Positions 1 through 64,000 of a stretch of DNA of 64,000 nt are shown here, piece after piece. Made by a program: the position numbers and the translations under genes. How positions within the stretch are numbered: position 1 is the stretch's first letter; each line of letters starts with the position of its first letter. The stretch spans positions 14,673 through 78,672 of the forward strand of contig JAZSIQ010000107.1 of NCBI GenBank assembly GCA_045533875.1, in the 5' to 3' direction. The DNA comes from Acutalibacteraceae bacterium (GTDB lineage: Bacteria; Bacillota; Clostridia; Oscillospirales; Acutalibacteraceae). The notes beneath the pieces were generated by a model. That model did not search any database. It saw only the letters and a list, made by a program, of their open reading frames with translations, and was not told where the DNA came from.

Positions 1-2
1 GC

Positions 3-815
3 CCCATATTCCTCACTTACCGTAAAAATGAGGCTCTTGCCGCAATTCTCAGCGAGTGGAAGGCAAACCACACTCCTCTTTATGATTTTATTACAGAGGA
101 TGGCATCAAGAACACCGTGTGGGAAATTGACTGTCCCGAAACAGCGGAGAATATAAGCAAAAAGTTTGAACAGATTGATTATCTTTATATCGCAGACGGC
201 CACCACAGAGCGGCATCCGCAGTAAAGGTCGGAATGAAGCGCAGGCAGGAAAACCCCGATTATACGGGCGAAGAGGAATTCAACTTCTTCCTTGCGGTTC
301 TTTTCAGCTGCGATGAGCTTGAAATAATGGATTACAACCGTGTTATGAAGGATCTCAACGGCAACACTCCCGAACAGTTTATTGAAAAAATTTCGGAGAG
401 CTTCACCGTAGAAAAGGCACAGTGTGAAGGACCCTACCGCCCCGAAAGCCGCCACACCTTCGGTATGCTTCTTGAGGGTGAGTGGTATAAGCTTACCGCA
501 AAGGACGGCACTTTTGATGAAACCGACCCCGTAGCGGCGCTCGATGTTTCCGTTCTGCAGTCAAATCTTATCTCCCCTGTGCTCGGCATTGACGACCCGA
601 GAACGGATAAGAGGATTGATTTTGTTGGCGGAATAAGAGGTCTGGGCGAGCTTGAACGCAGGGTAAACAGCGATATGTGCCTTGCTTTCTCTATGTACCC
701 CACAAGCCTTGAGGAGCTTATGGCAATAGCTGATGCGGATAAGCTCATGCCCCCGAAATCCACGTGGTTTGAGCCGAAGCTTCTCAGCGGACTTTTTGTT
801 CATAAACTCTCGTAA
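3..815 (+). CDS. DUF1015 family protein (5'-truncated by window edge)
   Basis: Frame is open from position 3 (PIFLTYR...). Contains YIADGHHR, DKRIDFVGGIRG and MPPKSTWFEPKL motifs typical of DUF1015. Confidence 0.85.
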   Translation, partial: PIFLTYRKNEALAAILSEWKANHTPLYDFITEDGIKNTVWEIDCPETAENISKKFEQIDYLYIADGHHRAASAVKVGMKRRQENPDYTGEEEFNFFLAVLFSCDELEIMDYNRVMKDLNGNTPEQFIEKISESFTVEKAQCEGPYRPESRHTFGMLLEGEWYKLTAKDGTFDETDPVAALDVSVLQSNLISPVLGIDDPRTDKRIDFVGGIRGLGELERRVNSDMCLAFSMYPTSLEELMAIADADKLMPPKSTWFEPKLLSGLFVHKLS

Positions 816-831
816 TTAAGCAGAGAATTTA

Positions 832-872
832 CAACGAAGCACTGTCTTGCGGCGGTGCTTTGTTGCTTTTTA
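832..872 (+). terminator. Rho-independent terminator
   Basis: caacgaagcac/gtgctttgttg stem followed by T run. Confidence 0.7.
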
Positions 873-923
873 TACATTTATATTAAAATATATGCAACTA
901 TTTATGCGAAAATGGATAATTTT

Positions 924-999
924 TGAATATTTTGCCAAATCGATGAATATTATTCAAAAATCTCTTGACATATTTAAAATAAAGTTGTATGATTATGCA
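924..999 (+). promoter_or_regulatory. sigmaA promoter of arg operon with ARG boxes
   Basis: TTGACA(965-970)-17-TATGAT(988-993). ARG-box-like TGTAT-GATT-ATGCA (986-999) overlaps the -10. Further TGAAT..ATTCA-like sites at 924-956. Confidence 0.75.
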
Positions 1000-1044
1000 C
1001 ATCATTTGTAAAATGCAGTAAATTTTTCTATCGGAGTGATTCCC

Positions 1045-1980
1045 ATGGCGGCAAAAATTTTTATTGACGGTAAAGCAGGCACTACAGGCCTGAGAATATA
1101 TGAAAGGCTTGCCGAAAGGCAGGATATTGAGCTTATAACTCTTTCTGACGAGCTCAGGAAAGACCCTGTTGCAAAGTCGCAGGCAATCAACAGCAGCGAT
1201 ATCACCTTCTTATGCCTTCCCGATGCGGCGGCTATTGAGTCCGTGGCACTCGTTGAGAATGAAAACACTAAAATAATCGATACCTCCACCGCTCACCGTA
1301 CTTCGCCCGATTGGGCATACGGATTCCCCGAGCTCGGTGAGGAATTCCTGCAGAAAATCCGTTCATCAAAGCGTGTCGCCGTGCCCGGCTGCCACGCAAG
1401 CGGCTTTGTTTCGCTTGTTCAGCCCCTTGTTAAAAGCGGAATAATCCCTGCCGACCTCGGCATCACCTGCCACTCGGTAACGGGTTACAGCGGCGGCGGA
1501 AAGAATATGATAGCTCAGTATGAGAGTGACGGCAGAGCGGCTGAGCTTGATGCTCCCAGACAGTACGGTCTTACCCAGACGCATAAGCACTTGCCTGAGA
1601 TGACTGCCGTAACAGGTCTTGCTCAGAAGCCCGTTTTCTGCCCCATCGTTTCCGATTATTACAGCGGAATGTGCGTTACCGTGCCTCTTTTTGCAAAGGA
1701 TTTGGCAAACGGTGCCACCGTGCAGGATATAAAGGATATCTACGCAAAAACCTACAATTCACCTATCGTTTCTTACTGCGGCGAAATCGGAGAAGAGGGT
1801 TTTATATGCGCCAACGCTCTGAGCGGTAAGGATTGTATGAATATTTACGTGCAGGGCAATGAGGACAGAATCCTCCTCATCTCCCGCTTCGATAACCTCG
1901 GCAAGGGTGCCTCGGGTGCGGCGGTTGAGTGCATGAATATCATGCTCGGCATTGATGAAAAAACAGGTCTTGATTTATAA
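1045..1980 (+). CDS. argC: N-acetyl-gamma-glutamyl-phosphate reductase
   Basis: IFIDGKAGTTGL, VPGCHASGF, SGYSGGG, DNLGKGASGAA motifs. ATG 1045 follows GGAG. Confidence 0.95.
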   Translation: MAAKIFIDGKAGTTGLRIYERLAERQDIELITLSDELRKDPVAKSQAINSSDITFLCLPDAAAIESVALVENENTKIIDTSTAHRTSPDWAYGFPELGEEFLQKIRSSKRVAVPGCHASGFVSLVQPLVKSGIIPADLGITCHSVTGYSGGGKNMIAQYESDGRAAELDAPRQYGLTQTHKHLPEMTAVTGLAQKPVFCPIVSDYYSGMCVTVPLFAKDLANGATVQDIKDIYAKTYNSPIVSYCGEIGEEGFICANALSGKDCMNIYVQGNEDRILLISRFDNLGKGASGAAVECMNIMLGIDEKTGLDL

Positions 1981-1992
1981 GGAGAAAAAGCT

Positions 1993-3204
1993 ATGAAATA
2001 TATTGAAGGCGGCATCTGCGCCGCAAAGGGTTTTACCGCAAACGGCGTTCATTGCGGAATAAGGAAGAATAAATCAAAGCGTGACCTCGCCCTTATTTTC
2101 AGCGAGAAGAAAGCGGCGGCGGCTTGTGTTTATACAAAGAATCTCGTAAAGGGTGCCCCTCTCACCGTTACCAAAGCAAATGTTGCTGACGGTTATGCTC
2201 AGGCGGTTATCTGCAACAGCGGCAATGCCAACACCTGCAACGCAAACGGTATTGAAATTGCTGAGGGAATGTGTGCCCTTACTGCAGAGGCTCTTTCCAT
2301 TGCTCCCACGGATGTGGTTGTAGCTTCCACGGGTGTTATCGGTCAGACTCTTGATATTACCCCTATTAAAGAAGGAATCCCCTCTCTCGTGGCAGGTCTC
2401 GGAGCAAACGGCACCTATGCCGCTGAGGGTATCATGACCACCGATACGGTTGAAAAGCAGATTTCCGTAAGCTTTGAAATCGGCGGTAAGGAGTGCAGAA
2501 TAGGCGGAATTGCCAAGGGCTCGGGTATGATTCATCCCAACATGGCAACAATGCTTGTTTTCGTTACTACTGACTGTGCAATTTCCCCCGAAATGCTTCA
2601 GAAGGCTCTGAGTGCCGATGTTGAAACCTCTTTCAACATGGTAAGCGTTGACGGTGATACTTCCACAAACGATATGGTATGCGTGCTTGCAAACGGCATG
2701 GCGGAAAATGAAATGATAACCGCTGAGGGTGCAGAGTTTGATGAATTCTGCAAGGCTCTCAATGAAGTTACCGTTTACCTCTGCAAGAAGATTGCAGGCG
2801 ACGGTGAGGGCGCAACCAAGCTCCTTGAATGTGCCGTAACGGGCGCATCGGATTGGGAAACTGCAAAAACCGTTGCAAAGTCCGTAATCTGCTCCTCTCT
2901 TCTTAAAGCCGCAATGTTCGGTGCCGATGCAAACTGGGGCAGAGTTCTTTGCGCTATCGGCTACAGCGGTGCAGATGTGGATGTTACAAAAATTGATGTT
3001 TCATTCACCTCCTGCGAGGGCACGGTAAATGTGTGCGAAAACGGAGCAGGCATTGATTTCTCCGAAGAGGAAGCAAAGAAAATCCTCACTCAGAAAGAAA
3101 TTACAATAAACGTAGCCCTCAACAGCGGTGATGCATCAGCTACCGCGTGGGGCTGTGACCTTACCTATGACTATGTAAAAATCAACGGCGATTACCGCAC
3201 TTGA
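1993..3204 (+). CDS. argJ: Bifunctional glutamate N-acetyltransferase/ornithine acetyltransferase
   Basis: NSGNANTC, KGSGMIHPNMATML, DGDTSTND, DGEGATK, WGCDLTYDYVKINGDYRT. Confidence 0.97.
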   Translation: MKYIEGGICAAKGFTANGVHCGIRKNKSKRDLALIFSEKKAAAACVYTKNLVKGAPLTVTKANVADGYAQAVICNSGNANTCNANGIEIAEGMCALTAEALSIAPTDVVVASTGVIGQTLDITPIKEGIPSLVAGLGANGTYAAEGIMTTDTVEKQISVSFEIGGKECRIGGIAKGSGMIHPNMATMLVFVTTDCAISPEMLQKALSADVETSFNMVSVDGDTSTNDMVCVLANGMAENEMITAEGAEFDEFCKALNEVTVYLCKKIAGDGEGATKLLECAVTGASDWETAKTVAKSVICSSLLKAAMFGADANWGRVLCAIGYSGADVDVTKIDVSFTSCEGTVNVCENGAGIDFSEEEAKKILTQKEITINVALNSGDASATAWGCDLTYDYVKINGDYRT

Positions 3205-3219
3205 GAAAGGAACTTTAAA

Positions 3220-4086
3220 ATGTCAGAAATCAACTATACAAATTCACAAAGAGCAGAAGTGCTTATTCAGGCGCTTCCTTATATTCAGGATTATTCAAAT
3301 GAAATTGTTGTTATAAAGTACGGCGGAAACGCTATGATTAACGAAGAACTGCGTGAGGCGGTTATGCGTGATATCGTGCTGCTTTCTCTTGTAGGAATCA
3401 AGGTTGTGCTTGTTCACGGCGGCGGTCCCGAAATCACAGAGCTTCTCAACAAGGTGGGCAAGAAGAGCGAGTTTGTTGACGGTCTGCGTGTTACCGATAA
3501 GGAAACGGCTGAAATCGCTCAGATGGTGCTTGCAGGCAAAATCAACAAGAATCTTGTTAATATGCTTCAGAATGTCGGCGGCAAGGCAATGGGGCTTTGC
3601 GGCATTGACGGTCACCTTATCGAAGCAAAGATGCTCGATGAAAAGCTCGGCTATGTAGGCGAGATTACCAACATCAACACTCAGCCCATCCTTGATGTGC
3701 TCGAAATGGGCTACATCCCCGTAATTTCCACCGTAGGCTGCGACAGTGAGGGCAATGTTTACAACATTAACGCAGACACAGCGGCTGCAAGAATCGCAGG
3801 CACTCTCAAGGCAGGCGGATTTATTTCTCTTACCGATATCTGCGGAATTCTCAGGGATAAGAATGACGAGTCATCTCTTATTCCCGAAATCTGCGTAAGC
3901 GATGCGCCCCGTCTTATGAGCGAAGGCATTATTGAGGGCGGTATGATTCCCAAGGTTGAGTGCTGCATAGATGCAATCCGCAGGGGCGTTAAAAAAGTGT
4001 TTATCATTGACGGCAGAGTGCCCCATTCAATTCTTATTGAAATGTTTACCGATGCAGGTATCGGTACAATGTTTGTAGGTGGTTAA
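3220..4086 (+). CDS. argB: Acetylglutamate kinase
   Basis: VIKYGGNAM, VHGGGPEI, GLRVTD, NINADTAA, GGMIPKV. Confidence 0.97.
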   Translation: MSEINYTNSQRAEVLIQALPYIQDYSNEIVVIKYGGNAMINEELREAVMRDIVLLSLVGIKVVLVHGGGPEITELLNKVGKKSEFVDGLRVTDKETAEIAQMVLAGKINKNLVNMLQNVGGKAMGLCGIDGHLIEAKMLDEKLGYVGEITNINTQPILDVLEMGYIPVISTVGCDSEGNVYNINADTAAARIAGTLKAGGFISLTDICGILRDKNDESSLIPEICVSDAPRLMSEGIIEGGMIPKVECCIDAIRRGVKKVFIIDGRVPHSILIEMFTDAGIGTMFVGG

Positions 4087-4088
4087 TC

Positions 4089-5252
4089 ATGAATATCAGA
4101 GAAGTTGATAATAAATATGTTGCAAATACCTATGCCCGTTTCCCCGTAACTCTCGTAAAGGGCAGCGGCTCGTTGGTTTACGATGAAAACGGCAAGGAAT
4201 ATATTGACATGGGCAGCGGTATTGCCGTAAGCTCCTTCGGTATAAGCGATGCCGAGTGGAAAGCGGCGGTTGAGGCTCAGCTCGGCGAGCTGACTCATAC
4301 CTCAAACCTCTATTATACTCAGCCCTGTGCCGTGCTCGCTCAGATGCTCTGCGAAAGAACGGGCATGAAAAAGGTATTCTTCGGTAACTCAGGTGCCGAG
4401 GCAAATGAATGCGCCATCAAGGCTGCAAGGCGTTGGTCATATCTTAAAAACGGCGATGGCAGGTCAACGATAATCACTCTTAAAAACAGCTTCCACGGCA
4501 GAACGGTTACAACCCTTGCCGCAACAGGTCAGGATTCTTTCCATACCGAGTTCGGTCCCTTTACCGAGGGCTTCGTTTATGCCGAGGCGGAGAATTTTGA
4601 AAGCGTTAAAAAGCTTGCCGAAGAGAATTCCTGCTGCGCGGTAATGATGGAGCTTGTTCAGGGTGAGGGCGGAGTTCATGCTCTCTCCAAGGAATTTGTT
4701 AACGCTGTTGTTGAATATGCTCACGCAAACGATATGCTTGTAATTGTTGACGAGGTGCAGACAGGTAACGGCAGAACAGGCAGCCTTTATGCTTTTATGG
4801 AATACGGCTTCAAGCCCGATATAGTAAGCACAGCAAAGGGTCTTGCAGGCGGTCTGCCTCTCGGAGCATGCATGCTTGGCGAAAAGACTGAAAATGCCCT
4901 TACCGCAGGCACTCACGGCTCCACCTTCGGCGGCAATCCCGTTTGCTGCGCAGGTGCAATCAATATTCTTGAAAGAATTGATGATGAGCTTCTTGCTCAG
5001 GTGAAAATCAAATCAAAATACATCCTTTCACGTCTTGAAGGTGCAAAGGGTGTCAAGGGCGTAAGCGGAATGGGTCTTATGCTCGGTATAGAATGTGAGC
5101 GTGCAAAGGCTGATGTTATAAACGACTGCGTGGAAAACGGTGTCCTTGTGCTCGGTGCAAAGGAAAAAGTCCGTTTGCTTCCCGCATTGAATATCCCCAT
5201 GCCTATGCTTGAAAAGGCAATGGATGTTCTTGTTGAAGCGCTTGCAAAATAA
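4089..5252 (+). CDS. argD: Acetylornithine aminotransferase
   Basis: Class III PLP motifs NSGAEANE, SFHGRT, DEVQTGNGRTG, AKGLAGG; lies in arg operon. Confidence 0.93.
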   Translation: MNIREVDNKYVANTYARFPVTLVKGSGSLVYDENGKEYIDMGSGIAVSSFGISDAEWKAAVEAQLGELTHTSNLYYTQPCAVLAQMLCERTGMKKVFFGNSGAEANECAIKAARRWSYLKNGDGRSTIITLKNSFHGRTVTTLAATGQDSFHTEFGPFTEGFVYAEAENFESVKKLAEENSCCAVMMELVQGEGGVHALSKEFVNAVVEYAHANDMLVIVDEVQTGNGRTGSLYAFMEYGFKPDIVSTAKGLAGGLPLGACMLGEKTENALTAGTHGSTFGGNPVCCAGAINILERIDDELLAQVKIKSKYILSRLEGAKGVKGVSGMGLMLGIECERAKADVINDCVENGVLVLGAKEKVRLLPALNIPMPMLEKAMDVLVEALAK

Positions 5253-5262
5253 ACAATTCTGT

Positions 5263-5291
5263 AATCACCGTCTGATTTTCGGGCGGTGATT
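5263..5291 (+). terminator. Hairpin after argD (likely terminator)
   Basis: aatcaccgtc/ggcggtgatt inverted repeat; weak U tract. Confidence 0.5.
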
Positions 5292-5317
5292 GACGGCTTT
5301 ATAAAGGGGGAATTCCT

Positions 5318-6184
5318 GTGAATTCAAACAGCGGAAAAGTTGCGATAGTGCTTGAGGGTGGCGCAATGAAGGCGCTTTACAGTGCAGGTGTTCTGGATGT
5401 TTTCCTTAAGGAGGGTATTGCCGCTGATGCGCTTATCGGAGTTTCGGCAGGCGCTCTTTTCGGAGTGAATTATAAAACACGGCAGCCCGGCAGAGCAATA
5501 CGATACAATTTAAAATACATAGATGACCCCAGGTATTTCGGCTTAAGCTCGCTTATTAAAACAGGCGATATAATGGGGAAGGATTTTGCTTTCTATACCG
5601 TGCCCACACAGCTTGATATCGTTGATTCCGAAACCTTCAGGCAGACTCCGGAGGAGTTTTACTGTGTGGTTGCCAACATGAATACGGGCAAGGCGGAATA
5701 TATAAAAATTGATGATCTTGATATTGAAAGGCAGAGTGAAGCACTCAGGGCTTCGGGCTCGCTTCCTTATCTTTCAAGGCCTGTTGAGGTGGACGGTCAG
5801 CTTTACCTTGACGGCGGAAGTGTGGACAGTATTCCGCTTGAAAAGGCTCTTGAAATGGGCTTTGAGAAAATCATCGTGGTGCTTACGAAGCACCGTTCCT
5901 TTGTAAGAGGTAAGGACAGCAGCCTCTTACCCAAGCTGTTTTATGGCAAAAAGTACCCCGAGTTTGCCCGTGCGCTTTCCTGCAGAAATGCGGAATACAC
6001 AAAGCAGTTTGACTTTGTGTGGAAGCTTGAGAAGGAAGGCAGAATTTTTGTTTTCAGCCCGTCTGAGAATATTGATATAAGCAGAGTTGAAAAGGATAAA
6101 GCCAAGCTTCAGGCTATGTACGACCTCGGTATAAAGGATGCTGAAAATTCTCTTGAGGCTTTAAAAGAATATCTTAAAAAATAA
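5318..6184 (+). CDS. Patatin-like phospholipase
   Basis: EGGAMK, GVSAG nucleophile motif, DGG motif. Confidence 0.9.
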   Translation: MNSNSGKVAIVLEGGAMKALYSAGVLDVFLKEGIAADALIGVSAGALFGVNYKTRQPGRAIRYNLKYIDDPRYFGLSSLIKTGDIMGKDFAFYTVPTQLDIVDSETFRQTPEEFYCVVANMNTGKAEYIKIDDLDIERQSEALRASGSLPYLSRPVEVDGQLYLDGGSVDSIPLEKALEMGFEKIIVVLTKHRSFVRGKDSSLLPKLFYGKKYPEFARALSCRNAEYTKQFDFVWKLEKEGRIFVFSPSENIDISRVEKDKAKLQAMYDLGIKDAENSLEALKEYLKK

Positions 6185-6189
6185 ATCGG

Positions 6190-6226
6190 AGCAGGTATGC
6201 ACAGTGTTTTGTTGTGTATGCCTGCT
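6190..6226 (+). terminator. Terminator hairpin
   Basis: gcaggtatgcaca/tgtgtatgcctgc stem after patatin stop. Confidence 0.6.
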
Positions 6227-6256
6227 TATTGTTTACGGATTTTTTATATTTTTATA

Positions 6257-6305
6257 TTGAAAAATAACTGTAATGTGGTATAATAATCTGTAACCAATTT
6301 GTAAC
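6257..6305 (+). promoter_or_regulatory. sigmaA promoter plus WalR-type direct repeat
   Basis: TTGAAA(6257)-16-TATAAT(6279) with TG extension; TGTAAC-N5-TGTAAC at 6289-6305. Confidence 0.6.
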
Positions 6306-6323
6306 TTTTCGGAGTATTGATAT

Positions 6324-8225
6324 ATGGATAAAGAAAAGAGTAAAATTGTTCCGCATACGGATGATGATAAATTGCAGGCAGCTAAGGCTGATAATGCCGG
6401 CGATTTTGATTTGTTCGATATTGACGAAATATATGAAGAATCTGCGCAGGAGAGTGAAGTGCAGGAGGCTTCCGCCCGTGAGGAGTCTGCCGGGGAGGAA
6501 AACGCAAGCGCCAATTCTTTTTATGCGCTCATTGAGGAGTTCGGAAATGCCCTTCTTAAATGTATAGGTGCATTTTTTATGTTCTTCATCCGCCTTTTGT
6601 CAAAGCCTTTAAAAAGGCTCGGCATAAGATTGTCTGTATTCGGCAAAAGGGCTGATATGAAAATCAGAAAGTATCTTTCGGTATTCGTTTTGGAGCTTTC
6701 AGTTTTCGGCAACGAGATTAAATCCGCAGGGCAGACTCTTAAACGTGCCGTGCGCCATCCCGTTAAATTCTCAAAGCTGTTTTTCAGTTACATTAAAAAG
6801 GGTCTGAGCAATCACGATAAATTGCTCAAAACAGTTGCGAATTTCGGCTTGCCCGTAGTTGCGGCAGCAGTGCTTGTGCTGGCGGTAAGCTATTGGAACG
6901 GAGTCACCTTTGCACTCGAGGTAACTTACAATAATCAGAGCATCGGCTACATCAGCGATGAATCGGTTTATATAGAAGCGCAGGAAATGATTGAGGAAAA
7001 GCTTGATACAGGCGCTCTCACTCTTTCACAGGATTATGGTCAGGGTGTGGCTTCAACCGATTTCCTTAACGCTGAGTATCAGCTTAAAATCGTTTCTCTT
7101 GAGGAACTCAACGATGCGCAGACTATATGCGACAGAGTTATCGAGAATTCGGCTGATAATCTTATTAACGCCTGCGGTGTTTACATTGACGGTGAATTTG
7201 CAGGTGCTATCAAGAACGAAGCGGATGCAAAAACCGTTTTCTACAATATCCTTGAGCCCTACGAGGCGCAGGCACAGCAGGAGGGCTATGTTGTAGGCTT
7301 TGCGGAGAATATTGACTATGTACAGGGTCTTTATTCGGACAGTTCAAAGACTATCCTTGATGCCGCACAGTTTGAGGAATTACTTAATTCCGAAAAGAAA
7401 ACCGTGAGGGAATATACGGTTGAAAGCGGCGATTCGTTTGAAAGCATAGCGGATGATTTTTCAATGGATACCAAGCAGCTTGAAGCTCTCAACGAAGGCT
7501 TTGCTTGGGAAAATCTGCGCAGAGGTGACACGGTACAGGTTGAGGAAACCTCAAAGTACGTAAGAATTCAGAAAACAGTAACCAGCACCGATTATAAGGA
7601 GGTTGACTACGATTCCGTAATCACCAGGGATGCCACCAAGTATTCGGGATATCAGAAGATTACAAAAGCAGGCGTTGAAGGTCTTAACAGAGTAACCACC
7701 ACCAGGATTTATATTGACGGTGTGCTTGACCGTGTTGATGAAGAAACCGTTGTTATAAGAGAGCCCGTTGCTGAAGAAAAAACCGTAGGCACAAAGAGCT
7801 ATTACGGCGGTGTTACGGTATCTCCCTCTGCTTCAGGATTCCTGTGGCCTGCACCCAGCTGTAATTATGTAAGCTCGCCTTACGGTTACCGCAGCAGCGG
7901 CTATCATAAGGGAATTGACCTTTGCAAGAGCGGTGGCGGAGCAAGCGGTACTTCGGTTATCGCTTCCAAGGCAGGCACGGTAGAGTTTGCAGGCTGGAGC
8001 GAAATCGGCTACGGCTATCTTGTGACTATCAACCACGGCGGCGGATACAAAACCAGATATGCCCACATGCTAAAGATGCCCAGCGTTTCCACGGGAGAGA
8101 AAGTTTATGCAGGTCAGGTCATAGGTCAGGTCGGTTCAACCGGCAACTCAACAGGCCCTCACCTTCACTTTGAAATTCTTTATTACGGTGAACATCTCAA
8201 CCCCGGCAACTATATAAGCAGATAA
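6324..8225 (+). CDS. Membrane-anchored LysM/G5/M23 peptidoglycan endopeptidase
   Basis: TM helix ~aa 175-190, LysM (YTVESGDSFESIA), G5-like (GVEGLNRVT), M23 HKGID and STGPHLHFE. Confidence 0.9.
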   Translation: MDKEKSKIVPHTDDDKLQAAKADNAGDFDLFDIDEIYEESAQESEVQEASAREESAGEENASANSFYALIEEFGNALLKCIGAFFMFFIRLLSKPLKRLGIRLSVFGKRADMKIRKYLSVFVLELSVFGNEIKSAGQTLKRAVRHPVKFSKLFFSYIKKGLSNHDKLLKTVANFGLPVVAAAVLVLAVSYWNGVTFALEVTYNNQSIGYISDESVYIEAQEMIEEKLDTGALTLSQDYGQGVASTDFLNAEYQLKIVSLEELNDAQTICDRVIENSADNLINACGVYIDGEFAGAIKNEADAKTVFYNILEPYEAQAQQEGYVVGFAENIDYVQGLYSDSSKTILDAAQFEELLNSEKKTVREYTVESGDSFESIADDFSMDTKQLEALNEGFAWENLRRGDTVQVEETSKYVRIQKTVTSTDYKEVDYDSVITRDATKYSGYQKITKAGVEGLNRVTTTRIYIDGVLDRVDEETVVIREPVAEEKTVGTKSYYGGVTVSPSASGFLWPAPSCNYVSSPYGYRSSGYHKGIDLCKSGGGASGTSVIASKAGTVEFAGWSEIGYGYLVTINHGGGYKTRYAHMLKMPSVSTGEKVYAGQVIGQVGSTGNSTGPHLHFEILYYGEHLNPGNYISR

Positions 8226-8228
8226 ACT

Positions 8229-8270
8229 AAACGGCTTGTACGTGAATCAATTCCGTACAAGCCGTTTTTG
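8229..8270. terminator. Bidirectional terminator
   Basis: Perfect 14-bp stem aaacggcttgtacg/cgtacaagccgttt between convergent genes. Confidence 0.8.
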
Positions 8271-8282
8271 CAGTTTCATTTA

Positions 8283-9377
8283 TTAAACATTGAATCTGAA
8301 GAGAACAACGTCACCGTCATTCATAACATATTCTTTTCCTTCGCTTCTTACAAGTCCCTTTTCTTTAGCGGCGGCAAGAGAACCGAGAGCAATAAGGTCA
8401 TCATAAGCGATAACTTCCGCACGGATGAAGCCGCGTTCAAAATCCGTGTGGATTTTTCCTGCCGCCTGAGGAGCTTTTGTTCCTTTGGTGATAGTCCATG
8501 CTCTTACCTCGGGCTGACCTGCGGTAAGATAAGATATAAGACCGAGGAGCGCATAGCTTTTCTGAACAAGTCTGTCAAGGCCGCCCTGTTCGATTCCGAG
8601 GTCGGCAAGGAACATTTCCTTTTCTTCCTTATCGAGCGAAGAAATCTCCGCTTCAAGCTCGGCGCAGATGGGAAGCACCTCCGAGTTTTCAGCCTGTGCG
8701 ATTTCGCAAACTCTCTTGTAGTTTTCGTTTGAATCAAGTCCGCCTGCGAAATCCTCTTCGCTCATGTTGCAGGCATAGATTACGGGCTTTGCGGTAAGCA
8801 GAGCAATTTCGGCAAGCCATGCCTTTTCATTTTCGTCGCACTCAAGGTTTCTTGCAGGGATGCTGCTTTCAAGTGAAGCCTGAAGGCGCTTGAGGAATTC
8901 AAGCTCTGCAGCACACTTCTTATCGCCCTTAAGCTGTTTTGTAACTCTGTCAATTCTTCTTTCAACCATTTCCATGTCTGAAAAAATCAGCTCAAGGTTA
9001 ATGGTTTCAATATCCCTTGCAGGGTCAATAGAAGCATCAACGTGAACAATATCGCTGTTTTCAAAGCAACGAACAACGTGGATTATGGCATCAACCTCTC
9101 TGATATGGGAGAGGAATTTGTTGCCCAAGCCCTCGCCACGGGAAGCACCCCTTACAAGACCTGCAATGTCAACAAATTCGATAACAGCAGGGGTTGTTTT
9201 GACGGGGTTATACATTTCTGTAAGCTTATCAAGCCTTTCATCGGGTACTGCAACAACGCCTACATTGGGCTCGATTGTGCAAAAAGGATAGTTGGCAGAC
9301 TGTGCGCCTGCGTTTGTAATTGCGTTAAACAGAGTGCTCTTGCCGACATTGGGTAAACCGACTATACCAAGCTTCAT
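8283..9377 (-). CDS. ychF: Redox-regulated ATPase YchF
   Basis: [50 protein letters not shown]. Confidence 0.97.
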
Positions 9378-9529
9378 AAAATGAAACACACCTTTCTTTT
9401 AAGTGAATACTAACGCTAATTATAAACAATAATTACAAAAAAAACAATAGTAAAAAAAGAATCATTTGCAATATGAGGTATTATAGTGTAATATATAAAT
9501 TGGTATAGCATTATTAAAGGGGTGAGAGG

Positions 9530-10246
9530 ATGGAAAATCAGTTCATACGCAGCGAGGCACTCATAGGCGAAAAGGCGATTGAAAAGCTGAAAAACAGCAG
9601 CGTTATAGTTTTCGGAATAGGCGGAGTAGGCTCCTTTACCGCTGAAATGCTTGCAAGATGCGGCGTGGGGAAAATAACGCTTGTTGACTGTGACCGTGTT
9701 TCCGTTTCCAACCTCAACCGTCAGCTTGTGGCGCTTCATTCCACCATTGGGGAGGAAAAGGCAGAGGTTATGAAGCGGCGCATTGCCGATATAAACCCTG
9801 CCTGCGAAGTAAGCGTAATCAACTGCTTTTATCTGCCCGAAAATGCCGATTCCGTTGACCTTTCCTGCTATGATTATATTGCAGATGCTGTTGATACCGT
9901 AAGCGCAAAGCTTGAGCTGATAAAGCGTGCTCATTCCTTGGGAATTCCTGTTATTTCCTGCATGGGTACGGGTAATAAATTCGACCCTCTCAGGCTCAGA
10001 GTTTCCGTTGTTGAAAAAACTCAGGGATGTCCTCTTTGCAAGGTTATTCGAAGGGAGCTTCGTCTGCTCGGTATAAAGGGTGTCAAGGCGGTGTGGTCTG
10101 ACGAAGAGCCTAAAAAGCCGAGGCTGCAGCTTGATTCACCCGAAAGCTCACGCCATGCTCCCGCAAGCCTGCCGTTTGTGCCTTCAAGCGCAGGCATACT
10201 TATGGCAAAAGAGATTATTTTTGATTTGATTGGTGACCTTATATGA
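9530..10246 (+). CDS. tcdA: tRNA threonylcarbamoyladenosine dehydratase (ThiF family)
   Basis: GIGGVGS, SNLNRQ, DAVD, MGTGNKFDP, CPLCKVIRRELR. Confidence 0.85.
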   Translation: MENQFIRSEALIGEKAIEKLKNSSVIVFGIGGVGSFTAEMLARCGVGKITLVDCDRVSVSNLNRQLVALHSTIGEEKAEVMKRRIADINPACEVSVINCFYLPENADSVDLSCYDYIADAVDTVSAKLELIKRAHSLGIPVISCMGTGNKFDPLRLRVSVVEKTQGCPLCKVIRRELRLLGIKGVKAVWSDEEPKKPRLQLDSPESSRHAPASLPFVPSSAGILMAKEIIFDLIGDLI

Positions 10247-11739
10247 AAAAGATAATTGCAATTCTTATGGCAGTCGCCATGCTGCTTTGCCTGTGCTCAT
10301 GTAACGGCTCCGAGGAGCCTGAGACGGAGTCAACCGCCCTGTCAGATGAAGCAGGCGAGAAATATTCTGAAATTCAGACAAAGCTTGTTTACTCAAAAAC
10401 GGATTCAATGAACCCGTTTGAAGCTGAAAGCACGGTAAATATCCGACTCATGTCTCTCATATATGACGGCCTTTTCAGCCTCGATGCAAGCTATACTCCG
10501 AAGCCTGCAGTTGCAAAAAGCTGTGCGGCAGGCGCAAGCGTGCTCAACGTAACGCTTGATTCTTCTGCAAAATTCAGCGACGGTTCAACGGTAAGCGTTA
10601 CAGATGTTATTTATTCATTCAACCTTGCCAAGGAGTCGCCTGCTTTTTCCGCAAGGCTTGCGAATTTTGAATCCGTTACATCGTCAAATAAGTCAACCCT
10701 TATTTTTAATCTTGCCAAGCCTGATGTTTATGCTCAGAATTGCCTTACCTTTCCGATAGTAAAAGCGGATTCCGACGAGGAATTTCCCACAGGAAGCGGC
10801 AGGTATAAGGTTGTTAACAGAAACGGCGTATATGTGCTCGAGAAGAATTCTTATAAAAAGGGATTCAACCCCGAAATAACCGTAATTGAACTGCTTGAAA
10901 TTAAATCGTCTGACGATATGCTCAGCAGCCTTGAAATCGGCAACACCTGCTTCAGCTTTGACGATTTGGCGGACGGTGAATATTCCAGAGTTAACGCTTC
11001 AACCGTTGATGTGCTTATGAATAACATAGTATATCTTGGCATCAACAGCAGCAATGAAATTCTCGCTTTACCCGAATTCAGGGCAGCGGTGAATGCGTGT
11101 GTTGATAAAAAGGATATTGCCGATTCGGCTTTTCAGGGCCATGCCAAGGCCGCCGCTTCCCCGTTTAATCCTGATTGGAGTATGATTGCCGGCAAGCTTA
11201 CCGTGGCTGAAAGTGATTCTGTAAAGGCGACGGAGCTTGTTGCACAGTCTGCCGTTGACCTTACCGGTAAGACATTTACTTTGCTTGTAAATTCCGACAA
11301 CGGCTTTAAAAAAGAAGCAGCAAATCTTATAGCGGCACGGCTTCTTTCTGCGGGGATTATTGTTGAAGTAAGGGCGCTGCCTTATGAAAGCTATATTGAA
11401 GCGGTTAAAAATGAGGAGTTTGACTTTTATATAGGCGAAATCCGCCTTACTCCCGATATGAATATTTCCGCTCTTTTCTCGGACGGAAGCTGCGGATACG
11501 GGGTCAGCGGAGATGCTGATGTGCAGAGCATTCTGCGCTATGAGCAGCTGCTTAAGGGTGAATGCGAAATAATGGATTTCATCAATACTTTCAACAGCGA
11601 AAATCCGTTTATTCCTCTTTGCTACCGCTCGGCAACTGTATCCTATACAAACTCGCTCGATTACGGGAATGTTCCGTGCTGTGACAGTGATGTTTTTTCA
11701 AATATAGAAAAGTGGAAGATTTTGAGTATTAAGGAGTAA
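10243..11739 (+). CDS. Family 5 ABC solute-binding lipoprotein
   Basis: Lipobox LCLCSC; IYDGLF, AKFSDGS, PTGSGRY typical of Opp/Dpp/Nik-type binding proteins. Confidence 0.8.
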   Translation: MKKIIAILMAVAMLLCLCSCNGSEEPETESTALSDEAGEKYSEIQTKLVYSKTDSMNPFEAESTVNIRLMSLIYDGLFSLDASYTPKPAVAKSCAAGASVLNVTLDSSAKFSDGSTVSVTDVIYSFNLAKESPAFSARLANFESVTSSNKSTLIFNLAKPDVYAQNCLTFPIVKADSDEEFPTGSGRYKVVNRNGVYVLEKNSYKKGFNPEITVIELLEIKSSDDMLSSLEIGNTCFSFDDLADGEYSRVNASTVDVLMNNIVYLGINSSNEILALPEFRAAVNACVDKKDIADSAFQGHAKAAASPFNPDWSMIAGKLTVAESDSVKATELVAQSAVDLTGKTFTLLVNSDNGFKKEAANLIAARLLSAGIIVEVRALPYESYIEAVKNEEFDFYIGEIRLTPDMNISALFSDGSCGYGVSGDADVQSILRYEQLLKGECEIMDFINTFNSENPFIPLCYRSATVSYTNSLDYGNVPCCDSDVFSNIEKWKILSIKE

Positions 11740-11741
11740 AG

Positions 11742-13766
11742 ATGTTTTCAGCTCATACAGATATTAAATATCTGAAAGGGGTCGGTGAAAAGCGGGCAAA
11801 GCAGCTTGCGAAGCTCGGGATTTTCACCGTCAGGGATTTACTTTATCTTTTTCCCCGTATCTATGAGGACCGCAGCAAGATTGTGCCCGTAGCAAAGGCT
11901 CCTTTAAATGAGAATGTAAGCATCAGGGCAATGGTTTGCCGCCCGTGCACGGAATACAGAGTGCGCAAGGGGATGACTCTTTACAAAACAAAGATAACCG
12001 ATGGCGAAAGCATGGTTAATCTTACTTTTTTCAATAACAAATATGCCGCCATGCAGCTTGAGCAGGGCGAGGAATATATTTTCTTTGGCAAAATAACGCT
12101 CAACGGCTACACGAGGGAGATGACCTCTCCTGCCTTTGAGAGTGCCGAATCGGGCGAAAGAATCAGGCCCGTTTATCCTCAGACAATGGGGCTCAATTCA
12201 AGAGCACTCGAAAAGCTTGTAAGGCAGGCGCTTGATAATGCGGTTATCGATGACCCGTTGCCCGAAAAGCTTCGCAACGATTATTGCCTTATGCCGCTCA
12301 GGCAGGCGATTGAAAATATTCATTTCCCTGCCAATGAGGATTATATGAGTGAAGCAAGGCGCAGGCTCATTTTTGAAGAACTCATCTTTTTACAGTTGGG
12401 TCTTTTGCGTTTAAAGAGCAAAAACCGCCGAACTACCGCTTGCGTGATGCTGCAGGATTTTACTGATGATTTTTACAAAGCGCTGCCTTTTGAGCTTACA
12501 AATGCGCAGAAAAAGGCAATAGCACAAAGCGTTGAGGATATGGCGAAGCCTGTTCCTATGAACAGACTTTTGCAGGGCGATGTTGGCTCGGGTAAAACCG
12601 CTGTTGCAGCGGCGCTTGTTTACAATGCTGCAAAGAACGGATTTCAGAGTGCGCTTATGGCACCCACCGAGGTGCTCGCCCAGCAGCATTATGAAACTTT
12701 TTGTAATTTCTTTAAAGATACCGATATAAATGTTACTTTGCTTACGGGCTCAACCCCTGCGGCGGCAAAAAAGAAAATCAAAGCCCGCATTGCATCGGGG
12801 GAGGTGTCGCTCGTAATAGGCACCCATGCTCTTATTCAGAAGGATGTTGAGTTCAAATCCCTTGGCTTTGTTGTTACCGATGAACAGCACAGATTCGGAG
12901 TAAATCAGCGCTCGGCGCTTAACGGTAAGGGTGACTGCCCCCATACCCTCGTTATGTCGGCAACTCCCATTCCCCGTACGCTTGCCCTGATTATTTACAG
13001 CGACCTTGATTTGAGTGTGCTTGATGAATTCCCCAAGGGCAGGCAGAAGATTGATACCTTCAGCATTGACGGCGAAAAGCGGGAAAGAGCCTACGGTTAT
13101 GTAAAAAAGCATCTTTGTGAGGGCAGGCAGGGTTATATAGTGTGCCCGCTTGTAGAGCAGGATGAGGAGCTTGAGCTTGTTTCGGCGCAGGAGCTTTATT
13201 CAAAGCTTGCCGATGGATTCTTCAAGGGCTTTAAGGTCGGTTTGCTCCACGGCAAAATGAAAGCGGAGGATAAAAAAGAGGCCCTGAGTGCTTTTTCGCA
13301 GGGAGAAACTCAGTTGCTTGTTTCCACAACGGTTATAGAAGTAGGTATCGACGTGCCGAATGCCGTTATTATGGTGGTTGAAAATGCGGAGCGCTTCGGA
13401 TTATCCCAGCTTCACCAGCTCAGGGGTCGCATAGGCAGGGGAAAGCACAAATCCACCTGTATTCTTATTTCCGATGCGCAGAATCACGAGGCTCAGCGCC
13501 GTCTGCACACGATGGTTACCACTTCGGACGGTTTTAAAATTGCTGATGAAGATTTGAAGCTGCGGGGCCCCGGTGATTTCTTCGGCTCCCGCCAGCACGG
13601 CTTGCCCGATTTGAAAATTGCCGATATGATGAGCGATACATTTATATTGAATGAAACCCGTCAGGCGGCAATTGCAATGCTTAAAGAAAACCCCGCCCTT
13701 GAGGGCGAGGAATATGCGCTTCTAAGAAAAGCGGTAAATTCAATGTTCTCGGCTGCGCAGAATTAA
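11742..13766 (+). CDS. recG: ATP-dependent DNA helicase RecG
   Basis: LQGDVGSGKT, DEQHRFGV, MSATPIPRTL, QLHQLRGRIGRG. Confidence 0.97.
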   Translation: MFSAHTDIKYLKGVGEKRAKQLAKLGIFTVRDLLYLFPRIYEDRSKIVPVAKAPLNENVSIRAMVCRPCTEYRVRKGMTLYKTKITDGESMVNLTFFNNKYAAMQLEQGEEYIFFGKITLNGYTREMTSPAFESAESGERIRPVYPQTMGLNSRALEKLVRQALDNAVIDDPLPEKLRNDYCLMPLRQAIENIHFPANEDYMSEARRRLIFEELIFLQLGLLRLKSKNRRTTACVMLQDFTDDFYKALPFELTNAQKKAIAQSVEDMAKPVPMNRLLQGDVGSGKTAVAAALVYNAAKNGFQSALMAPTEVLAQQHYETFCNFFKDTDINVTLLTGSTPAAAKKKIKARIASGEVSLVIGTHALIQKDVEFKSLGFVVTDEQHRFGVNQRSALNGKGDCPHTLVMSATPIPRTLALIIYSDLDLSVLDEFPKGRQKIDTFSIDGEKRERAYGYVKKHLCEGRQGYIVCPLVEQDEELELVSAQELYSKLADGFFKGFKVGLLHGKMKAEDKKEALSAFSQGETQLLVSTTVIEVGIDVPNAVIMVVENAERFGLSQLHQLRGRIGRGKHKSTCILISDAQNHEAQRRLHTMVTTSDGFKIADEDLKLRGPGDFFGSRQHGLPDLKIADMMSDTFILNETRQAAIAMLKENPALEGEEYALLRKAVNSMFSAAQN

Positions 13767-13777
13767 AAATCCGCCGC

Positions 13778-14257
13778 TTATTTGGCGGCGGTGAGGTTTA
13801 AACTTTGGATATCAATGTTGGTGCTTACGGTTTCGTCAAGGGTGCTCTGCGGAAGAATCCTTGAAATGTTGGAGTTTTCATCAACCATTGCTATGGGGAT
13901 GTCGGGCAGAATTTCATGGATTTTTGCTATGAATCCGCTGCTTCTCTCACGGGGGAAGCCCGTTACAAGCATACTTGCATTCTCTTTGTGGGCAACAACG
14001 GCGGCAAGAATATCGGGGCTGTCGTTAAAATAAATGCTCATGGAGGCATCAGCCATTCTTGCGGCTTCGTAAAGCGCTTCAAGAATCAAAGAGGTTTCGC
14101 TGCTTGCGGATTCCTTTTTGCCGAACACGCTCAGAACTCGCAGGGGCATTCGGTTTTCCATGGCGATAAGCTCGCCTGCTTTTATGAGCCTTTCGCATGA
14201 AAGCTGTGGGGTTACGCACACAAGCACGCATTTGGTTTCGTTTTTTGTTTTTTTCAT
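13778..14257 (-). CDS. UspA-like / KdpD-Usp-domain stand-alone protein
   Basis: VLVCVTPQLSCERLIKAG N-terminal strand-helix and MLVTGFP resemble the Usp fold; GGAG RBS. Confidence 0.55.
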   Translation of the reverse strand: MKKTKNETKCVLVCVTPQLSCERLIKAGELIAMENRMPLRVLSVFGKKESASSETSLILEALYEAARMADASMSIYFNDSPDILAAVVAHKENASMLVTGFPRERSSGFIAKIHEILPDIPIAMVDENSNISRILPQSTLDETVSTNIDIQSLNLTAAK

Positions 14258-14366
14258 TATCATTCTCCTTCAAAGGAGTAATATTGTCGCAAGGTTATGA
14301 TAGCATATATTTGTTTCAAATTTTGTAAAAATGGGTTACAAAACTGTAAAGAAACGGAGGCAAAAT

Positions 14367-15338
14367 ATGAACAGGCAATTATTTCTCGGTGTTGACGGTG
14401 GCGGAAGCAAAACCACCGCCGTTGTGTTTGATGAAACGGGTAATTTTGTATGCTCCTATGTAGGTGAGAGCATCAATTATTATTCCATAGGTCTTGATGC
14501 TGCCCGTGCCAATATGGCGCAGATTGTGGCTGAAATCGGCAAAACAGCAGGCTGTGAAAGCTTCAAAGGCGCAGTTATAGGTATGTCGGCGTTAGGCGAG
14601 AAAGCAACCGATGAGGAGCTTGAAGCTTTTGCAAAAGGTGTGATTGAAGCCGAAAACATTTACATGGATTCCGATTTATACATAGCAATGCAGGCGCTCA
14701 ATGCCCGCGGGGAGTGTGCTGTGGTAATCAGCGGCACGGGTTCAATGGTTACCGCCAGAACAGAAAGCGGAGAGATGATTCACGCAGGCGGTTGGGGTCA
14801 TATCCTCGGCGATGAGGGCAGCGGCTACTGCATTGGTCTTGATGCAATAAAAGCGGCAATTGCTTCTTATGAGGGCTATGGCGAAAAAACCGAGCTTTAT
14901 GAGGAATGTCTCTCATTTTTTGAGATTGATAATATATATGACCTCATAGGCTTGTTTTATGATAAAGGCGTCAGCCGTAAAAAGGTAGCTGCGTTTGCTG
15001 TCAATGTCAGAGTACTTGCTGCCACAGATGATAAGGTAAGCTATGAGATTCTTGAAAGCGGAGCAAAAAAACTTTCCAAAACAGTGCTCAGCCTTATAAA
15101 GAATTTTTCAAAGGCTTTGCCCATAGGTCTCTGGGGCGGAATTTTCCAGCATTCTCAGCTTTATACAGGTATCTTCAAGCAGGAGCTTGCAAAAGAAGGA
15201 TTTGAAAATGTAAAGCTGTTAAGCTTTACACCTGAAATCGGCGCAGTTTTTGCTGCATACAGATTTGCAGGGGTTGAAATAACCGAATCAGTTCTTGAAA
15301 ATATTACAAACAGTTATCTGAGGAAAGGAAGAGAATAA
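14367..15338 (+). CDS. BadF/BadG-family N-acetylhexosamine kinase-like ATPase
   Basis: GVDGGGSKT, ISGTGS, GGWGHILGDEGSGY; GGAGG RBS. Confidence 0.85.
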   Translation: MNRQLFLGVDGGGSKTTAVVFDETGNFVCSYVGESINYYSIGLDAARANMAQIVAEIGKTAGCESFKGAVIGMSALGEKATDEELEAFAKGVIEAENIYMDSDLYIAMQALNARGECAVVISGTGSMVTARTESGEMIHAGGWGHILGDEGSGYCIGLDAIKAAIASYEGYGEKTELYEECLSFFEIDNIYDLIGLFYDKGVSRKKVAAFAVNVRVLAATDDKVSYEILESGAKKLSKTVLSLIKNFSKALPIGLWGGIFQHSQLYTGIFKQELAKEGFENVKLLSFTPEIGAVFAAYRFAGVEITESVLENITNSYLRKGRE

Positions 15339-15340
15339 GC

Positions 15341-16705
15341 ATGAAAAAAGCCGTAATTCTTTGCGCAGGGTCAGGCAGTAAAATATGGCCCTATAATAAA
15401 ATCCGATGCAAGGCGATGATTCCCGTATCAAACAAGCCCTGTGTTGCCCACGGTGTGGATATTCTTTGCGAGCTTGGATTTGAGGATATTATTATAGTCG
15501 GCAATCTTTTTGTTGAGGAAATAAAGGCTTACTTTGCAAAATATAATAACGTAACCGTTATCTCCGATTCAGCTCCCAAGGGTACAGCCTTTTCCCTGCT
15601 CAAGGCAAGAGAGTTTGCAGGCGGCGAGGATTTCCTTTGCCTTTACGGAGATACCGTTATTGATAAAGCGGACATGGAAGCTCTCATAAGTGCGTTTGAA
15701 GCCGGCTCGGATAATGCGGTGCTTGTTGATTCAATCAGAAGCAGGGCTAATGACTGCATAGGCTGTGAAGTTGAAGACGGTAAGATTGCTGAGATTTGGG
15801 GGCATTCAGAGGAGTCAACTCATTTCTTTGCCGCTTTTGCCCTTAAGGGTGATATATTTGCAACGCTTGAAAGAAATTCAGGCAGATTCACAAATGTTGA
15901 AGTAGGCATGATGCCTCATATAGAGGGTTATCTTGAAATGAGTCTTTGCGACCTGATGCGTGAGGGAGAGCAGATAGCTGCGGTAAGAGCGCAGAAAAAG
16001 GTGTTTGACCTCGATAAGCCCTGGCACATCATGGAGGCCAATTGCGAAATCAATAAGCGCCGCTGTGATGCACTGAGCAAGAATGAGCTTGCAGAGGGTG
16101 CAAGCATTGATGAAACGGCGGTTATCAACGGCTTTGTGAAGCTCGGCAAAAACAGCTCCATCGGAAAGAATGTAATAATAGATGGTAATATAATCGTTGG
16201 CGACAATACCCGTATTTACAACGGCGCAATAGTGCAGGGCAGCACGGTTATAGGCGATGAATGCGCAGTGCGCAACGCATGCTTTATTTCAGAGGGCTCA
16301 ACCGTTGGCGATGAATGCGTAGTCAGCCATGCTGCAGAGCTTGAGGGCGTTATTTTTAAAAGAGTTTATCTCTATCATTATATGGAGTTTTACGGTGTTA
16401 TAGGTGAAAATACCGACCTTGGCGCTGCAACAGTATGCGGAACTCTGCGTTTTGATAACGGCATTACCTCTCACCGCTGCAAGGGCAGAAAGGAATATCC
16501 CGAGTGCTACGGTGATGCAAGCTTCCTTGGCGATTACTGCCGTACGGGAGTCAATGCGATTCTCATGCCGGGTGTTAAGGTGGGCGCTTACAGCGTGGTA
16601 GGCGCAGGTGTGCTTCTCAATAAGGATGTGCCCGACAATACTTTGATTTACACAAAGCAGGAGCTTGTTGAAAAGCCCTGGGGCAGCGAGATTTACGGTT
16701 GGTAA
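15341..16705 (+). CDS. GlmU-like sugar-1-phosphate nucleotidyltransferase with left-handed beta-helix
   Basis: AVILCAGSGSKIWP, KAMIPVSNKP, LYGD; hexapeptide repeats; GDYCRTGVNAILMPG resembles archaeal-type GlmU C-terminus. Confidence 0.8.
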   Translation: MKKAVILCAGSGSKIWPYNKIRCKAMIPVSNKPCVAHGVDILCELGFEDIIIVGNLFVEEIKAYFAKYNNVTVISDSAPKGTAFSLLKAREFAGGEDFLCLYGDTVIDKADMEALISAFEAGSDNAVLVDSIRSRANDCIGCEVEDGKIAEIWGHSEESTHFFAAFALKGDIFATLERNSGRFTNVEVGMMPHIEGYLEMSLCDLMREGEQIAAVRAQKKVFDLDKPWHIMEANCEINKRRCDALSKNELAEGASIDETAVINGFVKLGKNSSIGKNVIIDGNIIVGDNTRIYNGAIVQGSTVIGDECAVRNACFISEGSTVGDECVVSHAAELEGVIFKRVYLYHYMEFYGVIGENTDLGAATVCGTLRFDNGITSHRCKGRKEYPECYGDASFLGDYCRTGVNAILMPGVKVGAYSVVGAGVLLNKDVPDNTLIYTKQELVEKPWGSEIYGW

Positions 16706-16716
16706 ACAATAATTCA

Positions 16717-16788
16717 GGGCTCGCTTCGTAAATGAAGTGAGCCCGTAATATTTACAGAAAAGCCCCCGGTGCTTACGCATCGGGGGCT
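16717..16788. terminator. Two terminator hairpins between convergent genes
   Basis: gggctcgcttc/gaagtgagccc (16717-16744) and agcccccggtgc/gcatcgggggct (16761-16788). Confidence 0.7.
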
Positions 16789-16809
16789 GAAATGTTTTAT
16801 TCTGTTATC

Positions 16810-18159
16810 TTATGCGGAAACGTTCTTGATAAGATTGGTGATGCTGGAGATAAGAGCTTTGATAATGTTAACGAAGGAAGGAGCGATAGAAACGATTGAG
16901 TTGATAGCAAGCTTGCCGTAGGAAAGGAAAATATCCCAAGCTGATGCGGGTTCCTCATAGAAGCCGTTATCCTTTGCATACTCAAAAGCAGCAGTTTCGT
17001 CTTCGCAATCAATTGTGAAGCCTTCGATCTTGGTGCCCTTTGCTTTGTAGCCGAAAGCTCTCTTGCCGATTTCTTCAACTTCGCTTGTGAGAGTTACGCT
17101 GGTGAAAGCGCAGTTAAGGAAAGCTTCCTTGCCGATTTTTGCGGTGGAGATGATGCTGGATTCAGCTTTTTCATCATAGTTAACCTTTGCAAGAGCGGTG
17201 CAGCCTTCGAAAGCGGAATCTTCGATTTCTTCAACACTTTCGGGGATTTCGATTTCAGCAAGAAGAGTGCAGCCGAAGAAAGCTTCTTCGCCGATAACGG
17301 TGGTTTCAGCCTTGTCAGCAAACTCTACGGTCTCAAGACCTGTGCAGCCTGCGAAAGCGGAATCGTCGATTTCTTCAACGCCTGCGGGGATTTCAACTTC
17401 TTCAAGGTTGGTGCAAGCAGCAAAAGCGGAAGCGCCGATTGCGGTAAGGTTCTTGGGGAAAGAGATTTCTTCAATGCCCTTGCAGCCATAGAAGCAACCT
17501 GAGGGGATTTCAGTGATAGCTGAGGAGAGGGTGATATCCTCAAGGTTTGTGCAGCCGCTGAATGCGGAAGCTGCGAGAGTGCTTACGCTGATAGTTTCAA
17601 GGCTTGTGCAGCCTGCAAAAGCGGAAGTGCCGATTTCAACAACCTTGCTCAGGTTGATATCTTCAAGGCTTGTGCAGCCTGCGAAAGAGGAGTCGCCGAT
17701 TTCAATACCGTCAGCGAGAACTACTGTATCAAGGTTTTTGCAGCCGTTGAAAGCAGAGTTGCCGATAGCGGTCATGTTCTTGCTGCCGGAGATGGTCTTA
17801 AGAGCTGTGCAACCGTCAAAAGCGGAAGCGCCGATTTCGATTGCGTTCTTGAAGTCAACCTTTGTAACATAGAGGAAATCCTCAAATACGCTTGAGCTGA
17901 TAGCTTCGGGACCGTCAATGATGATGGTCTTAACCTTGGTGCTGTCATCAAGGTTGTACTTTTCAATCCAGCCTGTGCTGTTTGAAAGAGTGCCTGAACC
18001 CTTAACGGTGAGAGTCTTTGCATCAGAATCGAAAATAAATGTGTCAGCAGCGTTGGGACCCCACTGTGCTTCGGTAGCAGCGCTTGCCATAAGTACAGCT
18101 GAACCGAATGTGAGAACAACTGCAAGGAGAATTGCTAAGGACTTTTTGAATGTTTTCAT
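16810..18159 (-). CDS. BspA-type (TpLRR) leucine-rich-repeat surface protein
   Basis: Signal peptide MKTFKKSLAILLAVVLTFG; about ten ~23-aa repeats IGxSAFxGCTxLxxI. Confidence 0.9.
   Translation of the reverse strand: MKTFKKSLAILLAVVLTFGSAVLMASAATEAQWGPNAADTFIFDSDAKTLTVKGSGTLSNSTGWIEKYNLDDSTKVKTIIIDGPEAISSSVFEDFLYVTKVDFKNAIEIGASAFDGCTALKTISGSKNMTAIGNSAFNGCKNLDTVVLADGIEIGDSSFAGCTSLEDINLSKVVEIGTSAFAGCTSLETISVSTLAASAFSGCTNLEDITLSSAITEIPSGCFYGCKGIEEISFPKNLTAIGASAFAACTNLEEVEIPAGVEEIDDSAFAGCTGLETVEFADKAETTVIGEEAFFGCTLLAEIEIPESVEEIEDSAFEGCTALAKVNYDEKAESSIISTAKIGKEAFLNCAFTSVTLTSEVEEIGKRAFGYKAKGTKIEGFTIDCEDETAAFEYAKDNGFYEEPASAWDIFLSYGKLAINSIVSIAPSFVNIIKALISSITNLIKNVSA
17100..17860 (-). repeat. Intragenic ~69-bp tandem repeats encoding LRRs
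   Basis: Recurring gtgcagcc...gaaagcgga units, e.g. 17198-17230, 17342-17375 and 17606-17630. Confidence 0.75.
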
Positions 18160-18343
18160 TTTTTGACTCCTCTCGGAAAATTTTAATAAGTTGCGGATTT
18201 TTCCGCTCTTTACAAATTTAAATTATATAACGAGGTTAACAATATGTCAAGATGTCAAAAGGCTAAAATGTTTAATTTATTATTAATATTTTTTTAACAG
18301 AGGAAATATTACCGAATTCGGTTCAATAAAAATTGGACGGTTA

Positions 18344-20287
18344 TCAGAAGATTTCCTTGCTGTCAACCTGTGATTTGGCAAGAGCGATAAATTCATCTAC
18401 GCCCATAGCGCCGAGGTCGCCCTCGCCCCTCTTGCGAACGGAAAGAGTGCCGTCTTCAATTTCCTTATCACCGATAAGGAGCATATAGGGGATCTTCTTG
18501 AGCTGAGCCTCACGGATTTTGTAGCCTGTCTTTTCGCTTCTGGTGTCAACCGTGGCGCGGAAGCCGAAGGAAGCGAATTTATCGGCGATAGCCTGTGCTG
18601 CTTCGTGGTGGCGGTCAGCAATGGGAAGAAGGCGAATCTGCTCGGGAGCAAGCCACAGGGGGAATGCGCCTGCGTACTTTTCAATAAGAAGAGCAAGTGT
18701 GCGCTCGTAGCAGCCGATTGAGGTTCTGTGAATGATGTAGGGATTCTTCTTTGTGCCGTCAGCCGCAACGTATTCCATGCCGAATTTTTCGGCGAGCATC
18801 TGGTCAATCTGAATGGTGATGAGGGTGTCTTCCTTGCCGTGAACATTCTTAATCTGGATGTCAAGCTTGGGTCCGTAGAAAGCAGCCTGACCGATGCCGA
18901 TTTTGTAAGGAATCTCAAGGTGGTCAAGGATTGTGTGCATTATGCCGTGAGTCTTGTGTGACTGTTCGTCGGTGCCGATGTACTTGGCTCTGTCGTCAGG
19001 ATCCCACTGTGAGAAACGGTAGGAAACGTCCTCATAAAGACCTAGGGTTTTGAGCATATAAATTGCAAGCTCAAGGCAGCCCTTGAATTCGTCCTCAAGC
19101 TGCTCGGGTGTGCACATAAGATGACCTTCGGAAATGGTGAACTGTCTTACCCTGATAAGTCCGTGCATTTCGCCGCTTGCCTCGTTACGGAAGAGAGTAG
19201 AGGTTTCGTTATAGCGCAGGGGAAGGTCACGGTAGGAGCGTGCTCTGTTGAGGTAAGCCTGATACTGGAAGGGGCAGGTCATGGGGCGAAGAGCGAAAAC
19301 TTCATCGTCCTTTTCCTCGTCGCCGAGTACAAACATACCGTCCTGATAATGATCCCAATGGCCTGAAAGCTTATAAAGGTCGCTCTTTGCCATATAGGGA
19401 GTCTTGGTAAGGAGCCAGCCCTTGCTCTGCTCAACGTCTTCAACAAAACGCTGAAGAGTCTGGATGATTCTTGCGCCGTTGGGAAGAAGAATGGGAAGAC
19501 CCTGGCCGATAAGGTCGCTTGTGGTGAAGATTTCAAGCTCTCTGCCGAGCTTGTTATGGTCACGCTTCTTTGCTTCTTCAATAGCCTCAAGGTGAGCTTC
19601 AAGGTCTTCTTTCTTTGTGAAAGCGGTGCCGTAAACTCTCTGAAGCATCTTATTTTTGGAGTCGCCTCTCCAGTAAGCTCCGGTGCATGAGGTGAGCTTG
19701 AAAGCCTTGATTCTGCTTGTGTCGGGGATATGAGGGCCGGCGCAAAGCTCATTGAATTCGCCCTGCTTGTAGAAGGAAATCTTCTCGCCCTTGTCAGCGT
19801 GTTCCTTAATAAGCTCAACCTTGAAAGCCTCGCCCTTTTCTTCCATGAGCTTTATAGCCTCGTCAGCGTCAAGCTCATATTTTTCCAGTTCAAGACCTTC
19901 CTTGACGATTTTCTTCATCTCTGCTTCGATTTTTTCAAGAACATCGGGAGTAAAGGGTACGTCAATATCAAAGTCATAGTAAAATCCGTTGTCAATAGCG
20001 GGGCCGATGGCAAGCTTTGCCTCAGGATAAAGCCTTTTAACTGCCTGAGCGAGGACATGGGAAGCCGTGTGACGGAAGGCCTCCTTGCCTTCTTTTTCAT
20101 CGAAGGTTACGATTTCAAGAGCGCAATCCTCGGTGAGGGGAGTTCTTAAATCCTTAACCTCGCCGTTTATGCGGCAAACGCATGCAGCTTTGTAAAGACC
20201 CATGCCGAGGCTTTTGGCAACCGCCATAGCGGTTGTGCCGTTTTCGTATTCCTTAACTACGCCGCCTTTGAGTGTAACATTAATCAT
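18344..20287 (-). CDS. thrS: Threonine--tRNA ligase
   Basis: N-terminal TGS domain, RHTASHVLAQAV, DHNKLGREL, RPMTCP, AAFYGPKLD, IHRTSIG. Confidence 0.97.
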   Translation of the reverse strand: MINVTLKGGVVKEYENGTTAMAVAKSLGMGLYKAACVCRINGEVKDLRTPLTEDCALEIVTFDEKEGKEAFRHTASHVLAQAVKRLYPEAKLAIGPAIDNGFYYDFDIDVPFTPDVLEKIEAEMKKIVKEGLELEKYELDADEAIKLMEEKGEAFKVELIKEHADKGEKISFYKQGEFNELCAGPHIPDTSRIKAFKLTSCTGAYWRGDSKNKMLQRVYGTAFTKKEDLEAHLEAIEEAKKRDHNKLGRELEIFTTSDLIGQGLPILLPNGARIIQTLQRFVEDVEQSKGWLLTKTPYMAKSDLYKLSGHWDHYQDGMFVLGDEEKDDEVFALRPMTCPFQYQAYLNRARSYRDLPLRYNETSTLFRNEASGEMHGLIRVRQFTISEGHLMCTPEQLEDEFKGCLELAIYMLKTLGLYEDVSYRFSQWDPDDRAKYIGTDEQSHKTHGIMHTILDHLEIPYKIGIGQAAFYGPKLDIQIKNVHGKEDTLITIQIDQMLAEKFGMEYVAADGTKKNPYIIHRTSIGCYERTLALLIEKYAGAFPLWLAPEQIRLLPIADRHHEAAQAIADKFASFGFRATVDTRSEKTGYKIREAQLKKIPYMLLIGDKEIEDGTLSVRKRGEGDLGAMGVDEFIALAKSQVDSKEIF

Positions 20288-20328
20288 AAAATTTCCGTCC
20301 TTTCTTCAAGAAATTTGTTTCTAAAAAA

Positions 20329-20560
20329 TAAAAAACTCCATCCCATACAAAACAGGATGAAGCAAAAGCCCCACGGTTCCACCCGTAATTGCGGAAAAAT
20401 CCGCCTCTCAAGAAGCCTGTAACGGGGCTTGCCGGTCTGCCTTATCGTTGCCGCTTCGGCAGACACTCCGCAGTGGTTGCCGCACGGAACTTTTACTGCC
20501 TTCACAGCTTACGGCAGCTCTCTGAAAAAGCCACCCGTCCGGCTCTCTGCATCAATGATT
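20329..20560 (-). promoter_or_regulatory. T-box riboswitch (Thr) leader
   Basis: T-box AATTACGGGTGGAACCGTGG (20390-20371); terminator cttcatcct/gggatggag+TTTTT; stem I with CAGAGAG and GCTGTGAA; ACC specifier candidate at 20477-20475. Confidence 0.9.
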
Positions 20561-20575
20561 TAAAATATTGGTATA

Positions 20576-20604
20576 ATATTACCACCGTAAAATAATCTTG
20601 TCAA
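20576..20604 (-). promoter_or_regulatory. sigmaA promoter of thrS
   Basis: TTGACA(20604-20599)-17-TAATAT with TG extension. Confidence 0.7.
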
Positions 20605-20635
20605 TAGAAAAGATTTACTAATTAATAAAAATTAC

Positions 20636-20664
20636 TTGACATGGGGCTATTAAAAGTATACTAT
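20636..20664 (+). promoter_or_regulatory. sigmaA promoter of rny operon
   Basis: TTGACA(20636)-17-TACTAT. Confidence 0.6.
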
Positions 20665-20782
20665 ATATACAATAGTGCTATTTTGTGCCGGGACGGTGGA
20701 TTTCGGCTGAAAATATACTATAAGTGCTATTATTTTCGTATTACCATAAAATCAAAAAATCAAAGGACAGGAGGTAAAGCTT

Positions 20783-22342
20783 TTGCAAATCAGTTTAACG
20801 GTTTCTATTATTATCGCCGTTGTTGCTGCGGTTGTTTTTGCTGCCGTAGGCTTCGTTTTAGGCGGTTTACATAGAAAGAAAGTTTCCGAAGCGGCTATAG
20901 GCTCAGCCAAAACAGAGGCTGCAAGAATAGTCAACGAGGCTATCAAAACCGCTGAAGAAAAGAAAAAGGAATCTATCCTTGAAGCAAAGGAAGAAATCCA
21001 CAAGCAGAGAACAGAAACAGAAAAAGAACTCCGCGAAAGACGCAAGGAAGTTCAGCGTCAGGAAAACAGACTTATCCAGAAAGAGGAAACTCTTGACAAA
21101 AAGACCGAAAGTCTTGAGAAGAAGGACGAAATCCTTCAGGAAAAAATCAAGGCTTCCGAAGCAAAGCTTGATGAAATCGAGAGCATAAAGAGAAGTCAGT
21201 TCGAAATGCTCGAGAGAATTTCCGGCTACACCAAGGAGCAGGCCAGGGATTATCTGCTTGAAACTCTTGAACAGAGCCTTGCTCACGAGAAGGCTCTCAG
21301 AATTCAGGAGTATGAGCAGAAAACCAAGGATGAATCCGAAAAACTTGCAAGAGAAATCATATCCACCGCCATTCAGCGTTGCGCTGCAGACCATGCGGCG
21401 GAAGCTACCGTTTCCGTTGTTGCGCTTCCCAATGACGAAATGAAGGGACGCATCATCGGCAGAGAGGGCAGAAATGTCCGTACCCTTGAAACAATCACCG
21501 GTGTTGACCTTATTATTGACGATACTCCCGAGGCTATCACCGTTTCAAGTTTTGACCCCGTACGCCGTGAAATTGCAAGGCTTACCATCGAAAAGCTTAT
21601 TGCAGACGGCAGAATTCACCCCGCAAGAATTGAGGACATGTTTGAGAAGTCCAAAAAAGAAGTTGAAGCAACAATTAAACAGACCGGCGAGCATGCTCTT
21701 ATTGATGCCGGCGTAAACGGAATCCACCCCGAAATTGTAAAGCTTCTCGGCAAGCTCAAGTACCGCACAAGCTACGGTCAGAATGTTCTCAACCATTCAC
21801 TTGAAGTTTCCTATATTGCAGGTCTTCTTGCTTCCGAGCTCGGTGTTGATGTTAAGCTTGCAAAGCGTGCAGGTCTTCTTCACGATATCGGTAAGGCTAT
21901 CGACCATGAGCAGGACGGTTCCCATGTTGAGCTCGGCGTTGATGCCGCCAAGAAGTATAAGGAAGGTGAGCAGGTTATCCACGCCATTCAGGCTCACCAC
22001 GGTGATGTTGAGGCTAAAACAATTACTGCATGCCTTGTTCAGGCGGCTGATGCCATTTCCGCCGCAAGACCCGGCGCAAGACGCGAAAATGTTCAGAACT
22101 ACATCAAGCGCCTTGAAAAGCTTGAAGGCATCGCTTCCGATTTTGAAGGCGTTGAAAGAACCTTTGCAATCCAGGCAGGCCGTGAAATCAGAATTATGGT
22201 CAAGCCCGATAAAATCAACGATGACGAAATGGTTCTTCTTGCAAGAAGCGTTGCTCAGAAGATTGAGGAAGAGCTTGAGTATCCCGGTCAGATCAAGGTT
22301 CATATCATCAGAGAAAGCAGAGCCTTCGACTACGCAAAATAA
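20783..22342 (+). CDS. rny: Ribonuclease Y
   Basis: N-terminal TM, coiled coil, KH ([11 protein letters not shown]), HD domain (GLLHDIGK), [11 protein letters not shown]. Confidence 0.97.
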
Positions 22343-22351
22343 TATTGAAGA

Positions 22352-22373
22352 GGGCTGCCTTTTCGGGCAGCCC
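22352..22373 (+). terminator. Hairpin after rny
   Basis: gggctgcc/ggcagccc stem; no strong U tract. Confidence 0.45.
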
Positions 22374-22399
22374 ATTGTAATTTGATAAGGAGTTGTGCT

Positions 22400-23170
22400 G
22401 TGAATATTCTTGCCGTAGGCGATGTTGTGGGCACTCAGGGTTGCGAATTTTTAAGGCGCAAGCTGCCCGCATTCAAAAAATTAAAGCAGATTGATTTTAC
22501 CGTTGTAAACGGCGAGAATTCCGCCGCAGGCAACGGCATTACTCCTCTATCCGCTCAGTATCTTTTTGACAGCGGAGCGGATGTTATAACAACGGGTAAC
22601 CATGTTTTCAGACGCAGGGAAATTTACGATTTTCTTGATGAGCATTTTGATGTAATCCGCCCGGCCAATTATTACCCCGAAAATCCCGGAAACGGTTTCA
22701 CCGTTATCGACAAGGGATTTGTAAAAATCGGAGTAATAAACCTAGCGGGTAAATCTTATATGGACAATGCATCGAATCCTTTTACCTGCGTTGACGGTAT
22801 TCTAAGGCAGCTTGAGGACTGCCGAATAATCCTTGTGGATTTCCACGCCGAGGCAACGGCTGAAAAGCGCGCAATGGGATTTTACCTTGCCTCGAGAGTT
22901 TCTGTTGTTTTCGGCACTCATACCCATGTTATGACCGCCGATGCTCAGGTGCTTGATGGCGGCACGGGTTATATAACCGATTTGGGAATGACGGGTCCGA
23001 AGGATTCGGTGCTCGGAGTAAAAAGCGAAATAGCAATCGGTTGGCTTAAAACGGGTATGCCTGCAAGGTTTGACACTGCGGATACCCCGTGTATGCTCAA
23101 TGGCTGCATTTTTGAAGTTGACGAAAAAACAGGCAGAGCGCTCAGCGCTGAAAGTGTCTGTATAGAATAA
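22400..23170 (+). CDS. ymdB: YmdB-family metallophosphoesterase
   Basis: GDVVG, NGENSA, TTGNH, DFHAEATAEK, GTHTHV, TDLGMTGP; follows rny. Confidence 0.93.
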   Translation: MNILAVGDVVGTQGCEFLRRKLPAFKKLKQIDFTVVNGENSAAGNGITPLSAQYLFDSGADVITTGNHVFRRREIYDFLDEHFDVIRPANYYPENPGNGFTVIDKGFVKIGVINLAGKSYMDNASNPFTCVDGILRQLEDCRIILVDFHAEATAEKRAMGFYLASRVSVVFGTHTHVMTADAQVLDGGTGYITDLGMTGPKDSVLGVKSEIAIGWLKTGMPARFDTADTPCMLNGCIFEVDEKTGRALSAESVCIE

Positions 23171-23182
23171 ACGGAGTTAATT

Positions 23183-23398
23183 ATGGAACAGAAAAAAATC
23201 GACAGAATAAATGAACTTGCAAGAGCTTCAAGGGAGCGTGAGTTGACTGCGCAGGAAAAGAAAGAGCAGGCATTGCTCCGCCAGGAATATGTGGCATCCT
23301 TCAGGGCAAGTCTCACCGCTCAGCTTGACAATACCTATATAGTTGACGAGCAAGGCAACAAAACCCCCGTAAGGGAAAGAAGAAAGCCGAAGAATTAA
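23183..23398 (+). CDS. DUF896 (YnzC-like) protein
   Basis: KIDRINELA...LTAQEKKEQALLRQEY...VDEQG. Confidence 0.9.
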   Translation: MEQKKIDRINELARASRERELTAQEKKEQALLRQEYVASFRASLTAQLDNTYIVDEQGNKTPVRERRKPKN

Positions 23399-23412
23399 GG
23401 TGACGAAAGAGT

Positions 23413-24123
23413 ATGCAGAAGCTTCTCAGTTATATGCGCTCCGCCTGCCAGCAATATGATATGATACAAGACGGCGACAGAATAGCCGTAGGTGTTTCGG
23501 GAGGCAAGGATTCTGTTGCACTGCTTGCGGCTCTGGCAAATCTGCGCATTTTTTACCCCGCAAAGTTTGAACTTGTGGCAATTACCCTTGACCCTCGCTT
23601 CGGCGGCAAAGATGCCGATTATTCGGCAATTGAAGAGCTTTGCGAAAAGCTTGGTGTTGAATACATTATAAAAAGAACGCAGCTTGCAGAGGTTATATTT
23701 GATATAAGGAAAGAGAGTAATCCCTGCAGCCTTTGCGCAAGAATGCGAAGGGGCGCCTTGCACGATGCGGCAAAGGAAAACGGCTGCAACAAAATAGCGC
23801 TCGGGCACCATCTGGACGATGTGGCGGAAACCTTTATAATGAATCTTTTCAACGGCGGCACTCTGGATTGCTTCATGCCCGTGACCTATCTTTCAAGAAA
23901 AGATATTTATATGATAAGACCTATGATTTTTGCGCGTGAGAGTGATTGCGCAAGGGTGGTTCGCAGGGAGAATCTGCCTACAGTAAAGAGCAATTGCCCC
24001 GCTGACGGCACCACGGAGCGCCAGGAGGTAAAGGAATTTCTGAATTCCCTGGAGAAAAAATACGGCAATGTCCGTGAAAAAATCCTAGGCGCCATGCAAC
24101 GTAAGGAAATCAACGGGTATTGA
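23413..24123 (+). CDS. ttcA: tRNA 2-thiocytidine biosynthesis protein TtcA family
   Basis: SGGKDS PP-loop, CSLCARMRRGAL, LGHHLDD. Confidence 0.9.
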   Translation: MQKLLSYMRSACQQYDMIQDGDRIAVGVSGGKDSVALLAALANLRIFYPAKFELVAITLDPRFGGKDADYSAIEELCEKLGVEYIIKRTQLAEVIFDIRKESNPCSLCARMRRGALHDAAKENGCNKIALGHHLDDVAETFIMNLFNGGTLDCFMPVTYLSRKDIYMIRPMIFARESDCARVVRRENLPTVKSNCPADGTTERQEVKEFLNSLEKKYGNVREKILGAMQRKEINGY

Positions 24124-24135
24124 TTGGAGAAAACT

Positions 24136-24672
24136 ATGATTTTATCGGATAAAACATTAATGAAAATGCTTGAGGACGGCAGTCTGGTCGCTCAGCCAGT
24201 TGAGCCTGAGCAAATTCAGCCCGCAAGCATTGATATAAGGCTCGGCAACACATTCAGCATTGTTAAGGATTCTTCAAAGGGAATTATAAACCTTGAGGAT
24301 AAAATTGAATACGAAACCATCCAAACCGATACTTATGTGTTGCTTCCAGGTCAATTTGTGTTGGCAACAACCATGGAGTATTTTGAGCTTCCGGATGACC
24401 TGACCGCCTTTGTTGAAGGCAGAAGCTCTTTGGGCAGAATGGGTCTTTTTATTCAGAATGCGGGTTGGGTTGACCCCGGTTTCAAGGGAGAAATTACCCT
24501 TGAGCTTTTCAATGCAAACCGTTGCGCAATTGAACTTAAGGCAGGCAGAAGAGTCGGTCAGCTTGTTTTCGCAAAAATGGATGAAAAGGCGCTCAATCCC
24601 TACCGCGGCAAGTATCAGGGTCAGAGAGGCGCAACAGGCTCAAGAGTTTTTATGGATAAGGAAATCAAATAA
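24136..24672 (+). CDS. dcd: dCTP deaminase
   Basis: IQPASIDIRLG, EGRSSLGRMG, AGWVDPGFKGEITLE, YRGKYQGQ. Confidence 0.93.
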   Translation: MILSDKTLMKMLEDGSLVAQPVEPEQIQPASIDIRLGNTFSIVKDSSKGIINLEDKIEYETIQTDTYVLLPGQFVLATTMEYFELPDDLTAFVEGRSSLGRMGLFIQNAGWVDPGFKGEITLELFNANRCAIELKAGRRVGQLVFAKMDEKALNPYRGKYQGQRGATGSRVFMDKEIK

Positions 24673-24698
24673 TCTCTTCTCGGAAGGATGATATATAA

Positions 24699-25913
24699 AT
24701 GAAATATTTAATAGTTCTTTATGACGGAATGGCGGACTATCCCGTGCCCGCACTCGGCGGCAAAACTCCCATGGAGCTTGCAAAAAAGCCGAATTTTGAC
24801 CGCCTTGCGAGCAAAGGCGAGGTTGGCCTTGTCAGGACAGTCGGTGACGGACTCAAACCCGGCAGCGATATCGCAAATTTAAGCGTTATGGGCTATGACC
24901 CTGCCGTTTATTACACAGGCAGGTCACCGCTGGAGGCTGTAAGCATCGGCGTTAAAATGGCGGATGACGATATTGCCATGCGTTGCAATGTTGTAACCCT
25001 GAGCGATGAAGAAAATTACGATGAAAAAAACATGGTGGATTATTCCGCAGGCGATATTTCAAGCGAGGATGCCGCAGAGCTTATCAAAGCTGTGCAGGAG
25101 CATTTCGGCGGCGGTGAATTTGATTTTTACAACGGTGTAAGCTACCGCCATTGCCTTATTCACCACGGCGGCACTACTGAGCTCGGTTCAATGACTCCGC
25201 CCCACGATATTTCGGGCAGGGTAGTAGGCGAATATATTTCAACTCACGAAAACGCAGGTAAGCTTACCGCCATGATGCGTGAAAGCTACGCTCTTCTCAA
25301 AGATCATCCCGTAAACCTCAGACGCATTGCAAACGGTCAGAAGCCCGGCAATTCAATCTGGCTTTGGGGCGAGGGTAACAGACCTTCACTTGATAATTTT
25401 GAAGAGCTTTACGGCGTTAAGGGAAGCGTTATTTCCGCAGTTGACCTGCTTAAGGGTATAGGCATTGCCGCAGGCATGAACACTCCCGAGGTTGAAGGTG
25501 CAACAGGCTACATTGATACTAATTTTGAAGGCAAGGCAAAGGCTGCTGTTGAAGAATTCAAAAACGGCAGAGATTTTGTGTATATCCATATTGAAGCCCC
25601 CGATGAATGCGGCCACAGAAACGAGCCGGAAAATAAAATCAGAGCAATTGAGCTTATTGATGAAAAGGTTCTTCCTGTTCTTACAGATTACCTTGACGGT
25701 TGCGGCGAGGATTATAAGATTATGATTCTGCCTGACCATCCAACACCCATAGTTACAATGACTCACGCAAGCGACCCTGTTCCCTATATGATTTATCATA
25801 AGAACGGCGAGGTTGAAAGCGGAGTTGAAAGCATAAATGAAAACACCGCAAAGGCAACGGGCAATTACGTTGAGGTAGGTTACACTCTTATAAAGAAGTT
25901 TTTGGAGGTTTGA
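24699..25913 (+). CDS. apgM: Cofactor-independent phosphoglycerate mutase (ApgM type)
   Basis: YDGMAD, GKTPME, PGSDIAN, HIEAPDECGH, PDHPTP. Confidence 0.9.
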   Translation: MKYLIVLYDGMADYPVPALGGKTPMELAKKPNFDRLASKGEVGLVRTVGDGLKPGSDIANLSVMGYDPAVYYTGRSPLEAVSIGVKMADDDIAMRCNVVTLSDEENYDEKNMVDYSAGDISSEDAAELIKAVQEHFGGGEFDFYNGVSYRHCLIHHGGTTELGSMTPPHDISGRVVGEYISTHENAGKLTAMMRESYALLKDHPVNLRRIANGQKPGNSIWLWGEGNRPSLDNFEELYGVKGSVISAVDLLKGIGIAAGMNTPEVEGATGYIDTNFEGKAKAAVEEFKNGRDFVYIHIEAPDECGHRNEPENKIRAIELIDEKVLPVLTDYLDGCGEDYKIMILPDHPTPIVTMTHASDPVPYMIYHKNGEVESGVESINENTAKATGNYVEVGYTLIKKFLEV

Positions 25914-25916
25914 AAA

Positions 25917-27197
25917 ATGGGATACAAAATTAATACAAAGTGCATTTTGAGCGGTTATTCACCCAAAAACGGCGAGCCCAGGCAGCTTCCCGTTTATCAG
26001 AGCACTACCTATAAATATGATTCCAGCGTTGAAATGGGCAAGCTTTTTGACCTTGAGGCATCGGGATATTTCTATACCCGTTTGCAGAATCCCACCAACG
26101 ATGCCGTTGCCGCAAAGATTGCGGACCTTGAGGGCGGCGTAGGCGCTATGCTTACCTCTTCGGGTCAGGCGGCTTCCTTCTATTCGGTTTTTAACATTGC
26201 AGGTGCGGGCGACCATATCGTAAGCTCAGCTGCAATTTACGGCGGCACCTTTAATCTCTTCAATGTTACAATGAGAAAGCTCGGTATTGATTTTACCTTT
26301 ATCAGTCCTCAGTCAACCGAGGAAGAAATTCAGGCAGCAATCAAGCCCAACACAAAGGCTGTTTTTGCCGAAACCCTTTCAAACCCTGCACTTGAGGTGC
26401 TTGATATTGAAACCTTTGCAAAGGTTGCTCACGCAAACGGCGTGCCTCTTATTATTGACAACACCTTCCCCACTCCCGTAAACTGCCGTCCCTTTGAGTT
26501 CGGTGCGGATATCGTTATCCATTCCACCACAAAGTATATGGACGGTCACGCAACGAGCGTTGGCGGAGTTGTTGTTGACAGCGGTAACTTCGACTGGACT
26601 CAGAACGATAAATTCCCCGGCCTTACCACTCCCGATGATTCTTACCACGGCATCACCTACACAGAGCGTTTCGGCAAGCTTGCATATATCACCAAGGCAA
26701 CTGCTCAGCTTATGCGTGACCTCGGCTCAATTCCCTCTCCCTTTAACGCATTCCTTCTCAACCTCGGCCTTGAAACTCTGCCCCTCAGAGTTGAAAGACA
26801 TTGCCAGAATGCTCTCAAGGTTGCTGAATTCATCAAGGAAAGCGGCTATGCGGTTGACGTTACTTACCCCGGTCTTGAGGGCAGTAAGGGCTATGAACTC
26901 GCAAAGAAGTATATGCCTGACGGCACAAGCGGCGTAATCTCATTCCGCATCAAGGGCGGAAGAGAGGCTGCAACAAAGTTTATGGATTCTCTTAAAATTG
27001 CCGAGATAGCAACTCACGTTGCCGATGCACGCACCTGCTGCCTGCATCCTGCAAGCACAACTCACCGTCAGCTTACCGCACAGGAGCTTATTGACTGCGG
27101 AATTTCAGATGACCTTATCCGTCTTTCCGTCGGTATTGAGTACGTTGACGATATTATTGCCGATGTAAAGCAGGCTCTTGAAGCAAGCGGTAAATAA
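25917..27197 (+). CDS. metY: O-acetylhomoserine aminocarboxypropyltransferase/cysteine synthase
   Basis: YFYTRLQNPT, IDNTF, HSTTKY PLP lysine, HPASTTHRQL. Confidence 0.9.
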   Translation: MGYKINTKCILSGYSPKNGEPRQLPVYQSTTYKYDSSVEMGKLFDLEASGYFYTRLQNPTNDAVAAKIADLEGGVGAMLTSSGQAASFYSVFNIAGAGDHIVSSAAIYGGTFNLFNVTMRKLGIDFTFISPQSTEEEIQAAIKPNTKAVFAETLSNPALEVLDIETFAKVAHANGVPLIIDNTFPTPVNCRPFEFGADIVIHSTTKYMDGHATSVGGVVVDSGNFDWTQNDKFPGLTTPDDSYHGITYTERFGKLAYITKATAQLMRDLGSIPSPFNAFLLNLGLETLPLRVERHCQNALKVAEFIKESGYAVDVTYPGLEGSKGYELAKKYMPDGTSGVISFRIKGGREAATKFMDSLKIAEIATHVADARTCCLHPASTTHRQLTAQELIDCGISDDLIRLSVGIEYVDDIIADVKQALEASGK

Positions 27198-27214
27198 TGT
27201 ATATATAAAAAATT

Positions 27215-27244
27215 GAAACAGCCCCGATTTCTCGGGGCTGTTTC
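27215..27244. terminator. Bidirectional terminator
   Basis: gaaacagccccga/tcggggctgtttc. Confidence 0.75.
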
Positions 27245-27269
27245 TTCATTTCTTTAAGTACACCTGTAA

Positions 27270-27440
27270 TTATGCTTCCTGAGGAGCAGCTACGGGGCAG
27301 GAGCTTGCGCAAGCGCCGCAATCGATGCAAGCGTCAGCGTCAATAACGTACTTGCCGTCGCCCTCAGAGATAGCGCCTACGGGGCAGTCTGCAGCACAAG
27401 CGCCGCAGGAGATGCAGTCATCATTGATTACATATGCCAT
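27270..27440 (-). CDS. fdx: 2[4Fe-4S] ferredoxin (56 aa, absent from ORF track)
   Basis: MAYVINDDCISCGACAADCPVGAISEGDGKYVIDADACIDCGACASSCPVAAPQEA; GGAGG RBS. Confidence 0.97.
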   Translation of the reverse strand: MAYVINDDCISCGACAADCPVGAISEGDGKYVIDADACIDCGACASSCPVAAPQEA

Positions 27441-27597
27441 GGTTTGTTTCCTCCTTATTAAATTTCACGAAATGACAATATTCGAGCTTAAACGGCTCAA
27501 GATTCTGTCACTTCGTTTATTGTAACATATTGTACGAAAAATGCAAGTGATTTTTTATTCCAAAAGAATTCTCCTGCATTTTTCGCTTCAACTAAAA

Positions 27598-28461
27598 TTA
27601 TTCAATACCCTTGAAGGCCTCGATTTCATCGCGGTTTACCTTGATTTTGGCATCCCTTACAAGCTTTACATCCTTACGGTTGAATACCTGGGGTGCGGCT
27701 TCAGGGCGGCTGTTAAGCTGCACCTTGAGAATGCCTGTAAGGAGGTTTACCTCGGTTACGGTTCCCGTGCCGTCTTTGGTTTCAACTATTGCGCCCACCT
27801 TGGGGGTTACCCTGAGCAGATGCTCGTATGCATCCTGCTCATACTTGAGGCAGCACATAAGCCTGCCGCATGTGCCGCTGATTTTAACAGGATTGAGGGA
27901 AAGACCCTGTTCCTTTGCCATTTTGATTGCAACCGGCTGGAATTCACCAAGGAAGGTGCTGCAGCAAAAAGGTCTGCCGCAGATACCGAGGCCGCCGAGC
28001 ATTTTGGATTCATCCCTTACGCCTATCTGGCGAAGCTCAATTCGGGTTTTGAAAACTCCTGCAAGGTCTTTTACAAGCTCTCTGAAATCCACTCTGCCGT
28101 CAGCGGTAAAGTAGAAAAGAATCTTGCTCCCGTCAAAGGTATATTCATCATCAACGAGTTTCATGTCAAGCTTGTGTTTTTCGATTTTTTCTGTGCAGAT
28201 GGCAAAGGCTTCCTTTTCCTTCTGCTTGTTTTCGTCAAACTTGCGGGAATCATCATCGGAGGCGATGCGTATAAGCTTTTTGAGGGGCTTTACGATTTGC
28301 TCATCCTCTATTTCACGGTTGCTCATGGCAACTTCGCCGCATTCAATTCCTCTTACGGTTTCAACGATTACTCTGTCGCCTTTTTTGAGTATCTGTCCGT
28401 CGGGGTCAAAATAATAAACCTTGCCGACTTCTTTAAATCTGACGCCGATTACTTCAGCCAT
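27598..28461 (-). CDS. ricT: PSP1-domain protein RicT/YaaT
   Basis: VIGVRFK, YFTADGRVDFRELVK, GICGRPFCC, KISGTCGRLMCCL. Confidence 0.93.
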   Translation of the reverse strand: MAEVIGVRFKEVGKVYYFDPDGQILKKGDRVIVETVRGIECGEVAMSNREIEDEQIVKPLKKLIRIASDDDSRKFDENKQKEKEAFAICTEKIEKHKLDMKLVDDEYTFDGSKILFYFTADGRVDFRELVKDLAGVFKTRIELRQIGVRDESKMLGGLGICGRPFCCSTFLGEFQPVAIKMAKEQGLSLNPVKISGTCGRLMCCLKYEQDAYEHLLRVTPKVGAIVETKDGTGTVTEVNLLTGILKVQLNSRPEAAPQVFNRKDVKLVRDAKIKVNRDEIEAFKGIE

Positions 28462-28475
28462 ATATTATCCTCCGT

Positions 28476-29345
28476 TTATTTGGTATCCGATCTGAGAAGA
28501 GTACAGATTCGGGTTATGATCAGGTTATAATTGCCGTTTCGCTCAAGGGAGCGGGCAAGTGTTACAATGCGCTTTTCAGTCTGAATAAGACGCTCCACGG
28601 TAAATTTTGAAGCGAGCTTCTGAGGGGTATCCCCGAAGCGTTCATCGGTTGTGATGCGACCCTTTGCCTTCATTGCTTCAACGGTAATTTCGTGCATAAG
28701 AGGGAAGGCTACTTTTAAAAGCTCTTTGTCTTTCTCAAAAACCGCTGCCGCCTCAAGAATTTCATAATCGGTTGCTGCCGTGAGCGCAGCCATCACATTT
28801 TTAGCCGCATCAAGCGCAGGGGCAAGCTTTGATGTGTCCGAATCGGCGTTGCCCAAAAAGAAAACCTGAGCTCTGGAAATCACTGTGGGCAGAAGCGCCG
28901 TTTTAATGGGGCACAAGAGCATGAAGAATGCGTATCTCGGCGGTTCTTCAAGTATTTTTAAAAGTGTATTCTGAGCCGAAACGGTAAGCGTGTGAGCTTC
29001 TTCAATTATAAAAACGCTTGAATCGGCTTCGTTGGGAATGATGCCTACGCTTGAAACGATGTTCTTAGCCGTTTCGTTTTTAACTGTTCCTTTTGAATCG
29101 GGCGAGTGAAGGCTTATATCCGCATGGGTGCCTGCAAGAGCCTTTTTGCAGGCGTTGCAGACGAGGCAGGGCTTTTGCTCACCGCTTTTGCATACGAGCG
29201 CCGCAGCAAGGTGACGGGCAAGGGTAAGCCTTTGCTCTGCGTTGCCGCCCTCAAGGATTACCGTGTGAGGAAATCTTCCCGAAGAAAGGGCGGAGATAAG
29301 TGAATTTTCTGTTGATTTATTAATCTCGGTGCCAAAATACTGCAT
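28476..29345 (-). CDS. holB: DNA polymerase III delta' subunit-like
   Basis: CxxCxxC zinc motif, AQNTLLKILEEPP, LLPTVISRA; darA-holB-yaaT synteny. Confidence 0.85.
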   Translation of the reverse strand: MQYFGTEINKSTENSLISALSSGRFPHTVILEGGNAEQRLTLARHLAAALVCKSGEQKPCLVCNACKKALAGTHADISLHSPDSKGTVKNETAKNIVSSVGIIPNEADSSVFIIEEAHTLTVSAQNTLLKILEEPPRYAFFMLLCPIKTALLPTVISRAQVFFLGNADSDTSKLAPALDAAKNVMAALTAATDYEILEAAAVFEKDKELLKVAFPLMHEITVEAMKAKGRITTDERFGDTPQKLASKFTVERLIQTEKRIVTLARSLERNGNYNLIITRICTLLRSDTK

Positions 29346-29361
29346 AGCAAAATCCTTATAA

Positions 29362-29685
29362 TCAGAGCTTAACGAATTTTTCAATATCAATCACAAAAAC
29401 GGTTGCACCGCCTACCGTGATTTCAACTGGAGGGGCGATGAACTCAACAGCCCCCACGGGAGGCATTGCGGAAATCAACTGCTTGCGGCTGCTTGAATGC
29501 TCCTTGAGAATATCAAAGACAGTGTCAAGCTTATCCTCGTTAACACCCATTAGCAGAGTGGAGTTGCCGGAACGCAGAAATCCGCCCGTGGTGGAAAGTC
29601 TTGTAGCGCTCAGTCCGTTTTCCGAAAGAGCGCCGAGAACGCCGCCGCAGTCGTCATCGCTGATAATTGCAATTACAAGCTTCAT
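29362..29685 (-). CDS. darA: Cyclic di-AMP receptor, PII-like (DarA/PstA)
   Basis: MKLVIAII, TRLSTTGGFLRSGNSTLL, VGGATVFV. Confidence 0.93.
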   Translation of the reverse strand: MKLVIAIISDDDCGGVLGALSENGLSATRLSTTGGFLRSGNSTLLMGVNEDKLDTVFDILKEHSSSRKQLISAMPPVGAVEFIAPPVEITVGGATVFVIDIEKFVKL

Positions 29686-29699
29686 GGTTAAAGCTCCTT

Positions 29700-30497
29700 T
29701 CAGATATCTGTTTCAAATAAGGCAAGGTTGCGTTCTATTACCTTTTTACCGCGCCAGGCAAATGCTCTGCCTTCAATGGAGGAATCGGCATCAATAACAG
29801 GTACGGCGGAAAGGATAAATTCTTCTATTTCCGAAAGCTTTATGTTGGAATTCATGGGGCAAACGCTCTGGCAGATGTCACACCCCCAGGCGCAGCCGCT
29901 TGATTTTATAAGCGCCTGTTCAGCTTCGCTGAGTTCGCCTTTTTTCTGAGTTACGGCAGAGAGGCAGGAGCCGAAATCCTTTGAGCCCAAAGTTTTTGAC
30001 GGGCAGGCTGCGGAGCATTTGCCGCAATGCAGGCATTCGCCTGTGTTAAACTCCTCACCGAAGCATTGGAGAGTGGTAACGATTTCGCCTATAAAAACAT
30101 ACGAGCCGTATTCGGGGGTTATGAGTAATCCGTTATCGCCGATTACGCCGAGTGAGCATAAAGCGGCGCAGCAGACCTCCGGCACGGGGGAATTATCCGT
30201 AAAGAAGACAAAGCTTTCGCCGGGGAAGGCATTTCTGAGCTTTTCGCAGGCTTTTTCAAGCCTTGCGGAAATTACGCTGTGGTAATCCTTTACCACGGCA
30301 TATTTTGAAATGTTGGAATTTTCGTAAATCTTTTCTTCAAGCAAATAGGGGAAAACTGCGGTTATGACGCTTTTGGCATCATCGGGAACAAGACGTTTTG
30401 CCCTGCAGTCGATAAGTCTATCCTTTATACTGTCAAAACTGCAAATGCCGAATTTTGGAGCGGCGCAATGCATAATCTGCGCTATTTTATCGTTCAT
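29700..30497 (-). CDS. queG: Epoxyqueuosine reductase QueG-like
   Basis: SKYAVVKDYH, YGSYVFIGEI, CLHCGKCSAACP, WGCDICQSVCP. Confidence 0.75.
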   Translation of the reverse strand: MNDKIAQIMHCAAPKFGICSFDSIKDRLIDCRAKRLVPDDAKSVITAVFPYLLEEKIYENSNISKYAVVKDYHSVISARLEKACEKLRNAFPGESFVFFTDNSPVPEVCCAALCSLGVIGDNGLLITPEYGSYVFIGEIVTTLQCFGEEFNTGECLHCGKCSAACPSKTLGSKDFGSCLSAVTQKKGELSEAEQALIKSSGCAWGCDICQSVCPMNSNIKLSEIEEFILSAVPVIDADSSIEGRAFAWRGKKVIERNLALFETDI

Positions 30498-30499
30498 AA

Positions 30500-31462
30500 T
30501 CAGATAACTCCCGAAATGCCTATCATAAGCGGAATTGTGAGGATTGACATGAGGCTTACCGCCGAAACAACCTGAGAGGCAAGGCCTGTGTCACATCCGT
30601 ACTTTGCCGCAAACATAACTGTGTTATTTGCAGGCGGAGCGCTTGAGCTTATAACAAGCGAGGTGAGCAGCGCACCTTCTATTGAGAAGAGTTTGTAAAT
30701 AACAATCATTATTGCGGGCAGGGCAATAAGCTTGAGCCCTGCAACGCTGAGGATACGCCAGTTTTTGAACATGGATTTGAAATCGGCATGAGCCATGTAT
30801 GTGCCGAACATGAGCATTGCAAGCGGAGTGTTAAGGCTTGCAATATAGCTTGAGGGCTTAAGGATAACCTCCGGCACGGTGATTCCCGAAAGGAAGAGGG
30901 GCAGACCGATTATAACGGCAATTACGCCGGGATTGAGCAGGATTTTCTTGAAATTGATTTCAACCTTTTCTGCGCCCTCGATTTTAGTTCCCTTGCTCAT
31001 AATGTATATGCCGTGGGTGAAGCTGAAAATCTGGAAAGAAATAATTACCGCAGAGCAGTAGAACACACCTTCAGGCCCTACTATTGCGCTTACGAGAGGC
31101 AGCGACATATAGCCGCAGTTGCCGTAAGCGGAGGAGTATTTGTAGATTGCCGCCTTGTCTTTGGGTGAGCGGTTGAAGGAAACCGAGCACAGCGCAACCG
31201 CCACAATGTGAAGCAGAGCTCCGCAGCCCATGGCGATAAACAGCTTTTTTGCGGTTTCGGGTGTGTATTCGAGGGTGATAAAGGATTCAACTATCTTGAA
31301 CGGGGTTACAATATAGAACAGCAGGTCGGTGCATTTAAGGGCTGTTTTTTCGGTGTAAAGCCCTGCTTTGTCTGCAATAAATCCGACTGCCACTATAATG
31401 TATAAAATGGCAACCTGCTTAGCTGAAAGCAGCATGCCGTCAAGCATTTCGGTAAAATTCAT
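30500..31462 (-). CDS. AEC (auxin efflux carrier) family transporter
   Basis: ~10 TM; GNCGYMSLPLV, NPGVIA, KLIALP, APPANNT. Confidence 0.88.
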   Translation of the reverse strand: MNFTEMLDGMLLSAKQVAILYIIVAVGFIADKAGLYTEKTALKCTDLLFYIVTPFKIVESFITLEYTPETAKKLFIAMGCGALLHIVAVALCSVSFNRSPKDKAAIYKYSSAYGNCGYMSLPLVSAIVGPEGVFYCSAVIISFQIFSFTHGIYIMSKGTKIEGAEKVEINFKKILLNPGVIAVIIGLPLFLSGITVPEVILKPSSYIASLNTPLAMLMFGTYMAHADFKSMFKNWRILSVAGLKLIALPAIMIVIYKLFSIEGALLTSLVISSSAPPANNTVMFAAKYGCDTGLASQVVSAVSLMSILTIPLMIGISGVI

Positions 31463-31488
31463 AGTTACAAATACGCTTTCAAAAAATA

Positions 31489-32382
31489 TTATTCTTCGCT
31501 GTTTTCAGCGAGCGCTTCTTCCTTTGCATCGGCATTTCCGCCTGTCCAGCCGATTCTTGTGAATACAACTGAAAGGATGAAAAGAGCAACGCCGATATCG
31601 CAGTATTCAACGTTTGAGTACTCATAAAGCATTTCCTGATTGCCGCTGAGTAATACAATAAATCTGGGAACAAAGCAAATTAAAGCAAGGGTTGCGGCGG
31701 GCAGACCGTAGCCTACCAGCTTCCAGTCAAGCCCTTTTGATTCGATTTTGGAATTGAGCTGAGAGAATGCCATAAAGAACATAAGCATAAACGCAAGCAT
31801 AAACAGCTCGAAAAGAAGGTCGGAAACCTTGATGAAGCTTATTGTTCTTGTGAAACGGTAAACAAGGCGGAACATGCACCACACAACGGGGGAAAGGGAG
31901 ATGATTTTATACTCCGAAGCGTTGGATGAGCCTGAAATTACGCTCAGACCGAAAACGACGAAATAAATAGCGGTAAGAATTCCGAAAATGCACTGCGCAG
32001 CGATTACGAGAATGGGAGTGCCGGGAGCATCAACATCCTGATAAGCAACCATGCCTATAAGACTGTTGAGCGACAGCGCTGTTTCAAAAAGCACGGAGAT
32101 TGCCGCAACAAGAGAGAGTATGCCCTGACCGGGTCGCTTTTCAACGCTGCGGTCAAAGCCGAGCTCTTTTTTGTAAATAAGAGCTGCCGCAATACTGATA
32201 ACCAGACCTGCAGCAGTTGCAAAATAAAGGGCATAAATGCTCCAATGCTCGCCGCTGAAGAAGCCTGTGCCGGGTTCAAGAACACCTGCAAGGAACTGAT
32301 ATGTTCTTAAAGGTAACGCAATAAGCACAACAATGCAGAAGGCGATTGTTGAAATAAGGAAACCTGTATTTTTGTTTTTCAT
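31489..32382 (-). CDS. Uncharacterized polytopic membrane protein
   Basis: 8-9 hydrophobic segments; no recognised motif. Confidence 0.7.
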   Translation of the reverse strand: MKNKNTGFLISTIAFCIVVLIALPLRTYQFLAGVLEPGTGFFSGEHWSIYALYFATAAGLVISIAAALIYKKELGFDRSVEKRPGQGILSLVAAISVLFETALSLNSLIGMVAYQDVDAPGTPILVIAAQCIFGILTAIYFVVFGLSVISGSSNASEYKIISLSPVVWCMFRLVYRFTRTISFIKVSDLLFELFMLAFMLMFFMAFSQLNSKIESKGLDWKLVGYGLPAATLALICFVPRFIVLLSGNQEMLYEYSNVEYCDIGVALFILSVVFTRIGWTGGNADAKEEALAENSEE

Positions 32383-32418
32383 AAGCTGCACCGCCAATCA
32401 ATATTAAAGTAGTTTGTT

Positions 32419-33795
32419 TTATCTGTTTGAAAGAGGAACGTATTTTTCGGGCTTGTTGAGATTCTTGTAAGCCGGACGGATAATTCTGCCGCCTGTGAGC
32501 AATTCCTCAATTCTGTGGGCTGACCAGCCCGCAACTCTTGCAACGGTGAAGATGGGGGTGAAAAGATCCTCAGGGATAGCAAGCATTTTGTAAACAAGGC
32601 CTGAATAAAGGTCTACGTTTGCGCACATAACCTTTCTTTCTCCTTTATAACGGGTGAAAATCTGAGGAGTAAGCTTTTCGATAAGGTCAAGAAGCTTGAA
32701 CTCAGCCTCAAACTCGGTGCCTGCAGAGAATTCCCTTGCGTGAGCCTTGAGGATTTTTGCTCTCGGGTCAGAAAGGGTATAGATAGCGTGACCCATACCG
32801 TAAATAAGACCTGAGCCGTCTCCTGCTTCTTTTTTGATGATTTTTGCCAGAAAATCCGCAACCTGACCTTCGTTTGAAATGTCTTCAACTCCGTTTTTGA
32901 TGTGCGAAACCATGTCGGTAACCTTGATGTTTGCGCCGCCGTGCTTGGGTCCCTTGAGAGCGCCTATTCCTGCCGCAATTGCGGAATAAGTGTCGGTACC
33001 GCTGGAGGTAAGAACTCTGTTTGCAAAGGTTGAGTTGTTACCGCCGCCGTGCTCTGCGTGCACCATAAGGCAAACGTCAAGCAGTTTTGCTTCCTCAAGA
33101 GTGAACTTTCTGTCAGACCTGATGGAGTTAAGCACCGCCTGTGCGGTGGTATGGTCAGGCTTAATCTGATGAATGTACATACTCTTGTGGTAATAATGTC
33201 TGCGCTTTACCTGATAAGCGTATGCCATTATAGCGGGCATTTTTGCGATTATCTGAATGGTCTGGCGAAGAACATTTTCAACTGAAGTGTCATCGGGATT
33301 TTCATCGTAGGAGTAAAGAGCAAGCACGGAGCGTGCAAGCTTGTTCATGATATCGGGCGAGGGAGCCTTCATTATCATATCCTCAATGAAATCCTCGGGC
33401 AATTCTCTGTTTGCCGCAAGCAGACGGGTGAAGGAATCAAGCTGATTTTCATCGGGCAGAGTGCCGAAAAGCAGAAGCCATACGATTTCTTCGTAGCCGA
33501 AGCGGTCTTCTTTTTCACAGCCTGCGACTATATCGCTCATGTTGATTCCTCTGAAGTTGAGTCGGCCTTCCCTGGGGATTTTTTCGCCGTCGTCAATATA
33601 GTAACCGTCAACGCTGCATACGTTGGAAATGCCTGTCATAACACCCGTGCCGTCAGCGTTTCTCAAGCCTCTTTTGATTCTGAATCTTTCAAAATCGGCA
33701 GGGTCAATGCGGTTATATTCCTTAATCTGACTGCATAATTCTTTAAGTGTGAGTTCCTGTGAGCCTGAATGCTCGGTAGTGAATTCGATACCCAA
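32419..33795 (-). CDS. gltA: Citrate synthase
   Basis: HAEHGGGNNST, GPKHGGAN, GMGHAIY, NVDLYSG, RIIRP. Confidence 0.93.
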   Translation of the reverse strand: MGIEFTTEHSGSQELTLKELCSQIKEYNRIDPADFERFRIKRGLRNADGTGVMTGISNVCSVDGYYIDDGEKIPREGRLNFRGINMSDIVAGCEKEDRFGYEEIVWLLLFGTLPDENQLDSFTRLLAANRELPEDFIEDMIMKAPSPDIMNKLARSVLALYSYDENPDDTSVENVLRQTIQIIAKMPAIMAYAYQVKRRHYYHKSMYIHQIKPDHTTAQAVLNSIRSDRKFTLEEAKLLDVCLMVHAEHGGGNNSTFANRVLTSSGTDTYSAIAAGIGALKGPKHGGANIKVTDMVSHIKNGVEDISNEGQVADFLAKIIKKEAGDGSGLIYGMGHAIYTLSDPRAKILKAHAREFSAGTEFEAEFKLLDLIEKLTPQIFTRYKGERKVMCANVDLYSGLVYKMLAIPEDLFTPIFTVARVAGWSAHRIEELLTGGRIIRPAYKNLNKPEKYVPLSNR

Positions 33796-33893
33796 TTTAT
33801 AGCCTCCTTGTAAAAGGGATATTACTCCAAGTTAATTGCGTTATATTATACACCTTATAATATATAAAAGTCAAGAAGAAAGGATGATTAACA

Positions 33894-34868
33894 GTGAGGA
33901 TTTATGCGGTGATATGCATGATAGTGGCATTTGCTATGGTGATAGCTCCCACGGCGGCTCTGGGTAAGGAGGAGAGAAGCCGTGAGGAGGTTACGCAGGC
34001 GGCAAGCGAAAAGCAGGAGGATGCCGATACTATTGCCGTGCTTGCGGCGGCATCGGGCAAGGTTGAGGAGATAGAAATGAGAGAGTATCTTATCGGTGTT
34101 ACTGCGGCGGAAATTTCCCCTCTGAGCCATGAGGAGGCGATAAAAGCGCAGGCGGTTGCCGCCTATACTTACGCCCTTTACACAAGAAATAAAAACCGAA
34201 AATCCGAAAACGATTCCCTTAAAGGGGCTGATATCACGGATTCAAGCGCCACTCATCAGGCTTATCACGGCAAGGGAAAAAGGCAGGAGCGTTTCGGTGA
34301 GAATTTTGATGAATACGAAAAGAAAATATCGGCTGCGGTGGATGATGTGCTCGGCATATACATGGTGTATGACGGTGAGCCCGTGCTTGCTGTTTATCAT
34401 GGCATAAGCAACGGAAAAACACAGAGCGCAAAGGGCTTGTGGGGGAGCGAAATCCCTTACCTGCAAAGTGTTTCGAGCGCCGGTGATGAGCTTTCACCCG
34501 ATTATTCGGACACTGTGATTTATACAGTTGAGCAGTTTGAAGAATGTATGGGAGAGCTTGGCGCCGAACCCGAAGGCGATGCGGAGGATTGGCTCGGAAA
34601 GCTTGAGGAAAATTCCGACGGATATGTGAAAACCCTTGAAATCTGCGGCAAAAAATATACGGGTGTTCAGGTGAGAAAAGCATTCGGGTTAAAAAGTGCG
34701 TCGTTTACTGTTGAGTATACCGAAGCAGGCTTCAGATTCAGAACCCTCGGCTACGGTCACGGCGTGGGAATGAGCCAGTATGCGGCGGATTACATGGCAC
34801 GGCAGGGGAGCGGCTGGCAGGAAATTCTTGAGCATTATTACACGGGAATCGAATTTGCGAAAATATAG
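33894..34868 (+). CDS. spoIID: Stage II sporulation protein D
   Basis: EYLIGVTAAE, EAIKAQAVAAYTY, PYLQSV, GYGHGVGMSQY. Confidence 0.9.
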   Translation: MRIYAVICMIVAFAMVIAPTAALGKEERSREEVTQAASEKQEDADTIAVLAAASGKVEEIEMREYLIGVTAAEISPLSHEEAIKAQAVAAYTYALYTRNKNRKSENDSLKGADITDSSATHQAYHGKGKRQERFGENFDEYEKKISAAVDDVLGIYMVYDGEPVLAVYHGISNGKTQSAKGLWGSEIPYLQSVSSAGDELSPDYSDTVIYTVEQFEECMGELGAEPEGDAEDWLGKLEENSDGYVKTLEICGKKYTGVQVRKAFGLKSASFTVEYTEAGFRFRTLGYGHGVGMSQYAADYMARQGSGWQEILEHYYTGIEFAKI

Positions 34869-34938
34869 TCAATTCGCTTGTAATAAAAGGATTTTTGTGA
34901 TATACTGTTTTCCATTGATTGCGGAAAGGACAGTAGTT

Positions 34939-35721
34939 ATGAGCGGCATTTTTGAGAAAACAAAGTATTTTATAGTTGACATGGACGGCACCTTTTACCT
35001 TGACGGCACCATTATCCCCGGTGCGGATGAATTCCTTAAAGCCGTGCGTGAAAGCGGAAGGGATTTTTATTTTTTCACAAATAACTCCTCCAATAATGTT
35101 GAGGTTTGCCGCAGCAAGCTTGAAAAAATGGGCTTTCCCGTTGATGAAAAAAGAGTTATAATTTCTTCCCATGTTGCAATTGATTATATTAAAAGAAATT
35201 ACGCAGGCAAGCGTGTTTTTCTGCTCGGCAATGAAAGACTTACGGGCGATTTTCTTGCGGCGGGAATTGAGCTTGTAAACGATAACCCCGATGTTGTGGT
35301 GCTCGGTTTTGACACTACTCTTACCTATCAGAAAATGTGGGATGCGGTAAGGTTCCTTGCAGACGGAGTTGATTATATCGCCACCCATCCCGATAAAAAC
35401 TGCCCCACGGCGGACGGATATATGCCTGACACAGGCTCCATGATTGAGCTTTTTGCCGCTTCAACGGGCAGAAGACCCGTTGTGCTCGGCAAGCCCATGA
35501 CCGCAACGGTTGATTATGTTAAGAACTTCCTCGGTTGCGAGGCTGAAGAGCTTGCATTTATAGGTGACCGCCTTGAAACTGATATTGCAATCGGCTGCAA
35601 TCACGGCATTCCCTGCGCTCTTGTTTACAGCGGAGTTACCACCCCCGAAATGTATGCCGCATCTCCATTTAAGGCGAGCGTTGCGGAGGAAAACATGAAG
35701 GCGCTTATCAAGTATCTTTAA
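34939..35721 (+). CDS. HAD-IIA hydrolase (NagD-like)
   Basis: DMDGT, TNNS, GKP, GDRLETDI; the ORF-track N-terminal extension overlaps spoIID and was trimmed. Confidence 0.9.
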   Translation: MSGIFEKTKYFIVDMDGTFYLDGTIIPGADEFLKAVRESGRDFYFFTNNSSNNVEVCRSKLEKMGFPVDEKRVIISSHVAIDYIKRNYAGKRVFLLGNERLTGDFLAAGIELVNDNPDVVVLGFDTTLTYQKMWDAVRFLADGVDYIATHPDKNCPTADGYMPDTGSMIELFAASTGRRPVVLGKPMTATVDYVKNFLGCEAEELAFIGDRLETDIAIGCNHGIPCALVYSGVTTPEMYAASPFKASVAEENMKALIKYL

Positions 35722-35761
35722 GAAAGAGGTGCTTTACGCCCTCTGCGGTGTTTATATAAAA

Positions 35762-35818
35762 AGTCAGTTCGAGACCTTCCTGACTGATGCTTTGTGCATC
35801 GAATCAAAACTAAAGGAG
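35762..35818 (+). ncRNA. preQ1 class I riboswitch with inserted hairpin
   Basis: P1 AGTCAG/CTGACT, 12-nt loop TTCGAG-ACCTTC, tail AAAACTAA abutting the GGAG RBS of queT; extra gatgc/gcatc hairpin. Confidence 0.8.
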
Positions 35819-35825
35819 AATAAAA

Positions 35826-36341
35826 ATGAATAAGAACAAAAAAGTCATCCTGCTTGCGCAGGGTGCCATGATAGCTGCGGCGTATGCGGCGGCAACATGG
35901 CTAAGTGCGGTGTTCGGCATCGCATACGGAGCGGTTCAGTTCCGCTTTTCGGAGGCGCTTACCGTGCTCAGCGTTTTTACTCCCGCGGCTGTGCCGGGGC
36001 TTACGGTGGGCTGTATACTCGGCAATATTTCAAGCCCTTACGGTGTGTGGGATATTCTGATAGGCTCGCTTGCAACCTTGCTTGCGGCTTTTTCGGCAAG
36101 GGCGCTGAGAAACATTAAAATCAAAGAGCTTCCGCTTTTTTCGATACTTATGCCGGTTGTGTTCAATGCTCTTATAATCGGCGCAGAGGTGACTTTTTTT
36201 CTCGGCTCGGATGCCACATTTTCAGGCTTTGCGCTCAGCGCTGCTCAGGTAGGAGCGGGCGAGCTTGCAGTGTGCCTCGCAGGCGGAATTCCTCTTTTTT
36301 ACGCAATAAACAAATCGGGAATATTTAAAAAACTCAAATAA
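35826..36341 (+). CDS. queT: QueT family queuosine-precursor transporter
   Basis: AMIAAAYAA, QFRFSEAL, GLTVGCILGN; preceded by a preQ1 motif. Confidence 0.9.
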   Translation: MNKNKKVILLAQGAMIAAAYAAATWLSAVFGIAYGAVQFRFSEALTVLSVFTPAAVPGLTVGCILGNISSPYGVWDILIGSLATLLAAFSARALRNIKIKELPLFSILMPVVFNALIIGAEVTFFLGSDATFSGFALSAAQVGAGELAVCLAGGIPLFYAINKSGIFKKLK

Positions 36342-36348
36342 ATAAAAT

Positions 36349-36385
36349 TTGACCGTAACTCCTCAACAAACGGAGCTACGGTCAA
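36349..36385. terminator. Terminator between convergent genes
   Basis: ttgaccgtaactcc/ggagctacggtcaa. Confidence 0.65.
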
Positions 36386-36392
36386 TTCAATT

Positions 36393-37526
36393 TTATTCAA
36401 GTTCTTTTGCAATATTTGCAAGCTCTTCTCTTATCTTTATATGCTGAGGGCAGACCTCTTCACACAGTCCGCAGTTGAGGCATTCCGATGCCTTGCCCGC
36501 ATCCTCGGTGTTCCTGTTGTAACCGCCCTTTGCGTTTTCAAGATTGCCGTACATTTTGTATGTATTCATAACCTTGAAAAGCGAAGGAATTTTAATTTTT
36601 GCAGGGCAGCCCTCAACGCAGTATTCACAGTTGGTGCAGGGGATATTGGCAAGTGAATTCATGATTTCGCCCGCTTTTTCAACGGTTTTGCGTTCACAGT
36701 CGGAGAGAGGAGAGAAATCTTTCATATAAGAGATATTGTCCTCAAGCTGCTCGGGGGTTGACATACCTGACAAAACGGTTATTATTCCGTCCAATGATGC
36801 TGCAAAGCGTATTGCCCAGGATGCACAGGAGGCATCGGGGTCGGCTGCTTTGAAAATTTCTTCCACCTCTTTAACGGGAGAGGCAAGTTTGCCGCCCTTA
36901 ACGGGCTCCATAATAATTACAGGCTTGTTGTGCTTGCGTGCAACCTCGTAGCATTTGCGTGCTTCAATATCGGGGCTTTCCCAGTCAATGTAATTTATCT
37001 GAAGCTGAACGAATTCTGCCTCTGGATGGGCGGTGAGAATTTCATCAAGCACATCGGCTTTATCGTGGAAGGAGAATCCCACATGGCGGATAAGTCCTTC
37101 CTCTTTTTTCTTGAATACAAAATTCCAAATATCAAATTCATCATAGAATTTAGTGCGGTTTCCGCCGAGATTGTGGAGAAGATAATAGTCAAAATATCCT
37201 GCTCCCGTGCGCTCAAGAGAGGTATAAAAGAGCTGCTGAGCATCCTCTTTTGTTTTTACGCCCTCCCATGACGGAAGCTTTGTTGCAAGCTGGAAACTGC
37301 TTCTTTCGTATCTGTCAACCAGCGCAGCCTTTGCCGCTTTTTCGCTTTCACCCTCGTTATAGCTGTAAGCGGTGTCAAAATAGGTGAATCCGTTTGCCAT
37401 GAAGGCATCCACCATCTGCTTGGTTTGCTCAATGTCAATTATTTCCTTGCCGTCAACGGTTGTTTTGGGCAGACGCATAAGACCGAAACCGAGCTTCTTG
37501 ATGTTTTCGCCGAGATATTTTTCCAT
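36393..37526 (-). CDS. Aldo/keto reductase with C-terminal 4Fe-4S domain
   Basis: LGFGLMRLP, YFDTAYSY, GFSFH, IMEPVKGG, CTNCEYC and CLNCGLCEEVCP. Confidence 0.92.
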   Translation of the reverse strand: MEKYLGENIKKLGFGLMRLPKTTVDGKEIIDIEQTKQMVDAFMANGFTYFDTAYSYNEGESEKAAKAALVDRYERSSFQLATKLPSWEGVKTKEDAQQLFYTSLERTGAGYFDYYLLHNLGGNRTKFYDEFDIWNFVFKKKEEGLIRHVGFSFHDKADVLDEILTAHPEAEFVQLQINYIDWESPDIEARKCYEVARKHNKPVIIMEPVKGGKLASPVKEVEEIFKAADPDASCASWAIRFAASLDGIITVLSGMSTPEQLEDNISYMKDFSPLSDCERKTVEKAGEIMNSLANIPCTNCEYCVEGCPAKIKIPSLFKVMNTYKMYGNLENAKGGYNRNTEDAGKASECLNCGLCEEVCPQHIKIREELANIAKELE

Positions 37527-37566
37527 AAAGAAGTCCTCCGAGTGTTGTTTATAATGTTATTTTTGA

Positions 37567-37595
37567 ATTATAACAGAAAAACATTGCATTGTAAA
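37567..37595 (-). promoter_or_regulatory. sigmaA promoter of the aldo/keto reductase gene
   Basis: TTTACA-17-TATAAT. Confidence 0.65.
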
Positions 37596-37599
37596 GTGG

Positions 37600-38163
37600 T
37601 CAGTACCTGTTAAGGCAAACGTATGCCGCCTTGTGCGAGGCGCAGTCGGGGATTATATCGGCGGTTGAACGGTAAAAATCGGCGTATTCGGGTAAAAACA
37701 GAAATTCGCTCACAGAATCGGGACGGTTGCCGAGAGCGATTTTACTCATCAGCTTTTCTCCTGTTTTCAGCTTTTCAGCATAGCTTTTACCGCCGCATTT
37801 CCATTGTATATATTTTGCCGTAAGCTGTACTTCAACGGAAAAATAATCGCTCTGTACACAGTTGAGACCAAGCAGAAAAAGCGTTTCACAGTCAGCTTTG
37901 CCCGTGGCGGGGATGCCTTTTTCCTCCTGAAAATCCTTGATTGCACGGCGTACCTCAAGCGAATATCCGCCGTCAGGCTGACCCTTATAATACCCTGAAT
38001 CTCTCAGCTTTTCTTGCAGAAGCCTCACTTCTTCGCCGTTGGCGCCGGGTGAAATTACGCTTATGCTTTCTTTTTCGTAGAGCGAGGAAAACAACATAAG
38101 CAGCACCGTGTTGAGAGCAAGAATTATAACTATTTTCCACGCTCTTGTTATTTTTTCTTCCAA
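37600..38163 (-). CDS. Peptidoglycan-binding protein with degenerate SleB-like C-terminus
   Basis: TM/signal, then PG_binding_1 (GANGEEVRLLQEKL..AIKDFQEEKGIPATG), then a truncated Hydrolase_2-like segment. Confidence 0.7.
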   Translation of the reverse strand: MEEKITRAWKIVIILALNTVLLMLFSSLYEKESISVISPGANGEEVRLLQEKLRDSGYYKGQPDGGYSLEVRRAIKDFQEEKGIPATGKADCETLFLLGLNCVQSDYFSVEVQLTAKYIQWKCGGKSYAEKLKTGEKLMSKIALGNRPDSVSEFLFLPEYADFYRSTADIIPDCASHKAAYVCLNRY

Positions 38164-38262
38164 ATTTTATCCGCACCTTTTCCTGTTTTAATATTATTTT
38201 TAGTTTTCACCGGCTTACAAACCGATTTAAATAGCGGAAAAAACAAAAGCATAAAATTCCTG

Positions 38263-38310
38263 TTGACACGGAAAACAAAGTGTGATATATTCTAATCGAA
38301 CAAATGTTCG
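38263..38310 (+). promoter_or_regulatory. sigmaA promoter with LexA (Cheo) box
   Basis: TTGACA(38263)-17-TATATT; perfect CGAAC-AAAT-GTTCG at 38297-38310 upstream of dinB. Confidence 0.9.
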
Positions 38311-38326
38311 AAAGAAGGAAAGAAAA

Positions 38327-39505
38327 ATGTCAGACAGGGAGATACTCCATTGTGACCTTGATAATTTTTTTGCAAGCGTTGAAACTTTTTACAGACCCGA
38401 ACTCGGCAAGGTGCCGATGGCTGTGTGCGGAAGCGAAGAGGAGCGCCACGGCATCGTTCTGGCAAAAAATCAGCTTGCAAAGCAATACGGGGTAAAAACG
38501 GCTCAGGCAATCTGGCAGGCAAAGCAACTTTGCCCCTCGCTTGTTACGGTTGAACCGCATTATGACAGATATGTTGAATTCTCAAGGCGGGCAAGAGCTG
38601 TTTATGATAGCTATACCGATATGGTTGAGCCTTTCGGAATTGATGAATGCTGGCTCGATGTTACGGGCAGCCGCCTTATTTTCGGCAGCGGAGAGGATAT
38701 AGCCAGGCAGATAAACCGCAGAATAAAGGAAGAAATCGGTATCACGGTTTCGGTCGGAGTAAGTTTTAACAAATGCTTTTCAAAGCTCGGAAGTGACCTC
38801 AACAAGCCTGACGGAGTAACTCTTATCACAAGAGAAAATTTCAAAGATACCGTGTGGGGGCTGCCGGTGCAATCCCTGCTGTGGGTGGGAAAAAGCACTC
38901 TTGCAACGCTTCAGCGCCTTGGAATTTACACGATAGGAGATATTTGCCGCACGAGGCTTTCCGTTCTGGAGGCGGTGCTCGGTAAAAACGGCAAATCGCT
39001 TTATGCAAATGCAATGGGTATGGATGCCTCACCCGTTATCAGGGAAAGCGAGCAGCCGCCGGCAAAGAGCATAGGCAAAAGCGTTACCGGCAGGGAGGAT
39101 TTGAAAAGCGACCTTGAGGTTTACAGGGTGCTGCTTGGTCTTTGCGAAGAGGTTTCGGAAAAGCTGAGAAGCTGTTCCTTGCTTGCGGGCGGAATTCAGA
39201 TTCATATACGGGACAGTATGCTGGTTTGCGCCGAAAAGAGCATGAAGCTTGAAAGGCCCACCCGCCTTGCAAAGGAGCTTGCCAACGAGGGCTTCAGGCT
39301 GTTCAAAAGCAGTTGGCAGTGGCACAGGCAGGTGCGCTCAATCGGAATAAGGGCAACAAGGCTTGTGTGTGACGGGGTGGATTTTCAGCTTGAATTTGAT
39401 TACGATTACAGCAGGGCGGTGCGTGAAGAACGGCTTGAAGAGAGCGTTGACTTGCTCAGAAAACGCTACGGCAGGCAGGCTGTGGTGAGGGCTGCATTGC
39501 TTTAA
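38327..39505 (+). CDS. dinB: DNA polymerase IV
   Basis: ILHCDLDNFFASVE, GIDECWLD, SKLGSDLNKPDG; LexA box. Confidence 0.93.
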   Translation: MSDREILHCDLDNFFASVETFYRPELGKVPMAVCGSEEERHGIVLAKNQLAKQYGVKTAQAIWQAKQLCPSLVTVEPHYDRYVEFSRRARAVYDSYTDMVEPFGIDECWLDVTGSRLIFGSGEDIARQINRRIKEEIGITVSVGVSFNKCFSKLGSDLNKPDGVTLITRENFKDTVWGLPVQSLLWVGKSTLATLQRLGIYTIGDICRTRLSVLEAVLGKNGKSLYANAMGMDASPVIRESEQPPAKSIGKSVTGREDLKSDLEVYRVLLGLCEEVSEKLRSCSLLAGGIQIHIRDSMLVCAEKSMKLERPTRLAKELANEGFRLFKSSWQWHRQVRSIGIRATRLVCDGVDFQLEFDYDYSRAVREERLEESVDLLRKRYGRQAVVRAALL

Positions 39506-39558
39506 AATCAATGCTTTCGCTCAAAGAAACAAAAAAACGGTGAATTTATGTGGAAATG

Positions 39559-39620
39559 TAACAAAAATTTTGTTATAAGTAAAAATTGTTGTTGACAAAT
39601 GTTTAAATTTCTATTATGAT
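39559..39620 (+). promoter_or_regulatory. sigmaA promoter of sigH with upstream palindrome
   Basis: TTGACA(39592)-17-TATGAT; TAACAAAA-A-TTTTGTTA at 39559-39575. Confidence 0.65.
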
Positions 39621-39653
39621 ATTACTCAATTAAGGGCTTTGCGAGGTGTTTTT

Positions 39654-40241
39654 ATGCCCCGTGCAAAAAAATCTTCATTAAAGGTAGAAGAGCTCGTCCT
39701 TCTCGCCCAGCAGGGTGACGATAAAGCCATGGCTCAGCTTGTGGCGGAGGTTACCCCTATTGCAGCGGCAAAGGCAGCTTCTTATAAAGCCAAAGAGCTT
39801 CGCTTGTTTAATGAGGATTTGATTCAGGAGGGCATGCTCGGTTTCCTTGATGCAGTAAGAACCTTTTCGCCCGAGGGCGGCGCATCCTTCCGTACTTATG
39901 CGGATGTTTGCATTAATAACCGCATTATAGCGGCGGTTCGTCTGCATTGCAACGCAAAGAATTTTGCGCTCTCATCGGCAATAGGCTTTGAGAATGAGGA
40001 AAACGGCAGTTCGGCCTGTGCGAGCGACCCTCAGGATATCGTAGATACCCGAGCGGGTGCCGCTATGGTTGAGGAGCTGGTGTCAAGCAAGGCAGGGCTT
40101 ACTGAGCTTGAAAAGAAGGTAGCTCATCTCAAGCTCGCAGGTTGCAGCTATGCTCAGATTTCCGCTTCCCTCGGAGTAGGCGAAAAAACAGTCGATAATG
40201 CCCTTCAGCGTGTCAAGAAAAAATTGCGCGCAAAACTTTGA
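39654..40241 (+). CDS. sigH: RNA polymerase sigma-H-like factor
   Basis: EDLIQEGMLG, SFRTYADVCI, LTELEKKV, KTVDNALQRVKKKL. Confidence 0.8.
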   Translation: MPRAKKSSLKVEELVLLAQQGDDKAMAQLVAEVTPIAAAKAASYKAKELRLFNEDLIQEGMLGFLDAVRTFSPEGGASFRTYADVCINNRIIAAVRLHCNAKNFALSSAIGFENEENGSSACASDPQDIVDTRAGAAMVEELVSSKAGLTELEKKVAHLKLAGCSYAQISASLGVGEKTVDNALQRVKKKLRAKL

Positions 40242-40244
40242 TAT

Positions 40245-40311
40245 GCCCCCGTAGCTTAAAGCAGAGCGTTGTTCAATCACAAAGGTGACGGTGCGATTCC
40301 GTCCTAGGGCA
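40245..40311 (+). ncRNA. tRNA-like element (degenerate tRNA or tRNA mimic)
   Basis: Acceptor GCCCCCG/CTAGGGC (5/7 paired), D arm GCTT/GAGC, T arm GACGG-TGCGATT-CCGTC, anticodon arm only 4 bp plus 6-nt loop. Confidence 0.65.
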
Positions 40312-40339
40312 AAAATATTTTCAAGCGAGGTTAAAAACA

Positions 40340-40618
40340 ATGTACGAAGACAAAACACTCACCTGCAAGGAATGCGGCGAAGAATTCATTTTCACAGCCG
40401 GCGAACAGGAATTCTATGCTGAAAAGGGTTTCGTAAATGAGCCCCAGCGCTGCAAGGCTTGCCGTGATGCACGCAAGAATGTTGCCCGTGGAGAACGCGA
40501 ATGGTTTGAAGCTACCTGTGACGAATGCGGCGGCGTAGCAAAAGTTCCCTTCAAGCCCCGTGAGGACAGACCTGTTTACTGCAGCGAATGCTTTGCAAAG
40601 AAGCAGAATCAGGACTAA
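40340..40618 (+). CDS. Zinc-ribbon protein (zf-trcl plus CxxC-x17-CxxC)
   Basis: DKTLTCKECGEEFIFTAGEQEFY..EPQRCKACR, then ATCDECG..VPFKP..PVYCSECF. Confidence 0.92.
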   Translation: MYEDKTLTCKECGEEFIFTAGEQEFYAEKGFVNEPQRCKACRDARKNVARGEREWFEATCDECGGVAKVPFKPREDRPVYCSECFAKKQNQD

Positions 40619-40634
40619 TTAACTTGCAAAACTC

Positions 40635-40671
40635 AAGCACCGTGAATCGCAAGATTCGCGGTGCTTTTTTC
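40635..40671. terminator. Terminator
   Basis: aagcaccgtgaatc/gattcgcggtgctt plus T run. Confidence 0.8.
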
Positions 40672-40676
40672 TTTCA

Positions 40677-41327
40677 TCAAAGCATGAGCTTTTCCAGAGC
40701 CTTTACGCTGTCCGCTATATAATCGGCGCCAGCCTGCGCCAATTCTTCTTTGCTCCCGAAGCCGTAGGTGACGCCTATGCTTTTTACCCATGCTTCCCTT
40801 GCGCCGAGGATGTCAAAATGTCTATCGCCAACCATAACCGTTTTGCTTTTGTCTGCACTAAGCTGAGCGCAGGCGGATTCCACAAGGGCGGTTTTGCTAG
40901 AATCCGTATTTTTAAAGTCGGGGGCGCTTATTGCCCCGAAGAATTCACCGTAGCCGAGATGCTCAATGATTTTTCTTATAAACTTCTCGGGCTTTGCGCT
41001 GGCAATTGCAAGATTTGTTCCGTTTGCATGAAGAGTGCGTATAAGCGAATCCATTCCCTCGTAAAGCTCAAACATATATATTCCATTTTCGGAATAGTTG
41101 GCTCTGTAAATCTTAACGGCTTCCTCTGCGGTTTCTTTGTCAATGCTAAGGGTGCGCATGAAGCTGTCAAGCAGGGGAGGACCAACGAAGGAGCGAAGCT
41201 GTACCTCGCTCAGAGGCGGAAATCCGAGCTTTTTTACTGCAATTGATGCGCAGGTGAAAATACCTTTTGAGGTATCGGCAACCGTTCCGTCAAAATCAAA
41301 AAGAACAAAATCAAAATTTCCTGCCAC
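40677..41327 (-). CDS. HAD-IA hydrolase (Gph-like)
   Basis: FDFDGT, ASAKP, MVGDRHFDILGA. Confidence 0.9.
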   Translation of the reverse strand: MAGNFDFVLFDFDGTVADTSKGIFTCASIAVKKLGFPPLSEVQLRSFVGPPLLDSFMRTLSIDKETAEEAVKIYRANYSENGIYMFELYEGMDSLIRTLHANGTNLAIASAKPEKFIRKIIEHLGYGEFFGAISAPDFKNTDSSKTALVESACAQLSADKSKTVMVGDRHFDILGAREAWVKSIGVTYGFGSKEELAQAGADYIADSVKALEKLML

Positions 41328-41439
41328 AAAATCACCCTCCTTTTAAACAAAATTGATTATAACATACTTTACTTTTTAATAAAAGCGTTATATAATAATT
41401 TTTTAGTAAATGAATTCGCTTTCGTTGGAGGTTTTATAA

Positions 41440-42627
41440 ATGGAATATAAGTTTTCAAAGGGTATAGCTGAGCTTAAGCCCTCGCTTATCCGTGAAATTC
41501 TTAAAAGCACCGCAGGTACCGATACCGTGCCCCTTTCGGCAGGCAACCCTGCACCCGATGCTTTCCCTGTTGACGATGTAAAAAAGATAATTAACGATGT
41601 GTTTGAGAATGAGCCCGTGCTTGCTCTCCAGTACGGTGTAACCGAGGGCTATGTGCCTCTTATCAGCGAGCTTGAAAAGCTCTGCAGGGAGCGTTACGGT
41701 GTTTTCGGGGAGAATGATGCGGTTATGGTTACCTCGGGCGCTCAGCAGATTATGAGCCTCCTTTCCCACGCAATGCTTAATTACGGTGATACCGTAATTT
41801 GCGAAGAGCCCTCATTCATCGGCTCTCTCAACTGCTTCAGAGCATTCGGCGCAAATCTTGTAGGTGTACCTGTTGAGGCGGACGGTATGAATATTGCAAG
41901 CCTTGAAGAAGCGCTTATCAATAATCCCGATGCAAAGTTTATTTATACAATCCCCAATTTCCAGAATCCCTCAGGCGTTACGATGAGCCTTGAGAAGAGA
42001 AAGGCAGTTTATGAGCTTGCCAAAAAATACGGCGTGCTTGTGCTTGAGGATAACCCTTACGGCGAAACAAGGGTTGCGGGCGAGGATGTGCCCGCAATAA
42101 AGACCTTTGATGAGGAAGGTATTGTGGTTTATGCAGGCTCTTTCTCAAAGATTGTTGCGCCCGGCATCAGAGTAGGCTTTGTGTGCGCAAACAAGGAGCT
42201 TATATCCAAAATGACTGTTGTAAAGCAGACTCAGGATGTTCATACTCCGCTTTCCTCTCAGCTTATTGTTTACAAGTGGCTTACCGAGTGTGATTTTGAA
42301 GCTCATATTCTTAAAATCAAGGATATTTACCGCAGGAAGCTCAATCTTCTTTGTGATTGCATTGATAAAGAACTCAGCGAGTTTGTTGAGTATATCCGCC
42401 CCGAAGGCGGTCTGTTTGTGTGGTGCAAGCTGGCTGACCATATCGATATGCTTGATTATTGCAAGAAGGCTGCCGCTGCAGGCGCCGCTGTTGTGCCCGG
42501 AGTTGCATTCCTTTGCGATGAAAGCGCAAAAACCCAGTACATCCGCCTGAATTTCTCAACCCCCTCCGATGAAAAAATCGTAAAGGGAGTTAAAATTCTT
42601 GCCGATGTTGCACGCACTTATGAATAA
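41440..42627 (+). CDS. PLP-dependent aminotransferase class I/II (LysN/ARO8-like)
   Basis: SAGNP, YTIPNFQNPSG, EDNPYG, GSFSKIVAPGIRVG. Confidence 0.9.
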   Translation: MEYKFSKGIAELKPSLIREILKSTAGTDTVPLSAGNPAPDAFPVDDVKKIINDVFENEPVLALQYGVTEGYVPLISELEKLCRERYGVFGENDAVMVTSGAQQIMSLLSHAMLNYGDTVICEEPSFIGSLNCFRAFGANLVGVPVEADGMNIASLEEALINNPDAKFIYTIPNFQNPSGVTMSLEKRKAVYELAKKYGVLVLEDNPYGETRVAGEDVPAIKTFDEEGIVVYAGSFSKIVAPGIRVGFVCANKELISKMTVVKQTQDVHTPLSSQLIVYKWLTECDFEAHILKIKDIYRRKLNLLCDCIDKELSEFVEYIRPEGGLFVWCKLADHIDMLDYCKKAAAAGAAVVPGVAFLCDESAKTQYIRLNFSTPSDEKIVKGVKILADVARTYE

Positions 42628-42651
42628 TAACCGAAAGGATTGTTATAAATT

Positions 42652-43662
42652 ATGGAAAATACACCCGTTGAACGCAAAAAGCGAGTTTTAAGTCTTATCC
42701 AGCCCACGGCGGTGCCCACCCTCGGCAACTACCTCGGCGCGCTCAAGAACTGGAAGAATATGAGCGAGGATTATGACTGCATTTACGGCGTTGCCGATTT
42801 GCACGCTCTTACAATCCATCCCGACCCTGCAAGCCTTCGCAAGCAGTCGCTTGAGATGTTTGCGCTTATGCTTTCTGTCGGTCTTGACCCTGAGAAGAAT
42901 ATTGTTTTCTTCCAGAGCCATGTTCACACACACAGCGAGCTTGCATGGATTCTTAATTGCTATACTCAGTTCGGCGAAGCATCAAGAATGACTCAGTTCA
43001 AGGAGAAATCTGCAAAGCACGCAGGCAACATCACCGTTGGTCTGTTTGACTATCCCGTGCTCATGGCGGCGGATATTCTTATTTATCAGGCCGATTTTGT
43101 TCCCGTAGGAGCTGACCAGAAGCAGCACCTTGAGCTTGCAAGGGATATTGCCGACCGCTTCAATACAATGCGAGGCAATACCTTCGTGCTTCCCGAGCCT
43201 TTCATAGGCAAGGTAGGCGCAAAGATAAGCAGCCTTCAGGATCCTACCCAGAAGATGTCAAAGTCAGACCCCAACCCCAAGGCATCCATTTCGCTGCTTG
43301 ACCCTCCCGAGGTTATTCTCAAGAAGTTCAAGTCTGCCGTTACGGATTCCGAGGCTGTTGTAAGATATGCTGACGGTAAGGACGGCATCAACAATCTTAT
43401 GGCAATCTACTCCTGCTGCACCGGCAAGAGCTTTGAAGAGATTGAAAATGAATTTGCGGGCAAGGGCTACGGCGATTTCAAGGTTGCTGTTGCAGAGTCT
43501 GTAATCGAAGAACTCCGCCCCGTTCAGGATAACTTCAAGCGTCTCATTGCCGATAAGGCTTACCTCAACGAGGTTGCAAAGCAGGGTGCAGAGGCGGCAA
43601 CAAGAATTTCTCAGCGTACCCTTGCAAAGGTACAGAAAAAGGTCGGCCTTTATATGCCGTGA
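42652..43662 (+). CDS. trpS: Tryptophan--tRNA ligase
   Basis: QPT..TLGNYLGA, YPVLMAADIL, VGADQKQH, KMSKS. Confidence 0.97.
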   Translation: MENTPVERKKRVLSLIQPTAVPTLGNYLGALKNWKNMSEDYDCIYGVADLHALTIHPDPASLRKQSLEMFALMLSVGLDPEKNIVFFQSHVHTHSELAWILNCYTQFGEASRMTQFKEKSAKHAGNITVGLFDYPVLMAADILIYQADFVPVGADQKQHLELARDIADRFNTMRGNTFVLPEPFIGKVGAKISSLQDPTQKMSKSDPNPKASISLLDPPEVILKKFKSAVTDSEAVVRYADGKDGINNLMAIYSCCTGKSFEEIENEFAGKGYGDFKVAVAESVIEELRPVQDNFKRLIADKAYLNEVAKQGAEAATRISQRTLAKVQKKVGLYMP

Positions 43663-43680
43663 TAAAATATGCGGATTTAA

Positions 43681-43772
43681 TGAATTCTTTTTCAGCATAT
43701 TTTCATAAAAATTCATAAACAGTGAATAAAAATTCAAAAAGCGCTTGACTTTCTGAATATTTGCTGTATAAT
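43681..43772 (+). promoter_or_regulatory. argGH promoter with ARG boxes
   Basis: Perfect TGAAT-AAAA-ATTCA (43723-43736), partial boxes at 43681 and 43702; TTGACT-16-TATAAT. Confidence 0.85.
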
Positions 43773-43806
43773 CTAACCATTGTCAAAAAATATCGGAGGT
43801 ATTATC

Positions 43807-45030
43807 ATGAAAGAAATCAAAAAAGTAGTTCTCGCATATTCCGGCGGTCTTGATACATCAATCATCATCCCCTGGCTTAAGGAAAACTATAACAACTGTG
43901 AAGTTATCGCTGTTTCGGGCGACGTAGGTCAGGGCACTGAGCTTGACGGTCTTGAGGAAAAGGCAATAAAGACCGGCGCTTCCAAGCTTTACATTGAGGA
44001 CCTTAAGGAAGAGTTTGTAAACGAATACATTTTCCCCACCCTCAAGGCAGGCGCTGTTTATGAGAAGGATTATCTCCTCGGCACATCCTTTGCACGCCCC
44101 GTAATCGCTAAGAGAATCGTTGAAATCGCTAAGGCTGAAGGCGCTGACGCTATCTGCCACCGCTGCGCAGGTAAGGGTAATGACCAGGTTCGTTTCGAGC
44201 TTGCTATCAAGGCTTTTGCTCCCGAGATGCAGATTATCGCTCCCTGGAGAATCTGGGATATCAAGTCCCGTGAAGAGGAGATCGAGTACGCAGAAGCACG
44301 CAACATTCCTCTTAAGATTAACCGTGAAACCAACTATTCCAAGGATAAGAACCTCTGGCACCTTTCCCACGAAGGTCTTGACCTTGAAGACCCTGCAAAC
44401 GAACCCCAGTATCTTAAGGAAGGCTTCCTTGAGATGGGCGTAGCTCCCGAAGCAGCACCCGACAAGCCCACATACGTTACCATTTCCTTTGAAAAGGGCG
44501 TTCCCGTAGCACTTGACGGTGTTAAGATGGGCGGCGTTGAGATGATTACAAAGCTCAACGAAATCGGCGGCGCAAACGGTATCGGCCTTGCAGACCTTGT
44601 TGAAAACCGTCTTGTAGGCATGAAGTCCAGAGGCGTTTACGAGAATCCTGCAGGCGCTATCCTTTACAGAGCTCACGAAGTGCTTGAAACCATCTGCCTT
44701 GACAGAGATACTCAGCATTATAAGGAGCAGGTTGCTCTCCGCTTTGCAGAGCTTGTTTACTTCGGTCAGTGGTATACTCCTCTCAGAGAAGCTATCTCCG
44801 CTTTTGTTGATTCCACTCAGCAGACCGTAACAGGCGACGTTAAGCTTAAGCTCTACAAGGACAACATCATCAACGCAGGCGTAACCTCTCCCTATTCACT
44901 TTACAGCGAAGCATTCGCAACCTTTGATGAGGATGAGGTTTACAACCAGAAGGATTCCGAAGGCTTCATCAACCTCTTGGGTCTTCCTCTCAAGGTAAGA
45001 GCAATCCTTGAAGCTGAAAGAAACAATTAA
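43807..45030 (+). CDS. argG: Argininosuccinate synthase
   Basis: [29 protein letters not shown]; several atypical residues (see findings). Confidence 0.95.
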
Positions 45031-45044
45031 GTAATTAAATATAA

Positions 45045-45079
45045 AAAGAGTGACTGCATTCAGGATGCAGCCACTCTTT
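45045..45079 (+). terminator. Hairpin between argG and argH
   Basis: aaagagtgactgcat/atgcagccactcttt. Confidence 0.55.
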
Positions 45080-45101
45080 GCGTTTACTGAAAGGAGTAAA
45101 T

Positions 45102-46409
45102 ATGAAGCTCTGGGCAGGCCGCTTTTCAAAGGAAGCGGATAAAAAAACCAACGATTTCAACTCCTCCATTGCAACCGATTCAAGGATGTATGAGGAGGAT
45201 ATTACAGGCAGCATCGCTCACGCAACAATGCTTGCCGCCAAGGGTATAATTTCAAAAGAGGATTCTTTGCAGATTTGCACCGCTCTTGCCGAAATTAAAG
45301 AGGAAATTGCAAACGGAACTCTGCTTATTGACCCCAATGCAGAGGATATACATACTTTTATCGAGGCAACTCTTACCGAGAGAATCGGCAGCGCAGGCAA
45401 AAGACTGCATACAGGCAGAAGCCGTAACGACCAGGTAGCGGTTGACATTCGCCTTTATCTGAGAAAAGAATGCGATGCGCTTTATGAGCTTGTTGAAAAG
45501 CTTATAGCATCCATTGAAAACAAGGGTGATGAATATAAGGACGCAATTATGCCCGGCTATACTCACCTTCAGAGAGCGCAGCCCATTACCTTCAAGGCTC
45601 ATCTTACCGCTTACGTTGAAATGCTCAAGCGTGACCTTGGCAGACTTGCCGATGCAAAAAAGAGGATGAACGTTTCTCCTCTGGGCAGCGGAGCCCTTGC
45701 GGGCACAACCTATCCCATTGACCGTGCGATGACCGCTCAGTTGCTCGGCTTTGATTCTTATACCCTCAGCACCCTTGACGGTGTGTCGGACAGAGACTTC
45801 TGCCTTGAGCTTGCAAGCGTGCTTTCAATAATTATGGTGCATCTTTCAAGGCTTTCGGAGGAAATAGTAATCTGGTGCTCCTGGGAATTCAAATTTGTTG
45901 AGCTGGACGATGCTTTTTCAACCGGCTCCAGCATAATGCCCCAGAAGAAAAACCCCGATATCACCGAGCTTGTAAGAGGCAAATCGGGCAGAGTTTTCGG
46001 CGACCTTATGACTCTTCTCACCGTTATGAAGGGCTTACCGCTTGCATACAATAAGGATATGCAGGAGGATAAGGATGCGATTTTTGATGCTTTTGATACC
46101 GTCAAAATCTGCGTGGATACTCTTATCCCCATGATTGATACGATGAAAGCTATTCCCGAAAATATGAGAAAAGCGGCGGCAGGCGGATTTATAAACGCAA
46201 CTGACTGCGCTGATTACCTTGTTTCAAAGGGACTTCCTTTCAGAGATGCATACAAGGCAACGGGCGAGATTGTAGCCCTTTGCATAAAGAGCGGCGAAAC
46301 ACTTGAGAGCCTTTCGCTTGATAAATACCGTGAGGTATGCGAACTGTTTGACGAAGGCGTTTATGAAGCAATAAAGCTTGAAAACTGCGTAGCACGCAGA
46401 GGAATGTAA
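45102..46409 (+). CDS. argH: Argininosuccinate lyase
   Basis: LWAGRF, HTGRSRNDQ, GSSIMPQKKNPD, YNKDMQEDK. Confidence 0.97.
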   Translation: MKLWAGRFSKEADKKTNDFNSSIATDSRMYEEDITGSIAHATMLAAKGIISKEDSLQICTALAEIKEEIANGTLLIDPNAEDIHTFIEATLTERIGSAGKRLHTGRSRNDQVAVDIRLYLRKECDALYELVEKLIASIENKGDEYKDAIMPGYTHLQRAQPITFKAHLTAYVEMLKRDLGRLADAKKRMNVSPLGSGALAGTTYPIDRAMTAQLLGFDSYTLSTLDGVSDRDFCLELASVLSIIMVHLSRLSEEIVIWCSWEFKFVELDDAFSTGSSIMPQKKNPDITELVRGKSGRVFGDLMTLLTVMKGLPLAYNKDMQEDKDAIFDAFDTVKICVDTLIPMIDTMKAIPENMRKAAAGGFINATDCADYLVSKGLPFRDAYKATGEIVALCIKSGETLESLSLDKYREVCELFDEGVYEAIKLENCVARRGM

Positions 46410-46412
46410 TAT

Positions 46413-46447
46413 AAACACGGGTTGTCACAGACAGCCCGTGTTTTTTT
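46413..46447 (+). terminator. argH terminator
   Basis: aaacacgggttgtc/gacagcccgtgttt plus T run. Confidence 0.8.
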
Positions 46448-46453
46448 GCATCA

Positions 46454-46620
46454 GAAAAGCGCCCTCTTTACGAGGACGCTTTTCCTTTTGCATTGGGTTT
46501 TGAATTGAGGAGGGGTATTGTAGTCCCATGCGGTCGGGACTATAGAGTCGGCAAAGGGTGCGGCTCCCTTTGACCTCCGACTGATTGAAGTATAGCCGCC
46601 AAATATTAATCCTGTATGAA
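46454..46620 (-). ncRNA. Candidate orphan small RNA
   Basis: Two stable hairpins with CCGCA loops, a CCCCTCCTC tract and its own terminator; possible TTTACA-17-TAAAAC promoter. Confidence 0.5.
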
Positions 46621-46662
46621 TATTGTTTTAACTTATTGGGGATATTTTGTAAACTCTGAAAA

Positions 46663-47838
46663 TCAGGTTTCAAGGTAATCGGAAATAGCGATAACGCCGC
46701 CGTCCTCACGGAAAACACGGGGAACTCTCTTGTTGATGCCGCAGATTATTTCGTAATTTATCATGTCACACTTTTTTGCAATATCCTCTACCGTTATAAC
46801 ATCGCTGCCGAAAACGGTTACGGACATTCCCTCGTGAATATCCTCAATATCCGAAACATCGAGGATGCATTGGTCCATGCATATCCTGCCCAGTACGGGC
46901 ACTTTTTTGCCGTTTACAACCATGTACGCACGGCCTGAAAGCTTGCGTGGCAGACCGTCAGCATAACCTACAGGTACGGTTGCAACCTTCATCGGTTTAT
47001 CGGAAACAAAGGTGCCGCCGTAGCTTATGGGGGTGCCTGCAGGGATGGTTTTGACCATGGAAACCACGGTTTTCATCTGCATTACGGGCTTTAAACGAAT
47101 GTGGCTGCCCACATATTCTGAGGGCGCAAGACCGTAAAGAATAATGCCGGGGCGCACAAGGTCAAGCTGCATTTCGGGGTAAATGACAGTTGCGGCGGAG
47201 TTGCAGCAATGCTTTAATTCGAATTTAGTACCGAGAGCCTCAACCTCATGAATAAGCTTTAAGAAAAGGTCATATTGCAGGCGGGTGAAAATCTCGCCGT
47301 TTTCTTCATCGGCAAGTGCAAAGTGAGTGAATATTCCTTCAGGATAAAGACCGGGGAGGGAGCAGGCGTTTGCAATATCCTGCGCCGTAGCGGCATCAAG
47401 CTCGGAATCGTGAAACATAAAGCCGAGGCGGCTCATGCCTGTATCAACTTTAATATGTATTCTTACTTCAACGCCGTTTTCTTCGGCATCGGCAGAGAGC
47501 GCAGCGGCATATTCGGGATTAAAGACCGCCTGAGAAATTCCGTTTACCGCAAGGGATACGGAGTATTCGGGGGGAGTGTAGCCAAGAATAAGCACACAGC
47601 TTTCGGGTGAAACGCTTTTAACCTGCATTGCCTCTTCAAGATTTGAAACGGCAAACCACTCACAGCCGAGTTTGACAAGCTCTTTAACGATATACTCAAC
47701 ACCGTGACCGTAGGCATCAGCTTTTACAACTGCCATGATTTTAGCACCCGAAGAAATCTTGCGGCAGATTTCGCCGTAGTTTTCACGCAAAGCGTCCGTG
47801 TCAATATTCAGCCATGTTCTTCTGAAATATTTTTTCAC
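46663..47838 (-). CDS. alr: Alanine racemase
   Basis: AVVKADAYGHG, HIKVDTGMSRLG, VRPGIILYG, GYADG, GRICMDQ. Confidence 0.96.
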   Translation of the reverse strand: MKKYFRRTWLNIDTDALRENYGEICRKISSGAKIMAVVKADAYGHGVEYIVKELVKLGCEWFAVSNLEEAMQVKSVSPESCVLILGYTPPEYSVSLAVNGISQAVFNPEYAAALSADAEENGVEVRIHIKVDTGMSRLGFMFHDSELDAATAQDIANACSLPGLYPEGIFTHFALADEENGEIFTRLQYDLFLKLIHEVEALGTKFELKHCCNSAATVIYPEMQLDLVRPGIILYGLAPSEYVGSHIRLKPVMQMKTVVSMVKTIPAGTPISYGGTFVSDKPMKVATVPVGYADGLPRKLSGRAYMVVNGKKVPVLGRICMDQCILDVSDIEDIHEGMSVTVFGSDVITVEDIAKKCDMINYEIICGINKRVPRVFREDGGVIAISDYLET

Positions 47839-47970
47839 TCCTGAGGCCTCCAATGATATTTTATGCCGATAATATACCAGTCTAATATATAATTATATGA
47901 TTTAAATTAAATTATGTCAAGAAAATTCACGGCTGCAGATACGTTCGTATCCGCAGCCGTGAATTTTTTG

Positions 47971-48924
47971 TTAAACAAGGTCGATTGTCACATCGTATAT
48001 ACCCATCCAATGCTCCATGGCATAGTTCCTTGCCCTGAGCATTACGCAGTCATCATAAACCTCAACTATGTAGCCGCAGCCGCTTATAAGATTACCGCCT
48101 TCGGCGTTGAAGTACATATATGAGGGAAGGTTGATGTAATGGACATTGCTGTGGGTTTCAACGCTTGCGTGACCCAGGATTTTCTGGGTGAGGCCGCCTC
48201 TGAAGCCTGCATGGATGTGACCCGAGAAATAGAAAACATTTTTATATTTCTGAAGAACCTCTTCAACCTCAGCGCTCTGTCTGCTTGTGGCATCCTCGGG
48301 CCAGAGCTCGGCTTCGCCGTTGGTGCCTGCGATTACCCAATGGCAAAAAACAAAAGCGGGCATGCCGTTTGCGGTGGCATCTGCAAGCTGAGCATCAAGC
48401 CAGGCTATCTGCTCTGCGGAGATGTCAGCTCTTGTGCTGTCACCCTCGCTTGACATGATGATGATTTTGTAGCCGTTAATTTCGGTAGAATAGTAATTCT
48501 TTTCAAGCTTCCTGCCGGAATACTCATTGTAGTAATCAACAAAATAGCTGTATGAGGCCTCGGGTCCGAGGTCGCTCCAGGTGTCATGATTGCCCACGCA
48601 GGGAAGGAACATGGGGCCGTCAACACCGTTTTTGACGCATTCGTATAAATTCTCGAATTCGCTCTGTTCGCCGTTATCCGTCATGTCGCCAACGTGAATA
48701 ATGGCGTCAACATCATCCCGGCTGAGCGCTTCAAAGCCGTGGGTAAGCATGGTGTTGCGGGCGGGGCTGCCGTTGATGTGGGTATCGGAAATGGTTGCAA
48801 AGGTGAGATTTACGGCATCTTCATCCTTCGCTTTGATTTTCTGACCGAAAACGGGCGAGAAAACGGAGGTGAAGAAGAAAAGAACGCTGATTACGCCGGA
48901 GAGAAGTGAAAGTAAAAAGTTCAT
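47971..48924 (-). CDS. Exported calcineurin-like metallophosphoesterase
   Basis: SDTH, GDMTD, GNHD, FCH, SGHIH motifs; hydrophobic N-terminus. Confidence 0.85.
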   Translation of the reverse strand: MNFLLSLLSGVISVLFFFTSVFSPVFGQKIKAKDEDAVNLTFATISDTHINGSPARNTMLTHGFEALSRDDVDAIIHVGDMTDNGEQSEFENLYECVKNGVDGPMFLPCVGNHDTWSDLGPEASYSYFVDYYNEYSGRKLEKNYYSTEINGYKIIIMSSEGDSTRADISAEQIAWLDAQLADATANGMPAFVFCHWVIAGTNGEAELWPEDATSRQSAEVEEVLQKYKNVFYFSGHIHAGFRGGLTQKILGHASVETHSNVHYINLPSYMYFNAEGGNLISGCGYIVEVYDDCVMLRARNYAMEHWMGIYDVTIDLV

Positions 48925-48936
48925 TTTGAATTCTCC

Positions 48937-51120
48937 TTATTTTATTTTAATATTTATTTCGGTATCCTTGCTGTCAAAGCCGAGAAGTACTGTTTTTGAC
49001 CTTTCGTCATATTCGCACGAAACATCGCATGAATCTGCCTGTGCCGAGGTGCAGGGACGTGGAACTCTTACCCTTATGTATGCCTTGAAATCGGAAGCTC
49101 CTCTGACTTTCAGGGTGATTTCTTCGCCGCTGTCCGAAAGCGAGAGAACTCTGACCGAAGTGCCGATTATGCGGGCTTCATCGCCGATTTTGTCAAGATC
49201 AAACAGAAGGGTGTTTTCATCGGGGGCTACCGTTTTTTCGGTTATTATATCGAATTTCGGGCTGTACATATCCGCAAACAGTCCGTTTAAAATAAGCGGT
49301 TCATCGCTGAAGCTTTCATCAAAAACAGCGGCGGAAATATATGTGCCTCTGCGCTGGATAAGGTGGTTTTTATTATTGATGCTTTTGCCCTTGAAATCCA
49401 GAACGCGTGCAAAAAATTCTCTGTATTCATCGGCGTTTTCTTTTGAATAGCAAAGGGTTGCGGGAGTGATTTTCCAAAAGCCCACAACACCTGCACCAAC
49501 GGAAACGATCTCTTTTTCTTTTTTCGGCGCAACTTCAAGCGCTTCAAAAAGATGCTCTGCGGGTGAGGGATATTTGTTGTTCCACCAGCTTTTGATTGAA
49601 TGGTAAGGGTCTGTGCCGTCACCTGCATAAATCAGTATGCCTCCTGACCTTACCCAGCTTGCAAGGGCTGTGTTTAAGTCGGGCGAATCGGGTTTGATGA
49701 ATTCATAGCTGAGCACAAGCACATCGCAGTCATCAAGATAACCGGGGTAACGCCCTGCGTTGTCAAGCAGCACGGGGCGCACGGGAATTCCGTGCTTGAG
49801 AAGCGGCAGGCAAAGCCCGTAGAATTGGGGGAAAGCGTTGCTTCTTATAAATTCAAGCTGCATTTCTTTATTGCCCTTGCCTTTAAAAAGAAGATTTTCA
49901 AACTGCCTGATTTTGTCTTCTTCTTCAACAAGCACCGTGCCCACACGCTCTTTAACATCGAGATTTGCACAGTCGGGGAAATCTCTCTGATAAAGCGCCG
50001 AGTCGCTTATAAGCACACCGACTCTCAGATTTTCGTCCGGTTCACAGCATTCCACGTCGCCGAGAGTCTGGAAATTGTTGTTGAGCAGAGTTGCATAGTC
50101 CTCAGGTATTGCGGTTGCTTCAGGGCTGTTTTTGGGGTAGGTGCCGTCAAAAACTCTGTTGGGCCAGGGACAGATTTCATAGTGATTTATTCTCGGATGA
50201 AGGAGGGAGGCGGTTACTGTTTTAAAATAATTATATCTGTAATCGTTCCAATCAAAAATGGGGTTATCCTCAATCGGGTCATGAAGGAACCACATGCGCT
50301 TGCCCGTGCCCTTTACAAGCTCCTGCATTACGCCGTATTCAAGATAGGCTGTTTCAAAGGTGCGCTCCTTGATTACTCCTTCATAGCAGTTAGGCTCACG
50401 GGAGGTACCCGTCCATATCTGGGCTATAAATCCGTCAACCGCAGGGGATTGAGCAAGCGAGCCTTCGGGGCTCATTATTTTCCATTGAGTGTAGTTGAGC
50501 AGACTGTGGGTAGGCACATAAAAACGCAGCACTCTGTTATACTTGGTAAGAGCGTATTCTTTAAGGTAAGCGCTTACCCTTTCGATGGTTCTTTTATAAA
50601 GATATGCCTTTAACTGAGCGGATTTGTAGCGTGTGTCAAAATCTGTATGTGGCGGCATCCATGGCTCTTTATAGAAAAGCAGATATTCACGCTTGAAGGC
50701 TTCCGAATAACCGCCTCTGTCCCAGAATTCGGGCTCTTCCACATGGATAGCCTCAACACCTGCATCAACGGCAATTTTCAGCTTTTCGCTCAGATAATCC
50801 GCAAAAGAAACCGTGGGCACCATATAGGGCGTTTTTTCGCCGTGAAGAATGGCGTTGCCGTAGCGATCGGTCTGGCTTTCGTCCCAGTGCTCACGGGAGT
50901 CCCATTTGCCGTCAAGGTAATCAACATAACCGCCCCAGGCAATACCTGTCATAAGGTGAACAACATATCCGTTTTCTTTTGCGGCGGCGATTCGGTCGGC
51001 CATGGTTTCGTTTGCACCGTAGCACATAATGAAGTCGCACTGAAAATTAATTTTGTCATAAAGCATTGCGCTTGCCTGGTAACCCGTGCGTTCTTCGCTT
51101 CTTTCTCGTATGTATGCCAT
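48937..51120 (-). CDS. Uncharacterized putative glycoside hydrolase (TIM-barrel-like plus GATase-like middle domain)
   Basis: 727 aa, W/Y-rich; EEPEF acidic motif; DVLVLSYE GATase-like strand; no signal peptide; function is inferred. Confidence 0.55.
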   Translation of the reverse strand: MAYIRERSEERTGYQASAMLYDKINFQCDFIMCYGANETMADRIAAAKENGYVVHLMTGIAWGGYVDYLDGKWDSREHWDESQTDRYGNAILHGEKTPYMVPTVSFADYLSEKLKIAVDAGVEAIHVEEPEFWDRGGYSEAFKREYLLFYKEPWMPPHTDFDTRYKSAQLKAYLYKRTIERVSAYLKEYALTKYNRVLRFYVPTHSLLNYTQWKIMSPEGSLAQSPAVDGFIAQIWTGTSREPNCYEGVIKERTFETAYLEYGVMQELVKGTGKRMWFLHDPIEDNPIFDWNDYRYNYFKTVTASLLHPRINHYEICPWPNRVFDGTYPKNSPEATAIPEDYATLLNNNFQTLGDVECCEPDENLRVGVLISDSALYQRDFPDCANLDVKERVGTVLVEEEDKIRQFENLLFKGKGNKEMQLEFIRSNAFPQFYGLCLPLLKHGIPVRPVLLDNAGRYPGYLDDCDVLVLSYEFIKPDSPDLNTALASWVRSGGILIYAGDGTDPYHSIKSWWNNKYPSPAEHLFEALEVAPKKEKEIVSVGAGVVGFWKITPATLCYSKENADEYREFFARVLDFKGKSINNKNHLIQRRGTYISAAVFDESFSDEPLILNGLFADMYSPKFDIITEKTVAPDENTLLFDLDKIGDEARIIGTSVRVLSLSDSGEEITLKVRGASDFKAYIRVRVPRPCTSAQADSCDVSCEYDERSKTVLLGFDSKDTEINIKIK

Positions 51121-51308
51121 AATTGCCCCCTTAATTTTGATTTTCAAAGAGAGAACAGTTTTTTATATTATAATAAATTACATAAAAATGTGCAATGTTT
51201 TTATTGAAAATCAAACAAAATCACCATAAATAAAAATTTATATTTTGCATTGAGATGTTTCAATAAAGATGTTACAATATTTAATTGACAGTTAAAGGAG
51301 GGAGCAAT

Positions 51309-52169
51309 ATGCCTCTTGTAAATATGAGTGAGCTTCTTGAAGAAGCAAAAGCCGGCGGATATGCCGTGGGAAGCTTTTCGGTAGCGAATATGGAAATGGT
51401 GCAGGGTGTGCTCAAAGCGGTTGAGGAAACTCAGAGCCCTGCAATAATTCAGATAGCCGAGGTAAGGCTCAACCATTCTCCGCTTGAATTGATAGGTCCG
51501 CTTATGGTTGCTGCGGCTGAAAACAGCGAAATGCCCGTTGCGGTGCATTTTGACCACGGAAAAACAGAAGAAAAAATCCGCCAGGCGCTGGATATCGGTT
51601 TTTCCTCCGTAATGTTTGACGGCTCCCATCTTCCTTTTGAGGAGAATGTTAAAATGTCCTCTAAAATCCGCAGGATTGCCGAGGAGTACGGCGCAGATAC
51701 CGAGTGCGAAATCGGCTGTGTCGGCGGCAGCGAGGACGGCAGCGAGGATATTGCGGTAAATTGCTCCCACCCCGAGGAAGCAATACAAATCTGCAAAAAA
51801 GCAAAAATCCAGGCTCTCGCCGTTGCCATAGGCAATGCGCACGGCAATTATAAAAAAGAGCCGAAACTCAGGTTTGATATTCTTGAGAAAATCGCAAACA
51901 GCGTTGATGTGCCTTTGGTGCTTCACGGCGGCACGGGCATAAGCGAAGCTGATTTTAAAAAGTGCATTCAGCTCGGCATCAGCAAAATCAACATAGCTAC
52001 CGCTACCTTTGATTCGGTTGAAAAAGCGGCAAGGGATGCTTATGAATCGGGCAAAATCAAAGGCTATTATGATTTGCAGACGGCGGAAACCGAGGGCGCA
52101 TATCAAAACGCCCTTAAGCATATAGAAATATTCGGATGTGCAGGCAAAGCATACTTTGATGAATTTTGA
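51309..52169 (+). CDS. Class II fructose-bisphosphate/IolJ-type aldolase
   Basis: VHFDHG, SSVMFDGS, GNAHG, LVLHGGTG, KINIAT. Confidence 0.88.
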   Translation: MPLVNMSELLEEAKAGGYAVGSFSVANMEMVQGVLKAVEETQSPAIIQIAEVRLNHSPLELIGPLMVAAAENSEMPVAVHFDHGKTEEKIRQALDIGFSSVMFDGSHLPFEENVKMSSKIRRIAEEYGADTECEIGCVGGSEDGSEDIAVNCSHPEEAIQICKKAKIQALAVAIGNAHGNYKKEPKLRFDILEKIANSVDVPLVLHGGTGISEADFKKCIQLGISKINIATATFDSVEKAARDAYESGKIKGYYDLQTAETEGAYQNALKHIEIFGCAGKAYFDEF

Positions 52170-52182
52170 AAGGAAGAGGAAT

Positions 52183-53196
52183 ATGAGCTTTATTAATTTT
52201 GATTCAAGCAAGCCCCTTGATGTTATCCCGATTGGCAGAATCGCCATTGATTTTAACCCTACCGACATGAACCGTCCTCTTTACGAGAGCAGTAATTTCA
52301 ATAAGTATGTAGGCGGCTCACCCGCCAATATCGCAGTAGGTCTTGCACGCCTTGGTGCAAAATGCGGTTTTATCGCAAAGGTTTCCGATGACCAGTTCGG
52401 TGACTATGTAACCAAATATTTTGAAAATGACGGTATTGATGTATCCCATGTTTCAAGGTGCACAAACGGCGAAAAGCTCGGTCTTACCTTTACCGAAATC
52501 CTCAGCCCCACTCAGAGCAGCATCCTTATGTACCGTGCCGGTGTTGCCGATTTGCAGGTAAGCGTTGACGATGTTGACGAAGAATACATAAAGAGCGCAA
52601 AGGCAGTTGTTATTTCGGGTACTGCTCTTTGCTGCAGCCCCTCAAGGGAAGCTGCGCTCAAAACCCTTTTCCTTGCCAAGAAAAACGGCGTTGTTGTGAT
52701 TTTTGATATTGATTACAGAAGCTATACGTGGAAAAATGCCGATGAAATTTCGCTCTATTATTCAATCGCCGCTAAAAACAGCGATATAATTCTCGGCTCA
52801 AGAGAGGAATTTGACCTTACCGAGGCTCTCGAGGGCAAGTGCGCAAACGATGAGGAGTCGGCGGCACGCTGGTTCGGATACGGCAACAAAATCGTTATCA
52901 TAAAGCACGGCAAAGAGGGCTCCTGCGCCTATCTTAATGACGGCACGGCTTACAAAGTAGGCATTTTCCCCGTGCAGATGCTTAAGGGCTTCGGCGGCGG
53001 TGACGGTTATGCTTCCGCATTCATTTATTCACTCCTTCAGGGCAAGAGTGTTGATAAGGCGCTGGAGTTCGCAACAGCTTCTGCATCAATGCTTGTTTCC
53101 GCTCACAGCTGCTCTGCGGCAATGCCTTCAGCACAGGCAGTTCAGGAGTTTATTGACAGTTTCAACGGCGTAGAGGTTATCACAAAAATCAAATAA
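52183..53196 (+). CDS. iolC: 5-dehydro-2-deoxygluconokinase
   Basis: IGRIAIDFNP, VGGSPANIAVG, DIDYR, GFGGGDGYA PfkB variant typical of IolC. Confidence 0.9.
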   Translation: MSFINFDSSKPLDVIPIGRIAIDFNPTDMNRPLYESSNFNKYVGGSPANIAVGLARLGAKCGFIAKVSDDQFGDYVTKYFENDGIDVSHVSRCTNGEKLGLTFTEILSPTQSSILMYRAGVADLQVSVDDVDEEYIKSAKAVVISGTALCCSPSREAALKTLFLAKKNGVVVIFDIDYRSYTWKNADEISLYYSIAAKNSDIILGSREEFDLTEALEGKCANDEESAARWFGYGNKIVIIKHGKEGSCAYLNDGTAYKVGIFPVQMLKGFGGGDGYASAFIYSLLQGKSVDKALEFATASASMLVSAHSCSAAMPSAQAVQEFIDSFNGVEVITKIK

Positions 53197-53283
53197 CTTT
53201 TGCTGAATATACCCGCATAATCAAACAGTATAATAAAATATAAAACGCAATAAAAACAGGGGTGCCCGTCACCCCCTTCATAT

Positions 53284-53360
53284 CCGCCCGTGGCGCAGTT
53301 GGATAACGCAGCAGATTCCGATTCTGAAGAACGGGGGTTCGAATCCCTTCGGGCGGGCCA
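53284..53360 (+). tRNA. tRNA-Arg(CCG)
   Basis: Acceptor CCGCCCG/CGGGCGG, anticodon loop TT-CCG-AT, GGTTCGAATCC, encoded CCA. Confidence 0.97.
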
Positions 53361-53390
53361 GACAAAAGCAGCCTTCAAGCTGCTTTTGTC
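53361..53390 (+). terminator. Perfect 12-bp hairpin after tRNA
   Basis: gacaaaagcagc/gctgcttttgtc. Confidence 0.75.
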
Positions 53391-53393
53391 AAC

Positions 53394-53562
53394 TAAATCC
53401 ACCCTGTCGGGTGGGTGAAATATTGCTCTGCAATGTGAAATTCTCGATTTGCTCGAGTGAAATCGCTGCGGCGGTGAGTGGATTTAATTTCACTTAATGC
53501 GTCAGCATTAAATTTCACAATCCATCAGGATTATTTCATGTTTTCGTAAGAAAACATTTCAC
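53394..53562. repeat. Structured GTGAAAT/ATTTCAC hairpin-ladder element
   Basis: 3 (+1 degenerate) GTGAAAT and 4 ATTTCA(C/T) heptamers, separated by individual hairpins. Confidence 0.85.
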
Positions 53563-53607
53563 TTAAAGCAAATCCTCAATAAATCCGTTATTAACAATCG
53601 TACCAAG

Positions 53608-53740
53608 CAAAAAGCCTTGAAATTCTTGATAAATAAGGATTTCAGGGCTTTTTGATTTTTTCGGTTTTGTTTTAATTTTTTTGCTGTTTTTGCTTGTTTT
53701 GGTAATTATTTTTAAATATGCAAGTCAAATTCAAGTCAAA
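53608..53740. mobile_element. Possible integrative-element end remnant
   Basis: 47-nt imperfect inverted repeat (53608-53654) and CAAGTCAAA-TT-CAAGTCAAA direct repeat (53721-53740) close to a tRNA 3' end; no integrase seen. Confidence 0.4.
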
Positions 53741-53755
53741 AGTGATTTTGTTTTT

Positions 53756-54898
53756 TTAGGATTTTTCACTTTGCCAGACGATGTTGCCGTTTATTATAGT
53801 AGCTTTGACCGAGGAGTTTATTTCGAGCGGATTACCCTCATATATAACAATATCCGCATCTTTACCCTCTTTAAGACTTCCCAGTCTGCCATCAACTCTG
53901 CATATACGGGCGGCATCAATAGTGATTGCACGAAGCGCCGCTGTTTCACCCAAACCTTCTTTTGCTGCAAGTGCTGCGCACAGCGGCAAATACTGGATGC
54001 GTGAAACAGGGTGGTCGGTGGTTATTGCTACCGTCACACCTGAATCGTGTAAAATTCCTGCTGTTTTGAAGTCGCACAAACCGACTTCTTTTTTGTTCCT
54101 TGAAGCAAGTGACGGACCTACAATTGCGGGAAAACCGCTTTCTGCAATCTCCTGAGCTATAAGATGTCCCTCCGTGCAGTGGTCTATTGTCAAATCAAGG
54201 TTGAATTCTTTTGCGATTCTTATGGCTGTGAAAATATCGTCTGCTCTGTGTGCGTGTGCTTTAAGAGGTATTTTTTTTTCAAACAATTCTCTGTAACACT
54301 CAAAATAAAAATCCTTTGCATCCGATGAGTCTTGTGATAAATATTGCTGTGCTTTAAAAAGCTCTTCCCTTATAAGAGAGGCTGTACCCATTCGTGTTGC
54401 GGGAGTGTTGCCGTTAATTCCGTAGCAGTTTATCGGATTTTCACCCAAGGCTATTTTGATGGCCGATGGGGCAAGCACTATCATATCATCTATACGCCGT
54501 CCGTACGTTTTTATGAAAGCAAATTGTCCGCCGATGGCATTTGAACTGCCCGGTCCTGCCATAACGCCGGTAATGCCGGCTGCAAGCGCATTGTGGAATG
54601 CGCTGTCCATGGGATTTATACAGTCGATGCCTCTTACGGTAGGCGTTGTGGGGAAAGTGTTTTCATTGCTGGTATCATTTTGGGTTGTTGTTTTTTCTTC
54701 GGCAATACCGAGGTGGCTGTGAGCATCTATAAACCCGGGATAAACATTAAGATTCTGTGCATCAAAAATTTCTGTATCCTCATCAGGAATAATGTTTTTA
54801 CTGATTTTTTTGATTTTACCTTTTTTTATAAGCAGGTCGGCATGTGTCGGTGTGTTGTCTTCCATTGTGTGCAATAGTCCGTTTTTAATCAGAAGCAT
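53756..54898 (-). CDS. Amidohydrolase (imidazolonepropionase-like/YtcJ-related family)
   Basis: MLLIKNG, PGFIDAHSHLG, HAHRADDI, DHCTEGH, TTDHP, GKDADIV; start after AAAGGA RBS. Confidence 0.9.
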   Translation of the reverse strand: MLLIKNGLLHTMEDNTPTHADLLIKKGKIKKISKNIIPDEDTEIFDAQNLNVYPGFIDAHSHLGIAEEKTTTQNDTSNENTFPTTPTVRGIDCINPMDSAFHNALAAGITGVMAGPGSSNAIGGQFAFIKTYGRRIDDMIVLAPSAIKIALGENPINCYGINGNTPATRMGTASLIREELFKAQQYLSQDSSDAKDFYFECYRELFEKKIPLKAHAHRADDIFTAIRIAKEFNLDLTIDHCTEGHLIAQEIAESGFPAIVGPSLASRNKKEVGLCDFKTAGILHDSGVTVAITTDHPVSRIQYLPLCAALAAKEGLGETAALRAITIDAARICRVDGRLGSLKEGKDADIVIYEGNPLEINSSVKATIINGNIVWQSEKS

Positions 54899-54985
54899 GT
54901 TTGTTTCCTTTCTGTTTTTGCTGTTGTGAATAGTTTGCCGCATTTGAGATAAACTATCCTTGAAAATGATTAAGGAGGTGAAATC

Positions 54986-55150
54986 ATGAATAACCAGAAT
55001 AACAATCAGAACCAGAGAAACAACCAGAACAACAAACAGAACAACAATCAGAACAACCAGAATCAGAGAAATAATCAGAACAATCAGAACCAGAAAAACA
55101 ATCAGAACAACCAGAACCAGAAAAACAACCAGAACAACCAGAGAGACTGA
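54986..55150 (+). CDS. 54-aa Asn/Gln-rich micro-protein
   Basis: AAGGAGGTG RBS 5 nt before ATG; MNNQNNNQNQRNNQNNKQNNNQNNQNQRNNQNNQNQKNNQNNQNQKNNQNNQRD; synonymous AAT/AAC variation keeps the frame. Confidence 0.75.
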   Translation: MNNQNNNQNQRNNQNNKQNNNQNNQNQRNNQNNQNQKNNQNNQNQKNNQNNQRD

Positions 55151-55277
55151 TTTTCGGATGCTTTCGGAACACGGATTAACAGTTTGTTTTTTATAAAGCA
55201 AGCCTGATGAAAGCGGTGCATGAAATTTAAATCTGATTTTGTGTGCTTGATCAATATGCACAGATATCCGAAAAAGA

Positions 55278-55315
55278 AAAGGACTGCCTCGCTTATCTTA
55301 GTGAGACAGTCCTTT
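55278..55315. terminator. Terminator-like hairpin
   Basis: aaaggactg..ctcgct/agtgag..cagtccttt. Confidence 0.6.
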
Positions 55316-55538
55316 AATCTAATTGTTTATTTGATATATATGTTTTCCATGCAGATGTTGGGTGTTCTGACGGTAACCGTTAATTCTTTCATATATCCCG
55401 TCAATTCAAGGCGGCGTTTTCCTTTGCAACAAACAGCTCATAACATCTTGCCGTACATATATCCGTAAAAACCGCAGATGAACTGATTTTATGCTGTTTT
55501 TTATCTGGATGTGATTTTATAATAGAGTAAATGATTTG

Positions 55539-57176
55539 TTATGAAAAATCAACATCGCAGAATTTGCCCGTCAGGAATGATAAGCCCGGCGCTGAAAGCT
55601 TTTTGCCATTTGCCGTTATATTTTCCGCTTTGACTTGTACGGTGTTGGTATCGCTGCCCGTACCGTCTATTTTGGAGGGCATATATGAAGTGTAGGAGAT
55701 ATTTCTGAACTCCACATTTTTGATTTCAAAATTCTCTTTTTCTTCATCGTAGATTTTCACGAGAATCGCTCTGCCTTCATCGCGGAAAATCTCAATATTC
55801 TCAAACAGCACCCCGTCAATGCTTCCTTCGCATTGCTCCGCCACAACTACAAGCGAACCGATACGGTCATTATCCCATATTCCGTCACGGTAGATAACGG
55901 CACAGTCCCGGAAGGTTATGTTTGAAATCTTTTTGCAAACCTCGCCTGTGACACCGAAGCATCTGGCATAACCGCCCCAGGCTATGCAGTTGGTGAAGGT
56001 TACGTTGTTGGTGCCCATGGTGCCGCCGAGTGCCTTTACTTCAAATTCATCGTCTGCCGTTCTTGCAAAGCAGTTGTTGATTACTGCGTTTTCCGTGTTG
56101 CATATAGCAAAGCCGTCTGCGTTGCCTCTGTAACCGAGGATGTCAACCTGCTCAACGGATACGTTGCGGCAGCAGTAGGAGATGAAAGACCACTCGGGGG
56201 AATTGATGATTTTTACATCACTGACGGAAACATTGTTGCAATAGGTAAATACAACACCTCGGCGCTCACGGCGGTCAAGCCGAGTCATATCAATTGCGCC
56301 GCGGCCCGTTATTACAATGTTGTTGCAGTTGTAGAAGTTGATAAACGGATATCGTGTAAGCCCGATTGCGTTGTCTGTTGCGGCATTTTCTTCCATATAA
56401 AGGTTTTCATCCTCTGCGCTCTGAATATCGTAGTGATGCTTTGCAACAAGGTATGCACCCTGCCTGAGGTAGAGTACCTGATTGTCCTTCTCAACAAAAT
56501 TGATGTAATCGAGCTCATGAACTCCCGGCTCGAATACGGTTACATTTTCCTCGCCGTACTGCTCAATATACATGGCAATTTCGGCATCCTCGTCTGTTTT
56601 TTCACGAACGAAAAGGGTGTAGCCGTAAAGCTGTTGAGCGCCGTTAAACAGGAAAGTATAAATACCGGGTTTGCTGATTGAAGCGGTTACAACGCCGTTT
56701 TTGCATTGCGCACCTACTCCGAGGGATTCGGGCAAAACAATAGCATTTTTAAGCTTTACATCCTTTGAGGTCAGCACGATGTTAAAAGAAAAGTCTGCAT
56801 CAGACTCCACATAGACCTCCGAGAAGGAGTGCAGAGTGCCTGTATCTTCGCAGCGAAGGAACACCATGGAGGCATAAACGGGGATATCGGCGCTGCCGAT
56901 TTTTGCGGTGTAATAAGGGGAAACGATAACTCCGCCTATATCGTCATATCCGCCGGACTGAACGTATTCTGCGTGCTCTGCGCTTGCACGGTGGGTGAAT
57001 TCCTCTTCGGTAAGACCTGCCTGCTCAAGGGTCAATACCGCCTCTTTCGGGTATTGCAGATACGTTAAGTCAAGCCCCTGGGTTTCGGGGATGAGAGGTG
57101 CGGGGGATAAAAGGGATGAAAAGAAAACCGAAATAACGGTAAATACCGTATATATAAATTTTATGAACTCCTGCAT
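55539..57176 (-). CDS. GH28-like right-handed beta-helix glycanase
   Basis: IINSPEW, GNADG, TADD, repeated N(I/V)TFxNC beta-helix turns; hydrophobic N-terminus. Confidence 0.75.
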   Translation of the reverse strand: MQEFIKFIYTVFTVISVFFSSLLSPAPLIPETQGLDLTYLQYPKEAVLTLEQAGLTEEEFTHRASAEHAEYVQSGGYDDIGGVIVSPYYTAKIGSADIPVYASMVFLRCEDTGTLHSFSEVYVESDADFSFNIVLTSKDVKLKNAIVLPESLGVGAQCKNGVVTASISKPGIYTFLFNGAQQLYGYTLFVREKTDEDAEIAMYIEQYGEENVTVFEPGVHELDYINFVEKDNQVLYLRQGAYLVAKHHYDIQSAEDENLYMEENAATDNAIGLTRYPFINFYNCNNIVITGRGAIDMTRLDRRERRGVVFTYCNNVSVSDVKIINSPEWSFISYCCRNVSVEQVDILGYRGNADGFAICNTENAVINNCFARTADDEFEVKALGGTMGTNNVTFTNCIAWGGYARCFGVTGEVCKKISNITFRDCAVIYRDGIWDNDRIGSLVVVAEQCEGSIDGVLFENIEIFRDEGRAILVKIYDEEKENFEIKNVEFRNISYTSYMPSKIDGTGSDTNTVQVKAENITANGKKLSAPGLSFLTGKFCDVDFS

Positions 57177-57260
57177 AGCTTTGCCTCCGATGATTTTTAA
57201 TCATTATAGCAGAAGATACATGGTAAATCAATTGTAAAGCCGTTTTCTGTTGCCGTGAAT

Positions 57261-57677
57261 TTATCCGAGGCGTCCGTTTAATTTTTTTGTTGTGCTTCTC
57301 ACGCACAGGTAAACGGTGATCCATATAACGAAGTAAACGGCTATGAAGATGAGACTGAAAATCAGCAGCACCTTAGGTTCAAAAGGAATCCATGAATTCA
57401 CCGTGTAGCAAAGGCTGTAAGCCGCATAGAGCATGCCGAAATGGCACAGCAGGGATTTCGGGAGCGGCCAGTGCTCAATCTGATTAAAAATGCTTGCACC
57501 TGCATGAACGAATGCAAGCAGATAGGTGGAAAGCGTGGCGATGAGCACTTCCCGTGCGCTCAGGCTGAAGCTATCAACCGTATACGAGACGGCAAGAAAA
57601 ACAATGCTTGCCACAATGGGGCCGAAGCCGCCGAATAAAAGACCGCGGTGCAAAAAAGACTTAAGATATTTGTTCAT
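57261..57677 (-). CDS. DUF3021 family membrane protein
   Basis: RGLLFGGFGPIV, SIFNQIEHWPLPKSLLCHF, YFVIWI; coupled to LytTR gene. Confidence 0.85.
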   Translation of the reverse strand: MNKYLKSFLHRGLLFGGFGPIVASIVFLAVSYTVDSFSLSAREVLIATLSTYLLAFVHAGASIFNQIEHWPLPKSLLCHFGMLYAAYSLCYTVNSWIPFEPKVLLIFSLIFIAVYFVIWITVYLCVRSTTKKLNGRLG

Positions 57678-58108
57678 TATAAACCCAACCTTTCTTTAAC
57701 GGATTTAATTTGCCTGCGTGATACGTAATCCTCATATCCGTTTTTGAAAATTACACGCAGCGTGCCCGTGACGGAGGAGTCGAATCGGGCGATTTTTTTA
57801 ACGTTTGCAATGCAGGATTGATTTATCTTCACAAAATTGCCGCTGAGCTTTTCCTCAACCTGATAAAGGCGCATTTTTATAAGCAGCTTGCCCGAATCGG
57901 TGAGCGCATAAAGCCTGCCGTCCTCTAAGGTGAAGCAATGAATATCGGCAGGATTGAGCCTGAATTGAGAATCTTCCTCATATCCCGTAAAGCCGAGGAC
58001 ACTGTCCTCAATAAGGCGTTCAATTTCCTCTATAAGCGGAGTTTTTTCGTGAGCATAAATCAGAATTTTTTCCTCCTGCTGTTTGTCTATCAGAATTCTG
58101 AGTTTCAT
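57677..58108 (-). CDS. LytTR DNA-binding-domain-only regulator
   Basis: RLYQVEEKL, FVKINQSCIAN, VSRRQIKSVKERLGL; no receiver domain. Confidence 0.9.
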   Translation of the reverse strand: MKLRILIDKQQEEKILIYAHEKTPLIEEIERLIEDSVLGFTGYEEDSQFRLNPADIHCFTLEDGRLYALTDSGKLLIKMRLYQVEEKLSGNFVKINQSCIANVKKIARFDSSVTGTLRVIFKNGYEDYVSRRQIKSVKERLGL

Positions 58109-58129
58109 GAAAGTCCTCCTTTCATCTGT

Positions 58130-58200
58130 ATTCTAATCTTGCCGCAGAAAAAATTCAATAAAAATGGGCCGTTCGGTAATTTTTTAAAAGTATTCGGTAA
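58130..58200 (-). promoter_or_regulatory. LytTR-type direct-repeat promoter
   Basis: TTACCGAA(T/C) x2, 9 bp with a 12-bp spacer (58200-58192, 58179-58171); TAGAAT -10 at 58135-58130. Confidence 0.75.
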
Positions 58201-58266
58201 AACGTGTAACCTTTTTGTGCCGTGAATTGTTATAATAGTGAAAGGACCTTTCAGACAGGCGGTGAA

Positions 58267-58752
58267 TCGATGACAAATGAAGAATTTCGCATTGCGGTAA
58301 GCAGGAACAGCCACAGGCTTTTTCTTATTGCTTTTTCTTTTACAAAAAGTACATACGATGCTGAGGATATAGTGCAGAATGTGTTCCTTAAGCTTTGGAA
58401 ATATGATAAAGAATTTTCTGACAGAGAACATATTGACAAATGGCTTACCGCAGTATGTGTAAACGAAAGTAAGAACTGTATAAAATCGGTTTTCAGGAGC
58501 TTTCAGAATATCGAGAATTGTCAGCTTACTTCGCCTGATTGCTTCGGCGATTCCTCGCAGCAGGAACTGTTTGATGCCGTTATGTCATTGCCGAAAAAGT
58601 ACAGAACGGTGGTTCATCTTTTTTATTATGAGGATTTGCCGATAAAAGAAATTGCAGAATTGCTTGGTATCAATGAGTCGGCGGCAAAAACAAGACTCAG
58701 CCGTGCACGGGCAAAAATAAAAGAAAGATTGGGGGAAAGGATAGATGAATAA
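58267..58752 (+). CDS. ECF sigma factor
   Basis: DAEDIVQNVF, WLTAVCVN, LPKKYRTVVHLFYYE, KTRLSRAR. Confidence 0.92.
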   Translation, partial: SMTNEEFRIAVSRNSHRLFLIAFSFTKSTYDAEDIVQNVFLKLWKYDKEFSDREHIDKWLTAVCVNESKNCIKSVFRSFQNIENCQLTSPDCFGDSSQQELFDAVMSLPKKYRTVVHLFYYEDLPIKEIAELLGINESAAKTRLSRARAKIKERLGERIDE

Positions 58753-59266
58753 AGAGGAATACAGGCAGGCATTTTCAAATATCCGACCTTCCGACGGATT
58801 TGAAGAAAGGATAACGGATATGACAGAAAAAAGAAAAAATATAAAAGCAAGCAGGGTTATTGCCGTTGTGTTGGCGGTTATTGCCGTGTTAAGCTGCGTG
58901 GCTGTTGCGGCGAATGCGGCAACAGACGGGGCGATTGGTGAGTCGGTTTCAAATGCTGTCAGCGAGACATTTGAAGCGTTTTCCAAAAGAATAGCCGTGT
59001 TTGTAAACGGTAAAAAGGTAGATGCTCAAATCAACGTAACAGAAGAGGTTGACGAAGAGGGTAACGTTTACTATATAGGCGAAGCGGGCGTGGATTTACC
59101 CGGTGGTGAAAAAGAGGTAAAGGTAAGCTTCGGCTTCGACGATTCCGAGGGAGATTATGCTTTCACATCGGACGGTGTAAATGAGATTGTGATTGTAGCT
59201 TCCGATGAAGAGATTGATGAAGACGCCGCCATTCCCACAACCGTAACAACCGTTATTTCACAGTAA
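58745..59266 (+). CDS. Putative membrane anti-sigma factor
   Basis: Overlaps the ECF stop; short N-terminal helix EEYRQAF, one TM, acidic extracellular domain. Confidence 0.7.
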   Translation: MNKEEYRQAFSNIRPSDGFEERITDMTEKRKNIKASRVIAVVLAVIAVLSCVAVAANAATDGAIGESVSNAVSETFEAFSKRIAVFVNGKKVDAQINVTEEVDEEGNVYYIGEAGVDLPGGEKEVKVSFGFDDSEGDYAFTSDGVNEIVIVASDEEIDEDAAIPTTVTTVISQ

Positions 59267-59460
59267 AAGGTGCGTATAAGGGGCGAAAATTCGTTATCAT
59301 ATTTCACAAAAAAGAGCGGAAATATTTGTGGTTTTCGCCCAAACTGACGTTTTTGAAAAAACTCCCGAAAAAACCTTGAAAGCGCAGGAAAAAGGGATAT
59401 AATTAGAGTTCGGATTTCCCGTTCCGGGAAGTTCGGATTCTTTTTTATTGGAGTAATTTT

Positions 59461-61095
59461 ATGAATATATTTCAGCCAAAGGTGTTTTCAACCTTAAGGA
59501 GTTACAGTAAAAAGCAGTTTGTAAATGACCTTGTAGCAGGAGTTATAGTTGCAATAATTGCTCTGCCTCTTTCGATTGCGCTTGCAATAGCTTCGGGTGT
59601 TTCGCCTGAAAAGGGCATTTACACCGCCATAATCGCAGGCTTTGTTATAGCATTTCTCGGCGGCAGCAATGTAAATATTTCAGGTCCCACGGCGGCTTTT
59701 GCAACCATAGTTGCAGGTATTGTAGCTCAGTTCGGCACAAGCGGACTCGTTGTTGCCACAATTATGGCAGGTATTATTCTTATAATTATGGGTGTGTGCC
59801 GCTTTGGCTCGCTCATAAAGTACATACCGCATACCATTACTACGGGATTTACTTCGGGTATTGCGCTCACAATTGTTATAGGTCAGGTCAAGGATTTTCT
59901 CGGTCTTACCTTCCCCGAGGGTATGCCCGCGGTTGAAACTGCGGAAAAGGCTGAGGCTATTGTAAAATCCATAGGCACTTTTAACTGGCAGGCTTTGCTT
60001 GTAGGCGCTGCGGCGCTGGCAATCCTCATTGTGTGGCCCAAAATCAGCAAGAAAATCCCCGGCTCGCTTGTTGCGGTTATTTTGGGAGTGGTTGCGGTCA
60101 AGGTGTTTGATTTGCAGGTGAATACGGTAGGTGACCTTTACTCTGTTTCACGCTCGCTTCCTTCATTTGAACTTCCTTCTTTCAGCCTTGACACTGTGAA
60201 GGAGCTTCTCCCCAGCGCCTGCACGATAGCTATTCTCGCAGGCATTGAATCTCTGCTTTCCTGCGTTGTTTCTGACGGCATGATAAACGATAAGCACAAT
60301 TCCAACACGGAGCTTATTGCGCAGGGCCTCGGCAATATATGCTCGGGTCTGTTCGGCGGAATTCCTGCCACGGGCGCTATTGCAAGAACTGCGGCAAACG
60401 TTAAAAACGGCGGACGTACTCCCGTTGCAGGGGTGGTTCATGCGGCGGTGCTTCTGCTTGTGCTCATGGTGCTTATGCCCTATGCGGCGTGGATCCCCAT
60501 GCCCGTTATTGCGGTGATTCTCTTTATGGTTGCTTATAATATGTGCGAGTGGAGGCAGTTTGTTAAAATCTGCAAAACAGCACCAAAGAGCGATATGATT
60601 GTTCTTGTTATCACCTTTGTTCTTACCGTTGTGTTTGACCTTGTGGTTGCAATAGCCGTTGGTATGATTATTGCCGTTGTTCTCTTTATGAAGAGAATGG
60701 CGGACGTTGCAAACGTAAGAATCTGGACTCAGAACACTGAGAATGCGCCTGACAGCGAACGCCTTAAAACCGTGCCCGAAAATACCGTTGTTGTGGAGTT
60801 TGACGGGCCTATGTTCTTTGCATCGAGCGAAAAATTCAATTCGATTCCCGTTGATGAGGGAATAAAAAATGTTATTCTGCGTATGCGCAATGTACCCTCA
60901 CTTGATTCAACGGCGATGCGTGCTCTTTATGAAATTTATTCAACCTGTAAGAAGTCGGGACTGAATCTCATCCTTTCCCATACCAACGAGCAGCCTCTTT
61001 CGGTAATGAAAAAGGCAGGATTTTACGATGAACTCGGCAAAGAAAACTTCCTTCCCAATATTGACGATGCTCTCTCTTATGCACAAACACTTTGA
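59461..61095 (+). CDS. SulP family anion transporter with STAS domain
   Basis: DLVAGVIVAIIALPL, ISGPTAAF, IESLLS, GAIART, C-terminal STAS. Confidence 0.93.
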   Translation: MNIFQPKVFSTLRSYSKKQFVNDLVAGVIVAIIALPLSIALAIASGVSPEKGIYTAIIAGFVIAFLGGSNVNISGPTAAFATIVAGIVAQFGTSGLVVATIMAGIILIIMGVCRFGSLIKYIPHTITTGFTSGIALTIVIGQVKDFLGLTFPEGMPAVETAEKAEAIVKSIGTFNWQALLVGAAALAILIVWPKISKKIPGSLVAVILGVVAVKVFDLQVNTVGDLYSVSRSLPSFELPSFSLDTVKELLPSACTIAILAGIESLLSCVVSDGMINDKHNSNTELIAQGLGNICSGLFGGIPATGAIARTAANVKNGGRTPVAGVVHAAVLLLVLMVLMPYAAWIPMPVIAVILFMVAYNMCEWRQFVKICKTAPKSDMIVLVITFVLTVVFDLVVAIAVGMIIAVVLFMKRMADVANVRIWTQNTENAPDSERLKTVPENTVVVEFDGPMFFASSEKFNSIPVDEGIKNVILRMRNVPSLDSTAMRALYEIYSTCKKSGLNLILSHTNEQPLSVMKKAGFYDELGKENFLPNIDDALSYAQTL

Positions 61096-61244
61096 TTTTT
61101 AAAATCCGCACATAAATCCGTGCGTTTTTATTCGTCATCAATTTACAAAAAATTCATAAAATATTTTATCACAAAAAAGAGATTTAAGGTGTTTTATATT
61201 ATGTAATGTTAAAAATAATATTACTTAAAAAAGGAGGCGGTGGA

Positions 61245-61751
61245 TTGCGTAGCGTTACGGCCTTTTACAATGAAGAAAAACGGTATGTTGAATATGCTGT
61301 TCAAAAATACAGTAAAATGCTTTTCAGGATTTGTTTCAGCATCCTGTGCAACCGTGAGGATGCAGAGGACGCCTTGCAGGAAACTTTTTTGAAATACATG
61401 ACCAAAGCACCGCTTTTCCGTGACAGTGACCACGAAAAAGCCTGGCTCATAAAAGTAGCAACCAACACAAGCAAAAATATGTGCCGCTACAACACAAGAA
61501 GAGAATGTACGGATATTTCCGAGCTTAAGGAAATAGGCGTTGAGGATGCGGATATTTCATCTTTGAATGTTGTTTTAAAGCTTGATGTAAAATACAGGAT
61601 TGTGCTGGATTTATTTTACATCGAAGGTTACAAATCGCGCGAAATAGCTCAGATACTGGATATATCCCCTGCCGCCGTGCGAAAGCGTCTTCAGTACGCA
61701 AGGCAGGAGCTGAAAAAAGAAATTGAAAGGACGGATTCAATTGACAAATAG
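61245..61751 (+). CDS. ECF sigma factor (second)
   Basis: DAEDALQETF, KAWLIKVATN, YRIVLDLFYIEG, VRKRLQYAR; TTG start after GGAGG. Confidence 0.88.
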   Translation: MRSVTAFYNEEKRYVEYAVQKYSKMLFRICFSILCNREDAEDALQETFLKYMTKAPLFRDSDHEKAWLIKVATNTSKNMCRYNTRRECTDISELKEIGVEDADISSLNVVLKLDVKYRIVLDLFYIEGYKSREIAQILDISPAAVRKRLQYARQELKKEIERTDSIDK

Positions 61752-61932
61752 AAACAGCATTAATGAATATCGCCGTGTTATGAATTCGATATATTTGCAT
61801 GAACAGTCCAAAAAAGAAATAGTCGAATTCTGTGCAAAAAAAAGCACATCCGGTCATATACGTCCTTTGAAATTTATTATATCTGTCAAGCACAAAAGTA
61901 AATCAACCGAGGAAGCAATCTGTACGGAATAG
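61741..61932 (+). CDS. Short putative anti-sigma N-terminal-like protein (63 aa)
   Basis: TTG after GAAAGGA, overlaps the ECF stop; INEYRRVMNSI resembles EEYRQAFSNI of 58745. Confidence 0.45.
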   Translation: MTNRNSINEYRRVMNSIYLHEQSKKEIVEFCAKKSTSGHIRPLKFIISVKHKSKSTEEAICTE

Positions 61933-62030
61933 TAATTGAGTGTAATGAAAATCAGCCTGCAAATGAGGGTATGCGCTGTGCGTGTGCCCTTGCAGTTTGT
62001 ACAGCAAAAATTTAAGGAGAAGGAACAAAA

Positions 62031-62648
62031 ATGAAAAAGAAACCCGAGGAAAGGGAGTTGGGTTATAAAATCATAACCGCTCTCATGCGCCCTGTTTTCA
62101 GGCTGTATTACAGACCTGAAATCATAGGTGCCGAAAAAATCCCCACAGACGGTGCCGTAGTTATTGCGGGGAATCACAAGCATATCCTTGACCAGTGTAT
62201 CACCATTGCGGCAACAAAAAGGGTGATTCACTATATGGCGAAAAAAGAGTATTTTGACGGTAAGTTTGCATGGTTTTTCAAGGCAGCGGGCTGCATAAGC
62301 GTTGACAGAGGCAACAACGATACCTCATGCATAAGGTCTGCAATGAAAGTTCTCAAAAAAGACGGTGCGATAGGAATTTTTCCCGAGGGCACAAGGAACA
62401 AAACAGATGCATTTCTGCTTGATTTTAAGCCCGGCGCTGTAGCTCTTGCCAAAAAAGCGGGTGCGTATATTGTGCCGTTCGGTCTGACGGGCGATTACAA
62501 ATTCAGAACAAAGAACCTCACCATAAGATACGGCGAGCCTTTCAAGGCAGATAATATGACGGTATCTGAAGCCAATCAGAGGCTTTTTGAAGATGTTGAA
62601 AAGCTTATGAAAACAAGCATTGAAGAAGAGAAAAGGAAAGAAGCTTAA
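62031..62648 (+). CDS. plsC: 1-acyl-sn-glycerol-3-phosphate acyltransferase
   Basis: GNHKHILD, IFPEGTRN. Confidence 0.9.
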   Translation: MKKKPEERELGYKIITALMRPVFRLYYRPEIIGAEKIPTDGAVVIAGNHKHILDQCITIAATKRVIHYMAKKEYFDGKFAWFFKAAGCISVDRGNNDTSCIRSAMKVLKKDGAIGIFPEGTRNKTDAFLLDFKPGAVALAKKAGAYIVPFGLTGDYKFRTKNLTIRYGEPFKADNMTVSEANQRLFEDVEKLMKTSIEEEKRKEA

Positions 62649-62663
62649 ACAGAGGGAGTAAAG

Positions 62664-64000
62664 ATGAGAATAGGACTTGATGTGGGTTCAACAACGCTTA
62701 AATGCGTTGCCGTGGACGACGAAAACAATATAGTTTATAAAGAGTATGAAAGGCATTTTTCTCACATTGCGCAGAAAAGCGCACAGATGCTTAACGATAT
62801 AATCAGCAAACATCCGCAGTTTAAAAACAGCGCTCTGAGCGTTTCGGGCTCGGCAGGTATGGGCTTTGCAAATACCCTCGGTCTCGATTTCGTTCAGGAG
62901 GTTTATGCAACAAGAGTCAGCGTTTCACGCCTTTTGCCCGGTACGGATGCCGTAATTGAGCTTGGCGGAGAGGATGCAAAAATCCTGTTTTTCACAAACG
63001 GGGTTGAGGTACGCATGAACGGCTCGTGCGCAGGCGGTACGGGTGCATTTATAGACCAGATGGCTTCTCTTCTCAAGGTAACTCCTACCGAGATGAACGA
63101 GCTTGCCAAGCAGAAGGAAAAGATTTATTCAATCGCATCAAGATGCGGCGTTTTTGCAAAATCGGATATCCAGCCGCTGCTTAATCAGGGCGCGCAAAAG
63201 CCTGATGTGTCCGCAAGTATTTTTGCGGCTGTTGTAAATCAGACTGTTGCGGGTCTTGCTCAGGGCAGAAGAATAGAGGGTAACGTTGTTTATCTCGGCG
63301 GTCCTCTGCACTTCCTTTCTGAATTGAGGGAAGCTTTTGACGAGCAGCTCGGAGTCAAGGGTGTCTGCCCCGAAAATGCTCTCTATTTTGTTGCACTCGG
63401 AGCGGCTTATTCAGGAAGCGGCGAAGTGATTGATATTGAAAAGGTAACAGAAAAAATCGCATCCCTTAAAGAAAACGGCGAATACCTCAGCGCAAAGCCG
63501 CTGTTTTCCGGTGAGGATGAGTACAATGCCTTTTTACAGCGCCACAGCAAGAGCAAGGTGAAATTAAAAGAGAATGTGGCTGAAAACGAAAAGGTTTACA
63601 TAGGTATTGATGCAGGCTCAACTACCGTAAAGGCTGCGGCGGTTGACAGTAACGGCGCTCTTATTTTCAGCAGATATTTACCCAACAGCGGCGATGCCGT
63701 GGAGCTTGTAAAGCAGTTCCTTGTTGATTTCTATAAAAAGTATCCTCAGGCTGTGGTTGCTTCAAGTGCTGTTACGGGCTACGGTGAGGAGATTATCAAA
63801 AACGCATTCAATGTGGATTTCGGTATTGTTGAAACCGTTGCCCATTATACTGCCGCAAAGGTATTCAAGCCTGATGTTGATTTTATTATTGATATCGGCG
63901 GTCAGGACATAAAGTGCTTTAAAATCCGCAATTCGGTTATTGATAACATTTTCCTTAACGAAGCGTGTTCTTCAGGCTGCGGCTCGTTCTTGCAGACATT
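62664..64000 (+). CDS. CoA-substrate-specific enzyme activase (2-hydroxyacyl-CoA dehydratase activator, tandem ATPase domains), 3'-truncated; absent from ORF track
   Basis: MRIGLDVGSTT, ELGGEDAK, MNGSCAGGTG, IASRCGVFA, second GIDAGSTT, DIGGQD, NEACSSGCGSF. Confidence 0.92.
   Translation, partial: MRIGLDVGSTTLKCVAVDDENNIVYKEYERHFSHIAQKSAQMLNDIISKHPQFKNSALSVSGSAGMGFANTLGLDFVQEVYATRVSVSRLLPGTDAVIELGGEDAKILFFTNGVEVRMNGSCAGGTGAFIDQMASLLKVTPTEMNELAKQKEKIYSIASRCGVFAKSDIQPLLNQGAQKPDVSASIFAAVVNQTVAGLAQGRRIEGNVVYLGGPLHFLSELREAFDEQLGVKGVCPENALYFVALGAAYSGSGEVIDIEKVTEKIASLKENGEYLSAKPLFSGEDEYNAFLQRHSKSKVKLKENVAENEKVYIGIDAGSTTVKAAAVDSNGALIFSRYLPNSGDAVELVKQFLVDFYKKYPQAVVASSAVTGYGEEIIKNAFNVDFGIVETVAHYTAAKVFKPDVDFIIDIGGQDIKCFKIRNSVIDNIFLNEACSSGCGSFLQT

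Follow-up and report, generated by a model that had tools for sequence, protein, structure and literature searches.

The 253-bp gap between the convergent argH and alr genes of this Acutalibacteraceae bacterium holds a small RNA (sRNA) gene that is read on the minus strand and that, with its promoter, occupies positions 46653 to 46453 of the window (the whole 64,000-nucleotide stretch of DNA that was analyzed). We are highly confident that it is a structured RNA gene conserved independently of its neighbors, and it belongs to a new, previously uncatalogued sRNA family of a known functional kind. Taken as a whole, the explanation that we consider probable is that of a complete sRNA gene whose unpaired C-rich tract would pair with the purine-rich SD regions (GAGGAGGGG-type) of mRNAs and block the initiation of translation, whose invariant hairpin loop would make a second contact, to RNA or to protein, and whose transcription would be driven by an OmpR/PhoB-family response regulator bound to phased promoter boxes. 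Hardly any regulatory RNAs are known from the gut Clostridia, which are abundant and mostly uncultured. This sRNA makes a clean candidate for a novel family, with strong covariation, an invariant seed, a single copy per genome and a presence in ~60% of the sampled genera of the family and beyond.

Table 1. Window coordinates of the sRNA gene, its promoter boxes and the flanking genes.
Feature	Position	Strand	Details
argH	45078-46409	+	Lyase_1/ASL_C2 domains
argH terminator	46413-46443	+	Separate neighbor, outside the sRNA; terminator scan and fold
sRNA intrinsic terminator	46485-46453	-	14-bp stem, GUAAA loop, U-run within the 3' arm
Second C-run of the seed region	46497-46495	-	
Invariant seed core UACCCCUCCUCAAUU	46517-46503	-	30/30 genus members
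Unpaired tract CCCCUCCUC	46515-46507	-	
Single-stranded seed region	46520-46486	-	Unpaired in the MFE and centroid folds
Hairpin 2	46542-46521	-	UAGUCCC / GACCGCAU loop / GGGACUA; MFE fold
Hairpin 1 loop AGCCGCA	46565-46559	-	
Hairpin 1	46582-46546	-	Outer stem AGUCGG/CCGACU, inner stem CAAAGGG/CCCUUUG; MFE fold
Predicted RNA 5' end	46582 +/- 2	-	First base of hairpin 1
-10 hexamer TATACT	46594-46589	-	TATAAT-like in all genera, 6-7 nt before hairpin 1
Box 5 TTAATA	46609-46604	-	-15; ends 9 nt ahead of the -10
Box 4 TTCATA, best conserved	46620-46615	-	-26; TTCAYA 81-92% per position
Box 3 TTAAAA	46631-46626	-	-37; first two positions T in 92-94% of promoters
Box 2 TCCCCA, degenerate	46642-46637	-	-48, in 11-bp phase; weakest box family-wide (T C.. 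a c a)
Box 1 TTTACA	46653-46648	-	-59 from the -10 start; TTaAcA conserved among 131 non-identical family promoters
alr	46663-47853	-	Ala_racemase N and C domains

An earlier reading, made without database searches (here the sequence-only reading), had placed two hairpins, an unpaired tract and a terminator on the minus strand of this gap. All are present at those positions and agree with RNAfold, and the terminator is, as had been proposed, distinct from that of argH; the two terminator hairpins stand back-to-back between the convergent genes (46413-46485). The 132 nt from 46583 to 46452 fold at -50.8 kcal/mol (z = -5.25), with none of 200 shuffles folding equally well, and the helices that RNAfold returns are hairpin 1, hairpin 2 and the terminator hairpin, with ~35 nt that include CCCCUCCUC left unpaired.

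These helices are far beyond chance, because they covary in 30 species of the genus and in 28 further genera. Homolog covariation was among the checks that the sequence-only reading had put forward. The model-guided alignment of the 30 species from the genus has 94.1% of its cells paired and double-sided changes at 28 of the 30 base pairs, and none of 500 column shuffles matches any of five measures, while the 28 other genera give 93.5% paired cells and double changes at 29 of 30 pairs; both alignments were fitted to the model and are biased toward the structure. When the partners were slid by 1 to 3 columns as a control, pairing fell to 40-52%. In a raw MAFFT alignment the inner stem of hairpin 1 varies among GCGGG/CCCGC, GCAGG/CCUGC, GAGAG/CUCUC and AAAGGG/CCCUUU. 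Both stems of hairpin 1 covary, as do all 14 pairs of the terminator across the family. Hairpin 2 is optional, with unrelated sequences in about half of the genus and none in the remainder, and the closest relative (92% identical) has acquired a compensatory pair in it. A further structured domain on the 5' side of hairpin 1 was considered and rejected, as RNAalifold predicts no pairs there and the region is the promoter.

Two segments stay fixed while the stems around them change. The hairpin 1 loop, GAGCCGCA, shows no change in any of the 30 species and hardly any between genera, and the 15-nt UACCCCUCCUCAAUU is likewise invariant in 30 of 30 species while the adjoining stems vary. In the other genera the linker reads CCCUCCUCAA followed by a second ACCCCUCAA. 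An alternative conformation had also been envisaged, in which GGCTATA (46597-46591) pairs with TATAGTC. This does not hold, since GGCTATA overlaps the -10 and thus lies outside an RNA made from the element's own promoter, and the 92%-identical relative has an uncompensated change in the partner segment.

The sRNA is single-copy in its own 2.18-Mb MAG, and BLAST finds it in 32 of 36 sampled genomes of the same genus, where the best-kept block is the unpaired C-rich tract. R1, a covariance model of 30 genus members, detects it in 57 of 150 sampled Acutalibacteraceae genera, and R2, for which 32 sequences of 29 genera were used, in 89 of the 150, nearly always as one copy per genome, and in 15 of 143 genomes sampled from the order's other families; both surveys are based on samples, and the E-values of both models are rough. 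The carriers include four genomes that are closed or nearly so, with 1-2 contigs (G069, G131, G186 and G195). The element had been described as an orphan, a label that its presence in 89 genera removes. An exact pattern (GAGCCGCA, a gap and TACCCCTCCTCAATT) searched over 185,579 species genomes gave 107 records, all of them uncultured Acutalibacteraceae or "Clostridia" MAGs, mostly from the guts of goat, sheep, deer, horse and similar animals. One of the other families (f10) keeps every hallmark of the sRNA, and the remaining ones keep the promoter type, the 5' hairpin, the C-rich linker and the terminator. A group of distant relatives (L236, L237 and L238-L245) has promoters of the TTCAYA-N20-TATACT type and C-rich linkers such as ACCCCUCCUCAAU, UUACCCCUCCCCAAAC and AUUCCCCCCUCCUAUU, with a different hairpin loop; judged from their sequences, they suggest a superfamily broader than R1 and R2 capture.

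In the Rfam check that the sequence-only reading had proposed, a cmscan of the element against all 4227 families of Rfam 15 gave no match over it at E <= 10, and five relatives of the sRNA had none at E <= 1; the nearest Rfam match in the vicinity is a single sub-threshold, terminator-like one. The element has its own predicted promoter and terminator, independence of its neighbors, covariation and an unpaired seed, which are the generic marks of an independent trans-encoded sRNA gene. The proposal of a trans-acting C-rich sRNA is supported in its core, a noncoding gene with an unpaired anti-SD tract, by the covariation, the invariant seed, the variable flanks and the conserved promoter and terminator, and gives way in its particulars, namely, the orphan status, the promoter, the length and the two conformations.

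The neighborhood bears on whether the element might be mere 3' UTR or terminator of alr, or bidirectional terminator padding, with no function by itself. No terminator separates the alr stop (46663) from the element, which alr transcripts must therefore traverse, and the sRNA terminator is the only one available to alr; its A-run and U-run make it terminator-like on both strands, and alr is the upstream neighbor at 14 of 147 related loci. Against this, the element carries its own boxes and -10 and sits behind many different genes, with an SBP_bac_5 (solute-binding protein) gene upstream at 64 of the 147 loci and varied genes at the rest, while the downstream neighbor is mostly convergent. A 15-nt unpaired tract that is invariant while stems covary is also not expected of terminator padding, and we consider such a functionless element very improbable. 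No conserved open reading frame was found on either strand across the relatives compared; the small frames in the window (a plus-strand MRSGL and a 34-amino-acid minus-strand frame through the terminators) are not conserved, and hairpin 2 is missing from many species. The varying flanks together with the lack of a conserved reading frame show that the element is neither a leader nor padding, and the sequence-only reading was correct that this independent, terminator-ended unit is not a 5' leader.

At locus L102 and 63 others, the sRNA lies ~100 nt downstream of, and in the same orientation as, a gene for a family-5 solute-binding protein (a weak SBP_bac_5 match). By analogy, this neighbor may be a target or a co-transcript of the sRNA, and it is of interest because the LhrC sRNA of Listeria reportedly targets oppA. 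The neighbors were also considered as a clue to the regulator of the sRNA, but none of the conserved ones is a regulator gene, the commonest being the SBP_bac_5 gene.

The invariance of the loop raises the question of which part of the RNA does the work. The sRNA could act mainly through protein binding or loop-loop kissing at the (N)GCCGCA(A) loop, the C-rich tract being secondary, as the constancy of GAGCCGCA over covarying stems would allow. Of 128 distinct family members, 27 have another hairpin loop with CCGCA, which belongs to hairpin 2 in the clade of the window and to the terminator in several other clades, and extra CCGCA copies amount to 0.45 per RNA vs 0.09 in shuffles (about five times), an excess that comes partly from stem arms and related species. 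These second loops and the excess over shuffles give some substance to the idea of a repeated loop motif, and a protein or kissing-loop partner is possible. However, the majority of members (77 of 128) carry CCGCA only once, the relatives in other families keep the C-rich tract and change the loop (e.g., GGCAAGC in L236 and L237), and no candidate for a protein partner is known. We think it unlikely that the loop is the main site of action. The earlier suggestion of a protein-titrating RNA with repeated CCGCA loops keeps some support: the hairpin 1 loop is indeed invariant and a second loop is present in about a fifth of members, but the majority carry one loop only.

The promoter of the sRNA has an unusual and readable layout. 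TT(A/C)A(C/T)A direct repeats stand at -59, -48, -37, -26 and -15 with an exact 11-bp period, as determined from 131 non-identical promoters, and there is no -35 at 17-bp spacing, the phased boxes standing there instead. Box 4, the best conserved, ends 20 nt before the -10 and is too distant for a normal -35. The TATAAT-like hexamer 6-7 nt before hairpin 1 places the predicted start at ~46582 and gives a predicted RNA of ~130 nt, shorter than the ~165 nt that had been predicted. That earlier figure went with a promoter read as TTTACA(46653)-17-TAAAAC. Both sequences are present, but they are boxes 1 and 3 (TAAAAC overlaps box 3) rather than a -35 and -10, and they imitate a promoter because these boxes lie 22 bp apart; as other genera conserve the TATAAT hexamer ahead of hairpin 1 and the two hexamers are phased repeats, we rejected this pair. 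Sporulation sigma promoters were set aside as well, since the spacing and the hexamers are unsuitable.

The hallmark of promoters under activation by OmpR/PhoB-family response regulators is a tandem array of direct hexamers, one helical turn apart, right next to the -10. The sRNA promoter has this form, with tandem direct hexamers at a 10-11 bp period that abut the -10 and take the place of a -35 at 17 bp, and from this layout it is probably response-regulator dependent, with the caveats that the boxes form an AT-rich motif of low information content and that the -10 (TATACT) and box 2 of the window are imperfect. No regulon could be defined with a position weight matrix of the whole promoter, which was either overly specific or dominated by AT content.

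A looser pattern of the promoter (TTCAYA-N5-TWHAHA-N8-10-TAHHHT), searched on both strands of the whole 2.18-Mb genome, has three matches vs ~0.6 expected by our own estimate from base composition. One is the sRNA promoter itself, one is the RBS and start codon of a different gene read in complement, and the third (contig C158, position 1788) precedes an operon (C158:1873-5828; L168) that encodes an OmpR-family regulator, a HAMP-HisKA kinase and a 546-amino-acid HtrA/DegP-type protease with a PDZ domain. The operon promoter has six phased boxes, the same 9-nt gap to a TATAAT and a box 4-type box at the same distance as in the sRNA promoter. Across 41 genomes of the genus the pattern matched 118 times vs 46 for a reversed control, and of the 118 at least 27 are sRNA promoters and 10 are orthologous regulator promoters; most other regulator promoters in the genus differ by one base of spacing, and 4 of 5 other genera keep TTCAYN in front of the regulator gene, at a distance of exactly 20 nt from its TATAAT. 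Other recurrent matches in the genus are unrelated orthologous intergenic sequences. One recurrent false match, seen in the same-genus genomes G007 and G015 (L228:1-140 and L229), is a small XRE-type HTH gene that follows a palindromic, operator-like TTCATATGAATATTATATTCATAT.

With its own promoter of the same unusual geometry, the regulator of this regulator-kinase-HtrA operon would be the best candidate for the protein that reads the boxes of the sRNA, and we tentatively propose, from the sequence of the two promoters, that it may be the one acting there. The promoter code would in that case tie the sRNA to a specific two-component system and protease operon, a testable circuit where none has been described, and the sRNA would be the posttranscriptional arm of an envelope or secretion stress response. 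The regulator has the helix RTVDVHVKRLREKLE and is the most YycF/MtrA/PhoB-like of the five OmpR-type regulators of the genome, and its best NCBIfam matches (YycF, MtrA and PhoB) all fall below the curated cutoffs. The gene was found in 131 of 150 genera of the family at 59-86% identity, and on sequence grounds the regulator-kinase pair is an unusually well conserved two-component system that no curated orthologue model matches at its cutoff. Because the regulator is nearly ubiquitous in the family, its co-occurrence with the sRNA is a poor guide. In the genomes with a completeness of 90% or more, 74 of the 113 that have the regulator also carry the sRNA, as do 2 of the 12 that lack it (Fisher P = 0.0015), a test that overstates the association given that the genomes are related and that those lacking the regulator are mostly small.

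A different protein could read the boxes of an sRNA otherwise as described, for instance a PhoP-like phosphate regulator or an unrelated DNA-binding protein, or the boxes could be a UP-like, AT-rich element of a constitutive promoter; we rate this whole set of options as rather unlikely. In two genomes that are 99% complete and have the sRNA (G085 and G143), no orthologue of the regulator or of the kinase was found, and G085 keeps the full box array. These absences are compatible with the random loss of one contig from the MAGs, and they could equally reflect another box-reading protein. The low information of the box motif leaves room for other readers, and boxes of the form TT(A/T/C)ACA fit the PhoP box of Bacillus subtilis as well. 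Yet PstS (PF12849) was not found in the genome, which makes a Pho assignment unlikely. Also against the other readers, the rare geometry recurs at the regulator's own promoter in the genome of the window, in at least 10 genus members and in 4 of 5 other genera, and the exact 11-bp phase with conserved T-T and A positions is not general AT-richness. The WalR half-site of B. subtilis is TGTWAH (PMC9210968), and boxes TTTACA and TTAACA fit its reverse complement, DTWACA. Wal operons are, however, reported as not autoregulated (PMC9210968), which counts in favor of a different reader if the HtrA-linked system is taken for a Wal-type one; for this reason and because of the sub-threshold scores, we do not name the system WalRK. 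An autoregulated, HtrA-linked system would be more reminiscent of CiaRH, LisRK or CssRS, by resemblance only.

The proposed circuit with the HtrA-linked regulator invites comparison with the C-rich sRNAs of Bacilli. The csRNAs of streptococci have two stem-loops, an unpaired anti-SD region and promoters with a hexamer repeat of 5-nt spacer, 10 nt from the -10 (PMC3091779). The sRNA is like them in being short, in opening with a stem-loop, in continuing through an unpaired anti-SD region and in ending with a terminator stem-loop. Its promoter, like theirs, lacks a -35 and has in its place directly repeated hexamers, 5 nt apart and ~10 nt from the -10. The CiaR site is NTTAAG-N5-TTTAAG, 10 nt upstream of the -10, with an essential final G (PMC3091779), whereas the sRNA promoter has TTCATA-N5-TTAATA-N9-TATACT (TTCAYA/TTAAYA) with no G at position 6, so that the likeness is one of geometry only, and it has five phased boxes instead of two. 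The CiaR two-component system is tied to the HtrA protease (PMC3091779), a parallel to the HtrA-linked system that we propose as regulator here. The CiaR helix, VVEVYVSKVRKKL (VVEVYVSKV/IRKKL), is unlike the RTVDVHVKRLREKLE of the candidate regulator, which is thus not recognizable as a CiaR orthologue. The csRNAs also differ in matching an Rfam model, where none matches the sRNA, in being multicopy, where the sRNA is usually single-copy, and in their hosts, which are Lactobacillales and not Clostridia (Oscillospirales).

The LhrC1-5 sRNAs of Listeria monocytogenes depend on LisRK and carry UCCC motifs (PMC4132741). The envelope stress two-component system LisRK is mandatory for LhrC, as the HtrA-linked system may be for the sRNA, and the C-rich (UCCC) motifs of LhrC bind SD regions and block translation, as is predicted for the C-rich tract here. 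They differ in that the sRNA has no Rfam match, has its C-rich motif solely in the linker, with GCCGCA and not UCCC in the loops, and is mostly present as one copy per genome. By analogy, the comparison points to an sRNA that works like the csRNAs or LhrC without belonging to either family. It would extend a Firmicute theme, from envelope stress sensor to C-rich anti-SD sRNA, from Bacilli to Clostridia. A further relative in kind is RsaE/RoxS, which is controlled by an OmpR-family regulator (SrrA/ResD). This conserved sRNA of the Bacillales is C-rich and targets SD regions (PMC8216469), and the sRNA shares with it the C-rich character and, putatively, OmpR-family control; it does not match the Rfam RsaE model at E <= 10, its architecture and promoter are different, and nothing about it points to redox or NO control.

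The combination of a 5' hairpin, an invariant unpaired tract containing CCUCC and a terminator is the anatomy of the Firmicute C-rich sRNAs that occlude SD sequences. The sRNA therefore most likely represses translation by pairing its seed with SD sequences, and we regard it as a probable anti-SD base-pairing repressor. A k-mer complement search found no long perfect complement at any RBS in its own genome, and neither this search nor an RNAduplex ranking gave a compelling target. With RNAduplex, the top candidate among ~1640 crudely called starts is a BlaR1-like M56 membrane sensor at -28.1 kcal/mol (mean, -12.0; standard deviation, 3.7), followed by RemA, a SpoIID-domain protein and several unannotated proteins, all of them modest candidates. 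GGAGG-type sites are ubiquitous, and anti-SD pairing leaves target specificity and the invariant GAGCCGCA loop unexplained. One more elaborate scenario, to which we attach little probability, is a convergent csRNA/LhrC-like solution in Oscillospirales, an HtrA-linked stress output in which a CCUCC tract resembling the 3' end of 16S rRNA would damp the translation of a set of secreted or envelope proteins and the invariant GCCGCA loop would recruit a dedicated protein. If true, that GCCGCA-binding protein would be a candidate sRNA chaperone for a clade without a described one.

Two features of the regulator operon touch on the sRNA directly. About half of the genus members (L173-L200) have a G-rich RBS (AGGAGGGG) on the regulator gene that is complementary to the sRNA seed; in the genome of the window, GGAGGGG occurs at 14 of 1642 crudely called starts. 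The sequence of this RBS hints at feedback of the sRNA on its candidate regulator. For the genome of the window itself such feedback is not supported, the RBS there (GGAGGGC) ranking 547th of 1641 predicted targets. Separately, TTGCGGCT is found at a fixed place (~-59 from the -10) in the regulator operon promoter of about half of the genus (L172-L197; e.g., L186, ~1380-1400). It complements the invariant sRNA loop AGCCGCAA exactly, with only TGCGG at that place in the window's own genome and no occurrence seen in other genera, and the match may reflect coincidence, a site that acts at the DNA level or a contact with RNA.

Follow-up and report, generated by a model that had tools for sequence, protein, structure and literature searches.

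A full-length, two-armed form of the Gut-1 motif behind a tRNA-Arg gene and its association with PF05635 genes

Introduction

The 64,000-nucleotide stretch of Acutalibacteraceae DNA analysed here (the window) contains, directly behind a tRNA-Arg gene, a ladder in which the heptamer GTGAAAT alternates with small hairpins of unrelated sequence and is followed by its complement, ATTTCAC, alternating with further hairpins. The locus raises the question of what kind of element is built in this way and what such a construction may serve. A first-pass annotation, made from the letters of the window, had proposed that selection acts on the structure of the spacers, that the left and right heptamers might pair with each other in a folded strand, that the run could be a non-autonomous mobile element, and that it belonged to no RNA family that could be assigned. 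When the coordinates of this annotation (53394-53562) were rechecked in the sequence, all of them were exact to the base. The positions of the words, the enclosing pair TAAATCCAC/GTGGATTTA and all six listed spacer hairpins were confirmed, while the hairpin at 53399-53414 (hp1) and the terminator hairpin at 53361-53390 (hp0) had been missed.

Results

Layout of the element and its assignment to Gut-1

Both halves of the ladder were matched by the Rfam family RF01706 (Gut-1) above its gathering score of 50, and both matches were full length, covering model positions 1-77 (Table 1). The first-pass annotation had itself held that a strong Rfam match would remove the claim of a new family, and this claim is therefore withdrawn. 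The window element is a member of Rfam Gut-1, in a full-length form that has so far been undescribed, and the Rfam model spans half of the real two-armed unit. Gut-1 was classed as a probable non-coding RNA on the basis of covariation and, according to the source paper and its supplement, was known solely from human-gut metagenomes (Weinberg et al., 2010, Genome Biol 11:R31, PMC2864571). Its Rfam entry, which dates from 2010, describes it in one sentence and names no function, and a full-text literature search found no later functional work on it. The likeness of the window arms to the described motif includes the three hairpins separated by GUGAAAU as well as the habitat, the metagenome of gut Clostridia. 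In comparison with the Rfam motif, the window unit adds a second arm, a fourth hairpin, a long-range helix (P0), a terminator hairpin and a tail; moreover, the motif is found here in a fixed position behind tRNA genes and with a linked PF05635 gene.

Table 1. Features of the Gut-1 locus in the window. Single numbers give the first position of a word.
Feature	Position	Strand	Basis or remark
tRNA-Arg (CCG), encoded CCA	53284-53360	+	ARAGORN; Rfam tRNA 54.1 bits
hp0 hairpin, GACAAAAGCAGC-cttcaa-GCTGCTTTTGTC	53361-53390	.	sequence, fold
Left arm, Gut-1 sense	53390-53486	+	RF01706 53390-53468, 70.7 bits; each hairpin covaries
Left arm, opening word h0 (CTAAAT)		+	
hp1, CCACCC tgtc GGGTGG	53399-53414	+	
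Left word GTGAAAT	53415	+	
hp2	53422-53434	+	
Left word GTGAAAT	53435	+	
hp3	53443-53457	+	
Left word GTGAAAT	53457	+	
hp4	53464-53473	+	
Truncated word GTGAG, followed by P0 3' strand	53474	+	
P0 long-range helix, 5' strand TAAATCCAC	53394-53402	+	covariation and alignment-free check
P0 long-range helix, 3' strand GTGGATTTA	53478-53486	+	direct repeat of hp1 3' arm
Right arm, inverted Gut-1	53487-53562	-	RF01706 53482-53564, minus strand, 51.5 bits; covariation
Right word ATTTCAC	53487	+ (as read)	
Right hairpin	53494-53511	+ (as read)	
Right word ATTTCAC	53512	+ (as read)	
Right hairpin	53520-53532	+ (as read)	
Right word ATTTCAT	53533	+ (as read)	
Right hairpin	53538-53557	+ (as read)	
Right word ATTTCAC	53556	+ (as read)	
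Tail, 43 nt, TTAAAGCAAATCC...CAATCGTACCA, CCA at end	53563-53605	+	
Flanking bidirectional terminator	53608-53654	.	terminator scan
Amidohydrolase gene, convergent, sharing the terminator 53608-53654	53756-55261	-	Pfam

The first base of the element is the base directly after the CCA of the tRNA-Arg gene. The hairpin hp0 is flanked by an A-tract on its 5' side and a T-tract on its 3' side and therefore constitutes a weak bidirectional intrinsic terminator; a counterpart of it was found ahead of 65/74 elements. It is followed by CAACTAAAT and then by the four mini-hairpins hp1-hp4 of the left arm. The tail that closes the element is conserved in another copy in the same genome (C45), as well as in the orthologous element of one congener. 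The terminator beyond the tail is probably the original terminator of the locus rather than a part of the element, and the genes around the window copy encode a PfkB kinase, an amidohydrolase and a GH28 protein. A scan of the window revealed no promoter for the element on either strand. The idea that the arrays are in general insulated from transcription was rejected, since terminators on both sides are present in the window copy but such flanking is not general among the elements.

Two other RNA features were recorded in the window. A T-box leader (RF00230, 95.2 bits, gathering score 93) at 20350-20564 on the minus strand is unrelated to the element. At 40245-40311 on the plus strand an Rfam tRNA match of 39 bits, to which no ARAGORN call corresponds, possibly represents a divergent or degraded tRNA.

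Conservation of the structure

The pattern GTGAAAT-N10-20-GTGAAAT occurs three times in the 64-kb window, each time within the element, against 0.01 occurrences expected from shuffles. The minimum free energy of a 210-nt stretch was -79.4 kcal/mol, compared with -45.1 ± 3.8 kcal/mol for shuffled sequences (z = -9.1). A covariance model that spans all 177 nt of the unit, built from the window element and its 97% identical orthologue, retrieved 74 full-length copies from about 110 loci, and 93 elements at E < 1e-9. Among these 93 homologous elements 95.7% of the cells were paired, compared with 61% in shuffles, double-sided changes were found in 43/46 pairs, and the covariation score reached 0.70, while shuffled partners gave 0.17 and slid partners no more than 0.074. 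The proposal that the spacers are selected as hairpins and not as sequence is borne out by these values. The hairpins hp1, hp2 and hp3 of the left arm, which are the three of the Rfam model, were paired in 91-97% of cells, and 16/18 of their pairs had changed on both sides; the hairpins of the right arm covaried likewise. The orthologue of the window element itself differs by one compensatory change from G-C to A-T and by loop changes that preserve the loop type. The two-armed layout, P0 and all hairpins are shown to be maintained by compensatory change, and the full-length Gut-1 structure is under selection.

The helix that encloses the left part of the ladder, which had been noticed in the first reading of the sequence, is real and covarying. 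The nine pairs of P0 were 99.1% paired in the 93 elements, and eight of them showed compensatory change. In an alignment-free check the median duplex measured 11 bp, and a duplex of at least 8 bp was present in 66/74 elements, compared with 6% in the swap control; these duplexes are of many different sequences among the 74 elements. Covariation was also observed for hp1 (91-96% paired). Since the 5' strand of P0 overlaps the 5' arm of hp1, the two helices are mutually exclusive; the sequence of the 3' arm of hp1 is directly repeated in the 3' strand of P0, and both of them track the 5' arm of hp1. A three-part arrangement analogous to that of hp1 and P0 was observed for hp0 in some variants.

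On the annotated sense strand of an arm the word gives each stem an A-U and a U.G closing pair, and the loops are UNC triloops on this strand and GNA/GNRA on the opposite one. The interior stem pairs of the left arms were of the Watson-Crick type in 518/522 cases. However, terminator stems scored in the same way contained wobble-type pairs at a level of only about 1.6%, and the scarcity of wobble pairs in the arms therefore carries no conclusion. The assignment of the strand through wobble pairs was dropped, as this test does not discriminate.

The words

The words are alike throughout one element and vary between lineages, the types being TGAAAT, TGATAT and TGAAGT, with TGAAT and ATGATG in more distant cassettes. 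The right word was the reverse complement of the left word in 63/74 elements as aligned and in 67/74 once four misaligned rows had been corrected, so that the complementarity noted in the window extends to about nine elements in ten. Six true chimeras, in which a left GTGAAAT is combined with a right ATATCAC or ACTTCAC, have a complementarity of 6/7, and four of them are located in one genome. When the word-word rungs were scored as base pairs, 72-95% of the cells were paired, with 72% for the outer rung, and at the variable word position compensated cells were about as frequent as broken ones in the 93-element alignment. The spacing of the words in the window ranges from 17 to 25 bp; since it varies, the words are not phased on the double helix, which favours a folded single strand.

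Distribution and genomic position

The genome from which the window was taken contains five Gut-1 loci, and each of them consists of a plus-strand copy and a minus-strand copy 10-45 nt later. The same convergent pairing recurs among the Gut-1 matches in the whole family. Within the family, where each genus was represented by one genome, 48/151 genomes contained Gut-1, and the number of arm matches in a genome reached 21 or more. At the level of the order it was found in 68/151 genomes and in 22/30 families sampled; the related loci carry labels such as Acutalibacteraceae, Oscillospiraceae and Clostridia MAGs, in agreement with the Oscillospirales to which the first-pass annotation had pointed. 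The triplet CCA stands immediately ahead of hp0 in about 45/68 elements (counted by eye), with a recognisable tRNA 3' end in about 31 of these and a degenerate one in about 14, and at one locus (L017) three elements are stacked behind a single tRNA-Gln. No other RNA family, such as tmRNA, was found upstream of those tRNA-less copies of the same genome that were checked (C45 and C142). Gut-1 is shown to be a multi-copy family placed right behind tRNA genes or terminators.

Carriage by phages or plasmids was considered and set aside, and no DNA match to the element was found in phage records. Two contigs from human faeces labelled 'UNVERIFIED: Bacteriophage sp.' (L226, MT835590.1, and L227, MT835815.1) carry the element together with a PF05635 gene. 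A tRNA-Arg gene lies directly upstream of the element in L227, and none was found in L226. These contigs may be bacterial DNA rather than phage.

The linked PF05635 gene

A PF05635 gene follows three of the five Gut-1 copies in the same genome. It is intact at C135 (positions 516-881, 121 aa, PF05635 match 1.4e-24), has an internal deletion at C142 and is broken at C95; the window copy carries no such gene. A glycine riboswitch (64.6 bits) is located at positions 1109-1201 of C135, downstream of the intact cassette. Among the same 151 genomes, 35 contained both Gut-1 and PF05635, 13 Gut-1 only, 19 PF05635 only and 84 neither, which corresponds to an odds ratio of 11.9, ignoring relatedness, compared with 0.89 for the control family Y1_Tnp. 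In a protein-first survey, 80 loci were chosen in GTDB genomes by PF05635 homology alone and the element model was run on them. Among the 76 evaluable loci, a full element was present upstream on the same strand in 52, with a median distance of 34 nt between the end of the element and the protein match. Where the PF05635 protein was at least 60% identical, the element was found at 34/37 loci. The loci without a model match mostly contained arrays of other words, one-armed arrays or hairpin-less runs of complementary words. The Gut-1 element is shown to be an almost constant upstream neighbour of PF05635 genes. When Gut-1-centred loci are considered, the gene follows only 16/73 elements, and gene-less arrays are shown to outnumber gene-linked ones by about four to one. 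The results of both surveys fit the first-pass suggestion of a non-autonomous element, as a copy that lacks part of a larger one. From the list of neighbours that had been recommended for tabulation, tRNAs and four-helix-bundle proteins emerged as linked features, whereas HUH/Y1 transposases did not (the odds ratio of 0.89 above) and no integrase was found near the window copy.

The type of the word tracked the protein clade in 8/8 gene-linked elements compared; as array and gene are physically linked, this match may reflect co-inheritance. A promoter of the sigma-70-like kind, frequently TTGAAA-17-TATAAT, separates the last word from the ribosome-binding site in about two thirds of the gene-linked copies, and the arrays of these copies are situated upstream of the promoter of the gene and outside its mRNA. 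The ribosome-binding site abuts the last word in roughly ten gene-linked copies. The linked protein is predicted with confidence to be a four-helix bundle (pLDDT 92). It matches PDB 2RLD (5 chains) with an E value of 7e-44, as well as 2GSC (5 chains), and gives TM scores of 0.75-0.86 against Avd of the DGR ribonucleoprotein. The large PF05635 family was still called 'functionally uncharacterized' in a paper of 2024, and the literature also refers to it as Avd-like. One genome (G120, 99% complete) contains 11 arm matches in near-identical copies, and neither a PF05635 nor a Y1_Tnp match was found in it. The arrays can thus be kept, and perhaps also spread, in the absence of the protein.

Signs of copying

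Two copies of the same genome, C142 and C95, share 93% identity over a stretch that begins with the T-tract of hp0 and takes in both arms, the promoter and half of the gene. Their hp0 stems are unrelated, as is the DNA further upstream, and their tRNA contexts differ. In G120 several near-identical copies lie behind unrelated genes. The orthologous tRNA-Arg site is filled in the congener G165, with 92% identity over the match from tRNA to tail. The same site is empty in G157, where the CCA directly joins the sequence that trails the tail of the element in G165. A CCAGACA repeat is present at both junctions of this site, which fits insertion or deletion equally. At the tRNA-Val site of C95, the congener G181 (L133, G181:C68, about 1115-1500) has instead a decayed one-armed array of the TGAAGT type, together with a consensus promoter and an open reading frame for a 52-aa small membrane protein.

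Several candidates for a mobilising mechanism were considered and rejected. An integrase-type att duplication was not retained, because a second tRNA 3' end was significant in only 2/39 elements when 1.3 kb downstream was searched; one cassette is flanked by degenerate 3' ends of tRNA-Ser. A HUH/Y1 transposase was set aside on account of the odds ratio obtained for Y1_Tnp, the transposase family tested, and neither an integrase nor a transposase was present among the neighbour genes of the window copy. A DGR-like retro-mechanism was discarded because RVT_1 was absent from the genome searched, that of the window (90% complete). Fragments of IS200/IS605-type Y1 transposases, one of them with an internal TGA, were observed in the same genome at C88:9139-9405 and C132:1197-1598, away from the Gut-1 copies. 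At another locus (L042, G160:C64) an insert of 100 nt lies between two copies of the last approximately 50 nt of tRNA-Arg with its trailer, an arrangement that resembles the att-site scar of some other element.

Discussion

In the explanation favoured here, which has a probability of about one half, the arrays serve the PF05635 protein as its partner in cis within a small cassette that spreads by copy and paste, and the window contains a copy of it without the gene. The locus is one complete gene-less copy of a two-armed Gut-1 element of about 180-250 nt, whose parts follow in the order of terminator hairpin, left GTGAAAT array with four mini-hairpins, closing P0, right array of complementary words and tail. 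Array, promoter and PF05635 gene together may form a small self-propagating cassette, and the adjacency and co-occurrence of the two suggest that the folded arrays would act as a nucleic-acid platform for a PF05635 multimer. In each arm four to five identical words would be held out between hairpins; displayed in this manner, their spacing in space would be independent of stem length. Gene-less copies would be non-autonomous derivatives and, if served at all, may be served in trans by the intact gene at C135. Several observations count against this explanation: 13/48 Gut-1-positive genomes had no PF05635 match, G120 retains its arrays without the protein, the only known mode of action of Avd involves a reverse transcriptase, which was not found in the genome of the window, the arrays of about two thirds of the gene-linked copies are outside the mRNA, and repeats of the tRNA 3' end flank few elements. 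A more specific version can be proposed only tentatively and has to be regarded as rather doubtful. In it Gut-1 arrays and PF05635 would form an undescribed cassette, in which an RT-free Avd-like pentamer would read a heptamer presented in four to five copies that alternate with mini-hairpins, hp1 and P0 would act as a switch, and the whole would copy itself behind tRNA genes.

The role of the words is the point at which another explanation has to be considered, namely a scaffold in which left and right words pair within one strand and form 7-bp rungs between stacked four-way junctions, with hp4 at the apex. This is possible, although the odds are well short of even. It could also be the folded form that the partnership with PF05635 requires, and it does not exclude the cassette. 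The reverse complementarity of the words holds across the TGAAAT and TGATAT types, the pairs TGAAT/ATTCA and ATGATG/CATCAT obey the same rule, four words per side fit three hairpins per side and an apical hp4, and the minimum-energy fold includes some word-word pairings. Moreover, a collapsed element retains the symmetry, and the word arms are complementary even in hairpin-less variants. The pairing of heptamers suggested in the first-pass annotation agrees with these observations as far as complementarity in most elements is concerned, but the chimeras persist despite their imperfect match, compensated and broken cells are balanced at the variable position, and the outer rung is paired in only 72% of cells. 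Furthermore, P0, the best-supported helix, crosses the word-word pairings and is topologically incompatible with them. Complementarity is also expected where a single factor recognises the same word on either strand, or where the right arm originated by inverted copying. The discoverers of Gut-1 read it as a free-standing non-coding RNA (PMC2864571), so that each arm could be a small RNA gene, the two forming a convergent pair, and would be the sponge or the scaffold of some RNA-binding factor that has no relation to PF05635. The very strong covariation, the conservation of gene-less copies, the arrays that G120 retains without PF05635 and the U.G and A-U closing pairs added to every stem by the word on the sense strand all speak for it. 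This reading nevertheless appears unlikely, as the left arm begins 0-3 nt past a terminator, so close that a promoter would not fit, the scan of the window revealed none on either strand, and the arms always form a convergent pair, which would be needless for independent small RNA genes. The nearly wobble-free interior stems point in the same direction, although terminator stems are similar, and so do the loops, which are UNC on the sense strand and GNA/GNRA on the opposite one.

The genomic position of the element could suggest a classical mobile DNA site, either a MITE served by a transposase or a set of integrase arm-type sites at a tRNA attachment site. The element is indeed multi-copy, with many copies at contig ends, and dispersed near-identical copies, as in a MITE, are seen in G120 and in C142 and C95. 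Its location at a tRNA CCA is typical for integrative elements, and the presence/absence polymorphism with a 7-bp direct repeat, the cassette between degenerate tRNA-Ser 3' ends and the outward-facing -35 box at the ends of elements could be understood in the same way. However, Y1/HUH transposases are unassociated with the element, no integrase or transposase adjoins the window copy, and flanking repeats of the kind expected from a tRNA-targeting integrative element were significant in few cases. Compared with the ends of a MITE, the CCAGACA repeat was seen at one site and the left boundary in C142 and C95 falls after hp0. In addition, the unphased words and the fact that the spacers are kept as palindromes, not as sequence, would be left unexplained by binding to double-stranded DNA, which makes this interpretation improbable. 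A passive insulator, in which a terminator, stable hairpins and an outward promoter would separate a strongly transcribed tRNA from the gene behind it and act without any specific partner, seems least probable, with very little chance of being correct. It is in line with the terminator-like hp0 of most copies, with the consensus-like TTGAAA-17-TATAAT directly after the last word in many gene-linked copies, and with the presence of genes other than PF05635 behind the element. On the other hand, a strong outward promoter was present in only 13/71 elements and a downstream terminator in 12/71. An insulator would also leave the invariant words, the joint change of words in both arms, P0 and the near-constant PF05635 link unexplained.

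The proposed partnership of the arrays with PF05635 can be compared with several known systems. The linked protein has the same fold as the PF05635/23S IVS protein family and the Avd protein of DGRs (2RLD, 2GSC, 4DWL, 8UB7). In 23S rRNA intervening sequences a PF05635 gene likewise lies within a small insert in a stable-RNA gene with complementary arms, but Gut-1 is situated after a tRNA CCA and not inside 23S rRNA, its two arms are both upstream of the gene, and they are complementary in their words only. In DGRs an Avd pentamer contacts structured RNA; in contrast to an Avd-containing DGR, no reverse transcriptase (RVT_1) was found in the 90% complete genome of the window. Pneumococcal BOX, Neisseria Correia and enterobacterial REP/BIME elements are short, non-coding, multi-copy and modular intergenic repeats that fold strongly. 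They have variable numbers of sub-units and a sequence conserved between copies, Correia elements also have outward promoters, and REPs are associated with RAYT (Y1) transposases. In comparison with them, Gut-1 keeps only a 7-nt word and the pairing, and has no Y1 association. In type III toxin-antitoxin systems (ToxI/ToxN) a repeat array lies just upstream of a small protein gene and its repeats are bound by a multimer. The Gut-1 array has a similar position relative to its small protein gene, but the protein is a helix bundle and not an endoribonuclease, a promoter and not a terminator lies between array and gene, and the repeats are inverted and not tandem.

For the window itself the result is modest, i.e., a known motif that was correctly spotted and that carries no gene. 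The tie between Gut-1 and PF05635 makes both of them testable with one purified protein and a nucleic acid of 180 nt. The ratio of gene-linked to gene-less copies resembles that of autonomous to non-autonomous mobile elements, and the link with PF05635 bears on the origin of the DGR accessory protein.

Some PF05635 loci have other upstream arrangements. At L041 (G157:C67, about 2510-2700) a tRNA-Arg gene is followed by a different structured leader ahead of the PF05635 gene and by no Gut-1; two inverted repeats, ACAGCGCC...GGCGCTGT and AAGAAGAAAGAATAGAGAATAA...TTATTCTTTATTCAATATTCTTTCTTCTT, are interleaved in this leader. At L194, L212 and L219 (about 1300-1500, upstream of PF05635) a hairpin-less variant comes after the tRNA CCA and a terminator. 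It begins with words of the CTTCACT type in a row, which are followed by an incomplete repeat of the terminator arm and then by complementary AGTGAA words, and the word runs could form a duplex of about 25 bp. PF05635 homologues with 54-57% identity occur in MAGs labelled as Verrucomicrobiales, Akkermansia and Victivallaceae (L193, L198, L185 and L205), which reflects either horizontal transfer or a binning error. No array was recognised upstream of the homologue at L185, while L193 and L198 have an identical upstream array of three hairpins, right-arm-like and with a word of the GATATC type.

Follow-up and report, generated by a model that had tools for sequence, protein, structure and literature searches.

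Is a reading frame of 54 codons, nearly all of them for asparagine or glutamine, a gene, and, if it is one, what would a bacterium use its product for? This question is raised by a locus in the window, that is, the whole stretch of 64,000 nucleotides analysed here, which comes from the genome of an Acutalibacteraceae bacterium. The original prediction had seen in this locus an unannotated N/Q microprotein, either a spore nitrogen store or a prion-like peptide, encoded divergently from an amidohydrolase. The features from which an answer has to start are the following:

54986..55150 (stop included), + strand: N/Q microprotein CDS, 54 aa, based on the ORF list and composition, on 58 same-frame relatives with RBS and ATG, and on the residue spectrum
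54972..54980, + strand: Shine-Dalgarno sequence AAGGAGGTG, with a 5-nt spacer to the ATG at 54986
55151..55316, + strand: 3' UTR ending in a strong hairpin (55277-55316), fold z-score -3.7

The ATG at 54986 opens a run of 54 sense codons closed by a TGA that ends at 55150, and a TAA closes the N/Q frame four codons upstream of the ATG. The product, MNNQNNNQNQRNNQNNKQNNNQNNQNQRNNQNNQNQKNNQNNQNQKNNQNNQRD, is made of 30 Asn, 16 Gln, three Arg, three Lys, one Asp and one Met; the ORF, its RBS AAGGAGGTG, its start and stop codons and these counts are all present in the sequence as originally described. The 9-aa repeat unit on which the peptide was said to be built was recovered by Tandem Repeats Finder as a 27-nt (9-aa) period, with 5.4 copies and 84% matches. 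With N+Q amounting to 85% of its residues, the microprotein stands far outside the rest of its genome (2.18 Mb in 208 contigs, about 90% complete), where the 99.99th percentile over 25,053 ORFs of at least 25 aa is 37%, and a scan of the whole genome returned no second N/Q ORF or tract in any frame. Its codon choice is close to genome-wide usage (AAC in 21 and AAT in nine of the Asn codons, against 55% AAC in the genome; CAG in 16 of 16 Gln codons, against 85%) and is therefore unremarkable, saying nothing either way; the idea that a codon bias of CAG 16/16 and AAC 21/30 would be a sign of high expression was discarded on this ground.

As for the gene being unannotated, its absence from protein catalogues reaches well beyond this contig. 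The exact window protein and nine of its relatives were all missing (0/10) from a collection of 15 billion proteins, and neither the window protein nor six relatives matched any Pfam or NCBIfam model, even at E-values up to 1, which together indicate a family systematically missed by gene callers. A word-indexed homology search with the protein, which is itself not in the database used, gave 1067 candidates and none at E<=0.01, and no description of such an N/Q microprotein family was found in the literature searched. It may be mentioned that composition bias defeats HMMER for a protein of this kind.

Since a tract of AAY and CAR codons cannot hold stops, the open frame alone is weak evidence for a gene, and it is the comparison between loci that decides. 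Relatives were gathered by a DNA search of 40 related genomes and by scanning 185,579 species genomes twice with IUPAC patterns, with the addition of ten genomes chosen from an even sample of the class on no other ground than a long stretch of [AC]A-N codons. The outcome was 58 small ORFs with lengths of 33-69 aa, a median of 45 aa and a family-wide N+Q of 79%, carried by MAGs and isolates labelled as Acutalibacteraceae, Oscillospiraceae, Ruminococcaceae, Faecousia, Pelethomonas, Lachnospiraceae (Acetatifactor), Scatosoma, Cacconaster, Eubacteriales or simply 'Clostridia'. The N/Q frame opens with ATG in 36 of the 38 loci scored, a Shine-Dalgarno 4-mer precedes it in 36 of the 38 members with scored upstream DNA, and the ORF normally stops just past the tract, followed in most relatives, at no more than about 70 nt, by a hairpin and a T-run. 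Close relatives diverge quickly in both sequence and length, with orthologues of 43, 40, 51 and 54 aa, and two species of the window's own genus differ in length by exactly one NNQ unit (43 versus 40 aa). Frame-disrupting variation of the repeat together with loss of the RBS, the outcome that the original prediction had named as speaking against itself, was not found: repeat length varies among the relatives in multiples of three only, and the RBS is kept.

The composition of the relatives goes further than their frame. For the 554 residues other than Asn and Gln in the 58 proteins, the expectation under mutation alone was taken from the single-nucleotide neighbours of AAY/CAR codons, with the following outcome:

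His: observed 1, expected about 90
Thr: observed 3, expected 48
Ile: observed 2, expected 48
Leu: observed 1, expected 21
Pro: observed 2, expected 21
Lys: observed 194, expected 117
Arg: observed 96, expected 21
Ser: observed 105, expected 48

In addition, every one of the 58 proteins is positively charged, with net values between +1 and +6, and in 49 of them the last residue is R, K, F or Y. The residue spectrum, the basic charge and the C-terminal preference thus point to selection acting on the peptide and not on the DNA, the spectrum being the strongest argument that the sequences offer for the reality of the gene. At the level of sequence, these comparisons show that ORF 54986-55150 is truly a small coding gene, selected for the peptide that it encodes, and they bear out the claim that it is a coding gene rather than a pure DNA microsatellite, as do the frame, RBS and ATG kept by the 58 relatives. 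The contrary reading, in which the ORF would be incidental and the tract a slippage-prone minisatellite, a curved stretch of DNA in front of the amidohydrolase gene, or a small RNA, can call on the 27-nt tandem repeat and on the inability of AAY/CAR codons to create stops; the finding that no Rfam family matches the tract in either orientation was listed on this side too. It has to contend with a start, a strong Shine-Dalgarno sequence and a stop just past the tract that recur in the N/Q frame at 58 loci with unrelated flanks, with length changes that are always in-frame, and with a residue spectrum far from mutational expectation, and we give it hardly any credence.

Another possibility is that the act of translation matters and the peptide does not, the gene serving as a translational sensor or sink of Asn-tRNA and Gln-tRNA, which in many Firmicutes are charged indirectly via GatCAB. 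What is striking in this respect is that the tract is confined to precisely the two amide amino acids, and the strong Shine-Dalgarno sequence suggests heavy ribosome loading. However, there is no downstream gene in cis to be controlled, since the next gene in the window is convergent and the majority of relatives carry a terminator of their own, and the selection for basic residues, against His, Thr, Ile, Leu and Pro, and for R, K, F or Y at the C-terminus (49/58) implies that the properties of the peptide do matter, which makes this reading very improbable. A leader peptide or attenuator was also considered and rejected, with the next gene being convergent and the relatives ending at their own terminators. 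As for the hairpin at 55277-55316, it sits between the two convergent genes, with a T-run that is better on the minus strand, and is probably a two-way terminator.

How widespread would such genes be? In an even sample of 400 genomes of the class, about 40-45 carried a long one-strand tract of N/Q type, against zero in the reversed control, and in the subset checked, ten genomes from ten GTDB families, 10/10 tracts were genes of the N/Q microprotein type. The (MAN)x11 pattern run over the 400 genomes is too permissive, also taking in Lys-, His- and poly-A-rich tracts, and only its counts per genome are useful; among 30 loci returned by it, none held an N/Q ORF. A profile HMM built from 28 family members gave no match in the 400 class genomes and likewise did not recover the window's own gene, which makes this result uninformative. 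Among the pattern matches examined across prokaryotes, small N/Q ORFs were found almost only in Clostridia, the matches examined in other phyla being tracts inside larger proteins or tracts with no convincing ORF, and the sole Bacillales case among the examined matches was an 83-aa SspE-like ORF of Sporosarcina, which is a spore-forming genus. One gammaproteobacterial MAG has a possible short N/Q ORF, which was left out of the family count. In other species of the window's genus an N/Q gene occupies another locus (L005, L007 and L008), and one species has two.

When the gene would be expressed is suggested by the DNA upstream of it, which contains the following element:

54928..54956, + strand: predicted sigmaF/G-type promoter of the microprotein gene, conserved in orthologues and enriched family-wide

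This promoter consists of a -35 GAATA (54928-54932), a 17-nt spacer and a -10 TAAACTA (54950-54956), located 29 nt before the ATG, with a predicted transcript start at ~54963. The original prediction had pointed to a loose resemblance of GAATA-17-TAAACTA to sigmaG/F promoters; the element is present as it was described, and orthologues carry GTATA or GAATA, N17 and CAAACTA in its place. For counting across the family, the motif GnATA-N17/18-nAn[AG]nTA, within at most 100 nt upstream of the start, was fixed from the textbook sigmaF/G consensus before any count was made, and the upstream regions of 153 other ORFs of the first-set loci were used as controls; the overall density of the motif was 0.024 per 100 nt. 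The motif precedes 47 of the 60 family loci, mostly 20-60 nt upstream, versus nine of the 153 control regions, an enrichment of about 13-fold. By set, it was present in 19/29 loci of the first (shuffled upstream regions gave a mean of 0.6/29), in 10/10 of the independent set from ten GTDB families, and in 18/21 of the third; the 13/60 loci from which it is absent include a subgroup with AAATA replacing GnATA. Among cultured carriers, Oscillospiraceae bacterium LCP25S3_E10 (JBQKJJ010000010.1) encodes a member of 65 aa whose motif reads GAATA-N17-AATAATA. Since the flanks are unrelated between lineages, the motif is not one inherited sequence. The comparison thus establishes a motif that is conserved and enriched across the family, from which we infer forespore expression of the microprotein gene. 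The promoter assignment itself relies on a short, degenerate motif. In C. difficile, the sigmaF and sigmaG consensuses resemble those of B. subtilis and also each other, so that assignment is often ambiguous (PMC3789822), and for this reason we name the promoter sigmaF/G-type, with no choice made between the two.

The same type of signal can be followed through the genome of the window. A stricter motif, combined with a Shine-Dalgarno sequence and an ORF, has just 17 matches in it, and these include the N/Q gene itself, a SpoVAC/SpoVAEB gene, the gene of a DUF378 protein, and that of an M23 peptidase with an N-terminal membrane anchor, an architecture that would correspond to a SpoIIQ-like design. 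The spoVAC operon and SASP genes are under forespore control in C. difficile (PMC7438776; PMC3789822). No clean match to the motif was found upstream of the genome's single alpha/beta SASP gene or of gpr. Its gene content, which includes an alpha/beta-type SASP (C182:192-335), a sigmaG-like sigma factor (411 bits) and the GPR protease, marks the genome as belonging to a spore former. Six loci in Faecousia have an N/Q gene, with a motif of its own, at a distance of 55-61 nt downstream of spoVAD-spoVAE(C). The co-occurrence with SASP genes (33 of 40 candidate carriers versus 257 of 359 other genomes) is uninformative because most of the class carries them. Four SASP-negative candidates that were tested all have SpoVAC, and two of the four also have SpoIVA; three candidate carriers were without a marker in a single test each, two (G261 and G287) lacking SpoIVA and one (G113) lacking SpoVAC.

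A real gene that has nothing to do with spores, encoding a small vegetative or stress protein, with the motif arising from AT-rich promoters or belonging to a sigma factor of similar consensus, would account for the 13 loci without the motif, for a SASP co-occurrence that is not significantly enriched, and for the few candidate carriers that lack a sporulation marker. It would not so readily account for a motif enriched about 13-fold, placed at the right distance, in lineages with no other upstream sequence in common, nor for the same motif preceding spoVAC and the SpoIIQ-like gene in the window's genome, for the N/Q gene abutting the spoVA operon in Faecousia, or for small N/Q ORFs that, among the matches examined, are almost confined to Clostridia, with the one Bacillales case coming from Sporosarcina. 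We regard it as quite unlikely.

On the other side of the microprotein promoter, transcription would run in the opposite direction, into the gene for an amidohydrolase:

53756..54898, - strand: amidohydrolase gene, 380 aa, with Pfam Amidohydro_1 and Amidohydro_3, start codon ATG at 54898
54931..54959, - strand: predicted mirror-image forespore-type promoter of the amidohydrolase, from the genome-wide motif scan and the orthologous intergenic regions

On the minus strand, this second promoter has a -35 GGATA (54959 to 54955), a 17-nt spacer and a -10 CAAACTA (54937 to 54931), 32 nt before the ATG. The two promoters overlap in such a way that each -35 lies just beyond the -10 of the other, with two bases common to both, and together they form an imperfect palindrome, GAATAGTTTG-N12-TAAACTATCC, at 54928-54959. 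Amidohydrolase orthologues of 68-80% identity stand head-to-head with an N/Q ORF at 13 further loci, and the motif was bidirectional in 13/13 intergenic regions examined, the window's included. A palindrome in the amidohydrolase clade could alternatively be the operator of a dimeric regulator. In lineages that lack the amidohydrolase, the motif reads in one direction and forms no palindrome, and this speaks for a pair of promoters rather than one operator. Most family loci have other neighbours and no amidohydrolase, and the more distant amidohydrolase homologues examined (43-59% identity) have neither an N/Q partner nor the motif; the pairing would thus be specific to a clade and not general to the enzyme family. 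The divergent pairing seen by the original prediction is a stronger link than the sequence by itself could reveal, being conserved in 13 further loci with a shared palindromic promoter, yet it is confined to one clade. The enzyme reaches none of the NCBIfam cut-offs, and its best solved relative is PDB 3OOQ, a structural-genomics entry of unknown function; the proposal that it acts on released amides is speculation. The palindrome illustrates an exact overlap of two forespore-type promoters, by which divergent genes would be co-regulated.

There is one more reading, in which the opposite strand of the tract would be the coding one and its Leu/Val/Ile-rich translation would serve the amidohydrolase as a fused membrane anchor, or would be a hydrophobic peptide like those of type I toxins. 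The antisense frame is indeed open in the window and in frame with the amidohydrolase, giving a 501-aa ORF (53756-55261). Against this, in-frame stops occur 4-24 codons upstream of a conserved MLLI(K/A/S)NG start at the five orthologous loci examined, alignments with the Pfam domains and 3OOQ begin at residues 1-3 of the 380-aa form, the amidohydrolase is missing at most family loci, and Asn and Gln codons give rise to a hydrophobic antisense reading automatically. The antisense fusion, type I toxin and membrane anchor were rejected on the stops that break the frame at those five loci, and this reading has practically no probability left. The 501-aa fusion is, on comparison with the orthologues, a coincidence of one genome, and as it endows the amidohydrolase with a false hydrophobic N-terminus of 120 residues, it is an annotation error worth correcting.

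If the microprotein is made in the forespore, its closest functional counterparts should be sought among the small proteins of the spore. In Bacillus, the gamma-type SASP ranks among the major small proteins of the spore core, and we know of nothing that has been proposed to fill its place in Clostridia. SspE was absent from all clostridia examined (PMC3533761). The microprotein resembles SspE (PF04259, TIGR01442; Bacillales) in being small, repetitive, hydrophilic and Q/N-rich, and in having a forespore-type promoter in front of a monocistronic gene, whereas it is half the size, more extreme in N+Q, and basic, SspE being roughly neutral. The SspE profiles (PF04259 and TIGR01442) gave no match to the window protein or six relatives at E-values up to 1. 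The GPR protease cleaves at sites of the type E-[F/I]-[A/G]-S-E-[F/T], and the regular expression E[FIL][AGS][STQN]E[FTL] found such a site in 0/58 family proteins. The lack of both a profile match and a GPR site places the window protein outside the SspE family, although it may work in a similar way. A bridge between the two may be provided by the Sporosarcina MAG, whose 83-aa ORF consists of an (NNQ)n tract followed by EEFGSETDVQHVKQQNQ, has the same type of promoter, contains the GPR-type site EFGSET, and reaches 27.3 bits (E 4e-6) against TIGR01442 SASP_gamma, just below the cut-off of 30.65 bits. The comparison with gamma-type SASP made in the original prediction is thus a reasonable one, given the absence of SspE from Clostridia and the (NNQ)n ORF of Sporosarcina, but it does not extend to membership of the SspE family. 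The alpha/beta-type SASPs (PF00269) and the minor SASPs of the sigmaG regulon are likewise small and predicted to be made in the forespore, but the microprotein shares neither sequence similarity nor a predicted helical DNA-binding fold with them, is low-complexity throughout, and in the case of the window protein gave no PF00269 match.

We propose the following model. ORF 54986-55150 would be a real, translated, monocistronic gene, one of an uncalled family of tiny, basic, hydrophilic N/Q proteins of Clostridia. Through its sigmaF/sigmaG-type promoter, the microprotein would be made inside the developing spore and would accumulate in the spore core, filling the part of the gamma-type SASP that Clostridia lack. 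There it may act as a disordered reserve of amide nitrogen, broken down at germination, as a hydrogen-bonding filler of the dehydrated core, or as both. In Acutalibacteraceae and their neighbours, the overlapping palindromic promoters would switch on microprotein and amidohydrolase together.

A forespore-type promoter, a strong Shine-Dalgarno sequence, a polar and disordered product, fast drift at constant composition and, within the sample covered, restriction to Clostridia, most of them with sporulation genes, are best fitted by a bulk protein of the spore core. In our analysis, a spore-core reserve or matrix protein made in the forespore, analogous to the gamma-type SASP, is accordingly worded as a proposal in which we place about even confidence; the reserve or matrix function itself, and any enzyme-substrate relation with the amidohydrolase, are put forward more tentatively. 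The absence of a GPR motif from all 58 proteins and of a profile match to SASP_gamma counts against the proposal. The most specific version of the proposal, in which the microproteins would be the missing clostridial counterpart of gamma-SASP and an amide-nitrogen store, and, in Acutalibacteraceae and their neighbours, the amidohydrolase a dedicated, co-fired processing enzyme releasing Asn, Gln or ammonia at germination independently of GPR, we consider unlikely in that complete form.

The main rival to the bulk spore-core protein would also be made in the forespore, with a structural task in place of that of a nutrient reserve: by self-association it would form a gel or amyloid of the polar-zipper or prion-like kind and so immobilise the core, or it would coat nucleic acids by way of its Lys and Arg. 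In its favour are the extreme Asn/Gln content, the lack of hydrophobic residues, the regular spacing of K/R and the net positive charge of 58/58 proteins, as well as the precedent of the C. difficile spore protein GerG, whose Asn-rich repeats drive gel formation in vitro (PMC5241399). The likeness to GerG lies in Asn-rich repeats of variable number in a clostridial spore protein (PMC5241399), and it ends there: GerG is much larger, has about 30% of its residues in the unusual composition, has functional non-repeat regions, is found in C. difficile only, acts on Csp incorporation, and has no sequence relation to the microprotein. Prion-like N/Q domains, such as that of yeast Sup35 or the candidate bacterial prion domains, share with it extreme Asn/Gln content, by the criterion of composition alone, whereas the microprotein is all tract, 54 aa long, with Lys or Arg every 6-11 residues and no attached domain to switch. 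Moreover, regular positive charges and a body without aromatic or hydrophobic residues should oppose tight amyloid packing, and the fast drift among orthologues (43, 40, 51 and 54 aa) suits a bulk composition better than a specific assembly. We hold the structural role to be unlikely.

Knowledge of spore biology in gut Clostridia rests mostly on models from Bacillus and C. difficile. The palindromic two-way promoter shared with the amidohydrolase, the link to Sporosarcina, the residue-spectrum test, the independent validation in ten families and the search for the regulon within the genome are new in the present analysis. If the family is real, its presence in roughly one in ten of the sampled Clostridia genomes would represent a blind spot in the catalogues of spore genes, and it would offer a natural and simple test case for how an almost pure Asn/Gln polypeptide behaves in a dehydrated cell.

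In six Faecousia MAGs (loci L025, L069, L096, L102, L121 and L221), spoVAD and spoVAE(C) are followed 55-61 nt downstream by an Asn/Gln-rich (N/Q) gene on the same strand, which carries its own GGATA-N17 promoter. Within the window's own genus, G015, the genome of another species, harbours two separate N/Q tracts, on G015:C219 and at G015:C229:5799-5916, one of them linked to the amidohydrolase and the other located elsewhere. In other species of the genus this second locus type is the only one present; it is not amidohydrolase-linked, has a flavodoxin-like neighbour and encodes N/Q proteins with a C-terminal RENF or SENY.

An N/Q tract also occurs next to a module resembling gamma-type small acid-soluble spore proteins (SASPs), in a Sporosarcina sp. 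MAG:

DAMDKL010000006.1 (locus L234), around 6729-6758, minus strand: 83-aa ORF

At its N-terminus this ORF has an (NNQ)n/(RNQ)n tract, accompanied by the gamma-SASP-like module EEFGSETDVQHVKQQNQ; it scores slightly under the cut-off of the SASP_gamma model TIGR01442, and is preceded by the promoter GGATA-N17-TATGCTA.

The window's genome (G000) contains a single detected SASP gene of the alpha/beta type:

G000:C182:192-335 (locus L130): alpha/beta-type SASP gene

The N-terminal two-thirds of its product, within an open frame of 85 aa, are normal, while unrelated residues follow GGQMVKN; this C-terminal end may stem from a join made during assembly, or the gene may be a truncated copy. No clean sigmaF/G motif was found upstream of this gene.

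Two further elements of the window were recorded, the first being a LytTR-DUF3021 pair, a common, uncharacterised two-gene module, in which the genes overlap by one base. The second comprises two Gut-1 RNA copies in opposite orientation directly after a tRNA gene (whole stretch, 53284-53564). To our knowledge, Gut-1 RNA has no known function; the inverted pair beside the tRNA may indicate an integration site or one end of a mobile element.

57261-58108, minus strand: LytTR DNA-binding protein (143 aa) and DUF3021 membrane protein (138 aa)
53284-53360: tRNA-Arg(CCG)
53390-53468, plus strand: Gut-1 RNA (RF01706), first copy, Rfam match of 70.7 bits
53482-53564, minus strand: Gut-1 RNA (RF01706), second copy, Rfam match of 51.5 bits

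The strand opposite the microprotein gene holds an open frame and predicted promoters:

53756-55261, minus strand: 501-aa open frame, antisense reading of the N/Q repeat plus amidohydrolase
55277-55316: strong hairpin
55486-55547, minus strand: three sigma-70-like promoter matches, immediately beyond the GH28-like gene on its 3' side

Read antisense, the N/Q repeat encodes poly Leu/Val/Ile, fused in the 501-aa frame to the amidohydrolase (513 aa was the open-frame length at this locus in the genome search). We rejected this fused product as a false long form of the enzyme, one that is likely to appear in the output of ORF callers. Since the three promoter matches face the hairpin and the N/Q gene, transcripts starting from them could run antisense into the microprotein gene.
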